Below are positions 1 through 31,651 of a DNA stretch of 31,651 nucleotides, in pieces; within the stretch, counting starts at the first letter, position 1; each line of letters starts with the position of its first letter. Source of the DNA: a virus (lineage: Duplodnaviria; Caudoviricetes); IMG/VR virus record IMGVR_UViG_3300049436_000058, positions 1-31,651 of that record, one strand, 5' to 3'. The position numbers were made by a program, and so were the translations under genes. A model generated the notes under the pieces. That model did not search any database, was not told the origin of the DNA, and saw only the letters and a list, made by a program, of their open reading frames with translations.

Positions 1-60
1 ATCAAATTTTTTCGTGCGGGAGATATGGGGGGAGGGGGTACCCCATAGGGGGGGGTGCAA
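1..60. other. Possible packaging (cos-proximal) region upstream of terS
   Basis: T-tract followed by several G runs and the palindrome GGGGTACCCC (35-44) directly upstream of a P27-type terS, where cos sites of HK97-like phages usually lie. The cut site itself is not identifiable. Confidence 0.35.
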
Positions 61-90
61 GCGTCTGCACACCACTGGAAGGAAGCCACG

Positions 91-645
91 ATGGGAAAAC
101 CCGGACCGAAGCCGCTGCCAGCGAACGTGCACATGCTGCACGGTAATCCCAGCAAGAAACCGCTCGGCGCGCTGTTCGACGAGCTGCGCCCAGAAGTAGA
201 GATGCCGGACGCTCCGAGCTGGATGTGGGCCGAGGCGAAGAAGGAGTGGAAGCGGGTCTCGGCCGAGCTGCTGCGGTATGGCCTGGTGTCGAAGCTCGAT
301 CGCGCCGCCCTGGTGCTGTACGTGCAGGCCTGGGCGAAGATGGTGTGGGCAGAAAAGCAGCTGGCGCGCGCGATGAAACTCGCCGAGCAGAAGCGCATCG
401 AGGCCGAGGCCGCCGGCCAGGAATACGACGGCGGCGACGGCATCATGGTGAAGACCGCTGGCGGAAACTTCACCTATTCGCATCATTGGGTGGTTGGGCG
501 GCACGCCGCCACCGAAGTCAATCGTTACCTGGCCCTGTTCGGGCTGTCGCCCAGCTCGCGCTCCCGCGTGAGCACCAGCGACAACCGGCAGGGCTCTTTG
601 TTTGGCGAACCGGCAGGAGAGGACGAGTGGAACAAGGTGAGCTGA
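91..645 (+). CDS. terS: Terminase small subunit, P27 family
   Basis: N-terminal GPKPLP..HMLHGNPSKK, 'AKKEWKRV' and C-terminal 'FGLSPSSRSRV' motifs. ATG at 91 after GGAAGGAAG is preferred to 55. Lies directly before terL. Confidence 0.92.
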   Translation: MGKPGPKPLPANVHMLHGNPSKKPLGALFDELRPEVEMPDAPSWMWAEAKKEWKRVSAELLRYGLVSKLDRAALVLYVQAWAKMVWAEKQLARAMKLAEQKRIEAEAAGQEYDGGDGIMVKTAGGNFTYSHHWVVGRHAATEVNRYLALFGLSPSSRSRVSTSDNRQGSLFGEPAGEDEWNKVS

Positions 646-2345
646 CCTTCGGCGAGATCGCGACGCAGTACGCGCGCGACGTTGTCGAGGGGCGCATTCC
701 GTCCTGCCGCTGGCACTTCCTCGCCTGCCAGCGCCACCTCAAGGACCTCGATCGCGCTGTCACCGAAGCCTTCCCCTACCTCTTCAACCCGGAGATCACC
801 AGCCTGGCCGGTAGGTCCTACCGGCCCGCCGAGCGCGTCTGCCACTTCGCGCAGCTGATGCCGCACGTCAAGGGCGACTGGGCTGCGCGTGGCATGCTCA
901 TCAAGCTGGAGCCGTGGCAGGTGTTCGTGTTTGCCAGCATCTTCGGCTGGGTGCACATGGTCACGTTCAAGCGGCGCTTCCGCTCAGCCGACCTCATCCT
1001 TCCGCGCAAGAACGCGAAATCGACGAAGGCCGCCATTGTTGGCTTGTACATGCTCGCGCTCGACGACGAGTTCGGCGCCGAAGTCTATTCCGGCGCCACC
1101 TCGGAGGGCCAGGCCATGGAGGTCTTCCGCCCGGCGCTGCTCATGGCGCGCATGACGCCGAAGTTCCTGCAACGCTACGGTGTCACGGCCAATGCCAGCA
1201 ACCTGGCGGTCGTCGAGAAGAATGCGAAATTCGAGCCGGTGATCGGCAAGCCCGGCGACGGCGCCTCGCCGAGCTGCGCGATCGTCGATGAGTACCACGA
1301 ACACAAGACGCCGGATCTCTACGACACCATGAAGACCGGCATGATGGCGCGCCGACAGCCGCTGCTGCTCGTCATCACCACCGCCGGCAGCGACATCGGC
1401 GGCCCGTGTTACATGCACCAGGTCGAGCTGCAGAAGGTTCTCGAAGGCACCATCGAGAACGACCAGCGCTTCGGCATCATCTTCACCATCGATGCCAAGG
1501 ACGACTGGGCGACCGAAGCGGCGCTGATCAAGGCCAACCCGAACTTCGGCGTATCGATCGACCGCGACATCATCCTGGCCGATCTGCGCGATGCGCTCGC
1601 GGATCCGCGCAAGCAGAACACCTTCAAGACCAAGCACCTCAACGTCTGGGTGGCCGCCGCCTCCCCCTGGCTCAACCTGCATAACCTTCAGCAGCGCGGC
1701 GATGCCGCGCTCACGCTGGAATCCTTCGCCGGCGAGAAGTGCGTCGTCGGCCTCGACCTCGCCAGCAAACAGGACATCGCCAGCGCCGTGTTCGAATTCA
1801 AGCGCCAGATCGACGGCGAGACGCACTACTACGCCATCAGCCGCAACTACGTCCCGCAGGCGGCCGTTGACAAACCCGAGAACGCCCACTACCAGGCCTG
1901 GGTGAACGCCGGTCACCTCATCGTCACGCCGGGCAACATGATCGACCTCGAGCACATCCAGGAAGACATCCTCGCCGCCGCCGGCCAGGTGGTCATCCGC
2001 GAAGTCGTCAAAGACCAGTGGGGCGGCCAGCAGCTCGGTGCCAACCTCGCCACCGAGGGCTTCGAAGTCGTGGATCTGCCGCAGCAAACCCGCTATCTCA
2101 GCGAACCGATGAAAGACCTGCAGGCCCTCGTCGATGCCGGCCGCTTCCACCACGATGACAACCCCTGCTATGTCTGGCAGATGAGCAACGTCGAAGTCGC
2201 GCCCGACCGCAACGAGAACATCTTCCCGCGCAAGCAGCGGGCCCAGAACAAGATCGACGCCGCCGTCGGCACCATCCTGGCGCATGCGCGGTCGATGGTG
2301 CCCGGCCAACAGGAAGCATCCTTCTGGGAAACGGAGACCGCCTAA
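627..2345 (+). CDS. terL: Terminase large subunit
   Basis: Walker A PRKNAKS, Walker B AIVDEYH, ITTAG coupling motif, nuclease motifs GLDLAS and KIDAAV. Start reassigned to GTG 627 (AGGAG upstream); the 225 extension overlaps terS. Confidence 0.95.
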   Translation: MEQGELTFGEIATQYARDVVEGRIPSCRWHFLACQRHLKDLDRAVTEAFPYLFNPEITSLAGRSYRPAERVCHFAQLMPHVKGDWAARGMLIKLEPWQVFVFASIFGWVHMVTFKRRFRSADLILPRKNAKSTKAAIVGLYMLALDDEFGAEVYSGATSEGQAMEVFRPALLMARMTPKFLQRYGVTANASNLAVVEKNAKFEPVIGKPGDGASPSCAIVDEYHEHKTPDLYDTMKTGMMARRQPLLLVITTAGSDIGGPCYMHQVELQKVLEGTIENDQRFGIIFTIDAKDDWATEAALIKANPNFGVSIDRDIILADLRDALADPRKQNTFKTKHLNVWVAAASPWLNLHNLQQRGDAALTLESFAGEKCVVGLDLASKQDIASAVFEFKRQIDGETHYYAISRNYVPQAAVDKPENAHYQAWVNAGHLIVTPGNMIDLEHIQEDILAAAGQVVIREVVKDQWGGQQLGANLATEGFEVVDLPQQTRYLSEPMKDLQALVDAGRFHHDDNPCYVWQMSNVEVAPDRNENIFPRKQRAQNKIDAAVGTILAHARSMVPGQQEASFWETETA

Positions 2346-3587
2346 GTGTTCAACTGGTTGCCCTGGCGCAAGAAGGATGTCTCGTACAGTGACGACAGCC
2401 TGCCGGAAGTCCTGAAATCCATCTTCGGCGGCGGTGCGATCTCCAAGTCCGGCGCCTCGGTCAACTGGAACACCGCGCTGCAGGTCTCGACCGTGCTTGC
2501 CTGCGCGCGTGTTATCGCCGAAGGCATCGCCCAGGTGCCGCTGAAGGTGTTTCGCGAGACGGGGCGCAATCGGTTGCCGGCTCGCGACCACGCGCTCTAC
2601 CAGGTGCTGCACCGCCGCCCGAATTCGTGGATGACCAGCTTCGAGCTGCGCGAGACGATGGGCCTGCACGTCGTGCTGGCCGGCAATGCCTTCGCCTTCA
2701 TCAACCGTGTCGGGCGGGAAGGGCGGGTCGCCGAGCTCATCCCGCTTGAGCCCGGCAACGTCACGCCGGTGCGGGCGCCGGACTTTTCCGTCAGCTACAA
2801 GGTGCGCGGCAAGAATGGTGAGGTGCGGGAATTTCCTGCCGAGGCGATCTGGCACTGGAAGGGCCCGTCCTGGACGGGCGCCGGCGGCCTGGATGCCGTC
2901 AGGCTCGCCCGTGAAGCCATCGGCCTCGCTCTGTCGACGGAAGAACATCATGCCAAGCTGCACGCGAACGGCGCGCGCGCCGGCGGCGTGCTTTCCGTCG
3001 AGGGCACGCTGAGCGAGCCGCAGTACAAGCAGCTCAAGGAGTTCGTCGAGCGGAACCACCAGGGCGCCACGAACGCATGGCGCACGATGATCCTCGATCG
3101 CAACGCGAAGTGGCTGCAGACAGCCCTGAACGGCGTGGACAGCCAGCACCTTGAGACGCGGCGTTACCAGGTCGAGGAGATCTGCCGCTTTTTCCGGGTC
3201 ATGCCGATCATGGTCGGCTACTCCGACAAGGCCAGTACCTACGCCAGCGCCGAGCAGATGTTCCTGGCGCATGTCGTGCACACGCTGTCGCCGTGGTACG
3301 AGCGCATCGAGCAGTCCATCGACTGCTTCCTGCTGAGCGAGATCGACATCAAGGCAGGTTACTACGCCAAGTTCGTCGTCGCCGGCCTGTTGCGCGGCGC
3401 GCTGAAGGACACGGCCGAGTATCTGAGCAAGCTCACCACCAACGGCATCCTCACGCGCAACGAGGCGCGCGAGAAGCTGGAATACAACCCGCTCGACGGC
3501 CTGGACGAGCCGCTTACCCCGGCCAACATGACCGTCGGCGCCGAACCGCCGGACCCCGAGAAGGAAGGAGCCCTCAATGGAGCGTAA
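2346..3587 (+). CDS. Portal protein, HK97 family
   Basis: ALQVSTVLACARVIAEGIAQVPL, RPNSWMTSFE, EICRFFRV and GILTRNEARE motifs; follows terL. Confidence 0.95.
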   Translation: MFNWLPWRKKDVSYSDDSLPEVLKSIFGGGAISKSGASVNWNTALQVSTVLACARVIAEGIAQVPLKVFRETGRNRLPARDHALYQVLHRRPNSWMTSFELRETMGLHVVLAGNAFAFINRVGREGRVAELIPLEPGNVTPVRAPDFSVSYKVRGKNGEVREFPAEAIWHWKGPSWTGAGGLDAVRLAREAIGLALSTEEHHAKLHANGARAGGVLSVEGTLSEPQYKQLKEFVERNHQGATNAWRTMILDRNAKWLQTALNGVDSQHLETRRYQVEEICRFFRVMPIMVGYSDKASTYASAEQMFLAHVVHTLSPWYERIEQSIDCFLLSEIDIKAGYYAKFVVAGLLRGALKDTAEYLSKLTTNGILTRNEAREKLEYNPLDGLDEPLTPANMTVGAEPPDPEKEGALNGA

Positions 3588-4230
3588 CCATTACGATTGC
3601 CCGTTCGAAGTCAAATCCGTCAAGGAAGACGGCACCTTCGCCGGCTACGGCAGCGTGTTCGGAAACATCGACTCCTACCAGGAGATCGTCCTGCCCGGCG
3701 CCTTTTCCGAGTCTCTCGCCGCGCAGCAGTCCCTCGGGCGGCTGCCGGCCATGCTCTGGCAGCACCGCTCCGGCGAGCCCATCGGCATCTACACCGTCAT
3801 GCGCGAAGATGCCGTCGGCCTGCACGTCGAAGGCAAGCTCGCGCTCAAGACCGGGCGCGGCCAGGAAGCGCACGAGCTGCTCAAAATGGGCGCGCTCTCC
3901 GGCCTCTCCATCGGCTTCGTCACGCGCGAGGACATCTACGACAAGGTCACCGGCATCCGCACCCTGAAGAAGGTCGACCTGTGGGAGGTCTCCCTGGTCA
4001 CCTTCCCGGCCAACGATGCCGCCCGCGTTTCGGCGGTGAAGACCATCGAATCCATTTCCAGCCTGAGCGATGCCGAGCGCTACCTGCGCGATGCCGGCGG
4101 TTTCTCGCGCGCCCAGGCCACGGCTCTGCTGAGCCGTCTCAAGTCCCTCTCGGGTCAGGGCGAGCCTGACGCGGCGCTGGGCGAACTGAAGCAATCCCTG
4201 CTCACCCTGCAGCGGCGCATCGCCGCCTGA
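3577..4230 (+). CDS. Prohead maturation protease, HK97 family
   Basis: FAGYGSVF, MLWQH, GLSIGF and LWEVSLVTFPAN motifs. Confidence 0.95.
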   Translation: MERNHYDCPFEVKSVKEDGTFAGYGSVFGNIDSYQEIVLPGAFSESLAAQQSLGRLPAMLWQHRSGEPIGIYTVMREDAVGLHVEGKLALKTGRGQEAHELLKMGALSGLSIGFVTREDIYDKVTGIRTLKKVDLWEVSLVTFPANDAARVSAVKTIESISSLSDAERYLRDAGGFSRAQATALLSRLKSLSGQGEPDAALGELKQSLLTLQRRIAA

Positions 4231-4250
4231 TTATTCGATAGGAGAACCAC

Positions 4251-5486
4251 ATGTCGGACATTTCCGAAGTCAAAGACATCGTCAAGGCCCTCAACGAGAC
4301 CTTCGACACTTTCAAAAAGACCAACGACGAGCGCCTGGCCAAGATCGAAAAGGGCCAGTCGCCCGCCGACCACGAGGCCAAGCTTGCCGCCATCCAGGGC
4401 GACATCGCCAAGCTGCTCGACCTGAAGAAGGACATAGAGAAGCTGGAGGCCAAGGCCAACCGCCTGTCCCTCGGCGGCGCCGGCCAGGACATCGATCCGG
4501 CCAAGGCCGAATACCGCGAGGCCTTCGTCGGCCGCTTCGTCCGCAAGGGCGACGACCAGGGCATGGCCGACCTGCAGCGCAAGGCCATCAACATCGGCAC
4601 GCCGGCCGATGGCGGCTACGCCGTACCCGAGCAGATCGATCGCGAGATCGAGAAGCTGGCGCGCAACATCAGCCCGATCCGCAGCATCGCCAAGATCGTC
4701 CAGGTCGGCACCAGCGACTACAAGAAGCTGGTGAACGTGAACGGCATCGCCAGCGGCTGGGTCGGCGAGACCGACGCGCGCACCGCCACCGCCACCTCGC
4801 AGCTGGCCGAAGTCATCCCGCCGATGGGCGAGCTCTACGCCAACCCGCAGGTGACGCAGCAGGCGCTCGACGACATGTTCTACAACGTCGAGGCCGACCT
4901 GATCGAGCAGCTCGCCGAGGAGTTCGCCGTCGCCGAGGGCACCGCCTTCGTCACCGGCAACGGCACCAACAAGCCGAAGGGCTTCCTCGCCTACACCACG
5001 GCGGCCACCGCCGACGGCGCCCGCGCCTTCGGCACCCTGGAGCACATCGCCACCGGCGTGGCCGGCGACTGGGCGGCCAGCAACAAGGGCGACGTGCTGT
5101 TCGATGCGGTCTCCAAGCTCAAGCAGGCCTACCGCGCCGGCGCCAACTGGGTCATGGGCAAGAGCATCCTGTTCGAGATCCTCAAGTTCAAGGACACCAC
5201 CGGGCAATACCTGTGGCAGCCCAGCCTCACCGAAGGCATGCCCATCCGTCTGCTCGGCTTCGGCGTGACCGAGGCTGAAGACATGCCGGTCAAGGCCGCC
5301 AGCTCGCTGTCGGTCGCCTTCGGCAACTTCAAGCGCGGCTACACCGTGGTGGATCGCGTCGGCACCCGCATGCTGCGCGACCCCTACACCAACAAGCCCT
5401 ACGTCGGCTTCTACACCACCAAGCGCCTCGGCGGCGGCGTGGTTAACTCCGAAGCCATCAAGCTGGTGAAGTTCGCGGTCGCGTAA
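4251..5486 (+). CDS. Major capsid protein, HK97 fold
   Basis: N-terminal coiled-coil delta domain, DGGYAVP, WVGE, AFVTGNGTNKPKG, KDTTGQYLWQP and FGNF motifs; strong RBS (AGGAG). Confidence 0.96.
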   Translation: MSDISEVKDIVKALNETFDTFKKTNDERLAKIEKGQSPADHEAKLAAIQGDIAKLLDLKKDIEKLEAKANRLSLGGAGQDIDPAKAEYREAFVGRFVRKGDDQGMADLQRKAINIGTPADGGYAVPEQIDREIEKLARNISPIRSIAKIVQVGTSDYKKLVNVNGIASGWVGETDARTATATSQLAEVIPPMGELYANPQVTQQALDDMFYNVEADLIEQLAEEFAVAEGTAFVTGNGTNKPKGFLAYTTAATADGARAFGTLEHIATGVAGDWAASNKGDVLFDAVSKLKQAYRAGANWVMGKSILFEILKFKDTTGQYLWQPSLTEGMPIRLLGFGVTEAEDMPVKAASSLSVAFGNFKRGYTVVDRVGTRMLRDPYTNKPYVGFYTTKRLGGGVVNSEAIKLVKFAVA

Positions 5487-5507
5487 GCCATCCTTCAGCG
5501 CAGCGAT

Positions 5508-5538
5508 CGGGGCGGTCTTCGGGCCGCCCCGTTTTTTT
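5508..5538 (+). terminator. Intrinsic terminator after the capsid gene
   Basis: Stem CGGGGCGGTC / GGCCGCCCCG with a TTCG loop, followed by 7 T. Confidence 0.85.
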
Positions 5539-5548
5539 GGAGAGAGCC

Positions 5549-5755
5549 ATGTCAGAAAAGAAAATCACCCTCAAGGTCGTCAAGGATTTCCGCTTCGCCC
5601 ACGGCGGCCACCGCGTCGTCGAGTACAAGAAGGGCGAGATCGTTGAAGTCGACGCCGACTGCGCCGAAGTCGCCCTCGAAGAGAAGTGGGCCGAGAAGTC
5701 CAAGGCCGCCGCTCCCGAGAACAAGGACGCCGGCGCCGCTCCCGAGAACAAGTAA
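5549..5755 (+). CDS. Small phage hypothetical protein (head region)
   Basis: 68 aa from ATG 5549 with GGAGAG RBS; phage-like codon usage; C-terminal AAPENK duplicated. Confidence 0.8.
   Translation: MSEKKITLKVVKDFRFAHGGHRVVEYKKGEIVEVDADCAEVALEEKWAEKSKAAAPENKDAGAAPENK
5707..5752 (+). repeat. 19-bp direct repeat, period 27
   Basis: CGCCGCTCCCGAGAACAAG at 5707-5725 and 5734-5752. Confidence 0.9.
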
Positions 5756-5778
5756 TACCGCCCCCTAGGAGTCCCCCA

Positions 5779-6291
5779 ATGACCCACCTCCTCAAATCCC
5801 TGCGGCTTTTCGCCGCGCTGCTCTTCGCCGTCGTCGCGCTGCCGGCCCACGCCGGCGCGCTCACCGACTTCGCCGAAAACAAGATCGTCGACGCGCTGAT
5901 CCGCGGCCAGGCCATCGGCGCGCCTGCCACCTGGTACGTCGCCCTCTACACTGCCTGCCCGACGGACAGCACGGCCGGCACCGAGGTCACCGGCGGCAGC
6001 TATGCGCGCGTGGCGGTCACCGCCGGCCTCACGCAGTGGGCCGGCACGCAGAGCGCCGGCAGCACCACGGCCAGCTCCGGCACGGGCGGCACCACCAGCA
6101 ACAACGCCACGATCACATTTCCAGCGCCGACGGCCAACTGGGGGACCGTCACCTGCTGGGGCCTGACCGACGCCTCCACTGCGGGGAACATCTGGGTCTT
6201 CTCCGCGCTGACGGTGAACAAGACCATCAACAACGGCGACGCCGCGCCTTCGTTCGCTGCGGCTGCGGCGACGTTCCAGATCGACAACTAA
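5779..6291 (+). CDS. Putative virion accessory protein with an N-terminal signal peptide
   Basis: AGGAG RBS before ATG 5779. Body (YVALYTA.P....GTEVTGGSYARVAV, ITFPAPTANWGTVT) matches a common phage structural family. Residues 1-25 look like a Sec signal ending AHA. Confidence 0.75.
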   Translation: MTHLLKSLRLFAALLFAVVALPAHAGALTDFAENKIVDALIRGQAIGAPATWYVALYTACPTDSTAGTEVTGGSYARVAVTAGLTQWAGTQSAGSTTASSGTGGTTSNNATITFPAPTANWGTVTCWGLTDASTAGNIWVFSALTVNKTINNGDAAPSFAAAAATFQIDN

Positions 6292-6297
6292 GTCTCG

Positions 6298-7143
6298 ATG
6301 CTCCTCCTCGCCAGCACCGCCGACCTGCTGCGGATCGTCACCTCGGCGGCCGTCACCGTCGACGTGCACGCCTCATGGGTCGACCTGAACGGCTCGACCG
6401 TCACGCCGGGGCGTGCCAACACGGCCATCAGCACCGCCGCGACCACCACCGTCGTCCCCTCGCCGGCCGCCAGCACTTACCGCACCGTCAAGTCGCTCAC
6501 GGTGAGGAACCGCCACGCCACCACCGCGCAGGACGTGACGGTCAACCATACCGACGGGACAACCTCGGCCGAGCTGATCAAGGTCACCCTGGCCGCCGGC
6601 GAGTGCCTGCACTACCACGAAGCCGCCGGCTTTTGGATCTCAGATGCCTTCGGCCGCGTCAAGACCAATATCAACAACAACGGCAGCGGCGCGGCGGTCA
6701 ATGCGCTCAATCTGGTGGTACTGGCCAGCGACGTGACGAACAACAACGCTGTGGCGAACACCATTGCCGATGTCACCGGACTATCATTCTCGGTGACCGC
6801 CGGTGAGACTTACCATTTCGAGTTCTTCATCCCATATACCTCTGCCGCGACAACGACGGGATCACGCTGGTCGGTTTCAGGGCCGGGTTCTCCGACGATG
6901 TTGAATTACACCAGCCAATACACGCTGACGGCGACCACGCTGACTAGCAACTACGCCACCGCCTACGACATCCCGGCCGCGTCGAACGCATCGAGCCTGA
7001 CAGCCGGAAACATTGCATGGCTTGCTGGCATCATCAAACCGAGCGCGAACGGCACGGTGATCGCGCGCTTTGCCAGCGAGGTGGCATCGAGCGCCATCGT
7101 CGCCAAGGCCGGCGCGCTGCTCAAGTGGTACAGGACACTGTGA
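6298..7143 (+). CDS. Putative virion accessory/fibre protein
   Basis: 281 aa, Thr/Ala/Ser-rich beta-type sequence; C-terminal 'ADVTGLSFSVTAGETYHFEF' as seen in phage fibre domains; lies in the head module. Confidence 0.65.
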   Translation: MLLLASTADLLRIVTSAAVTVDVHASWVDLNGSTVTPGRANTAISTAATTTVVPSPAASTYRTVKSLTVRNRHATTAQDVTVNHTDGTTSAELIKVTLAAGECLHYHEAAGFWISDAFGRVKTNINNNGSGAAVNALNLVVLASDVTNNNAVANTIADVTGLSFSVTAGETYHFEFFIPYTSAATTTGSRWSVSGPGSPTMLNYTSQYTLTATTLTSNYATAYDIPAASNASSLTAGNIAWLAGIIKPSANGTVIARFASEVASSAIVAKAGALLKWYRTL

Positions 7144-7147
7144 CGCC

Positions 7148-8131
7148 ATGATCGGCTTCTTCGACCTCAACGCCCTGCCGGAAGGCTGGTTCGCGCCAGA
7201 GCTGCAGCCGGCCGGCTGGTTCGACGAGGATCTGCTCGATGCGGCTGGCGGCGGAGGCGCGGCCGCGCTCGAAGGCGCCGCCCAGGCGCAAGCCAGCGCC
7301 TCCGCCGCGCTCACCACGCTGATCCAGCTCCTCGGCGCGGCTGGCGCCCAGGCCACCGCCACCGGCGCACTCACAGCGCAGATCCGCCTGGTCGGCGCCG
7401 CCGTATCCCAGGCACTGACTTCTGCCGGACTCACGACGGGCATCCCGCTGCTGGGCGCGGCCTCGGCCCAGGCGCTCGCCACGGCCGGGCTGACGGCGCA
7501 GATCCGGCTCGCCGGCGTCGCGCTGGCGCAGGCTTCCGCCACCGGCGCGCTGACCACGCCGATCCCGCTCGATGGCGCCGCCTTGGCCGTGTCCAGCGCC
7601 GGCGGCGCACTCACTGCGCAGATCCGCCTCGCAGGCGCCGCACTGGCGGCTGTGGCTGCCGCTGCAGGGCTGACAACGGGCATCCCGCTGGACGGCAACG
7701 CCCAGGGCCAGGCCGATGCCGCTGGTGCCTTGACGACGGGCATTCCGCTGGTCGGTGGCGCCGTCGCCCAAGCCACGGCATCCGCCACGCTCCTGGCCGA
7801 GTTCGGCCTCGCCGGCGAGGCCGGCGCCGTGGCGATCGCCACCGGCAGCCTGACGGCGCAGATCCGCATCGAGGGCGCCGCCCTGGCGCAGGCCCTCGCC
7901 GCCGGCAGCCTGACGACCGAGATCCCGCTGGCCGGCGCCGCGATCGTGGCTGCATCGAGCACCGCCGCCCTGCGCGCCGGTCGCAGCGCGCCGCCCGGCC
8001 CGGGCGCCCCGTCGCGGCGCACCGAGACGGCCCGTCCGGTCAATGTTCAGACCGCCGGCCGCCCGCTGCAGACGTCTGCAACGCACCGCCCCTTCGGCGC
8101 GAGCGGATCGCGCCCGCGCCAACTGCACTGA
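7148..8131 (+). CDS. Ala/Gly-rich repeat protein, putative head fibre
   Basis: ATG 7148 just after the upstream stop; 12 tandem 20-aa repeats. Confidence 0.7.
   Translation: MIGFFDLNALPEGWFAPELQPAGWFDEDLLDAAGGGGAAALEGAAQAQASASAALTTLIQLLGAAGAQATATGALTAQIRLVGAAVSQALTSAGLTTGIPLLGAASAQALATAGLTAQIRLAGVALAQASATGALTTPIPLDGAALAVSSAGGALTAQIRLAGAALAAVAAAAGLTTGIPLDGNAQGQADAAGALTTGIPLVGGAVAQATASATLLAEFGLAGEAGAVAIATGSLTAQIRIEGAALAQALAAGSLTTEIPLAGAAIVAASSTAALRAGRSAPPGPGAPSRRTETARPVNVQTAGRPLQTSATHRPFGASGSRPRQLH
7268..7987 (+). repeat. 12 x 60-bp degenerate coding tandem repeat
   Basis: Unit LxGAAxAQAxAxGxLT(AQIR/TGIP), with unit endings mostly alternating. Confidence 0.9.
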
Positions 8132-8138
8132 GGGAACC

Positions 8139-8708
8139 ATGAGCCTGAAACTCATCACGCCGCCCGCCGCCGAGCCGGTCACGCTGATCGAGGCCAAAGC
8201 GCACCTGCGCGTCAGCATCAGCGACGACGACACCCTGATCGGCATGCTGATCAAGGCCGCGCGCGAGGCCTGCGAGCACGAACTCGGCCGCGCCCTGATC
8301 ACGCAGACCTGGGAGTTGGCGCTCGATGTTTTCCCGGAAGGGTTCCGCCTCCCGTATCCGTCGGTGCAGAGTGTGGCGAGCGTCAAGTATGTCGACCCCG
8401 ACGGCACCCTGCAGACCCTGGCCGACACCGAATACGCGCTGGATAACCACAGCGAGCCGGCTTACCTGGTGCCGGCTTATGGCAAGGCCTGGCCGGCCAC
8501 CCGCGCCGAGCCGAACGCCGTGCGCGTGCAATACCTCGCCGGATTCGGCGACGCCGGCACCGACGTGCCGGAAGTCCTTCGCCAGTGGATCCTGCTGCAG
8601 GCGGCGCACTGGTACGGCAGCCGCGAAGCGGCCAGCGCGACGCGGCTCGAAAAGACGCCCTACGTCGACAGCTTGCTCGACCGCTACCGGGTGTACTTGT
8701 TCGCATGA
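8139..8708 (+). CDS. Head-tail connector (gp6-like adaptor)
   Basis: PPAAEPVTLIEAKAHLRV, GRALITQTW, VPEVLRQWILL...WY..RE motifs. Confidence 0.9.
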   Translation: MSLKLITPPAAEPVTLIEAKAHLRVSISDDDTLIGMLIKAAREACEHELGRALITQTWELALDVFPEGFRLPYPSVQSVASVKYVDPDGTLQTLADTEYALDNHSEPAYLVPAYGKAWPATRAEPNAVRVQYLAGFGDAGTDVPEVLRQWILLQAAHWYGSREAASATRLEKTPYVDSLLDRYRVYLFA

Positions 8709-9040
8709 TCGCCGCCGGCAGCCTCAACCAGCGCGTCACCCTGCAGCAGAAGAGCGTAACGCGCAACGCCATCGGCGAGGAGGTCGTCACGTGGCCGGAT
8801 GTGGCGACGGTGTGGGCCGAAGCCTGGCCGCTGCGCGGCCGGGAGTTCTTCCAGGCCCAGCAAACACAGTACGCCGCCGACGTGCGCTTTCGCCTGCGCT
8901 ACCGTGCCGACGTGCAGGCCGCCAACTGGCGCGTTGTGTGGAACAGCGAGCCCTACGACATCGTGTCGTTGATCGACGTGGCGGCGCGGCGCGAAACGAC
9001 CGAGATCCTGGCGGTGCACGGAGTGCGCGATGGCCGATGA
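8705..9040 (+). CDS. Head closure / head-tail adaptor protein
   Basis: AGSLNQRVTLQ, W.DVATVWA...PLRGREF, FRLRYR motifs; ATGA overlap with the upstream gene. Confidence 0.9.
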   Translation: MIAAGSLNQRVTLQQKSVTRNAIGEEVVTWPDVATVWAEAWPLRGREFFQAQQTQYAADVRFRLRYRADVQAANWRVVWNSEPYDIVSLIDVAARRETTEILAVHGVRDGR

Positions 9041-9518
9041 TTTTGAAGTAAGGCTCGCTGGCGTCGACGAGCTGAAAGCCGCCCTACGCGGCCTGCCGGA
9101 GAAGTTGCGAAAGCGCGTGTTGCTGGGCGCCCTGCGCAAGGCGGCGCGTGCGATATCGAGCGAGGCAAAAACCTTGGCGCCGGTCTTGAAAGTGGCAAAG
9201 TCCGGCCGCACGCCGGGCACGGTGCGCAAGCGCATCGCCGTGCGCGCGTCGAAGTTCGCCCGCCAGGCGGGTGATGTTGGCGTGTTCGTCGGGGTCAAGC
9301 CGTTGCGCGGCGGGGCCGATGCGCGGCGCTACGGAAAGGCCGGCGCGAAGAACCCGCACGATCCGTTCTATTGGCGTTTCGTGGAGTTCGGCACGAAGAA
9401 AATGGCGGGGCGTCCCTTCCTGGCGCCGGCCGCGAAAAGCAAGGGCGACGCTGCCATCGCCACCTTCCTGCGGGAAGTCGTGCCGCAGATCCAGAAACTC
9501 AACCGGAAAGACACATGA
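9030..9518 (+). CDS. HK97 gp10-family tail component
   Basis: FYWRFVEFGTKKMAGRPFLAPA signature. Confidence 0.9.
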   Translation: MADDFEVRLAGVDELKAALRGLPEKLRKRVLLGALRKAARAISSEAKTLAPVLKVAKSGRTPGTVRKRIAVRASKFARQAGDVGVFVGVKPLRGGADARRYGKAGAKNPHDPFYWRFVEFGTKKMAGRPFLAPAAKSKGDAAIATFLREVVPQIQKLNRKDT

Positions 9519-9865
9519 GCGCGAAAAGCGAGCTTTACGACGCGCTGAATGCCGATGCCGCGTTGGCGGCGCTGGTGGAGGAGCGCATCTATCCGGACGC
9601 CGTACCGCAGGGCGTGGCGCTGCCGGCGGTCGTCTATACCGCGCAAGCCTTTCCGGAATACGGCCTCGACAGCAGCGTGCTTGCCGAGCGCACGGCGTTC
9701 ACCATCGGCTGCTGGGGCGCGACGCGCGCGAGCGCGGACGCCGTCGCCGCAGCGGTGAAGGCGGTGCTGGCTGGCCTGGACCTGACGCCGGCCGGCCCGC
9801 AGGACGCCTACGACCCCGAAGTGGGGGCGTATTCATCGACGCTGGAAGTCGACTTCTGGACCTGA
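9515..9865 (+). CDS. Tail terminator/completion protein (DUF3168-like)
   Basis: LAALVEERIYPDAVPQG..LPAVVY motif, position before the tail tube gene, ATGA overlap. Confidence 0.8.
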   Translation: MSAKSELYDALNADAALAALVEERIYPDAVPQGVALPAVVYTAQAFPEYGLDSSVLAERTAFTIGCWGATRASADAVAAAVKAVLAGLDLTPAGPQDAYDPEVGAYSSTLEVDFWT

Positions 9866-9885
9866 CAGGAAAAGTTTTCAACCCG

Positions 9886-9913
9886 GCCCCGCCATCGTGC
9901 GGGGCTTTTTTTT
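9886..9913 (+). terminator. Intrinsic terminator-like hairpin directly before the tail tube RBS
   Basis: GCCCCGC-CATCGT-GCGGGGC followed by 8 T, then AGGAG. Confidence 0.7.
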
Positions 9914-9924
9914 AGGAGCTCACC

Positions 9925-10572
9925 ATGGGCAACGCACTTATCGGCCGCAATGTTCGGGTCGAGATCAGCAAGACCGAAGGCACGCCGAAAACCGTCACCG
10001 CCGTCACCCAGGCCAATCCTGGCGTGGCGTCTTCCACCGCGCACGGTCAGGCCGATGGCGCCGTTGGCTACCTTGACGGCGTCACCGGCATGGTCCAGCT
10101 GGATGGCCAGGCGGCGCGCGTCAATTCTCCGGTGACCGACAGCTTCCAGCTGGAGAACATCAATACGACGAACTACCCGGCCTTCACCGCCGGCACGTTC
10201 GTCCCGATCACCGCCTGGTCGACGCTGGCGCGGTCGAGCAGCTATTCGATCGGCGGCGGCGAGGGCGACAAGCTCGACAACACCGTCCTGCTCAACGTCC
10301 TCAAGCAGGAAGAGAACGGCCTGCTCGCCGCGCAGACCGTCAATTTCGGCCTCAAGCTGGAAACGGTCGACGACGAGGCCCTTGGATTGATCACCGATGC
10401 CGCGCTGAACCAGAGCCTCCTGGTCTTTCGCATCACCCTGTCGGACGGCGCGCAGCGCGTCTTCCGCGGCCAGCCCTCGCTGCCCGGCGAAGACGTGCAG
10501 CAGGGCCAGATCGGCACCGGCGCGATCAGCGTCACGATCAAGGGCCAGATCGTCCGTCTGCCGGCGGTGTAA
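9925..10572 (+). CDS. Major tail tube protein
   Basis: 215 aa, strong RBS, VTAVTQANPGVA and FRITLSDG..RVFRG motifs; lies before the chaperone and tape measure genes. Confidence 0.85.
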   Translation: MGNALIGRNVRVEISKTEGTPKTVTAVTQANPGVASSTAHGQADGAVGYLDGVTGMVQLDGQAARVNSPVTDSFQLENINTTNYPAFTAGTFVPITAWSTLARSSSYSIGGGEGDKLDNTVLLNVLKQEENGLLAAQTVNFGLKLETVDDEALGLITDAALNQSLLVFRITLSDGAQRVFRGQPSLPGEDVQQGQIGTGAISVTIKGQIVRLPAV

Positions 10573-10575
10573 GTC

Positions 10576-10950
10576 ATGACGCCGGACGTCCTCATCAAGA
10601 AGCTCCTCGCCCAGCGCGAAAGCTGGGTCGACCTGCCGGACGGCAAGCGCGTGCGCATCCGCCGCCCGGCCGAAGCGCAGCTGGCCGACCTCGTCGTGCG
10701 CGACGCGGCCGGCAAGCCGAGCGGCCTGCGCATCGGTCTGGATGAAGTCAAGCGCTACGTCACCGGCTGGGAGGGTGTCACCGAAGCCGACCTGATCGTC
10801 TCCGGCGCGTCCGACCCGGTGGATTTCGACCCGGCCCTGTGGGCGTCCGTGATCGAAGACCGGCGCGACTGGGTCGGCCCCATCGCGCAGGCCCTGCTCG
10901 ACGCCATCCTGCAGCACGAAACCGCCGCCGAGGCCGTCTCGGGAAACTGA
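10576..10950 (+). CDS. Tail assembly chaperone (lambda G-like)
   Basis: Between tail tube and tape measure; ends in a slippery heptamer. Confidence 0.85.
   Translation: MTPDVLIKKLLAQRESWVDLPDGKRVRIRRPAEAQLADLVVRDAAGKPSGLRIGLDEVKRYVTGWEGVTEADLIVSGASDPVDFDPALWASVIEDRRDWVGPIAQALLDAILQHETAAEAVSGN
10941..10947 (+). promoter_or_regulatory. Programmed -1 ribosomal frameshift site G GGA AAC
   Basis: X XXY YYZ heptamer in the last codons of the chaperone; the -1 frame continues GKLIACL... to the stop at 11180. Confidence 0.85.
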
Positions 10951-11180
10951 TCGCCTGTCTCGATGCCGCGGCGGGCGTCGAGACGGAAGGCATCGACCCG
11001 CCGCGGGCCGAGTCCGCCGACCGTCTGGCCATCCGTGCCGCCAACCTGCTCGGCAACGGCATGGGTGGCCTCGATTGGGACGGCGTGCACCTGATCGCCG
11101 CCTGGCTCGGCATCGAAGACATCGAAGGCCTGATGTTGCGGCTCTCCGTCATCAAGCTCCACACACCACCGGAAGACTGA
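10941..11180 (+). CDS. Frameshift extension of the tail chaperone (GT-like C-terminus)
   Basis: Open -1 frame containing GGLDWDGVHLIAAWLGIEDIE, ending 1 nt before the tape measure ATG. Confidence 0.8.
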   Translation, partial: GKLIACLDAAAGVETEGIDPPRAESADRLAIRAANLLGNGMGGLDWDGVHLIAAWLGIEDIEGLMLRLSVIKLHTPPED

Positions 11181-11181
11181 C

Positions 11182-13098
11182 ATGGCCATCGCCACGCTGA
11201 CCGTCGACCTCGTCGCCAAGCTCGCCAAGTTCGAGGCGGACATGGGCCGCGCGACGCACATCGTCGAGCGCTCGGCCAACAAGCTCACTGGTGCCTTCAA
11301 GGGGATCGGCGCTGGCCTGTCGTTCGGCGCCATCGTCGCCGGCTTCGATCGCCTGATCGATTCCGCCGCCGCCCTCGACGACATGGCGGAAAAAACCGGC
11401 GCCAGTGTCGAGCAGCTGTCGAAGCTCGAGCGGGTAGCCAAGGTATCCGGCACCAGCCTGGATACCGTCGAGATGTCCCTGGTGCGCCTGGCCAAGGCCC
11501 TGCACTCGACCGACGAGGAATCGAAGGGTGCCGACAAGGCGCTCAAGGCCATCGGCCTCAGCGTCGATGAGCTGAAAGGGCTGGACACCGGCGCCGCGCT
11601 GCAGAAGGTCGCCGAGGCGCTGGCGAAATACGAGGACGGCGCCGGCAAGACCGCCATCGCCCTGGACCTGCTGGGCAAGAGCGGCGCCCAGGCCTTGCCG
11701 TATCTCAAGGATCTGGCGGAGGCAGGCGAGATCAATGCCACGCTGACCGCCGAGCAGGCCGCAGCCGCGGAGAAATTCCAGAAAGCCTTCAACCGGGTCG
11801 GCTCCGTTGCCACGGAGAACGCGCGCGCCTTCGCCGTCGAGTTGCTGCCGGCGATCTCCAGGGTTGGCGACGGCATCCAGGGCCTGGTGCGCCTGGCCGA
11901 GGTTGCCGGCAAGGCCCTGGCCGTGCTGGCGCACGGCGCCGCGCTGATCAGGCTGCCCTTCGCCGAGAGCCCGGCAGACGCCAAGCGGATGCTGGCGGAG
12001 TTCGACGCCATCCGCAAGCTGGCGGCCGATGACCTCGACGAGATCGTCATGCGCCCGCTGTTCAGCAGCCAGGCGCAGCTGCCCGCGCCGGCAGCCTCCA
12101 AGCTCAGCAGCCTGTCCGGCTACACCAGCAAGGCGGGCAAGGACAAAAAAACCACCGACCGCTCCGTCGACGACCTCGAATCGCGCCTCGCCCAGCGCGT
12201 CGGCGGCGCGATCAACGATTCCGACCTGGCCAAGGCGCAGGAATTCGCCCTGACGATCGAGCGGCTAGACAAATTGTTCTTCGACGCCGGTCTCGATGCG
12301 GATGTCTATGCGTCTGCACTCGACAAGCTGACCGGCCGGCACGCCGAGACCGGCAAAAGCGCCGAGCGCCTGGCCGAGCTGCTTGCCGCCACGCCGACGG
12401 CGAAGATCGAGGAAGCGCGCGCCGACATGATCCTGCTGGCGGAGGCCTTCGAGCAGGGCAAGCTCAGCGCCGAGGGCTTCAGCGAAGCCGCCCGCACCCG
12501 GCTCGGCACGCTCGACGACGGCCTCAAGCAGACCAAGTCTCTGGCCGAAGAGCTCGGCCTGACCTTCACCAGCGCCTTCGAAGACGCCGTCATTTCCGGC
12601 GAAAAGGTTTCCGTCGTGCTGAAAGGCCTCGCGCAGGACGTTGCCCGCATCTTCCTGCGCAAGAGCTTCACCGAGCCTCTGGGCAAATGGTTTTCCGACC
12701 TCGATTTCAGCAAGCTGTTCAGCAAGAACGCCGCCGGCGGCGTGTACAAGAGCCCCAGCCTGTCGGCCTACTCCGGCCAGGTATACGACACCCCGCGTCT
12801 GTTCGCCTTCGCGCGCGGCGCCGGGATCTTCGGCGAGGCGGGCGCCGAAGCGATCATGCCGCTCAAGCGCGGCAGCGACGGCAAACTGGGCGTCGCGGCG
12901 AGCGGCGGCGGCGTCACGGTGACCATCATCAACCAGACACAGGCGAAGGTCACCGCGCGCGAATCGCTGGTCGATGGCAAGCGCGAGCTCATGGTGCTGG
13001 TTCAGGACACCGTCACCGCGCTGCTCGGCGGTGGCGCGCTGGATGGCGCCATGCGGCAGAACTTCGGCGCCGGCCGGGTGGGGGTGCTGCGTGGCTAA
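11182..13098 (+). CDS. Tail tape measure protein
   Basis: 638 aa, Ala/Leu-rich helical; N-terminal IATLTVDLVA; lambda-type C-terminal NAAGGVY...GEAGAEAIMPL. Confidence 0.93.
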   Translation: MAIATLTVDLVAKLAKFEADMGRATHIVERSANKLTGAFKGIGAGLSFGAIVAGFDRLIDSAAALDDMAEKTGASVEQLSKLERVAKVSGTSLDTVEMSLVRLAKALHSTDEESKGADKALKAIGLSVDELKGLDTGAALQKVAEALAKYEDGAGKTAIALDLLGKSGAQALPYLKDLAEAGEINATLTAEQAAAAEKFQKAFNRVGSVATENARAFAVELLPAISRVGDGIQGLVRLAEVAGKALAVLAHGAALIRLPFAESPADAKRMLAEFDAIRKLAADDLDEIVMRPLFSSQAQLPAPAASKLSSLSGYTSKAGKDKKTTDRSVDDLESRLAQRVGGAINDSDLAKAQEFALTIERLDKLFFDAGLDADVYASALDKLTGRHAETGKSAERLAELLAATPTAKIEEARADMILLAEAFEQGKLSAEGFSEAARTRLGTLDDGLKQTKSLAEELGLTFTSAFEDAVISGEKVSVVLKGLAQDVARIFLRKSFTEPLGKWFSDLDFSKLFSKNAAGGVYKSPSLSAYSGQVYDTPRLFAFARGAGIFGEAGAEAIMPLKRGSDGKLGVAASGGGVTVTIINQTQAKVTARESLVDGKRELMVLVQDTVTALLGGGALDGAMRQNFGAGRVGVLRG

Positions 13099-13441
13099 CT
13101 GGCCTTCTTCCCTGCCGCCGCTGCCGCTGGCGGCCGACTACGCCGACACGCTGCCCGATACGCTCGCCCGCACGCAAATGGACGCCGGCCCGGCTAAAGT
13201 CAGGCGCCGCACCACGGCGGCCGTGCGTCCGCTCACCGCCTCCTTCCTGTTCACGAAAGCGCAGTGCGCGACGCTGCAGACGTTCTACGAGGACACGCTG
13301 GCCGGCGGCGCGCTGGCCTTCGACTGGATCCTGCCGCGCACCGGCGCCGCCGCCTCGCTGCGCTTTCTCGCGCCGCCGACGTTCGGCTCGCCGAGCGGCA
13401 AATGGTGGCGCGTCACCTGCCAGCTTGAGGTGCTGCCGTGA
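13091..13441 (+). CDS. Distal tail/minor tail protein
   Basis: GTG 13091 overlapping the tape measure end; WPSSLP...RTQMDAGPAKVRRR motif. Confidence 0.75.
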   Translation: MANWPSSLPPLPLAADYADTLPDTLARTQMDAGPAKVRRRTTAAVRPLTASFLFTKAQCATLQTFYEDTLAGGALAFDWILPRTGAAASLRFLAPPTFGSPSGKWWRVTCQLEVLP

Positions 13442-13911
13442 GGACCATCTCCTCCACCGCCCACGCCGCCATCTACGCCGCGCAGACGGGCGAGGCCTTC
13501 CTCATGCTGCTGACGATCTCGCACGCTGAGCTCGCCGCGCCGATCCGCGTCACCTCGGACGGCGTCGTCACGACCCACGGCGGGCAGCCTTACAACCCGT
13601 GGCCGTTCGCCATCGCGCTGCCCTTCGAGCGCGACGACCAGCTCGCCACCACGCGCCTGGTCATCGACGCCATCGACCGCTCGATCGTCATCGCGCTGCG
13701 CTCGATCAGCAGCGCGCCGACCGTCGAGCTGAAGGTGGTGCTGGCCAGCTCGCCGGACACCATCGAGGCCGGCCCCTTCACCTTCACGCTGAAGAACGCC
13801 GCTTACGACGTGGTGACGGTGGAAGGCGACCTGGCCTTCGAAGACATCCTCAACGAGGGTTTCCCCGGCGGCAGCTTCGTGCCGACCTCACACCCCGGGC
13901 TGTTCGGATGA
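13438..13911 (+). CDS. Tail tip protein (DUF1833-like)
   Basis: LLTISHAELAAPIRV, PFAIALP, VVLASSPDTIEAGP and FVPTSHPGLF motifs. Confidence 0.8.
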   Translation: MRTISSTAHAAIYAAQTGEAFLMLLTISHAELAAPIRVTSDGVVTTHGGQPYNPWPFAIALPFERDDQLATTRLVIDAIDRSIVIALRSISSAPTVELKVVLASSPDTIEAGPFTFTLKNAAYDVVTVEGDLAFEDILNEGFPGGSFVPTSHPGLFG

Positions 13912-14657
13912 GCGCGCTACTTGCAGCGGAAACGCATGTCGAGGCTGGCGGCATCGGGGGAGGGCTTGGCGGCATCAAGCAGTTCGGCCTCGCGCCCGCC
14001 GCAGTGGCGGGCGGCGCGTGCCTTGCCGATGGCCATGAAATCGTCGCGGATCTCCAGCTCGTCGATCCAGCGGATGCCGGCGCCGGCCATGACCAGCACG
14101 TCGAACACGCCGCCGGGCTGCTCGACCAGGGCGGAGTGGTAGCGGTAGCCGTTCCGCTCGGTCGGATCGAAGGTGGCGTTGTTGTACTTGGCGGGCATGC
14201 AGCCGGCCAAAAGCACGCCGCAGAACAGGGCAGGGCACAAGCGTCGCATGATCGCGTCTCCGTCGAGTGGGTGACCGATTATATCGGGCTGCCCTTCCTT
14301 GCCAAGGGCCGCACGCGCGCCGGACTCGATTGTTGGGGCCTGGTGCGCCTGGTGATGCAGGAGCGCTTCGGCGTCGCCCTGCCGGTGTGGGCCGAAGGTT
14401 ACGACGACATCGAGCCCAATCCGCGCACCGCAGGCCACCTGCGCGCCTGCGCCGGCGCCTTCGTCCGCCACGATCCCGCCGCCGCACGCCCCGGCGACAT
14501 CCTGCTGTTCCGCATCGGCGGCCACCTGGCCCACGTCGGCCTCGACATCGGCGCCGGCCGCATGCTGCACATCCACGATGGCATCAATGCCTGCATCGAA
14601 CGCTGGCGCGGCCCGCGCTGGCTGCCGCGCCTGGAGGGGGCATACCGTCATGGCTGA
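13908..14657 (+). CDS. NlpC/P60 (C40) tail assembly protein; start uncertain (coupled ATG 13908 or GTG 14271)
   Basis: YIGLPF..GR...GLDCWGLV, PGDILLF, HVGL and MLH motifs in 14268-14657. The frame is open back to an ATGA overlap at 13908. Confidence 0.85.
   Translation: MSALLAAETHVEAGGIGGGLGGIKQFGLAPAAVAGGACLADGHEIVADLQLVDPADAGAGHDQHVEHAAGLLDQGGVVAVAVPLGRIEGGVVVLGGHAAGQKHAAEQGRAQASHDRVSVEWVTDYIGLPFLAKGRTRAGLDCWGLVRLVMQERFGVALPVWAEGYDDIEPNPRTAGHLRACAGAFVRHDPAAARPGDILLFRIGGHLAHVGLDIGAGRMLHIHDGINACIERWRGPRWLPRLEGAYRHG
13917..14249 (-). CDS. Antisense lipoprotein (moron-like), 110 aa
   Basis: MRRLCPALFCGVLLAGC lipobox; GGAGA RBS; own promoter upstream. Confidence 0.8.
   Translation of the reverse strand: MRRLCPALFCGVLLAGCMPAKYNNATFDPTERNGYRYHSALVEQPGGVFDVLVMAGAGIRWIDELEIRDDFMAIGKARAARHCGGREAELLDAAKPSPDAASLDMRFRCK
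14278..14305 (-). promoter_or_regulatory. Sigma70-type promoter for the antisense lipoprotein
   Basis: TTGGCA (14305-14300), 16-nt spacer, TATAAT (14283-14278) on the - strand, inside NlpC/P60 codons. Confidence 0.7.
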
Positions 14658-17600
14658 CCTGCGCCCGCCGCCCATCCGCCTCATTGTCCTTCGTCACCCC
14701 TTCAGCCAGTCGCGCGAGGTGGTCGAGGCCCCCTTCGGCCAGACTTTGGAGGCGCTCGCCGCCGACCAGGACCTGGCCGATGCCCACGCCCTGGCTCTGG
14801 TCGGCGGCGTGGCCGTGCCGCGCGCCGCCTGGAAGTGGCTCAAGCCCAAGCCCGGCGTCGAGGTCATCCTGCGCCGCGTGCCGGAGAAGGGCGGCAAGAG
14901 CGGCCTCGGTGCGCTGCTCTCCATCGCCAGCTTCTTCGTGCCGGCGTTCGGGCCGACGATCTCCATCCTCGGCCAGTCGTTCTCGGTCGGGCAGATGCTC
15001 GTCAAAGGCGCGCTCTTCCTCGCCAGTTCCGCGCTTTCCCGTCCGCAATCGCAGCGCCTCGGCTCCACCGGCGCGCGCGACGCGCCGACCTTCCAGCTCA
15101 CCGGCACCTCGAACAAGGCCGCGCCCTACGGCCCGGTGCCGCGCCTGTACGGCTGCCATCGCATCTACCCGCCGATCGCCGCCGTGCCCTACACCGAGAC
15201 GATCGGCGGCAAGCACTACCTCAACATGCTCTTCGACTTCGGCTACGGGCCGCTGCTGTTCGACGACTTCCGCATCGGCGCGACGCCCCTCGCCAACTTC
15301 ACCGGCGTCGAAATGGAGGTCCGTCCCGGCTACGAAAACGACGCCCCCATCACGCTGTACCGCAACGATGTCAGCGCGCAGGCGCTGGCCATCCTGATCG
15401 AGCAGGCCGACGGCGCCCGCGTCATCGAGACAGGGCTGGGCGCCGACGAAGCCACGCTCAACTTCGTCTTCCAGCAGGGGCTGGTCACCTTCGACCCGGA
15501 GAGCGGCGGCCGGCTTAATCGCACGGTGCGGATCCACGTCGACTACCGTCTTGCCGGCAGCGGCGGGCCGTGGCTCTACGAAGGCGTGCAGGGCACCGTC
15601 GTGCCGACGGCCAGCACCGCCGCCACGCTGATCGCCAGCACCGCCACCAGCAAGACTTACCGCACCGACGAAAAGACCACCGGCGCCGTCCAGCTCAGCG
15701 TCGACATGGTGGAGGGCGACGAGCTGCGCATCAGCACGCGCAGCTACGGCGACACCGTGTGGGTGCAGCAGAGCGTGCAGGTCTGCGCCGGCGGCGCGAT
15801 GGTGGTTACCTACGTGACCAACGGCGAGCAGCTGATCCCCGTGGAAGAGTGGGTCACCGACGAAGGCACGCGCTCCGTCAGCCTGATCGTCGCGCCGTCG
15901 GTGCAGAGCGAGATCCTCATCGAGCAGGTCACGCCGGCCGCCGCGCCCGTGGTCAACGGCTTCTCGTACAGCTACCCGTCGTCGGGCTACTACGACTTCC
16001 GCGCGCGGAAGGTCAGCCCCTACCTGACCTCGGCGCGCATCATCTTCCCGACGCGCGGAAAATACGAAATCCGCGTCCAGCGCATCACCGCCGACACCGA
16101 GTCGAGCAGCGTGCTCGACGACATCACATGGTCCGGCCTGAACAGCGTCACCTACGCCAGCCCGACCAACGTCACCGGCCACGCCCTGATCGCCCTGCGC
16201 ATCGAGGCCACCGAACAGCTCTCCGGCGTGGTGCAGGAGTTCTCCGCCATCTGCACCGCGCTGCTCAAGACCTGGGACGGCGCCGCCTGGACGGACTGGG
16301 TCGAGACGCGCAACCCCGCCTGGGCCTACGCCGACATCCTCAGCGGCACGGCCAATGCCCGCCCGATCGACCGCGCCCGCCTGGATGCCGACGCCCTCAA
16401 GGCCTGGGCCGACGACTGCGCCGCCGGCGGCATCGAGTTCAACGGCGTCTTCGACTTCCGCACCACCGTCTTCGAGGCCGCGCGCGATGTCGCTGCAGTC
16501 GGCCGCGCCAGCTTCCACATGCGCGACGGCCTGTATTCCATCGTCCAGGACAAGGCGCAGACCGTGCCGGTGCAGCACTTCACGCCGCGCAACTCATGGG
16601 GCTACTCGGGCAGCCGCCGCTTCGTCGAGCTGCCGCACGCCCTCAAGTGCCGCTTCCTCAACCGCGACAAGGACTGGCAGCAGGACGAGCGCATGGTCTG
16701 CGACGACGGCTATACCGAAGAGACCGCCACGCGCTTCGAGGTCATCGAGCTCTTCGGCGTCGACAACGCCGACCAGGCATGGAAGGACGGCCGCCGCTAC
16801 ATCGCCAACGCCCGCCTGCGGCCGGAGGAGCACTCCTTCTTCGCCGATGTCGAGCACATCGTCTGCAACCGCGGCGACCTGATCCGCGTCTCGCACGACG
16901 TGCCGCTCTTCGGCCTCGGCTACGGCCGGCTGAAGGCCGTCACCCTCAACGGCACCTCCGAGGCCACCGCCGCCACGCTGGACGCCGCCATCGTCATGGA
17001 GACCGGTCAGGCCTACAGCCTGCGCATCCGCCGCGCTAACGGCGCAAGCGTCGTCGCCGGCATCGACGTCGTCGTCGGCGAGCAGACCGCCGTGACCTTC
17101 ACGACGCCGATCCCCGCCGCAAGCGCGCCGGCCGCCGGCGACCTCTTCATGTTCGGCAAGACCGGCGCCGAGTCCGTCGAGCTGCTGGTCACCGCCATCG
17201 AGCCGCGCGCCGATCTCTCGGCGCAGATCAAGTGCGTCGACGCCGCCCCGGCCGTCTATCAGGCCGACGCCGGGACCATTCCCCCCTGGACCAGCCAGAT
17301 CAGCCTGCCCGCCGTGTGGGAGCGCCGGCCGGCGCGGCCGATCCTCGAAGAGCCCGCCAGCGACGAATCCGTCCTCATCCTCACGCCCGATGGCGGCTAC
17401 CAGGCCGTCATGCAGATCGAGGTCTCCATCCCAGGCGGCAGCGTCGTGCCGGCCGTCTCGCTGGAGATCACCTGGCGCGCCGAGGACGACGACGCCTGGC
17501 AGGTCATGAGCCTGCCGCCGGTGTCGCCGCAGACCGTCACCATCGCCGACGTGCAGGCCGGCATCGCCTACCAGGTGCGCGCCCGCACGCTCGGCGGCGA

Positions 17601-18675
17601 CGGCAGCGCCAGCCTGTACACCGAGATTGCCCACACCGTCATCGGCGCCTCGACCGCGCCGCCGGCCGTCACCAACCTGCTCATCCGCAACGGCGGCCTC
17701 GTCTGGGATCACGCGCCGCCGCGCGACCACGCCGGCTACCGCGTCCGCTACCGCTTCGACATGTCGCGGCACTGGGACAGCGCCGCTCCCGCCCACATCG
17801 GCCTGGTCACCGACACGCCGTTCCCGGTGGATAGCATCCTCGCCGCCGGCGGCACCGCCGTCTTCCTGGTCAGGGCCGAAGATCTCGCCGGCAACCTCTC
17901 CGAAGAGCCCGCCACGCTGATCGTCAATCTCGGCGATGCCGTCACTGACAACGTCATCCTCACGCACAACCTCCACACGGCCTTTCCGGGCACCGTCGTG
18001 GACGGCGCCGTCGATGCGGGCAAGCTGAAGGCCGACGACACGGCCGCCTTCTGGGGGCCGGCCGGCTCGCCCTTCTGGGGCCTGCCCGACGCCGCCTTCT
18101 GGGACACCCAGTTCGCCCAGATGACATACACCTTCAGCGTCGCGCCGTCGGTCGAAGAGTCCGGGCCCGGCCGCGTGCTGCTCGCCCACGACCTGACGGG
18201 CAACGGCTTCGCCATCGACTTCAAGATGGCCGGCAGCGAGGAAGCCTTCTGGGGTGCGCCCGACGAGCCCTTCTGGGGAGCCGCCGCCGATCCCTTCTGG
18301 GCGCTGCCGCCCGACTGGACCGCATGGCCCGGCGAGCTGACGCCGATCCCCGCCGCCGGCATCGACTTCCGCATCGTCATGGCCGGCGGCAGCCAGCGCG
18401 GCATCATCCACACGCTCAGCGTCCTGCTGGATGTGCCGGACGTCATCGAGCACCTCGACGACGTCGCCATCGACAGCGCCGGCACGCGCCTGCCGCTCGC
18501 CGCCGCCTACCGCGCCATCCAGAACGTCGGGCTCACCCTGCAGGACGCCGGCACCGGCGCCCGCAGCATTTTCATCATCGACAAGGACGCCGACCTCGGC
18601 CCGCTCGTGCAGGCGCGCGACGGATCCGGCACCCCGGTCGATGCACTCATAGACGCAACCATCCAGGGGTATTGA
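14650..18675 (+). CDS. Central tail tip / host specificity protein (lambda J-like)
   Basis: 1341 aa; YGPVPRLYG, YEIRVQRIT, TRNPAWAYADIL motifs and FN3-like segments (YQVRART, PPAVTNL); follows NlpC/P60. Confidence 0.9.
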   Translation: MADLRPPPIRLIVLRHPFSQSREVVEAPFGQTLEALAADQDLADAHALALVGGVAVPRAAWKWLKPKPGVEVILRRVPEKGGKSGLGALLSIASFFVPAFGPTISILGQSFSVGQMLVKGALFLASSALSRPQSQRLGSTGARDAPTFQLTGTSNKAAPYGPVPRLYGCHRIYPPIAAVPYTETIGGKHYLNMLFDFGYGPLLFDDFRIGATPLANFTGVEMEVRPGYENDAPITLYRNDVSAQALAILIEQADGARVIETGLGADEATLNFVFQQGLVTFDPESGGRLNRTVRIHVDYRLAGSGGPWLYEGVQGTVVPTASTAATLIASTATSKTYRTDEKTTGAVQLSVDMVEGDELRISTRSYGDTVWVQQSVQVCAGGAMVVTYVTNGEQLIPVEEWVTDEGTRSVSLIVAPSVQSEILIEQVTPAAAPVVNGFSYSYPSSGYYDFRARKVSPYLTSARIIFPTRGKYEIRVQRITADTESSSVLDDITWSGLNSVTYASPTNVTGHALIALRIEATEQLSGVVQEFSAICTALLKTWDGAAWTDWVETRNPAWAYADILSGTANARPIDRARLDADALKAWADDCAAGGIEFNGVFDFRTTVFEAARDVAAVGRASFHMRDGLYSIVQDKAQTVPVQHFTPRNSWGYSGSRRFVELPHALKCRFLNRDKDWQQDERMVCDDGYTEETATRFEVIELFGVDNADQAWKDGRRYIANARLRPEEHSFFADVEHIVCNRGDLIRVSHDVPLFGLGYGRLKAVTLNGTSEATAATLDAAIVMETGQAYSLRIRRANGASVVAGIDVVVGEQTAVTFTTPIPAASAPAAGDLFMFGKTGAESVELLVTAIEPRADLSAQIKCVDAAPAVYQADAGTIPPWTSQISLPAVWERRPARPILEEPASDESVLILTPDGGYQAVMQIEVSIPGGSVVPAVSLEITWRAEDDDAWQVMSLPPVSPQTVTIADVQAGIAYQVRARTLGGDGSASLYTEIAHTVIGASTAPPAVTNLLIRNGGLVWDHAPPRDHAGYRVRYRFDMSRHWDSAAPAHIGLVTDTPFPVDSILAAGGTAVFLVRAEDLAGNLSEEPATLIVNLGDAVTDNVILTHNLHTAFPGTVVDGAVDAGKLKADDTAAFWGPAGSPFWGLPDAAFWDTQFAQMTYTFSVAPSVEESGPGRVLLAHDLTGNGFAIDFKMAGSEEAFWGAPDEPFWGAAADPFWALPPDWTAWPGELTPIPAAGIDFRIVMAGGSQRGIIHTLSVLLDVPDVIEHLDDVAIDSAGTRLPLAAAYRAIQNVGLTLQDAGTGARSIFIIDKDADLGPLVQARDGSGTPVDALIDATIQGY

Positions 18676-18676
18676 A

Positions 18677-20107
18677 ATGGCCAACCTGCCAGCAGCAAAC
18701 GCAATCACCGCGCTCGCGAACAACGCCGCCGCCCAGGCGCTTTTCGAAACCCTGCGCGACTGGCTTTCCCAGCTCCCGGCCGCGCCGGAAGTGCAGCTCA
18801 CCATCGCCGGCGGCACCATCACCCCGGCCACGCGCGACCAGGGCTCCGTCAAGGTCGAGACCGAGGCCGCCGCCGCGACCGACGACCTGGCCAACATTGC
18901 CCAGACCAACATCCAGGACGGCCAGCTGCTGCTCGTGCGCGCCTCCGTCGCCGGCCACACCGTCGTCGTCAAGCACGCCGCCGGCGGCGCCGGGCAGATC
19001 AAGCTCAAGCACAATGCCGACTGGAGCCTCAACGCCACCGACAAGTGGCTGCTGGTGAAGCGCATCGGCACCGACTGGCAGGAGATACTCCGCAGTTACG
19101 GCAACGACCCGGCCGCCGAGCGGGCCGCCATCGCAGCCGTCAACACGGTCATCGCCGCCATAACCGGCTCGCTCGCGCTCTCCGGCGTCGTCTCGCCATC
19201 GCAGTACACCAGCGATCAGAACGACCTGTCGCCGACCGGCTGGTCCGCCGGCCTCGCCGTCATCCGCTTCACCACCGACGCCTCGCGCAACTTCACCGGC
19301 CTGGCCGAAGGCGCCGCCGGCAAGCTCGCCGTATTCTTCAACGTCGGCAGCAACAACGGCGTCCTCAAAAACGAATCGGCCAGCAGCACGGCCGCCAACC
19401 GTTTCGCCCTGGACGCCGACGCCACCATCCCCCCCGGCCGCGCCGCGCTGCTGTGGTACGACACCACCAGCAGCCGCTGGCGTCCGCTGGCGCTGCCGGC
19501 AAGCACGGCCGCCTCGGCGCTGCTGCCGACCAAGCAGGTGTTCGATACGCAGTTGGCGGCCGCCTATTACGACGGGGCTACCAATGCGCCGGGCGGGTTC
19601 TGGAACAACTCCGGAGTGTTTTCCTCGGTTACGGAAACCGGATCGTTCACGGGCTGGAAATTTACCAACGCCGCCAACGGTTATGTTGTCCCCGCTGGCC
19701 TAGCGTTTAACCTGCTCGCCTGGCTCGCCACAAAGAATCCGATATTCGCCGTCAACATGTGCGACGACTCTGTTGCCGGGACACGTTACTGGGGCTTCTT
19801 CGCGTCGCTCGCGCCGGCCAACGGCATCTACTTCCGCCACACACTCAGCGGCAACCTGATTGCAGTCTGCCGCGCCGCCGGCGTGGAGACCGCCTACGAT
19901 ACGGGCATCGCGGCATCGACATCGGTGACGCGCGAGCTGAAGATCGTCGTCACCGCCGGCGGCACCAGCGTCGAGTTTTTCGTAGACGGCGCATCCGTCC
20001 AGACCATGACCACGAACATCCCGAGCGCGGCCATGATGGCCGGCCACGGCAGCAGTGCAGCGACTGTCGTCCGCATCGGCCACATGCACATCGAACAGGA
20101 GCTATAA
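18677..20107 (+). CDS. Tail fibre / receptor-binding protein
   Basis: 476 aa after J; modular beta-rich sequence with a lectin-like C-terminus (VEFFVDG....TTNIP). Confidence 0.7.
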   Translation: MANLPAANAITALANNAAAQALFETLRDWLSQLPAAPEVQLTIAGGTITPATRDQGSVKVETEAAAATDDLANIAQTNIQDGQLLLVRASVAGHTVVVKHAAGGAGQIKLKHNADWSLNATDKWLLVKRIGTDWQEILRSYGNDPAAERAAIAAVNTVIAAITGSLALSGVVSPSQYTSDQNDLSPTGWSAGLAVIRFTTDASRNFTGLAEGAAGKLAVFFNVGSNNGVLKNESASSTAANRFALDADATIPPGRAALLWYDTTSSRWRPLALPASTAASALLPTKQVFDTQLAAAYYDGATNAPGGFWNNSGVFSSVTETGSFTGWKFTNAANGYVVPAGLAFNLLAWLATKNPIFAVNMCDDSVAGTRYWGFFASLAPANGIYFRHTLSGNLIAVCRAAGVETAYDTGIAASTSVTRELKIVVTAGGTSVEFFVDGASVQTMTTNIPSAAMMAGHGSSAATVVRIGHMHIEQEL

Positions 20108-20108
20108 G

Positions 20109-20459
20109 ATGCCCTTCATCCTCTACAACGACCCGGACTACTACTATCGCGGTGCCCGCCAGAACGCCGAGGACACCGAGATCAGCGAGGCGCAGATGCT
20201 CGCCTGGGAACAGGCACAAGAGCAATCGACCGCCTCCGCAACCGCGGCAGCGGCCGCGTTGGCCGCCCGGAAAGACGTCGACGCCATTGAGGCGGCCGAA
20301 ACAAAAGCGGACGCGCAGGTGCAGACGTTCCTCAATTTCACGCCGGTGGAACTCGACGCGTGGGTTGACGCCAACATCACCGGCGCGGGCAACAAGACGG
20401 CGTTCAAGGTGCTCGGCCGCCTGGCGCAAGTCGCCGCGCGCGGGAGGGCGCTGCGGTGA
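20109..20459 (+). CDS. Hypothetical protein, possible fibre assembly chaperone
   Basis: 116 aa from ATG 20109 (AGGAG RBS), directly after the fibre gene. Confidence 0.6.
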   Translation: MPFILYNDPDYYYRGARQNAEDTEISEAQMLAWEQAQEQSTASATAAAAALAARKDVDAIEAAETKADAQVQTFLNFTPVELDAWVDANITGAGNKTAFKVLGRLAQVAARGRALR

Positions 20460-20800
20460 GGACGATACTCGTCATCCTGCTCTGCGCCCTTTCCGCCGGC
20501 GCCGCCGCGGCACCGTCCGCCCTCGAAGAGACCCGCTACTGCGGCGATCCGCGCCGCACCGCCGCCGGCCACATCCTCCGCCGCGCCGACGTCCTCGTCG
20601 AATTCCGCCGCCTCTACGCCTGCCCGGCCACCGCCCGGCACACCGGCCCATGCCCCGGCTGGGCCATCGACCACGTCATCCCGCTGGCCGTCGGCGGTTG
20701 CGACGCCGTGCGCAACCTGCAGTGGCTGCCCGGCGCGCTGAAATCGTGCTCGGGCACGGTCTGCAAGGATCGGTGGGAGCGGGAGGTGTACAAGAAATGA
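20456..20800 (+). CDS. HNH-like protein with a signal peptide
   Basis: CPAT....GPCPGWAIDHVIPLAVGGCDAVRNLQWL; hydrophobic N-terminus ending AAAA. Confidence 0.75.
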   Translation: MRTILVILLCALSAGAAAAPSALEETRYCGDPRRTAAGHILRRADVLVEFRRLYACPATARHTGPCPGWAIDHVIPLAVGGCDAVRNLQWLPGALKSCSGTVCKDRWEREVYKK

Positions 20801-21282
20801 CCGCGATGATCGCTACCCGGATAGGCTTCCCGACGATCGAGGAGATCAACTCGCTGTCGTCGATGCGAGGGATTGCCTACAAGGAGGGCTACAAATATCA
20901 GCTCGTCGCGGACTACGTTGTCCGCACGCCGGTCCGGCCGCCGCGGAACATCATCACCGACTGGTTCGCGCTCACCACGGAGGGCGTGCTCTACGTCTTC
21001 AAGGGCTATGCCTGGGACGGCGCCAGCGGCCCGACCTGGGACACCGACTCGTCGATGCGCCCCTCCCTCATTCACGATTGCTTCTGCCAGATGATGAAGG
21101 AGCGGTTGATCGACTACCGCACCTGGGAGAAGACGGTGCACCAGCAGTTCCACGATCACTGCATCGAGGACGGCATGTGGCCCTTCCGCGCCTCGCTCTG
21201 GCACTCCGGCGTCATCATCGGCCAGGGCGGTAACCCGGACAACCCGGACGACAATCCCGTTCTTCACGCGCCCAAGGAGTGA
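20797..21282 (+). CDS. DUF1353-like protein
   Basis: KGYAWDGASGP and SLIHDCFCQ motifs; ATGA overlap at 20797. Confidence 0.7.
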   Translation: MTAMIATRIGFPTIEEINSLSSMRGIAYKEGYKYQLVADYVVRTPVRPPRNIITDWFALTTEGVLYVFKGYAWDGASGPTWDTDSSMRPSLIHDCFCQMMKERLIDYRTWEKTVHQQFHDHCIEDGMWPFRASLWHSGVIIGQGGNPDNPDDNPVLHAPKE

Positions 21283-21284
21283 GC

Positions 21285-21662
21285 ATGGCCGAACCGACGG
21301 CAACCACCGCAGCCGCCACTGCCGCCACCACGGCCGGCTTCACGATCTTCGGCTATCTGGCCGGCTTGCATCCGGACCTCGTCATCGCCGGACTGGTTGG
21401 CGGCATCGCGGCGATCCTCGCCATGGAAACCATGCCCGCGCGGCAGCGGATCGAGTCCGTCCTCGTCGCCATCGTCACGTCAGGGCTGTGCGGCCCGATC
21501 CTGGTCTTCGCGGCGCCGCGCATCTTCCCCGACGTGCTGGGCGGCATCGACACCGGCGCCCTGCGCCTGGCGGTCGGCTTCGTGCTCGGCGTGCTCGCAT
21601 ACGGCGTGCTGGTGCCGGCACTCATCCGCCGCGTCGGCCGCGAACTGGGGGGGCGAAAATGA
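21285..21662 (+). CDS. Putative holin
   Basis: AAGGAG RBS; about 3 hydrophobic segments, basic C-terminus; upstream of the endolysin. Confidence 0.65.
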   Translation: MAEPTATTAAATAATTAGFTIFGYLAGLHPDLVIAGLVGGIAAILAMETMPARQRIESVLVAIVTSGLCGPILVFAAPRIFPDVLGGIDTGALRLAVGFVLGVLAYGVLVPALIRRVGRELGGRK

Positions 21663-21949
21663 GCCTCGATCAGATCCTGTTCCTCGCCATTGTTCTGGTC
21701 GCCACAGTCAAGATCGAGTGCGCCTTCCAGCGCATGAGCTGGCGCACCTGGCCGCCGCGCTGGCTCGCCGACCTGGTGCTGCTGGTGGCCAGCGCCGCCG
21801 GCGCCCGCGAGATCCTCGCCCACGCCTGGCAGCCCGGCTGGGTGCCGCTGCTGCTGCTCGCCGGCGCGACCTTGCTGCTCGTTTTCGAGCGCCGGTCGCC
21901 CGTCACCTGCAAGCCAAAAAATGATCCCGCCACCCACCATCCCGTTTGA
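21659..21949 (+). CDS. Second membrane protein of the lysis module (holin/antiholin-like)
   Basis: ATGA overlap; 96 aa with about 3 hydrophobic segments. Confidence 0.6.
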   Translation: MSLDQILFLAIVLVATVKIECAFQRMSWRTWPPRWLADLVLLVASAAGAREILAHAWQPGWVPLLLLAGATLLLVFERRSPVTCKPKNDPATHHPV

Positions 21950-22055
21950 TGCGGGTGAAGCCTTCGACCCGATCGCCTTTTTCGGCGCCGTCGGCCTGGT
22001 GTCCGGCCTCGTGCTAGGCATGTTGGCGGTGCTGGCCTGGGGGATTCCATCATGA
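21921..22055 (+). CDS. 44-aa single-TM peptide (not in the ORF track)
   Basis: MIPPPTIPFDAGEAFDPIAFFGAVGLVSGLVLGMLAVLAWGIPS; fills the gap and its TGA overlaps the endolysin ATG. Confidence 0.5.
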   Translation: MIPPPTIPFDAGEAFDPIAFFGAVGLVSGLVLGMLAVLAWGIPS

Positions 22056-22561
22056 GATCCATCGACACCCTCGTCATCCACTGCTCGGCCACGCAGAATG
22101 GGCGGTGGACTACCGCCCCGGACATCGACCGCTGGCACGACGACCGTGGCTTCGAGCGCCGCGACCACTGGCGCGAACGCTTCAACCCGGACTACAAGGC
22201 CATCGGCTACCACTTCGTTATTTACACCGACGGCCAGGTGGTCACCGGCCGCCACCTCGACGAGGTCGGCGCCCACGCCAGCGGCCACAACGCCCGCTCG
22301 ATCGGCGTCTGCATGATCGGCACCAGCGCCTACACCGTTGCCCAGTGGCGCGCCCTCGACGGCCTGGTGGCCAAGATGCGCACCCGCTATCCCACTGCGC
22401 GGATCCTCGGCCACCGCGACCTGTCGCCGGATATCGACGGCGACGGCACCATCGAACCGAACGAATGGCTCAAGACCTGCCCCGGCTTCGACGTGGCCAC
22501 CTGGTTAACGTCACACGGAAACATCCCGGAGGCGCTGGTGCTCGAAGCGCCGGCCGACTGA
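22052..22561 (+). CDS. Endolysin, N-acetylmuramoyl-L-alanine amidase (T7 lysozyme-like)
   Basis: VIHCSAT, IGYHF, GAHASGHN..SIGVCMIG, GHRDLSPD and KTCPGFDV motifs. Confidence 0.95.
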   Translation: MRSIDTLVIHCSATQNGRWTTAPDIDRWHDDRGFERRDHWRERFNPDYKAIGYHFVIYTDGQVVTGRHLDEVGAHASGHNARSIGVCMIGTSAYTVAQWRALDGLVAKMRTRYPTARILGHRDLSPDIDGDGTIEPNEWLKTCPGFDVATWLTSHGNIPEALVLEAPAD

Positions 22562-22624
22562 TCAGGCCCGCCCCCCCGCCCGCCTTCTCTGACCGGGAAA
22601 GGGCGGGGGCGGTGAGGGGCCTGA
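22562..22624 (+). other. Long imperfect GC-rich hairpin ending the late operon
   Basis: TCAGGCCC...GGGCCTGA outer arms with CCGCCC/GGGCGG inner arms; no clear U tract. Confidence 0.5.
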
Positions 22625-22633
22625 AACTAATCC

Positions 22634-22662
22634 TTGACAAGTTCGCAAACGCGAACTAAGAT
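22634..22662 (+). promoter_or_regulatory. Strong sigma70 promoter with a palindromic operator in the spacer
   Basis: TTGACA (22634-39), 17 nt, TAAGAT (22657-62); inverted repeat AGTTCGC-AAAC-GCGAACT at 22640-22657. Confidence 0.88.
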
Positions 22663-22713
22663 TCAAACCATGGAGGGCGGCATTCGGCAGCCCCCACTCT
22701 CAGGAGAGTCAAG

Positions 22714-22986
22714 ATGAAATTCCAAAAGTGGCAACACCCCAAGACCGATGAAGTGCGCATCTACGTGAATGGTGCGGCTGGCTTCGGCGTCAAGGTCTAC
22801 GTGGTCGACGGCGGTGTGACCGGACACTACCCGGCCGACTTCCCGGAAGTGGTGGTGCGCGCCGACCACATGATCGGCCAGTCGCAGGTCGACGCGATCA
22901 TGAATGATGTTGAACAGCATGTGTGCGAGGCCCTGAGCCTCGATCGCGGCATGAAGTATTCCGACATCGTTAAACTCGCGCCATGA
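22714..22986 (+). CDS. Candidate anti-CRISPR / anti-defence protein, 90 aa
   Basis: Small ORF with AGGAG RBS between a strong operator-bearing promoter and an aca2-like gene (ATGA overlap). Function is by association only. Confidence 0.6.
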   Translation: MKFQKWQHPKTDEVRIYVNGAAGFGVKVYVVDGGVTGHYPADFPEVVVRADHMIGQSQVDAIMNDVEQHVCEALSLDRGMKYSDIVKLAP

Positions 22987-23456
22987 CCCCTTCCAGCCTG
23001 CAGGCGCTGCGGCGCCTGCTCTTCTTCTCCGTCGAGGAGGCCGCGCTGCTGGTGGCGGCGTCCGCCGATCGCCCGCAGGGCGTCTCGCCGCGGTCCTGGC
23101 AGTACTGGGAGCGCGGCGAGCGGCCGGTGCCGACCGACGTGGCCGAGACGATCCGCCATCTGTGCGCCTGGCGCGCGCAGGCCATCGCCACGGCCGATGC
23201 CGCCGTGGCCTCAATGCAGGCCCGCCACAGCGCTCCGGCCGATGTCGTGCTGATCTGGTATCAGACGCTCGACGATTGGGCTTCCATGGCCGGACGTGAG
23301 CCGCTGCAATGGCGGCCGCAGTGTTCGGTAGTGGCGGAGCTGGCCGCGCGACACGGCGCGCGCCTGGTGACGTTCGACGGGCCAGGCTATGCCGCCTGGC
23401 TCGGCCGGCGGCAGGATTCGGAGACGATGCGGTCTGAGTGGGCGGCGAGTCTTTAA
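22983..23456 (+). CDS. aca2: Aca2/YdiL (DUF1870) family HTH regulator
   Basis: LQALRRLL..SVEEAA...VSPRSWQYWERGERPVP.DV and Y.TLDDW....WR...SV match my recollection of the Aca2 pattern. Confidence 0.85.
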   Translation: MTPSSLQALRRLLFFSVEEAALLVAASADRPQGVSPRSWQYWERGERPVPTDVAETIRHLCAWRAQAIATADAAVASMQARHSAPADVVLIWYQTLDDWASMAGREPLQWRPQCSVVAELAARHGARLVTFDGPGYAAWLGRRQDSETMRSEWAASL

Positions 23457-24994
23457 GCCGCTTTTTTATTCCTCGGCGCCTGAAACGGCACCGAGCCATG
23501 CAGAATGGGGTTATCACCAGTTCCCCGTGGGGACGCCACCTTAACCCCACTTGCGCCGATCCGGTAGCGGATCGATCCGGCGCGGGTGGCGGGATCCAGC
23601 ACGATCTTCTCGATGAAGCCGCCGAGGAAGTCCTTCAGGGCGGCGCGATCGAGCTCGGCCATGTCTTCGGCCAGGGCGCCGAGCATTCGGCGCACGTCGC
23701 TCTCTTTCACGGCTGCCAGCGTCTTGGCGCGCCGCGTCTCTTCTTCCAGCCTGGCCAGCCGCTGGCTGGTCGTCTCGCGTTCCTTCTCCAGTTCATCCAG
23801 TCGCCGCAGCAGCGGGCCGGGCATTTCAGCGGCTTCGAGGAGTGCAGTCAGCTTGCGGATCCGCGTGTCGGTGTCGCGCAGCTCTGCCTGCAGGGTCTGC
23901 AGCTCGGCGCCGTCGCCCGGCTGTTGCGCCGCTCTGGCGGTTTCGGTCATGGCCTTGACGATGGCGTCGCTGCGGATGTCGATCGCCATCTGCTGCAGGA
24001 CGGCCTCCTCGAGCATGGCCGAACGGATGTTCGCGCTGCCGGCGCGATAGTTGCCGGCATTGCCGTGCCAGGCTCCCCCGTCGGGCGTCAGAACCTTGCC
24101 GGCGAGGAGATAGTCCGATGCGCGGACACGGGTCGCCCGGGCGGCTTTGTTTCCCTCCAGGCGCGCCAGGATGGCCTCGGCGGCCGCGTCGGCGATGAGG
24201 GCGGCGTGTGTATCGCGCTGGATGATCCATTCGGTCCTGGGCCGCCGGCGGCCGCCGGCGCCTCCTTCTTCCTTGCCACGGTGCATGTTCCAGACGGTGT
24301 GTCCGGCGTAGGTGAGGGCGGACCATTCCAGGTGCGCCAGACTGCTGGGGGCGAGATCGATGCCGAGCGTCTGGGCGAGCTGGCGGCCGTTCTTGCCGGC
24401 GGCGCGGCCGTTGAGCCAGGCGGCGATCTTCTCGCCGTTGGCGTCCGGCTCGAGCCGGCTCTTCAGGACCGGCTGGCCGTCGCGCACGACGCCGGTGTCG
24501 ATCGGCACCAGGCGGTAGCCGTAGGGCGCGCGGCCGCCGGCGCGGTAGCCGTTGCGGACGTTCTCGGCCATGCCGGCGAGGCCCTTCTCGCGGCTCATGA
24601 GGCTGTGCACTTCGTCCATCGCCTGCAGCACGCTGTCGAGGATCACCTGGGAGATCGGGTCGACCTCGGGCACCTTGGCGAAGACGATGTCGACGCCGAG
24701 CTTCTTGCATTCGTGGCGGAAGGCCTCGGCGATGTAGCGGCGGCGGCCGATGCGGCTGGTGTCGTAGATGAGGATGGCGGACCAGGCGCGGCCGCGCACC
24801 TTCATGTCGCGCAGCAGCTGCTGGAAGCCGGCCCGGTCGGTGTCCTTGCCGGACTCGACGGCGTCGGTGTACTCAGCGGTGACGATCAGGTCGCGGGCCC
24901 TGGCCAGCGCCAGCAGCTCGTGACGTTGCGCCTGTATCGAGATCGCGCTGCGGTCCTTCGACGACCGACAGTAGAGGGCGGCTTGTCTTGGCAT
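23453..24994 (-). CDS. Large serine recombinase (phage integrase)
   Basis: Catalytic YCRSS, D...SG....R.GFQQLL, DTSRIGR, GGRAPYGY motifs and a C-terminal coiled coil; 513 aa. Confidence 0.95.
   Translation of the reverse strand: MPRQAALYCRSSKDRSAISIQAQRHELLALARARDLIVTAEYTDAVESGKDTDRAGFQQLLRDMKVRGRAWSAILIYDTSRIGRRRYIAEAFRHECKKLGVDIVFAKVPEVDPISQVILDSVLQAMDEVHSLMSREKGLAGMAENVRNGYRAGGRAPYGYRLVPIDTGVVRDGQPVLKSRLEPDANGEKIAAWLNGRAAGKNGRQLAQTLGIDLAPSSLAHLEWSALTYAGHTVWNMHRGKEEGGAGGRRRPRTEWIIQRDTHAALIADAAAEAILARLEGNKAARATRVRASDYLLAGKVLTPDGGAWHGNAGNYRAGSANIRSAMLEEAVLQQMAIDIRSDAIVKAMTETARAAQQPGDGAELQTLQAELRDTDTRIRKLTALLEAAEMPGPLLRRLDELEKERETTSQRLARLEEETRRAKTLAAVKESDVRRMLGALAEDMAELDRAALKDFLGGFIEKIVLDPATRAGSIRYRIGASGVKVASPRGTGDNPILHGSVPFQAPRNKKAA
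23506..23549. other. attP site with a core matching a tRNA-Glu 3' end
   Basis: Dyad centred on GT (23527-28): TCCCC/GGGGA inner arms and TGGGGTTA/TAACCCCA outer arms at symmetric positions. TCCCCGTGGGGACGCCA (23522-38) resembles the 3' end of proteobacterial tRNA-Glu. Confidence 0.8.
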
Positions 24995-25085
24995 GGAAGT
25001 CCAGGATCAGCGCCACGGCCGCGTCGGCGACCAGGCGTGCGTCCGGTTGGTTTTCGGCGGTGATTGTGAGCGCGGGGCGAGGCAT
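24873..25085 (-). CDS. Small hypothetical protein overlapping the integrase start
   Basis: 70 aa; ATG 3 nt after the upstream stop. Confidence 0.5.
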   Translation of the reverse strand: MPRPALTITAENQPDARLVADAAVALILDFHAKTSRPLLSVVEGPQRDLDTGATSRAAGAGQGPRPDRHR

Positions 25086-25088
25086 GGG

Positions 25089-25394
25089 TCAAGCGGAGGG
25101 TTCGTAGTCTTCCGTTTCCTGCTCGAGGAACGATCGCACGCCTGACCATTGGCCGAGCTGCTCTTTGGTCATCACATCGACTCCGCGCTGAATGACATCC
25201 TTGGCGACGGCGACCTGCGTCTTGAGACGGGCGTTCTCCTCCTTTGTTTTTGCCAGGAAGGCGCTCGGGAATAACCCTTCGGCTATGGATTGGAAAACTT
25301 TATCCATAGCGCGCTCCATGCCGGCGCGCGCTCCATCTTCAACGCGACGCATCAGTTGCCGACGTTTTCTGTAGAAGGATTTGGCGCGCTTCAT
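25089..25394 (-). CDS. Hypothetical protein
   Basis: 101 aa from the ATGA overlap at 25394; more AT-rich than its neighbours. Confidence 0.65.
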   Translation of the reverse strand: MKRAKSFYRKRRQLMRRVEDGARAGMERAMDKVFQSIAEGLFPSAFLAKTKEENARLKTQVAVAKDVIQRGVDVMTKEQLGQWSGVRSFLEQETEDYEPSA

Positions 25395-25582
25395 GTCGAG
25401 CCTTCGCACTCTCCGAACACCTTTTTCTCGATCTCCTGCAGGATTTCCTCCTGCTTCTCGGTGAGCGCCGGGCGCGCCTTCCACTCGGCCAGGCGCTCAC
25501 GCTCCCAGCTGGTGACGCCGTACTGCCCCCAGACGCCGCGGCACTCATCCTCGATCTTCTCGATGCGGGCGACGTGGGTCAT
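25391..25582 (-). CDS. Hypothetical protein
   Basis: 63 aa; ATGA overlaps at both ends. Confidence 0.7.
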   Translation of the reverse strand: MTHVARIEKIEDECRGVWGQYGVTSWERERLAEWKARPALTEKQEEILQEIEKKVFGECEGST

Positions 25583-25989
25583 GACATCGGTCCCATCAGT
25601 AGCTCGGTTTTCCGGTAGCACGTCACGCCGTCCTCGAAATCCTCCTCATCGCAAACCTCCGCGCAGTTGCAGCCATCGCGGCAGGGCTCGTGGCGCGTCT
25701 CCGGACGAAGCAGGCCGTGCTTCTCTGCGGCCTCCTGCAGAGATCCGCCGTCGAGGTCGCCGCAGGGCCACACCCGCATCACGTCCTGGGCGAAGGCACG
25801 CAGGGCATCGCGCATCGCCATTTCCTGCTGGCGGGCCTTGTCGGTGGCGCGGATCGTGTCCCACGCGGCCTTGATGTCGGCGCGCAACCGCGCGATCGCG
25901 TCGGCCGCGTCCAGGCATCGGCATTGCAGCTCGTGACTGCTTTCGTTGGTGCTGCTGTTCCGCAGCCTTTCGAGGATGTCTTCCATCAT
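25579..25989 (-). CDS. Phage hypothetical protein with a Cys-rich C-terminus
   Basis: DILERLR...AADAIARLR phage motif; PC..GCNCAE; ATGA overlaps. Confidence 0.7.
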   Translation of the reverse strand: MMEDILERLRNSSTNESSHELQCRCLDAADAIARLRADIKAAWDTIRATDKARQQEMAMRDALRAFAQDVMRVWPCGDLDGGSLQEAAEKHGLLRPETRHEPCRDGCNCAEVCDEEDFEDGVTCYRKTELLMGPMS

Positions 25990-26246
25990 GATTTCCCCCA
26001 TTGAGCTCTCAACCACGGATGCACCCGCATGGCGCAGACGATGGCCAACGGGCCGCCGGCCAGGTAGGTGGCGATCTCCAGGCCGCCGGCGTCGGGTGCG
26101 AGCTTGTACAGCGCCAGCTGGCTGATGCCGATGAAGAGGCTGGTGAAGAACGCGGCGACGGGATGGCCGTGCTGGACGTTGAGCTGCTGCACGCCGAGCA
26201 GGAAGACCAGGGCGAAGGTGCTGGCGAAGAGGGTGAGGGCGGTCAT
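25986..26246 (-). CDS. Small membrane protein
   Basis: 86 aa, 3 hydrophobic segments, ATGA overlaps. Confidence 0.75.
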   Translation of the reverse strand: MTALTLFASTFALVFLLGVQQLNVQHGHPVAAFFTSLFIGISQLALYKLAPDAGGLEIATYLAGGPLAIVCAMRVHPWLRAQWGKS

Positions 26247-26530
26247 TTCAGCCGGTGCTGCCGCACGGTGTAGCCCTTGCCTTGCTGGACGACGTCGCCG
26301 GGAGGCGCCGGCAAGGCGGGCGCGCCGGCGGCGGAGAGGAAACCGGTGGCGTCCTTGCCGCCGGTGGCGTGGATGAAGTCGACCTCGACCTTGGCGGTGT
26401 TGATGATGGTCTGCGCCACGTCGGTGATGGCCTTGGCGCGTGCGATGAGTTCTGGCTTGGGGTTCGCGCCCTGGAGTTCGTCGAGCGCCTTGAACAGGCT
26501 TTCGCGCAGGTCAGCGATGGTCTTGCTCAT
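26243..26530 (-). CDS. Phage hypothetical protein
   Basis: 95 aa; LRESLF..L..L...RAKAI..VAQTIINTAKVEVDF, a family often next to HNH genes; GGAG RBS. Confidence 0.8.
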   Translation of the reverse strand: MSKTIADLRESLFKALDELQGANPKPELIARAKAITDVAQTIINTAKVEVDFIHATGGKDATGFLSAAGAPALPAPPGDVVQQGKGYTVRQHRLK

Positions 26531-27182
26531 GCTTTTTGCTCCTTTTGTTGATCTTGCGGACGAGTGCGCCGCGCAGTTGAATGACCCGGCACAGCTCGGG
26601 CGGGTAGTTGGTGTGGTAACTGTTGCGCCGCATGTTTTCGGCGTCGGTGATCAGCTCGATGTTCTCGATGCGGATGTCGGTCTTGTCGCCATTCCGGAAG
26701 CGCAGCTTGTGGCCGGCCGGCACGGGGCCGTGGTGTTCCTGCCAGAGGAGGATGTGCACGCCGACCCAGTCGCGCGGCGGGTAGCCGGTGTCGGTCATCT
26801 TGCGCTGCAGGTATCCGTCCATGAGGCGGTGGCTGCCGATCGGCAGCCAGTTCGCCGGCTTCTGGCATTTCTTGAAGCGCGTCTCGGCCGAGCGGCCGCC
26901 GGCGGTCCAGCCCTTCATGCCGGTGTTCCAGGGCACGATGCCGGGCTTGAAGCGGTAGGCGATGCCCGGGCTGTCTTCGCGCCGCAGCCGGCAGGCGTCG
27001 GGCCCGGTGAGGTATTCGGCGCTCTTTTTCAGGCCGAGCTTGCCGGCCATGCCGTAGCACTGAGTCAATCGCCGGCCGAGCGCCTCGGCGACCAGGGCGC
27101 TTTTCACGTCCGGCCAGAGGGCGACGAGCCAGGCGATGTCTTCCTCGCTCCAGAGCTGGCGTGGGCCGCGGCGTCGGGTCAT
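26511..27182 (-). CDS. HNH endonuclease-family protein
   Basis: RFKPG..PWN.G repeats; VHILLWQEHHGPVPAGH...F.NGDKTD..IEN.ELIT..ENMRRN. Confidence 0.85.
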   Translation of the reverse strand: MTRRRGPRQLWSEEDIAWLVALWPDVKSALVAEALGRRLTQCYGMAGKLGLKKSAEYLTGPDACRLRREDSPGIAYRFKPGIVPWNTGMKGWTAGGRSAETRFKKCQKPANWLPIGSHRLMDGYLQRKMTDTGYPPRDWVGVHILLWQEHHGPVPAGHKLRFRNGDKTDIRIENIELITDAENMRRNSYHTNYPPELCRVIQLRGALVRKINKRSKKHEQDHR

Positions 27183-27520
27183 GTGCGCTTCGCCTCCGGC
27201 GCCAGCACCGTGTAGCCCATGGCACGCAGCATGCGCACGGCGCGGTCGACGCCGTTGCCCTTGTAGTCCTCTGAGAGGGACCAGGCCTTGTCGGCGAACT
27301 TGACGCGGCCGGAGTTCCGGTGGTGCTTGAGCATGCCCCAGACCTGATGGCAGTTGAGGCCGGTCTTCTTCATGAGCGAGGCGGTGGTGATCGGGCCCTC
27401 TCGCGTGATGAGGTCGAGCAGCTCGGCGGCGCCGGTGCCAGAGCCGGTGCGCGGCTTGGCCGCGACTGTACCGTGCCGACAGGCGGCGGCCTCGATCTGC
27501 TGGAAGATGCCAGGGATCAT
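27179..27520 (-). CDS. Putative winged-helix DNA-binding protein
   Basis: LLDLITREGPITTASLMKKTGL....VWGML; ATGA overlaps. Confidence 0.6.
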   Translation of the reverse strand: MIPGIFQQIEAAACRHGTVAAKPRTGSGTGAAELLDLITREGPITTASLMKKTGLNCHQVWGMLKHHRNSGRVKFADKAWSLSEDYKGNGVDRAVRMLRAMGYTVLAPEAKRT

Positions 27521-27762
27521 GGGATCAACCTCATCTGCCCGGCGGCTTCGAGTTCGATGGCAGTGGGCGGGATGGGCATGTCCGGATCCCAGCCGCAACA
27601 GTCGAAGGCGGCTTCTTCGCACTCGTGGAAGTCGCGGCACAGCGGGCAGAGGTAGCCTTCGATGATCTCCGGCGCGCAGCATTCGCGGGCGTCGTCTTCG
27701 TTGTCGTGCACATCGCCGCAGCGATCGCACTGCCAGGCTTCGGGCGCGCTCGCCTGGCTCAT
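27517..27762 (-). CDS. Small Cys-rich (zinc-binding) protein
   Basis: Two internal repeats of CxxC...H.....A..CC. Confidence 0.75.
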   Translation of the reverse strand: MSQASAPEAWQCDRCGDVHDNEDDARECCAPEIIEGYLCPLCRDFHECEEAAFDCCGWDPDMPIPPTAIELEAAGQMRLIP

Positions 27763-29639
27763 GGCCGCGCTTCGGTCGGGAAAGGCCAGGTGGTGCTGGC
27801 CAGCGACGATGGCTCAGCGGCGGGCTTGGTCCTGGCCGGCGCAGCCGGCACGTTCCCTTCCGCCGGCGAAGCCGGCGCTGGACTTGCCTTGGCCTTCGGT
27901 TTTTTCGGCGCGGCGGGCTTCTTCTCCGCCGCCGGCGCAGCTTTCGTCGCGCTTTTGTCTTTCGCTTGCGCAGCAGAGGTAGGGGGAGAGGCCTTCTTCG
28001 CGGGTTTTTTGGGTTTCTCCCTGGCGCGGAATTCGGCGGCGACTTCCTTCTTGATGGCTTCGGCGTCGATGTCGTAGGCCTTGGCGGCTTCGAGCAGGCG
28101 CTCGGGCTTTTGGTCGAGCTGCCAGGCGTTGGCGAAGGTGTCGTCGACCAGCGCCATTTCGATCAGCAGGCGGCCGTGGTCGGCGGCCGTCCGGCCGGGC
28201 AGGCCCTCCTTGAAGTCGGCGATCAGCGCGTGGTCGTCCTGCTTCTTGTCGGTGGGGCCGATCCACAGGCGCGCCAGGCGCTTCTGCGCGTCGAAGCTGA
28301 GGTGATCGAAGAAGGATTCCGCGACCCAGCGGAGCTCGATGTCCTTCAGGTGCAACTGGAGTTCTGGCGTGGTTCGCTGGTTCGCATCGAAGTCCTGCGT
28401 CAGGTGGCTGCGGATGGCGTCGAAGAGGCGGCCGCGCCATGCGTTCTCCTGCTTGGCCTTCTGCTCGCGCTTCTTCTGGGCGTCGTCCTTGCGGCCGGGG
28501 CGGGCGTCGAGCTTGATGCCCTTGGCTTCGAGGTGTTCCTGGACGGTGGCCTTGGGCAGGATCTCGATGAGCTTGCCGGGCTCGTGCGGATCTTCCAGCA
28601 GCGTGGGCGGCGGCGCTTTCTTGCCGAGGAGCTCGCGGTAGGTCTTGTATTTCGCGCCGTCGGCGCTGCAGTGCTCGTCGAGCGCGACATAGTCGCCCTT
28701 GAGTTCGTCGTTGTAACGCGAGGGCTTGAGCTTTTCCGCCGCCTTGCCGGTGATGACGTCCTGGCCGCGCGCCTTGGCCTCGGCGATCATGCGCGCGGTA
28801 TGGGCGTCCTTCTTGGCGGCGAAGCAGGCCGGGTCGGTGCAAACGTCGGCACTCTTGACGTCGGCGAAGAGCTCCGGCTGGCTGCCGGTGCGCTTGGGGC
28901 AGTCGGCACACTTGGGCGCGCCGGCGACGAGATCCGCATCGCCGCGCGGGAAGGGCGCCTCGGCCAGGCGCAGCATGTAGTGGTTCTGGATGTGGTCGGC
29001 CGCGCGACGGTAGGACATCGGCTCCTGGTATTTGCCGCCGAGGATGGTGTCGAGCGCCTCTTCCTGCAGCGCCTCGGTGGGGATGCGGGCGATGAGCAGC
29101 GCGCGCGAGGGGTCGAGCTTGCCATCGGCCAACGCCGCGCGCGCCTTCTTGCCGCACTCCAGCAGCTTGAGCTGGGCGTAGACGTGGGAGCGGCTCTTGC
29201 CGATCTGCGCGGCGATGGTGTCGGCGGTGTGGCCGTGATCCTGCATCAGGCGGCGGTAGCCTTCGGCCTCTTCGATGGCGGTGAGGTCCTTGCGCTTGAG
29301 GTTCTCGATGAGCTGCAGCTCGATCGCCGCCTTGTCGTCGATGTCGCGCCAGAAAAACGGGATGTCGGCCAGGCCAGCGATCTCGGCGGCGCGCCAGCGG
29401 CCCTCGCCGCAGACGATCTCATAGAGCACGCCGGCGGGCGCCTTGCCGCGTGCGGCCGGCCAGGGGCGGGCGGTGATGGGCTGGATGACGTCGTGGTCGC
29501 GGATCGAGGCGGCGAGTTCGTCGAGGTAGGCTTTGTCGGTGTGCTTGCGGTTCGTCAGCGAGGCGGCGAAGTGGGCGAGCGGGGCGCGGGCGACCACCAG
29601 GGCGCCGGCGGGCTGGGCGAGGGTTTCGGGTGCGTTCAT
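27759..29639 (-). CDS. parB: ParB/Spo0J-family protein
   Basis: ELAASIR...VIQPI, YEIVCGEGRWRAA, ENLKRKDL..IEEA, HTH (IAAQIGKSRSHV), C..CPKR and CTDP.CF motifs. Confidence 0.9.
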   Translation of the reverse strand: MNAPETLAQPAGALVVARAPLAHFAASLTNRKHTDKAYLDELAASIRDHDVIQPITARPWPAARGKAPAGVLYEIVCGEGRWRAAEIAGLADIPFFWRDIDDKAAIELQLIENLKRKDLTAIEEAEGYRRLMQDHGHTADTIAAQIGKSRSHVYAQLKLLECGKKARAALADGKLDPSRALLIARIPTEALQEEALDTILGGKYQEPMSYRRAADHIQNHYMLRLAEAPFPRGDADLVAGAPKCADCPKRTGSQPELFADVKSADVCTDPACFAAKKDAHTARMIAEAKARGQDVITGKAAEKLKPSRYNDELKGDYVALDEHCSADGAKYKTYRELLGKKAPPPTLLEDPHEPGKLIEILPKATVQEHLEAKGIKLDARPGRKDDAQKKREQKAKQENAWRGRLFDAIRSHLTQDFDANQRTTPELQLHLKDIELRWVAESFFDHLSFDAQKRLARLWIGPTDKKQDDHALIADFKEGLPGRTAADHGRLLIEMALVDDTFANAWQLDQKPERLLEAAKAYDIDAEAIKKEVAAEFRAREKPKKPAKKASPPTSAAQAKDKSATKAAPAAEKKPAAPKKPKAKASPAPASPAEGNVPAAPARTKPAAEPSSLASTTWPFPTEARP

Positions 29640-30229
29640 GCGTGGCTCCAGAGGGTTTTGGTGACGTCGAGGAATTTCGAGAGGCCGACGACCTCGGCCT
29701 GAGTGAGCTTGACCGAGACCTCGCCGACGGCGATGCCCAGCGCGCCGGAGTTCTCGATGGCGAAGCGGGCAGTGCTGTCGTCGATGGGCGTGATGGATTC
29801 ACCGGCCATCGCTTCCTGGGCAATCATCTGGCGACCCAGCGCATGGGCCCCCTGCTGCGATGTGAGTCTCGGTTTCTCGGCCGGCGGCTTCGGCCAGGGC
29901 TTGGGCGCCTTGACCTTGCCACCGGATGGGCCATAAACGAAGCGCACGCCGCGGCCGGAGCCGGGCGGGGCGTCGTGGCGCGCGATCGTGCCGGCGTCGG
30001 TGAGGGCGCGCAGGTGTGGGAAAAGTTCGGCCGCGTCGACGCCGAGCGCCAGGGCGATGACGCCGGGCGGCTGCGGCTCGGCGAGCTTGTTGATGTGTGC
30101 GGCGGCGGTGTCGGCGATGCCGCCGGATTCCTTCCTTTTGGGCATGGTGTCGGGTTCCTCCGGGTGGGTGGGTTCGTTGGGTGCGGTGTGCTCGAGCTGC
30201 GAGACGAGCTGGGCGAAGATGTCGGTCAT
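29636..30229 (-). CDS. Phage hypothetical protein with a possible wHTH
   Basis: 197 aa starting at the ATGA overlap with the intI stop; ends in an ATGA overlap with parB. Confidence 0.7.
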
Positions 30230-31191
30230 GCGGCAAGCCTGTCGAGCGGACTGGCGTGGCCGGCCGCGCCCTTCACAGCCACGTGGGTGTAGATCATGGT
30301 GGTGCTCAGGTCGGCGTGGCCGAGCAGCTGCTGGATGGTACGGATGTCGGTGCCGCTCTCCAATAGATGCGTAGCGAAGCTGTGGCGCAGGGTGTGCGCG
30401 CCGACGGGCTTGACGATCTTGGCCAGGGCGCGCGACGACTTGATGGCCTTCGACACCGCCGAGTCGTGGATGTGGTGGCGGCGGATCTCGCCGGTGCGCG
30501 GATCCGGCCCGGGCTTCGAGGCGGGGAAAACGAACTGCCAGCCGAACTGCTTGGCCGCGCCGGGATATTTGCGGCCGAGCGCGCCGGGCATGTAGGCGTC
30601 GCCCAGGCCGGCAGCGAGATCGCGCACGTGGGTGCGGCGCACCGTCTCTATGTGGTGCTTGAGCGGCTCGGCGACGGCGGCCGGCAGCATGACGGCGCGG
30701 TCCTTGTCGCCCTTGCCCTCGCGCACGGTGATGATGCGCCGCGCGAAGTCGATGTCCTTGATGCGCACCGAGAGGCACTCCTCCAGGCGCAGGCCGGCGC
30801 CGTAGAGCAGCGCGCCGATTAGCCAGTGCATGCCGTGCAGGTGGTCGAGCAAGCGGGCGACCTCGTCTGTGGAGAGCACCACCGGCAGGCGCTTCGGCTG
30901 CCGGGCGGGATGGAAGCCGGAGAAGTCGCCGACGTCCTCGCGCAGGACGTGCTTGTAGAGGAAGACGATGGCGTTGAGCGCCTGGTTCTGCGTCGAGGCC
31001 GACACCTCGCGCTCGCGTGCCAGGTGGGTGAGGAAGGCGCGCACCTTGTCCTCATGACCGCCATCGGCGTGGTCCCGGCACCAGAAGGCGAAGCGCTTGA
31101 TCCAATGCAGGTACGCCTGTTCCGTCCGGTAGCTCATGTGCCGGAAGCGGAGGACGTTGCGCGCGGTTTCGAGTGCCAGGTCGAGCTTCAT
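30226..31191 (-). CDS. intI: Integron integrase
   Basis: [39 protein letters not shown], integron-specific insertion ALGRKYP...WQFVFP...[28 protein letters not shown]. Catalytic R-K-H-R-H-Y residues are all present. Confidence 0.96.
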
Positions 31192-31211
31192 GTCTGCGAT
31201 ATTTGCCGGTG

Positions 31212-31233
31212 GGCTTATGAATCTCTGTTATGC
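31212..31233 (+). other. Putative attI site (core GTTATGC at 31227-31233)
   Basis: GTT core 35 bp from the intI start, divergent from it. GTTATGCCTC is the exact reverse complement of GAGGCATAAC at the far end of the cassette. Confidence 0.7.
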
Positions 31234-31542
31234 CTCACTTGCACGTCCGCACCTTGCCGTCCGGAGAGTACGCCACGGACGCCCCACTGGTGAATTGCAG
31301 GTACATCACGCCATCCACGCAGGTATGCGCAATTCCGGTCACGCTAGCTACGCCACGATCCCACGCGCCGCAGCCAGCAAGGCCAAGCGCAATCACAATT
31401 GCCAGTGTCGTTTTCATGTTTCGTTCCTCTCGTCAAAAGTCGGTTCTAGTGGTACGGCGAGGCATAACCCTACGGTCGACCCCGTTCGCTTCGCTCTCTG
31501 GACGCTGCGCGATAAAGCCGCGCAGCGCCGGTCACCTACTCG
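31228..31542 (+). mobile_element. Integron gene cassette 1 (ORF inverted)
   Basis: Bounded by G|TTATGC and the attC crossover G|TTAGGG; holds one ORF; appears less GC-rich than the phage backbone. Confidence 0.8.
31235..31417 (-). CDS. 60-aa lipoprotein in cassette 1
   Basis: MKTTLAIVIALGLAGC lipobox; GAGAGGA RBS; two further Cys. Confidence 0.85.
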   Translation of the reverse strand: MKTTLAIVIALGLAGCGAWDRGVASVTGIAHTCVDGVMYLQFTSGASVAYSPDGKVRTCK

Positions 31543-31548
31543 TTAGGG
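31462..31548 (+). other. attC site, 87 bp
   Basis: R'' GCATAAC, 5 nt, L'' GGTCGACC (extra C), central hairpin GCTGCGCGATAAAGCCGCGCAGC, L' GGTCACC, 5 nt, R' GTTAGGG. Confidence 0.9.
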
Positions 31549-31651
31549 GCTTGCGGCGCTGGCATCCAGTGTGTCGGATTCACCATCACATAAGGCCATG
31601 ACCACACGCCGTAGTGTGTGTGCCACTCACCTGCCGCAATCTTCCCGCTAG
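31536..31651 (-). CDS. 3' end of a DUF551-like phage protein (cassette 2, truncated by the window)
   Basis: Manual translation ...GEWHTHYGVWSWPYVMVNPTHWMPAPQAPNE*; THWMPxP is the DUF551 signature; the stop lies inside attC. Confidence 0.75.
   Translation of the reverse strand, partial: SGKIAAGEWHTHYGVWSWPYVMVNPTHWMPAPQAPNE

What the first reader, a model, noticed from the sequence alone, without database searches (positions are those of the whole stretch)
22634..23456. Candidate new anti-CRISPR gene in an acr-aca2 operon
Seen: a near-consensus promoter with the palindrome AGTTCGC-N4-GCGAACT between -35 and -10, a 90-aa ORF, and a coupled Aca2-like HTH gene, all between the lysis genes and attP. 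Established: Aca2 represses acr operons through inverted repeats in the promoter and is used as a marker to discover Acrs. The 90-aa protein does not resemble the aca2-linked Acrs I recall (AcrIF8, IF9, IF10, IIC1). Inference: an undescribed Acr or other anti-defence protein.
Basis: partly seen in the sequence, partly recalled or inferred. Interest (0 to 1): 0.8.

Follow-up and report, generated by a model that had tools for sequence, protein, structure and literature searches.

The report
New phage anti-CRISPR candidate family
A phage carries a small gene with no match to any solved or curated protein, placed under the standard control switch of anti-CRISPR genes, and its relatives in other phages sit beside anti-CRISPR genes, so it likely encodes a new inhibitor of bacterial immunity (not yet tested).

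Summary
Promoter TTGACA-17-TAAGAT (22634-22662) carries an operator 20/22 identical to a published Aca2 binding probe. It precedes a 90-aa ORF (22714-22986) that overlaps a true aca2 gene (22983-23456; PF08965, PDB Aca2 E 3e-17, DNA-reading Arg kept). The cassette lies between the endolysin and an att core equal to the 3' end of tRNA-Glu. The 90-aa protein has 11 database homologs (45-64% identity) and no Pfam, PHROG, PADLOC, PDB-sequence or fold match. Both independent contexts found for close homologs are acr-type operons with other partners. One is promoter-homolog-unknown-aca10. The other is promoter-homolog-acrIIC1-small putative regulator, in a Methylophilus prophage whose host has a type II-C Cas9 locus. 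Other phages with the same Aca2 operator carry AcrIF6, AcrIF9 or other unknown genes in the same slot. Best reading: an undescribed anti-CRISPR family (about 0.6); otherwise another anti-defence protein (0.25). Inhibition and target are untested. Only two independent contexts were seen, and Acr catalogues could not be searched, so an earlier listing as a candidate is not excluded.

The parts
22052..22561 (+). Amidase endolysin, last gene of the lysis module (context)
   Evidence: PF01510 E 1.1e-17; phrog_822 E 9.5e-50
22562..22624 (+). Strong GC-rich hairpin right after the endolysin stop; likely insulates the cassette from the late transcript (no U-tract; not called a terminator by the scan)
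   Evidence: 28-nt arms; -46.2 kcal/mol, z -3.47, 1 of 200 shuffles as good; absent from the terminator list
22634..22662 (+). Near-consensus sigma-70 promoter TTGACA-17-TAAGAT
   Evidence: same layout in four other aca2 loci
22640..22657 (.). Aca2 operator (IR1 type, TTCG-N6-CGAA core) between -35 and -10
   Evidence: core and spacing as in PMC6765145; 22641-22662 is 20/22 identical to the L009 operator, which holds the published Aca2 probe
22672..22709 (+). Predicted tandem 5' UTR hairpins (22672-22695; 22696-22709, the second covering the GGAG ribosome site); candidate Aca2 RNA motif
   Evidence: MFE fold -16.4 kcal/mol but z only -1.12; first hairpin conserved over 5 aca2 leaders, 6 of 8 pairs with a compensatory change
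22714..22986 (+). 90-aa candidate anti-CRISPR (P0001), predicted four beta strands plus two helices; GC 58% against 67% for the window
   Evidence: contexts
22983..23456 (+). Aca2 repressor, 157 aa; R37 aligns with the DNA-reading R30 of ZF40 Aca2
23522..23538 (+). Likely attP core, identical to the last 17 nt of tRNA-Glu
   Evidence: exact match in 26 of 61 genomes, 0 for the reversed control; 4 of 4 loci checked are tRNA-Glu ends
23453..24994 (-). Large serine recombinase, convergent with aca2 (context)
   Evidence: PF00239 E 5e-19; phrog_95 integrase E 2.5e-48

Best explanation
This is an acr-aca2 operon of a temperate phage whose 90-aa first gene likely encodes an undescribed anti-CRISPR protein. 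On DNA entry the unrepressed strong promoter would give a burst of the 90-aa protein, which is predicted to act by binding a Cas effector complex rather than as an enzyme (inferred: it is small, has no recognisable catalytic motif, and its invariant residues W6, K10, R15, Y17, N19, G20 cluster in the first beta hairpin). Aca2, translated from the overlapping frame, would then bind the operator between -35 and -10 and probably the 5' UTR hairpins, and turn the operon down for lysogeny. Shown: anatomy, Aca2 membership, operator identity, gene neighbourhoods. Inferred: expression, repression, inhibition, target. Type II-C Cas9 is the first target to test; type I (I-C, I-F, I-E) is about as likely.
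For: Aca2 family and key Arg. Operator 20/22 identical to a locus with the published Aca2 probe, an Aca2 matching PDB 7ezy and an AcrIF6 homolog. Of 40 viral loci with the operator-plus-minus-10 pattern, 6 (4 distinct) have aca2 downstream; the slot gene is AcrIF6-like in L009/L011 (E 8e-6), AcrIF9-like in L038 (E 3e-18), unassigned in L025 and L028. Homolog context 1 (L003/L004/L005, one phage): promoter, homolog, 98-aa unknown, Aca10 homolog (PDB 7xi5 E 6e-21), with the best Aca10-operator match of the 10.2-kb locus (16/21, + strand) lying between -35 and -10. Context 2 (L008): promoter, homolog, AcrIIC1 homolog (PDB 9j2g E 7e-16 and five other AcrIIC1 sequences), 64-aa putative regulator; the host genome has cas9-cas1-cas2 with an array and no Cas3 over the cut-off. 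Lower GC than neighbouring genes.
Against: No assay. Only 2 independent close-homolog contexts; the 11 database homologs have no DNA context here. Aca operons also hold non-Acr genes (PMC13551039), Aca2-like regulators occur in other settings (PMC8434428), and a 62%-identical Aca2 in L006 follows an ATP-grasp gene rather than an evident acr. The closest solved relative of the L008 neighbour, AcrIIC1Vei, is reported inactive against Nme1Cas9 (bioRxiv 10.64898/2026.06.11.731568). The protein is only mildly acidic (pI 4.4-6.8 over 12 members). The partners point to different CRISPR types. None of 3 spacers of the L008 host matched the loci held.
Confidence: 0.6

Rival explanations
1. The operon is a genuine Aca-regulated early anti-defence unit, but the 90-aa protein would inhibit a non-CRISPR defence (restriction-modification, CBASS, Gabija, Thoeris, retron or similar).
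For: The same family is paired with regulators and partners tied to different CRISPR types (Aca2, Aca10, AcrIIC1), which fits a cargo useful whatever the Cas type. PMC13551039 finds helicases, RM genes, Mom and PAPS reductases in aca operons. In L008 a Cas9 inhibitor family is already present.
Against: In the aca2 loci where the slot gene could be named (2 of 4 distinct), it is an Acr. No match to solved anti-defence proteins by sequence. Several Acrs per operon are common (e.g. acrIC7-acrIC6-aca10).
Confidence: 0.25
2. The gene is an accessory (moron) gene with no anti-defence role, e.g. superinfection exclusion or host take-over, that has been captured into aca-type cassettes.
For: It sits in typical insertion spots (next to lysis genes and att; between portal and terminase regions in L004). 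Aca2-like genes can stand in other contexts (L006).
Against: Three of three close-family loci (window, L004 group, L008) have an acr or aca gene in the same operon, each a different one; it is always the first gene behind a strong promoter.
Confidence: 0.1
3. It is a remote member of an Acr family that is already published but has no solved structure or library model, so it would not be new.
For: Pfam and NCBIfam missed true AcrIF6, AcrIF9 and AcrIIC1 homologs here, so those negatives are weak; Anti-CRISPRdb, AcrDB and dbAPIS could not be searched; two supplements or papers were out of reach.
Against: No PDB sequence hit at E up to 10 for the protein and only unrelated hits (best E 0.045) for a 12-sequence profile; four family motifs absent from the full-text library.
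Confidence: 0.05

Closest known systems
acrIF8-aca2 operon of phage ZF40 and other acr-aca2 operons (acrIF6, acrIF9, acrIIC1)
   Same: Strong sigma-70 promoter, TTCG-N6-CGAA operator, short leader with predicted tandem hairpins, one small gene, then aca2 with the recognition-helix Arg.
   Different: The slot gene has no sequence match to any solved Acr. This Aca2 is longer (157 aa against 115-125), with a 7-residue insertion before the recognition helix and a C-terminal extension shared with the 62%-identical L006 and L028 proteins. No TTCG-N8-CGAA IR2; the first leader hairpin is kept by structure, not sequence.
acrIC7-acrIC6-aca10 operon (PMC9410881)
   Same: The L004 homolog is the first of two small genes before an Aca10 homolog, with an Aca10-like operator (16/21) between -35 and -10.
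   Different: Neither small gene of L004 matches a solved protein; the window itself uses Aca2.
AcrIIC1 (Cas9 HNH inhibitor)
   Same: Direct downstream neighbour of the L008 homolog, in a host with a II-C locus.
   Different: No sequence similarity to the 90-aa protein; a neighbour, not a relative.
Aca14 (ribbon-helix-helix Aca, PMC13551039)
   Same: The 64-aa last gene of the L008 operon looks RHH-like by eye (recalled pattern) and fills the aca position.
   Different: No Pfam, NCBIfam or meaningful PDB hit; not compared with Aca14.

Membership tests
acr-aca2 operon | Downstream gene belongs to the Aca2 family | tested here: met
   PF08965 68.6 bits over cut-off 23.8; four PDB Aca2 sequences E 3e-17 to 2e-8, YdiL only 2e-4
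acr-aca2 operon | DNA-reading Arg (R30 of ZF40 Aca2) in the recognition helix | tested here: met
   VSPR37SWQYWE aligns with VSAR30SWQYWE; role of R30 from PMC8434428 passages
acr-aca2 operon | IR1 operator TTCG-N6-CGAA in a strong sigma-70 promoter | tested here: met
   22642-22655; definition; 20/22 to L009
acr-aca2 operon | Two 5' UTR hairpins bound by Aca2 | tested here: inconclusive
   Two hairpins predicted but z -1.12; hairpin 1 covaries in 5 leaders, hairpin 2 not in the consensus; the paper defining the motif was not held
acr-aca2 operon | Aca2 represses the promoter | not testable with these tools
   needs EMSA or reporter
Anti-CRISPR protein (functional class) | Small MGE gene linked to aca or acr genes across independent loci | tested here: met
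   window (aca2), L004 group (aca10), L008 (acrIIC1): 3 of 3 close-family loci
Anti-CRISPR protein (functional class) | Inhibits a CRISPR-Cas system | not testable with these tools
   no assay
Anti-CRISPR protein (functional class) | Host tolerates a self-targeting spacer | tested here: inconclusive
   3 spacers of G001 gave no hit to L008, L004, L028, L007 or the window; array cut by contig end and only 5.5 kb of the prophage held
AcrIF6, AcrIF9, AcrIIC1 (solved aca2-linked Acrs) | Sequence homology | tested here: not met
   These are in the PDB library and were found by other queries but not by P0001 or its profile at E up to 10
Any solved Acr fold | Structural similarity | tested here: inconclusive
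   No clear match for the model; a weak or missing match does not exclude a shared fold
Published Acrs without solved structure | Sequence homology | not testable with these tools
   no Acr database available; library models miss even true Acr homologs

The most novel reading that the evidence does not exclude
A new anti-CRISPR family of betaproteobacterial phages, with a fold unlike any solved Acr, that moves as the lead gene between cassettes run by three unrelated repressors (Aca2, Aca10 and an RHH-like protein) and inhibits type II-C Cas9 or acts across CRISPR types.
Probability: 0.4. Interest if true: 0.7.

Novelty: new member of a known kind. Interest (0 to 1): 0.55.

Why it matters
If it inhibits a Cas system, it adds an Acr family with no known sequence or fold relative, from environmental Betaproteobacteria that Acr screens have sampled little (own knowledge). 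A Cas9 inhibitor would be usable as an off-switch in genome editing. If it blocks a non-CRISPR defence, it would be direct proof that Aca2 and Aca10 operons carry wider anti-defence cargo, which PMC13551039 predicts but, in the sections read, does not assay for such unknown genes. The family is small, soluble-looking and has 13 ready homologs, so the test is cheap. The operon type itself is well known.

Tried and rejected
Family libraries for P0001: Pfam none at E up to 1, NCBIfam two hits far under cut-off, PHROGs one at E 0.22 and none shared across 14 members, PADLOC none. PDB by sequence: none; profile hits to ATP synthase b (E 0.045 and worse) rejected as chance. Fold searches with the AlphaFold model (pLDDT 83.5, pTM 0.70, other four models 66-70): Foldseek PDB best E 0.65, BFVD best E 0.25, VIA-align best Z 4.1, none at Z 5 or more of 48,161 chains; AcrIIC2 appears at Z 3.2, rmsd 4.0, 63 aligned, which is background. 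ESM Atlas gave nothing usable. GenBank phages: two hits at E 0.7, rejected; plasmids none. 0 of 400 further genomes in the order of G001. Longer fused forms: none among 8000 candidates, weak evidence. L060 dropped: the match is a stretch of a tail-fibre gene. L007 (28% identity, profile match only residues 2-42, N-terminus of a 215-aa protein before a 128-aa unknown) kept out of the counts as a doubtful member. 34 of 40 operator-pattern loci have no aca2 and are treated as chance. Rfam: nothing near a gathering score in 22400-23800. Leaders of L004, L008 and L007 fold no better than shuffles. The profile search of 1.84 billion representatives was queued but had not run, so remote relatives remain unexplored. 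No complex prediction was run, as no target is known. Earlier scan notes: nothing.

Full report
Observation. The window is a whole 31,651-base virus record, linear, about 60% complete. TTGACA (22634) - 17 nt - TAAGAT (22662) is the only promoter-like site in 21500-25000, against 0.3 expected. The palindrome AGTTCGC-AAAC-GCGAACT fills the spacer. The 90-aa ORF (22714-22986, P0001) has a GGAG ribosome site and overlaps the start of a 157-aa ORF (22983-23456, P0002) by ATGA. Upstream lie holin-like genes and an amidase endolysin, then a strong hairpin at 22562-22624 (z -3.47). Downstream a large serine recombinase runs the other way. Inside its 3' end, 23522-23538 is a 17-nt stretch found exactly in 26 of 61 genomes of a related order (0 for the reversed control), and it is the 3' end of tRNA-Glu in 4 of 4 loci checked. 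That is the likely attP core, so 'between lysis genes and attP' is right (the att role is inferred).

The regulator and operator are real Aca2 parts. P0002 scores 68.6 bits on PF08965 (cut-off 23.8) and matches four solved Aca2 sequences (best 7ezy, E 2.6e-17) better than YdiL. Its R37 aligns with R30, which passages of PMC8434428 give as needed for autoregulation. A palindrome of this size is not rare here: 12 perfect 7-N4-7 repeats occur in the window. But this one has the TTCG-N6-CGAA core given for Aca2 IR1 in passages of PMC6765145. A scan of viral contigs for the operator plus -10 found locus L009, which holds the Aca2 probe printed in PMC9410881 (passages; sequence), an Aca2 that reads the same as the 7ezy chain over the aligned 118 residues and an AcrIF6 homolog (E 8e-6). 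The window matches it at 20 of 22 bases. A looser scan gave 40 loci; 6 of them, 4 distinct, have aca2 downstream and 34 do not. In those four the gene between promoter and aca2 is AcrIF6-like (L011, the same record as L009), AcrIF9-like (L038, E 3e-18), a 67-aa protein without library hit (L025; not run against the PDB) and a 100-aa unknown (L028 group). L028 has an Aca2 62% identical to P0002 and an almost identical promoter but a slot gene unrelated to P0001. So the slot is exchangeable and, where nameable, holds an Acr. The five leaders share a first hairpin with 6 of 8 pairs showing a compensatory change. In the window a second hairpin covers the ribosome site, but the fold is not better than shuffles on its own (z -1.12). 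Passages of PMC13551039 state that Aca2 binds two leader hairpins to block translation; the primary paper was not held, so this match is suggestive only.

The 90-aa protein is a small family. A single-sequence search gave 2 homologs among 4 candidates; a three-sequence profile gave 11 homologs at 45-64% identity among 23 candidates, none with an informative name. With two locus-derived members the alignment has 14 rows and 17 invariant columns, six of them (W6, K10, R15, Y17, N19, G20) in the first hairpin. AlphaFold2 predicts four strands and two helices (pLDDT 83.5, pTM 0.70). No library, PDB-sequence or fold search gave a credible match. Pfam and NCBIfam also missed true AcrIF6, AcrIF9 and AcrIIC1 homologs, so only the PDB-sequence negative carries weight, and only for solved Acrs. 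The ORF is 58% GC against 67% for the window and 67-72% for five other genes. pI is 4.4-6.8 over 12 members.

Neighbourhoods of homologs are the main evidence. DNA context was obtained for two independent close homologs; the 11 database proteins have none. (1) L003, L004 and L005 are 99.96-99.99% identical records of one phage. There a 95-aa homolog (51% over the alignment) follows TTGACA-17-TATTAT, then come a 98-aa unknown and a 73-aa HTH protein matching PDB 7xi5 at E 6e-21, which is Aca10. The best match in the 10.2-kb locus (+ strand) to the published Aca10 operator, 16 of 21, lies exactly in that promoter spacer. The cassette is on the opposite strand to the portal gene. (2) L008 is a prophage end in a Methylophilus genome. 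A 91-aa homolog (42%) follows a TTGACA-16-TATTAT site (read by eye), then come an AcrIIC1 homolog (E 7e-16 to 9j2g, five more AcrIIC1 sequences) and a 64-aa gene in the aca position that has no hit. The cassette abuts lysis genes whose endolysin is 51% identical to the window's. The host genome has one cas1, a Cas9 at 717 bits, cas2 and four repeats, with no csn2 or cas4 seen, and no Cas3 over the cut-off: a type II-C system (subtype inferred; the genome may be incomplete). Thus 3 of 3 close-family loci put the gene first behind a strong promoter with an acr or aca gene in the operon, each time a different one. L007 (28%, N-terminal part only) and L060 (chance) were left out.

Against. There is no assay. 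Two contexts are few, and 0 of 400 further genomes, GenBank phages and plasmids added none. Section 23 of PMC13551039 reports 450 genes under predicted Aca1 or Aca2 control with fewer than half annotated, among them helicases, RM genes and PAPS reductases, so aca linkage does not prove an Acr and candidates like this are many. L006 has a 62%-identical Aca2 behind an ATP-grasp gene. AcrIIC1Vei, the nearest solved relative of the L008 neighbour, is described as inactive on Nme1Cas9 (passages of bioRxiv 10.64898/2026.06.11.731568). Three host spacers matched none of the loci held.

Mechanism. Most likely (0.6) the protein is an anti-CRISPR made in an early burst and later silenced by Aca2 at the operator and perhaps the leader RNA. 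A binding mode through the conserved first hairpin is inferred from size and conservation only. The target is open: the one visible host has II-C only, Aca2 is known with I-F and II-C Acrs, and Aca10 with I-C. A non-CRISPR anti-defence role (0.25), a non-defence accessory role (0.1) and a remote member of an already published Acr family (0.05) are the rivals. The window's host is unknown; a member of the Aca2's 90% cluster comes from a Rhodocyclaceae genome, which suggests a betaproteobacterial host.

Is it in print? Four family motifs gave 0 papers in the full-text library; keyword searches (listings only unless cited above) showed no such family; the supplement of PMC13551039 has no RIYVN string, but its cluster figures are images and that study mined IMG/VR aca operons, so this locus may be among its unnamed clusters. 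The supplement of PMC7913775 could not be read. Papers seen: passages of PMC6765145, PMC9410881, PMC8434428 and the bioRxiv preprint; abstract, sections 23 and 24, passages and supplement passages of PMC13551039; listing only for PMC7913775.

Verdict. A real acr-aca2 operon with an undescribed cargo family and good guilt-by-association support: a new member of a known kind, interest 0.55.

Noticed in passing
window 30226-31545 (- strand): An integron integrase (TIGR02249, 411 bits, cut-off 265) in the phage record, preceded on the same strand by an attC-like site (about 31460-31545, read by eye) and a 60-aa lipoprotein-like ORF (31235-31417). A phage-borne integron module, or a host junction at the record's end.
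   Followed up: partly
L028:1370-1672 (also L045, L046): A second unknown slot gene: 100 aa, between a near-identical Aca2 promoter and a 62%-identical Aca2; no Pfam, NCBIfam, PADLOC or PDB hit. Another Acr candidate.
   Followed up: partly
L004:5302-5598: 98-aa unknown between the P0001 homolog and aca10; no library or PDB hit. Another Acr candidate.
   Followed up: partly
L008:794-988: 64-aa RHH-looking gene in the aca position behind acrIIC1; possible new or Aca14-like regulator. No hit in three libraries.
   Followed up: partly
L004:4888-4914: Perfect 12-bp inverted repeat (TATCGTATAAAA-N3-TTTTATACGATA) just upstream of the cassette's -35, between divergent genes; binder unknown.
   Followed up: no
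L025:1374-1577: 67-aa slot gene before aca2; no Pfam or NCBIfam hit, not run against the PDB.
   Followed up: no
L006:2204-3459: Aca2 homolog (62%) directly behind an R2K ATP-grasp gene and a zinc-ribbon gene, convergent with lysis genes: this long Aca2 clade in a different setting.
   Followed up: partly
L007:4986-6016: Promoter-like site, 215-aa protein whose N-terminus weakly resembles P0001, and a 128-aa unknown, followed by a transposase-like ORF; acr-aca-like layout.
   Followed up: partly
window 23453-23550: The att core lies within the last 30 codons of the serine recombinase, so integration would change the enzyme's C-terminus; its stop codon overlaps that of aca2.
   Followed up: no
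window 27759-29639 (- strand): 626-aa ParB-family protein (TIGR00180 over cut-off) in the early region.
   Followed up: no

What the first reader, a model, noticed from the sequence alone, without database searches (positions are those of the whole stretch)
23453..23549. attP lies inside the serine integrase gene, so integration would rewrite its C-terminus
Seen: a symmetric att site centred on GT within codons VASPRG; the phage-form protein continues TGDNP...RNKKAA. Inference: crossover into tRNA-Glu would restore the tRNA and make the integrase read into antisense tRNA (roughly ...VASPRGFEPR.., using a recalled tRNA-Glu sequence), deleting the -KKAA tail. A terminal Ala-Ala is a known ClpXP-type degron, so integration could switch integrase stability, reminiscent of integration-dependent switches in some mycobacteriophages.
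Basis: partly seen in the sequence, partly recalled or inferred. Interest (0 to 1): 0.7.

Follow-up and report, generated by a model that had tools for sequence, protein, structure and literature searches.

The report
Serine integrase rewrites its own tail
This phage's integrase gene runs across its own insertion site, so inserting into the host's glutamate tRNA gene swaps the enzyme's 22-residue tail for six residues read off the tRNA; the lost tail likely carries a degradation tag and a predicted extra beta strand, so it would act as a built-in switch between the free and the integrated state.

Summary
Confirmed. attP (core GT 23527-8) lies in codons 483-497 of a 513-aa large serine integrase. 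A contig of run X16, near-identical to this phage, joins the integrase side to a tRNA T-arm at 23522. Relatives occur in both states: 111 non-redundant integrated forms end in antisense tRNA-Glu (107 end in Pro, 0 in Ala-Ala), and 61 of 121 free forms end Ala-Ala, against 20 of 441 background ORFs and 1 of 83 off-frame readings. Against a universal degron: only 4 of 23 tails at attR and 1 of 15 in one clade end AA, and Pro-stop ends may be tmRNA-tagged. New here: AlphaFold gives the free tail an extra beta strand that the integrated form lacks, and a conserved unannotated small ORF overlaps the integrase start (65 of 97 held-out loci, 0 of 194 controls), a candidate directionality factor. Neither function is tested. 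Precedents: Mx8 IntP, Dehalococcoides DsiB, mycobacteriophage integration-dependent immunity. This scan noted the same layout in 8 other genomes.

The parts
23453..24994 (-). Large serine integrase gene, free-phage form (P0001, 513 aa)
   Evidence: Pfam Resolvase 5e-19; PHROG 95 integrase 2.5e-48; Foldseek top hits SPbeta, phiC31 and Bxb1 integrases
23506..23549 (.). attP, two 21-bp arms around core dinucleotide GT 23527-23528, inside integrase codons 483-497
   Evidence: attL/attR identity blocks of 12-19 nt in 23 relatives
23522..23538 (+). 17-bp block identical to the 3' end of host tRNA-Glu, including CCA; restores the tRNA on integration
   Evidence: X16 junction and X7 contig breaks; attL loci
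23453..23521 (-). Coding sequence of the free-form tail (residues 492-513 and stop); moved to attR on integration
23480..23506 (-). Predicted extra beta strand of the tail (residues 497-505)
   Evidence: AlphaFold2 of P0001: strand 497-505, mean pLDDT 84 for 501-510; absent in integrated-form P0021, where 480-497 is under 50
23456..23473 (-). Basic residues plus terminal Ala-Ala, a ClpX-type degron-like end
   Evidence: 61 of 121 free forms end AA; 72 of the 75 ending AA/VA/IA have K or R at -6 to -3
24873..25085 (-). Small conserved ORF (70 aa, conserved core about 31 aa) starting 91 nt before the integrase ATG and overlapping it; candidate recombination directionality factor
   Evidence: no Pfam, PHROG or NCBIfam hit; ESM Atlas best hit only 0.81, unnamed

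Best explanation
The integrase gene spans attP, so integration into tRNA-Glu replaces the free phage's 22-residue tail with six tRNA-coded residues, and the lost tail likely works as a ClpX-type degradation tag that keeps the free-phage enzyme short-lived while the prophage makes a tag-less, likely longer-lived enzyme for excision. Shown: the site, the two protein ends, the restored tRNA, and selection on Ala-Ala at the protein level. The new stop is the antisense of the anticodon loop, so the new end has a fixed length. Inferred: host ClpXP would limit how long and how often an infecting or newly excised phage can integrate, as described for the tagged integrases of mycobacteriophage BPs; integration would remove that limit in cis and excision would restore it. 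Predicted only: the same swap removes a beta strand from the second DNA-binding domain, which may add control of direction (first rival; the two are compatible).
For: Own attL junction. Two states among relatives: of 120 homologues 78 free, 40 integrated, 2 unplaced; of the 30 closest, 19 free (16 end AA) and 11 integrated. The two states interleave on a tree (59 changes against 74.8 +/- 3.9 shuffled, 226 rows), so they are not two subfamilies. AA ends: 61 of 121 free, 0 of 111 integrated, 20 of 441 and 40 of 903 neighbouring ORFs, 1 of 83 off-frame readings. AA is kept in tails of 18-32 aa, in 23 of 47 clusters at 60% identity, with 9 codon pairs and all three stop codons. It also ends L155 and L172, which read the att core in another frame. 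Terminal Ala-Ala is critical for ClpXP tags (10.1101/2024.01.29.576913, passages), and the MuA tag is basic (PMC8138137 table). BPs-type integrases carry such tags (PMC9262239, passages). A118 integrase ends where the integrated form's fold ends, so that form is probably not crippled.
Against: No degradation or recombination data. Only 4 of 23 tails read at attR end AA (5 AA/VA/IA, 11 any-Ala; p=0.005 against free forms). One clade of 15 has Arg/Pro-rich tails with 1 AA. Ala-Ala is necessary but not sufficient, and polar residues at -5 were depleted in the E. coli screen; the window has Asn there. 107 of 111 integrated forms end in Pro (49 Pro-Pro), and C-terminal Pro can stall termination and trigger ssrA rescue in E. 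coli (PMC7246954 citing Hayes 2002), so the prophage form may not be more stable. AA or VA also ends the tyrosine integrase, prohead protease and capsid of this phage (3 of the 15 other genes translated). Sequences are phylogenetically related, so the Fisher p-values overstate independence.
Confidence: 0.55

Rival explanations
1. Built-in directionality switch. The free-form tail strand would occupy the edge of the DBD2 beta sheet where a directionality factor docks. The small upstream ORF, co-expressed with the integrase, would be that factor and could act only on the tail-less prophage form. One operon would then give an integrating enzyme from the free phage and an excising complex from the prophage.
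For: The strand is predicted only in the free form, and the preceding strand is longer with it (472-480 against 472-476). Hydrophobic positions 498 and 504 are kept across free forms (80% and 68%), and the AA-less clade keeps a hydrophobic segment after the crossover. The strand is an addition relative to A118 integrase and to the XisF profile, whose match ends at residue 467, position 463 of 465. Shin 2025 (PMC12286644; passages and Discussion): most RDFs add a strand to DBD2's sheet, and SCCmec recombinases have extra C-terminal strands that could block the site. The small ORF is conserved in place and its pattern reads as a short strand, Pro, then a helix (by eye).
Against: No contact map was returned, so the strand's position is inferred from DSSP. 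The two models are of different proteins (73% identical) with different alignments (67 and 40 rows; pTM 0.45 and 0.43). The A118 C-terminal alignment is not significant (E 0.4). Part of the tail's conservation (Pro496, 109 of 121) can come from the att arm DNA motif. The small ORF has no assigned function.
Confidence: 0.3
2. Incidental overlap. The phage packs attP into the linker after the folded domain; Ala-Ala is ordinary proteolytic control of a phage recombinase, and its loss on integration is tolerated rather than used.
For: The att falls in a predicted disordered linker (483-494). The tyrosine integrase of the same phage also ends in AA. AA is weaker at attR and absent from one clade. 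Pro-stop ends could cancel the stability gain.
Against: The overlap persists across integrases down to about 40% identity, through a change of reading frame and through inversion of attP in the gene (L111, L113, L123, L125). A stop codon placed before attP would remove the overlap, and it is not seen in the classified sets (265 of 283 anchored at the att motif).
Confidence: 0.2
3. The prophage form is a weakened enzyme, a brake on excision, as proposed for DsiB and reported as altered activity for Mx8.
For: McMurdie 2011 suggests dsiB may be fully functional only on the circle (PMC3146451, passages). Mx8 integration changes integrase specificity (PMC6070905 review, passages). The extreme C-terminus of SPbeta SprA affects direction (title of Abe 2021 and F532 remark).
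Against: The integrated form keeps everything that working A118 integrase has by motif alignment. It is the only integrase copy of this kind a lysogen has, and X7's assembly branches at both ends of the shared block, as expected if both states are present.
Confidence: 0.12
4. The tail recruits ClpX to strip the integrase off attL after integration, like MuA transpososome remodelling (recalled), freeing the restored tRNA gene, rather than setting bulk half-life.
For: Basic residues before the terminal dipeptide resemble the MuA tag listed; 57 of 75 AA/VA/IA ends have two or more K/R at -6 to -3.
Against: No data on product complexes; the remodelling role is recalled and comes from no call.
Confidence: 0.1

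Closest known systems
Dehalococcoides DsiB (ssrA-specific serine recombinase; McMurdie 2011, PMC3146451, passages read)
   Same: Large serine recombinase whose gene always overlaps attL/attP at its 3' end and reads into an RNA gene antisense; the authors suggested regulatory relevance.
   Different: Targets tmRNA, sits on non-phage islands with a second recombinase DsiA; no degron, strand or RDF was described in the passages read. Here the target is tRNA-Glu and the elements include tailed phages.
Myxococcus phage Mx8 integrase (Tojo 1996, Magrini 1999; seen only through PMC6070905 and PMC4383910 passages)
   Same: attP inside int; integration gives a new 3' end and changes activity.
   Different: Listed among tyrosine integrases that extend across attP; no degron claim in the passages read.
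Integration-dependent immunity of mycobacteriophages BPs and clusters G, N, P (Broussard 2013; seen through PMC9262239 passages)
   Same: [quoted passage not shown]
   Different: There attP is in the repressor gene, the integrase is a tyrosine enzyme and keeps its tag, and no RDF is evident. Here the integrase edits itself.
Canonical large serine integrases (SPbeta SprA, phiC31, Bxb1, A118/LI)
   Same: Domain order, fold and an att of about 44 bp with a 2-nt core.
   Different: In SPbeta attP lies between sprA and sprB; the zinc-binding cysteines are missing here; Islander 2015 stated that serine recombinases were not known to target tRNA genes.

Membership tests
Large serine integrase | N-terminal resolvase domain with catalytic Ser | tested here: met
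   PF00239 residues 5-149; R10, S11, S12 nearly invariant in 84 homologues
Large serine integrase | Recombinase domain (DBD1), DBD2 and coiled coil | tested here: met
   PF07508 not hit in P0001 but listed for some homologues; hhalign to A118 91.7% over 330 columns; Foldseek E 2e-14 to SPbeta Int; helices 362-427
Large serine integrase | Four-cysteine zinc ribbon in DBD2 | tested here: not met
   No Cys at the positions aligned to A118's zinc-ribbon cysteines; a degenerate, likely zinc-free DBD2
Large serine integrase | Short symmetric att with central dinucleotide | tested here: met
   shortest attL/attR identity block is 12 nt, ending at the core
Large serine integrase | Directional attP x attB activity reversed by an RDF | not testable with these tools
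   Needs an assay; candidate small ORF found
Integration-dependent immunity (BPs type) | attP inside the repressor gene | tested here: not met
   attP is inside the integrase gene
Integration-dependent immunity (BPs type) | Tyrosine integrase acting at the site | tested here: not met
   The serine integrase gene abuts tRNA-Glu in 61 of 80 genome loci
Integration-dependent immunity (BPs type) | Integration removes a working ssrA-like tag and stabilises the protein | tested here: inconclusive
   Removal shown; function of the tag untested
Mx8-type self-editing integrase | attP within int, new 3' end after integration | tested here: met
Mx8-type self-editing integrase | Tyrosine recombinase family | tested here: not met
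   Serine family
DsiB ssrA-island integrase | [quoted passage not shown] | tested here: met
DsiB ssrA-island integrase | Target is ssrA and a dsiA partner lies next to it | tested here: not met
   Target is tRNA-Glu; no second serine recombinase among 28 window ORFs scanned; CcrB model 40 bits against a cut-off of 900
ClpX C-terminal degron | Terminal Ala-Ala | tested here: met
   enrichment
ClpX C-terminal degron | Favourable upstream residues (hydrophobic at -5, Leu at -3 in the E. coli screen) | tested here: not met
   Window has Asn-Lys-Lys; closer to the basic MuA tag
ClpX C-terminal degron | ClpXP-dependent degradation | not testable with these tools
   Needs half-life assays

The most novel reading that the evidence does not exclude
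A widespread family of proteobacterial tRNA-Glu-targeting serine integrases controls its own direction by editing its gene: the free-phage tail is an internal RDF-blocking beta strand tipped with a ClpX tag, and the tiny overlapping upstream protein is an undescribed RDF family that can bind only after integration has cut the tail off.
Probability: 0.25. Interest if true: 0.82.

Novelty: new variant of a known kind. Interest (0 to 1): 0.6.

Why it matters
It joins two switches known from separate systems (an integrase that rewrites its own end; integration that removes a degradation tag) in a serine integrase, a class said in 2015 not to target tRNA genes. Both natural forms and a candidate directionality factor are in hand, so how a C-terminal strand of DBD2 bears on direction, left open in Shin 2025, becomes directly testable. 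In practice, most integrases annotated from bacterial genomes in this family are the integrated form (63 of 80 genome loci), so anyone mining them for genome engineering would clone the wrong end for integration.

Tried and rejected
VIA-align comparison was also not available. The PDB sequence search matched only catalytic domains; the C-terminal profile did not align significantly to SprA or A118. Annotated phages hold no close relative (9 records, 28% coverage or less). A viral scan with an attP pattern found nothing because my spacer was one base too long; it was not repeated. Runs X1, X8, X9, X10 and X2, X4 showed no junction; X1 and X2 hold attP unbroken and may be the window's source. 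RNA run X9 covers attP, but contigs cannot show transcription. An RNA hairpin just after the restored tRNA scored z below -2 in 47 of 69 attL loci (controls 1 and 7 of 69), but RNAalifold found no consensus on 35 sequences, so it is left unresolved. The tyrosine integrase (30226-31191) as the acting enzyme was rejected: it has no tblastn hit in the six integrated elements fetched whole. Of 44 attR candidates, 21 were dropped by fixed criteria (arm match under 7 of 13, or identity block outside 12-29 nt, or no usable match); some dropped ones look real, such as L199 ending AA and L201 ending RA. One search misclassified all rows through a pattern error, corrected; L084 was then moved from free to integrated by hand. 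Abe 2021 and Mageeney 2020 (TIGER) could not be read.

Full report
Context. The window is a whole 31,651-bp virus record with terminase, portal, capsid, tail and lysis genes on the + strand and early genes on the - strand. The serine integrase gene (23453-24994, -) sits between them, so this is the free, attP-bearing form. The closest integrated relatives lie in records titled Sulfuritalea, Rhodocyclaceae and Betaproteobacteria (L014-L016, L019; 73-80% identity), so the host is likely of that group (inference).

The observation. Symmetry alone is not decisive (103 of 31,591 positions match as well). Direct evidence came from public runs. I laid 8 of the 24 runs listed. In X16, not flagged as a possible source, one contig matches 23522-23750 with 3 other letters and continues before 23522 with 12 letters of a tRNA T-arm, the same letters that stand in attL of L019. 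In X7, flagged as a possible source, contigs end at 23538 and begin at 23522, as expected if the assembly graph branches at both ends of the 17-bp shared block. The other six runs showed no junction.

Two states in relatives. The 120 best homologues split into 78 free, 40 integrated and 2 unplaced. Of 80 genome loci, 63 are integrated, 8 free, 5 unplaced and 4 partial; 61 have a tRNA-Glu overlapping the gene end. Of 80 viral loci, 42 are free, 22 integrated, 11 unplaced and 5 partial. In the integrated form the last 41 nt of the gene are antisense tRNA-Glu and the TGA stop comes from the anticodon loop, so the new end always has six residues after Gly491. The states interleave on a FastTree tree of 226 rows (59 changes; shuffled 74.8 +/- 3.9). 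For 23 of 44 candidate attR sites (15 on the same contig as attL) the orphan tail could be read in place; 22 are 32 aa or shorter and 20 keep Pro at +6, like free forms. The attL/attR identity block is 12-19 nt and never shorter than the tRNA end plus two bases, which fits a crossover at the central dinucleotide. Two of six elements fetched whole carry terminase and portal homologues of the window between attL and attR (L028 and L023 elements); others are 5-9 kb islands (L020, L021, L040).

The Ala-Ala end. After removing duplicates and moving L084, 61 of 121 free forms end AA, 75 end AA, VA or IA, and 0 of 111 integrated forms end AA (18 of 283 rows had no anchor and were left out). Controls: 20 of 441 and 40 of 903 long neighbouring ORFs (mechanical calls, some spurious) and 1 of 83 off-frame readings. 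Nine codon pairs and three stop codons are used in 24 loci with DNA, so selection is on the protein. AA-ending tails run 18-32 aa and are spread over the tree. Terminal Ala-Ala is critical but not sufficient for ClpXP tags in E. coli (passages), and known C-terminal ClpX motifs resemble ssrA or the basic MuA end (passages). Against: 4 of 23 at attR (still above background, p=0.02, but below free forms, p=0.005), 1 of 15 in one clade, other AA or VA ends in this phage, and Pro-stop ends of the integrated form that could be tmRNA-tagged (107 of 111). The low attR figure may reflect decay or non-phage islands; I did not test that. A control set of serine integrases that do not span att was not available.

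The strand and the small ORF. AlphaFold2 of the free form shows a disordered linker over the att arm (483-494) and then a strand at 497-505; the integrated form P0021 is disordered from 480 on. A118 integrase ends at the equivalent of about Ile479 by motif (alignment not significant) and the XisF profile ends near residue 469, so the strand looks like an addition, not a lost core element. A small ORF starts 91 nt before the integrase ATG and overlaps it. A crude pattern found it in 89 of 162 loci, 83 in the same frame offset; an HMM from half the alignment hit 65 of 97 held-out upstream regions and 0 of 194 control regions at 8 bits (held-out loci are relatives of the training set). It matches no family. 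Shin 2025 reports that most RDFs add a strand to DBD2's sheet and that extra C-terminal strands in SCCmec recombinases could block that site (passages and Discussion). This suggests the tail blocks, and integration frees, an RDF site. It is a hypothesis; binding was not modelled.

Mechanism. Shown: the gene spans attP; integration restores tRNA-Glu and swaps residues 492-513 for six others; Ala-Ala is selected in free forms. Inferred: the tail makes the free-form enzyme a ClpXP substrate, limiting integration after infection and re-integration after excision, while the prophage form lasts longer (0.55). Predicted: the strand gates the candidate RDF (0.3; compatible with the first). Alternatives: incidental overlap (0.2), weakened prophage enzyme (0.12), ClpX remodelling (0.1).

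Comparison with what is known. DsiB has the same gene-over-att layout in a serine recombinase at tmRNA, with a suggested regulatory meaning. Mx8 has it in an integrase listed with the tyrosine family. BPs-type phages remove an ssrA-like tag by integration, but from the repressor. It works like these and is a member of none; it is a large serine integrase with a degenerate zinc site. Searches returned no listing that describes a tRNA-Glu-targeting serine integrase with a swapped degron tail. That library lacks most subscription papers; TIGER 2020 and Abe 2021 were not readable, the Durrant preprint main text has no 'tRNA' hit, ProBord's figure on targets by integrase type was not seen, and no supplements were opened. 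All papers were read as search passages only, except one full section. Earlier unchecked notes of this scan describe the same layout in 8 other genomes, one at tRNA-Glu; they are not counted as support, and one led me to DsiB.

Verdict. Real, well supported as a layout, widespread, and a new variant of a known kind. Its function is open, with two sharp and testable models. Interest 0.6.

Noticed in passing
L111, L113, L120, L123, L125: A subgroup has attP inverted relative to the integrase gene (it reads the tRNA end in sense), yet still spans it; L125 ends Lys-Val-Ala.
   Followed up: partly
L149, L155, L172, L036: A subgroup reads the att core in another frame; L155 and L172 still end in Ala-Ala, and the integrated L036 gets a longer tRNA-coded end.
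   Followed up: partly
window 23545-23592 (+): Long hairpin without a U-tract inside the integrase coding region, just 3' of the restored tRNA; single-sequence z-scores are low in 47 of 69 attL loci but there is no alignment consensus.
   Followed up: partly
window 22634-23456 (+): A 10-of-12 sigma-70-like promoter, a 90-aa ORF of no family and an Aca2/YdiL-like protein, resembling an anti-CRISPR/aca pair; it converges on the integrase with overlapping stop codons.
   Followed up: no
window 30226-31191 (-): Second, tyrosine-family integrase with an integron-like SAM_4 domain, also ending in Ala-Ala.
   Followed up: partly
L214, L217, L222, L223, L226: The target tRNA-Glu is the last gene of a tRNA-Ala(GGC)-tRNA-Glu(TTC) run, so host tRNA transcription would meet the integrase gene head-on after integration.
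   Followed up: no
L216 (G001:C31 attR): The orphan tail keeps ...Lys-Ala-Ala but has lost its stop and runs on to 62 aa, a possible decayed degron in a resident element.
   Followed up: no
window 3525-3616 and 8495-8591 (-): ARAGORN calls two 92-97 nt tRNAs antisense to structural genes; Rfam finds none, so they are probably spurious.
   Followed up: partly
window 25063-25092 (-): Weak promoter-like site (9 of 12) straddling the small ORF's start, which could drive the integrase alone.
   Followed up: no

Follow-up and report, generated by a model that had tools for sequence, protein, structure and literature searches.

Inverted cassette genes in a phage-resident integron and their probable reading from a distal early promoter

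The selectivity of the integron integrase for the bottom strand of attC is held to orient cassette genes correctly for the promoter Pc (PMC5027507). The locus described here combines integron parts with cassette ORFs that lie on the attC bottom strand and face the integrase gene intI, which raises the question of how such cassettes are inserted and how their genes are read. The window, i.e. the whole stretch of DNA that was analysed, is one whole contig of 31,651 bp from a tailed phage. Its + strand carries the terminase, portal, capsid, tail and amidase genes, and its − strand the early genes together with a serine integrase (23453..24994, −; phrog_95, E 2.5e-48), the terminal gene of the early-left region, whose presence indicates a temperate phage.

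The integron of the window phage

The integron integrase IntI (30226..31191, −) is intact, with 321 aa and a score of 411 bits against the TIGR02249 cut-off of 265. It aligns over its full length with VchIntIA (2A3V, E 5e-77), the insertion region included. At the positions aligned with VchIntIA, the residues R135, K160, H266, R269, H292 and Y301, which we take to be the catalytic residues of IntI, are all intact. The attI site (31203..31233, +) lies 35 bp from the intI start codon, with the core GTTATGC at 31227-31233 and the G|TT crossover at 31227/31228; across the clade of the window IntI the spacing between intI and attI is 31-48 bp. In the three closest viral relatives (L001, L002 and L004) the 25 bp to the left of the crossover are conserved and the right side is variable, and the same pattern is seen in loci fetched by the attI motif (12 viral and 9 metagenome stretches, several of them redundant).

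The attC site of the first cassette, attC1 (31462..31548), has its top strand on +, with R'' GCATAAC at 31462-31468, L'' GGTCGACC at 31474-31481, L' GGTCACC at 31530-31536 and R' GTTAGGG at 31542-31548. L'' without C31477 is the perfect complement of L', leaving an extrahelical G on the bottom strand, and it is this extra C in L'' that assigns the top strand to +. An attC detector ranked attC1 as the best site in the window (score 24.0), none of ten window shuffles exceeding 21; two isolated attC-like stretches, 17034-17157 and 26043-26184 (scores about 22), were not accepted. The intact intI lies on −, 271 bp from attC1, which distinguishes the locus from a CALIN, in which attC sites are clustered and no integrase is present. 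When attC1 was folded within the array without constraints, its z-scores were weak (−0.9 to −1.8), and in the energy model both strands fold about equally. When cassette 1 was modelled as a circle, the best fold of the attC bottom strand was the recombinogenic hairpin, with a pfold of 0.64 compared with 0.005 in the array.

Cassette 1 (31228..31542, +) comprises 315 bp and has the standard attC polarity. Its left end, counted from the attI core, is complementary at 10/10 positions to the 10 nt ending at its own R''; this complementarity and the folding of the circle indicate that the cassette was inserted the normal way round. Cassette 1 is thus well formed and of normal polarity, and its gene alone is reversed. 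That gene (31235..31417, −) encodes a predicted phage lipoprotein of 60 aa (phrog_7772, E 5e-15; the lipobox match is weak) with 27 homologues. Its stop codon TGA was located 1 nt from the attI core, where the first-pass annotation had placed it; the ribosome-binding site GAGGA (31425..31429, −, read from the sequence), which the same annotation had set next to R'', is about 32 nt away from R''. In other viral loci the cassette 1 gene occurs free of flanking attC in 12/12 cases, suggesting that ordinary phage genes become packaged as cassettes.

The contig ends 109 bp inside cassette 2, so that the 5' part of its ORF is cut off and the last 37 codons are present (31536..31649, −). This ORF is weakly DUF551-like, with a Pfam match below the cut-off (E 0.0038) and a neutral codon score; it spans the crossover on an AAC codon and takes its stop codon TAG (31536-31538) from attC1. 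The earlier claim that + is the attC top strand and that the cassette ORFs lie on − is therefore borne out by the attC boxes, the extra C31477, intI on − and 2/2 ORFs on −. Real + strand ORFs would have spoken against it; the two + strand ORFs over the cassette, 31136-31546 and 31230-31601, have no Pfam match and negative codon scores and were rejected. A further + strand ORF (30826-31293) has a positive codon score; nearly all of it lies antisense to intI, of which it was regarded as the shadow.

Inverted cassette ORFs are the rule in related phages

From 212 viral and 588 bacterial loci with a related IntI, the bacterial scan covering 3 of 64 parts, we took the 80 best of each kind and applied one attC detector and one codon model to both sets alike. 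Of these loci, 40 viral and 25 bacterial ones have an array upstream of intI. The viral arrays were inverted in 34 loci, canonical in none and uncalled in 6, compared with 2 inverted, 19 canonical and 4 uncalled among the bacterial arrays; the possibility, raised along with the original claim, that most other cassettes might have the normal orientation did not hold for the related phages. The codon model gave the same picture for single segments, with 96 inverted, 4 canonical and 45 uncalled among 145 viral segments (the loci are related, and L053 is a near-duplicate of L051) and 6 inverted, 32 canonical and 53 uncalled among 91 bacterial ones.

The best ORF per strand was also scanned regardless of the codon-model call, with L053 and the window left out. 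PHROG families matched 44/132 bottom-strand and 0/126 top-strand viral ORFs, the top-strand candidates averaging 63 aa against 115 aa and so being less likely to match a family; two of the family matches, in L018, lie in distal multi-gene segments that are perhaps not true cassettes. The bacterial control was reversed, with Pfam matches for 17/88 top-strand and 5/89 bottom-strand ORFs, the latter five comprising three transposases, one integrase fragment and a DUF5131 gene in L095. A ribosome-binding site precedes 54/132 bottom-strand and 1/126 top-strand viral candidates. The viral cargo includes DNA methyltransferases, Mom-like and PAPS-reductase-like proteins, exonucleases, RNA ligases, a DHH phosphoesterase and many proteins of unknown function. 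Inverted cassette ORFs are thus the rule in related phages. Among the exceptions, the viral contig L038 (10984-11547) has canonical cassettes downstream of a co-directional intI, with ORFs that read into attC, which is another solution for keeping the operon direction; the published TJE1 CALIN is canonical at 3/3 sites.

The inverted ORFs end in a few characteristic ways. Among 62 distinct ORFs, 15 end at a TAA complementary to the G|TTA core, 11 end 7-8 nt inside and 26 span the crossover, all of these (26/26) in the AAC frame. A stop codon at −7 in the AAC frame is present in 34/115 phage attCs and 6/69 bacterial ones (p 0.0008, an optimistic value because the sites are related), and a stop within 100 nt in that frame in 108/115 and 52/69, respectively. 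Crossover-spanning ORFs would pass the junction on the AAC codon and take their stop from the neighbouring attC or attI; the two window cassettes fall into the modal stop classes (+7 and −7).

On the IntI tree the inverted label requires 3-4 changes, compared with 15 when shuffled (quick trees), and a single inverted clade was not rejected (p-AU 0.057; quick trees, 51 rows, L052, L053, L064 and L116 left out); these trees thus neither establish nor reject that the inverted type arose once.

Several further arrangements were seen. One contig, which contains L180, L176 and L004, has two near-identical attI, one on each strand and separated by about 9 kb. The second lacks intI and stands at the head of an inverted array of two cassettes in the operon on the cro side. 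In L175, L177, L178, L183, L184, L188-L191 and L193-L195 the attI motif occurs and a full intI is missing; some of these loci have inverted cassettes, and L189 retains an N-terminal intI remnant of 81 aa. In L037 (11328-12220), L040 (11964-12924) and L161 (Virus Rctr41k, KX853513; 8415-8813), attC lies downstream of intI and the bottom strand again carries the ORFs; in L040 intI is flanked by an array on either side.

Probable reading of the array in the phage early operon

In the window, intI is the head of a run of overlapping, co-directional early genes (25986..30229, −) that encode a 197-aa protein of unknown function, a ParB-like protein of 626 aa, an HNH protein and small ORFs. It overlaps the next phage gene by 4 nt, and from intI downward 6/7 junctions are 4-nt overlaps and one is a 20-nt overlap. 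The ParB-like gene (27759-29639, −) is located two genes below intI; in L051-L053 a 640-aa ParB-like gene directly follows intI, despite an IntI of another clade. A scan of the window, insensitive in GC-rich DNA, found no Pc-like promoter near attI, and no LexA box was found in the window with a motif that may not be that of the host.

The arrays of relatives likewise lie in long co-directional runs of short genes. Ten loci were chosen by eye because they show a clear change of strand. In 7 of them a cI-like gene points towards the array and a cro-like gene away from it, and a cI-like gene lies upstream in 8, at 4.0-9.1 kb from intI; the phage integrases of these loci come after intI. The resulting order of cI/cro, array, intI and phage integrase is that of the early-left region of lambda. 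The lambdoid early-left accessory region, between the repressor and xis-int, contains small overlapping genes, methyltransferases and DUF551-like genes. The arrays resemble it in position and in all of these contents, and differ in that their genes are bounded by attC and served by a dedicated recombinase. L001 and L003 belong to other phage types, in which the same strand carries a primase or Mu-like transposase genes upstream, and their arrays are again co-directional. In one phage the opposite operon contains a second attI whose array is likewise inverted (2/2 cassettes), which ties inversion to operon direction.

Platform promoters were compared between 24 phage and 10 bacterial loci. LexA-like boxes were found in 0/24 and 2/10, respectively, in a weak scan with a motif that may not be the host's, Pint-like sites in 1/24 and 4/10 and Pc-like sites in 5/24 and 4/10, both with a scan that is insensitive in GC-rich DNA and, for Pc, did not separate the classes. 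The arrays of relatives sit in the early-left operon between intI and the cro/cI switch, which is 4-9 kb above them, and a distal phage early promoter is therefore the likely source of array transcripts. As first proposed, such a promoter would read the array through into intI. The parts of this proposal that stand directly are the systematic inversion, the position of intI at the head of a co-directional run and the cro/cI genes upstream in relatives; read-through itself is what we infer from them.

Alternatively, every inverted cassette could be transcribed from a promoter of its own in or beside attC, like toxin-antitoxin cassettes, which would make array position irrelevant. Cassettes with a promoter of their own have been described (PMC4889954), and antisense promoters occur in cassettes that lack an ORF (PMC8876359). 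However, a sigma70-like site on the sense strand was found in 1/90 regions comprising attC and 45 nt; the 62 ORF starts, of which 17 fall inside or at attC and 28 no more than 45 nt away from it, also argue against self-promotion, as does the placement of arrays inside the long co-directional runs, and we regard this explanation as unlikely.

We consider it quite probable, judging from sequence comparisons, that the window carries a phage-resident integron with normal attC polarity and bottom-strand genes, and that transcripts from a distal early promoter under repressor control extend across the cassettes and attI and on through intI. IntI would recombine the attC bottom strand as usual and put cassette circles into attI, so that a new cassette would be the last one in the message, immediately ahead of intI. 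The early promoter would stand in for both Pc and the LexA-controlled Pint, with the integrase made once the phage repressor is lifted. The first-pass annotation had suggested that new cassettes come last and that the usual expression gradient is thereby reversed. Its first part agrees with attI-proximal cassettes that differ between near-identical phages, and its second part, a gradient by distance, had to be restated: according to Carvalho 2024 (PMC11511950), distance from Pc has a negligible effect and expression is set by the translation of upstream cassettes, so the reversal would concern the order of dependence between cassettes. A newcomer would depend on the older cassettes and could not silence them, and it could throttle intI and the genes below.

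Replication may add to this arrangement. In 5/12 loci the replication genes lie on the cro side, beyond the switch, and a fork starting there would run with the ORFs and make the bottom strand the lagging-strand template. Because a lagging-strand template favours attC folding (PMC5371416), genes co-directional with a fork from a lambda-like origin would favour both attC folding and cassette turnover.

Cassette movement and comparison with known integrons

Complementarity of the left core to the R'' of its own cassette was found in 79/95 viral cassettes (shuffled mean 5.5, maximum 14), and complementarity to the R'' of the same hairpin in 7/95. L051 and L052 have backbones that are 99-99.9% identical, identical IntI and six cassettes in common, in the same order; they differ by one versus two cassettes at attI and by three internal cassettes, every break falling exactly at G|TT and lying between dissimilar attCs. 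L061 and L064 diverge from the attI crossover onward and have distal cassettes in common, and L067 contains a 562-bp cassette body twice, 100% identical, at positions 3 and 5. The units are thus real, moving cassettes in the relatives. The breaks at G|TT, together with the left-core complementarity, place the crossover at R' and argue against a mirrored reading of the site. Because cassettes differ at internal positions too, position in the array is not a simple order of age. In L051, cassettes 1 and 4 hold different genes within an identical attC and have their first 12 bases alike, suggesting that new cassettes arise by ORF swap within an existing cassette frame.

These data bear on two other explanations. 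Shuffling might be due mainly to host integrases or to phage homologous recombination between similar attCs, with the phage IntI incidental. The loci with an attI motif and no full intI, one of them with the 81-aa remnant, the identical attC of the two L051 cassettes and the finding that phage attCs are IntI1 substrates (PMC9892861) would fit such a scheme. It is made very unlikely by the intact window IntI and its conserved distance to attI across the clade, and by breakpoints at G|TT between dissimilar attCs, as site-specific recombination predicts. The other explanation holds that the functional strand is called wrongly, IntI recombining the + strand hairpin of ordinary cassettes beside an inverted integrase. 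The near-equal folding of the two strands allows for this, and inverted-integrase integrons exist (PMC4889954), L038 resembling one. The crossover, however, is on the R' side and not at R'', with the breakpoints at the G|TT of R', the left core complements the cassette's own R'' far more often than that of the same hairpin, and the same detector calls bacterial arrays and TJE1 canonical, which leaves this explanation highly improbable compared with bottom-strand recombination of cassettes with reversed genes.

For the window phage itself, contigs of four runs, all bioreactor metagenomes, were compared with the window. Of the sampled words, the RNA runs X8, X11 and X13 contain fractions of 0.56, 0.44 and 0.20, which we do not take as a sign of transcription. 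Contigs of run X1, a possible source of the DNA and thus not independent, match the window without differences at 29900-31502 and 31515-31651. Contig depth drops across attC1 from 26.5 to 11.7 in X1 and from 9.0 to 3.5 in X5, and the match of one X6 contig (depth 2.5) ends exactly at 31227, with 6 letters unaligned. The depth drops and the X6 break faintly hint at array variation in the window phage; the drop at attC1 is a weak sign because contigs break at an attC common to other organisms. Contig joints were rejected as array variants, all those listed having unknown middles or sides of <45 nt, and the cassette 2 pattern had 0 matches in the viral contigs searched, so that no further part of the array was found there. 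The inner hairpin of attC1 (31462-31548) occurs in very abundant sequences of the same bioreactor samples, with a summed contig depth in the thousands compared with 26 for the phage; host-type attC sites therefore resemble attC1.

The locus shares with canonical integrons (class 1 mobile integrons and the chromosomal integrons of Vibrio and betaproteobacteria) a TIGR02249 IntI, an attI with a G|TT crossover upstream of intI, attC with R''/L''/L'/R' boxes, an extrahelical G and complementarity of R' and R'', and an array extending away from intI. Unlike them, it has cassette ORFs on the bottom strand that face intI, just 35 bp between intI and attI, no LexA box in the scan, a platform within a phage early operon, stop codons supplied by the R' core or a neighbouring site instead of R'', and phage-type cargo. 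It works like an integron in recombination and departs from the canonical ORF polarity, and is hence a variant. In inverted-integrase integrons of the Treponema type (PMC4889954), intI and cassette genes are also co-directional, but there intI is flipped relative to attC and ORF polarity is normal, whereas in the window intI, attI and attC are normal and the ORF is flipped within the cassette.

The phage integrons and CALINs described by Qi et al. 2023 (PMC9892861) likewise place integron parts and methyltransferase cargo in phage genomes, and their phage attCs work with IntI1 through the bottom strand. The complete integrons reported there are captured chromosomal or class 1 fragments, unlike that of the window phage; no class with inverted ORFs is set out in the text consulted, and inverted cases may be among the 17 CALINs of the supplements. 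The literature searched, outside of which most subscription papers lie, contained no phage integrons with systematically inverted ORFs. Chance pick-up of a bacterial integron fragment with one or two odd cassettes, as described for Vibrio, Shewanella and P1 phages (PMC9892861), is extremely improbable here, given that the nearest IntIs (70-75%) are all viral, with ≤57% among the bacterial loci returned, that the cargo is of phage type and that intI overlaps the next phage gene.

Apparently, then, the same bottom-strand chemistry serves the opposite gene orientation, with a phage promoter replacing Pc and Pint. This would provide an enzymatic mechanism for the mosaicism of phage early regions and a mirror image of the anti-phage cassettes borne by bacterial integrons. 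Because the cargo also exists as plain phage genes, the system is tractable for the question of how cassettes are made; tools that pair an ORF with a same-strand attC would misassign inverted cassettes. More tentatively, temperate phages may run a cassette economy of their own, with early genes packaged in operon direction, an integrase under repressor control and the recombinogenic strand kept as lagging-strand template; genes for DNA modification and host interaction would then be reshuffled in every lytic cycle. This possible reading draws on the attC-free occurrence of the cassette 1 gene in other viral loci and on a chromosomal Gallionella array with phage-type inverted cassettes ahead of canonical ones; if true, phages would be a site of de novo cassette formation.

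The latter array (L095:5445-9826) belongs to a Gallionella sp. contig with non-phage flanks; its first two cassettes are inverted and of phage type, one with the DUF5131 gene, and its last is a canonical ParE cassette. Its IntI is sister to that of the viral L018 (support 100), and exchange between phage and chromosomal integrons is possible.
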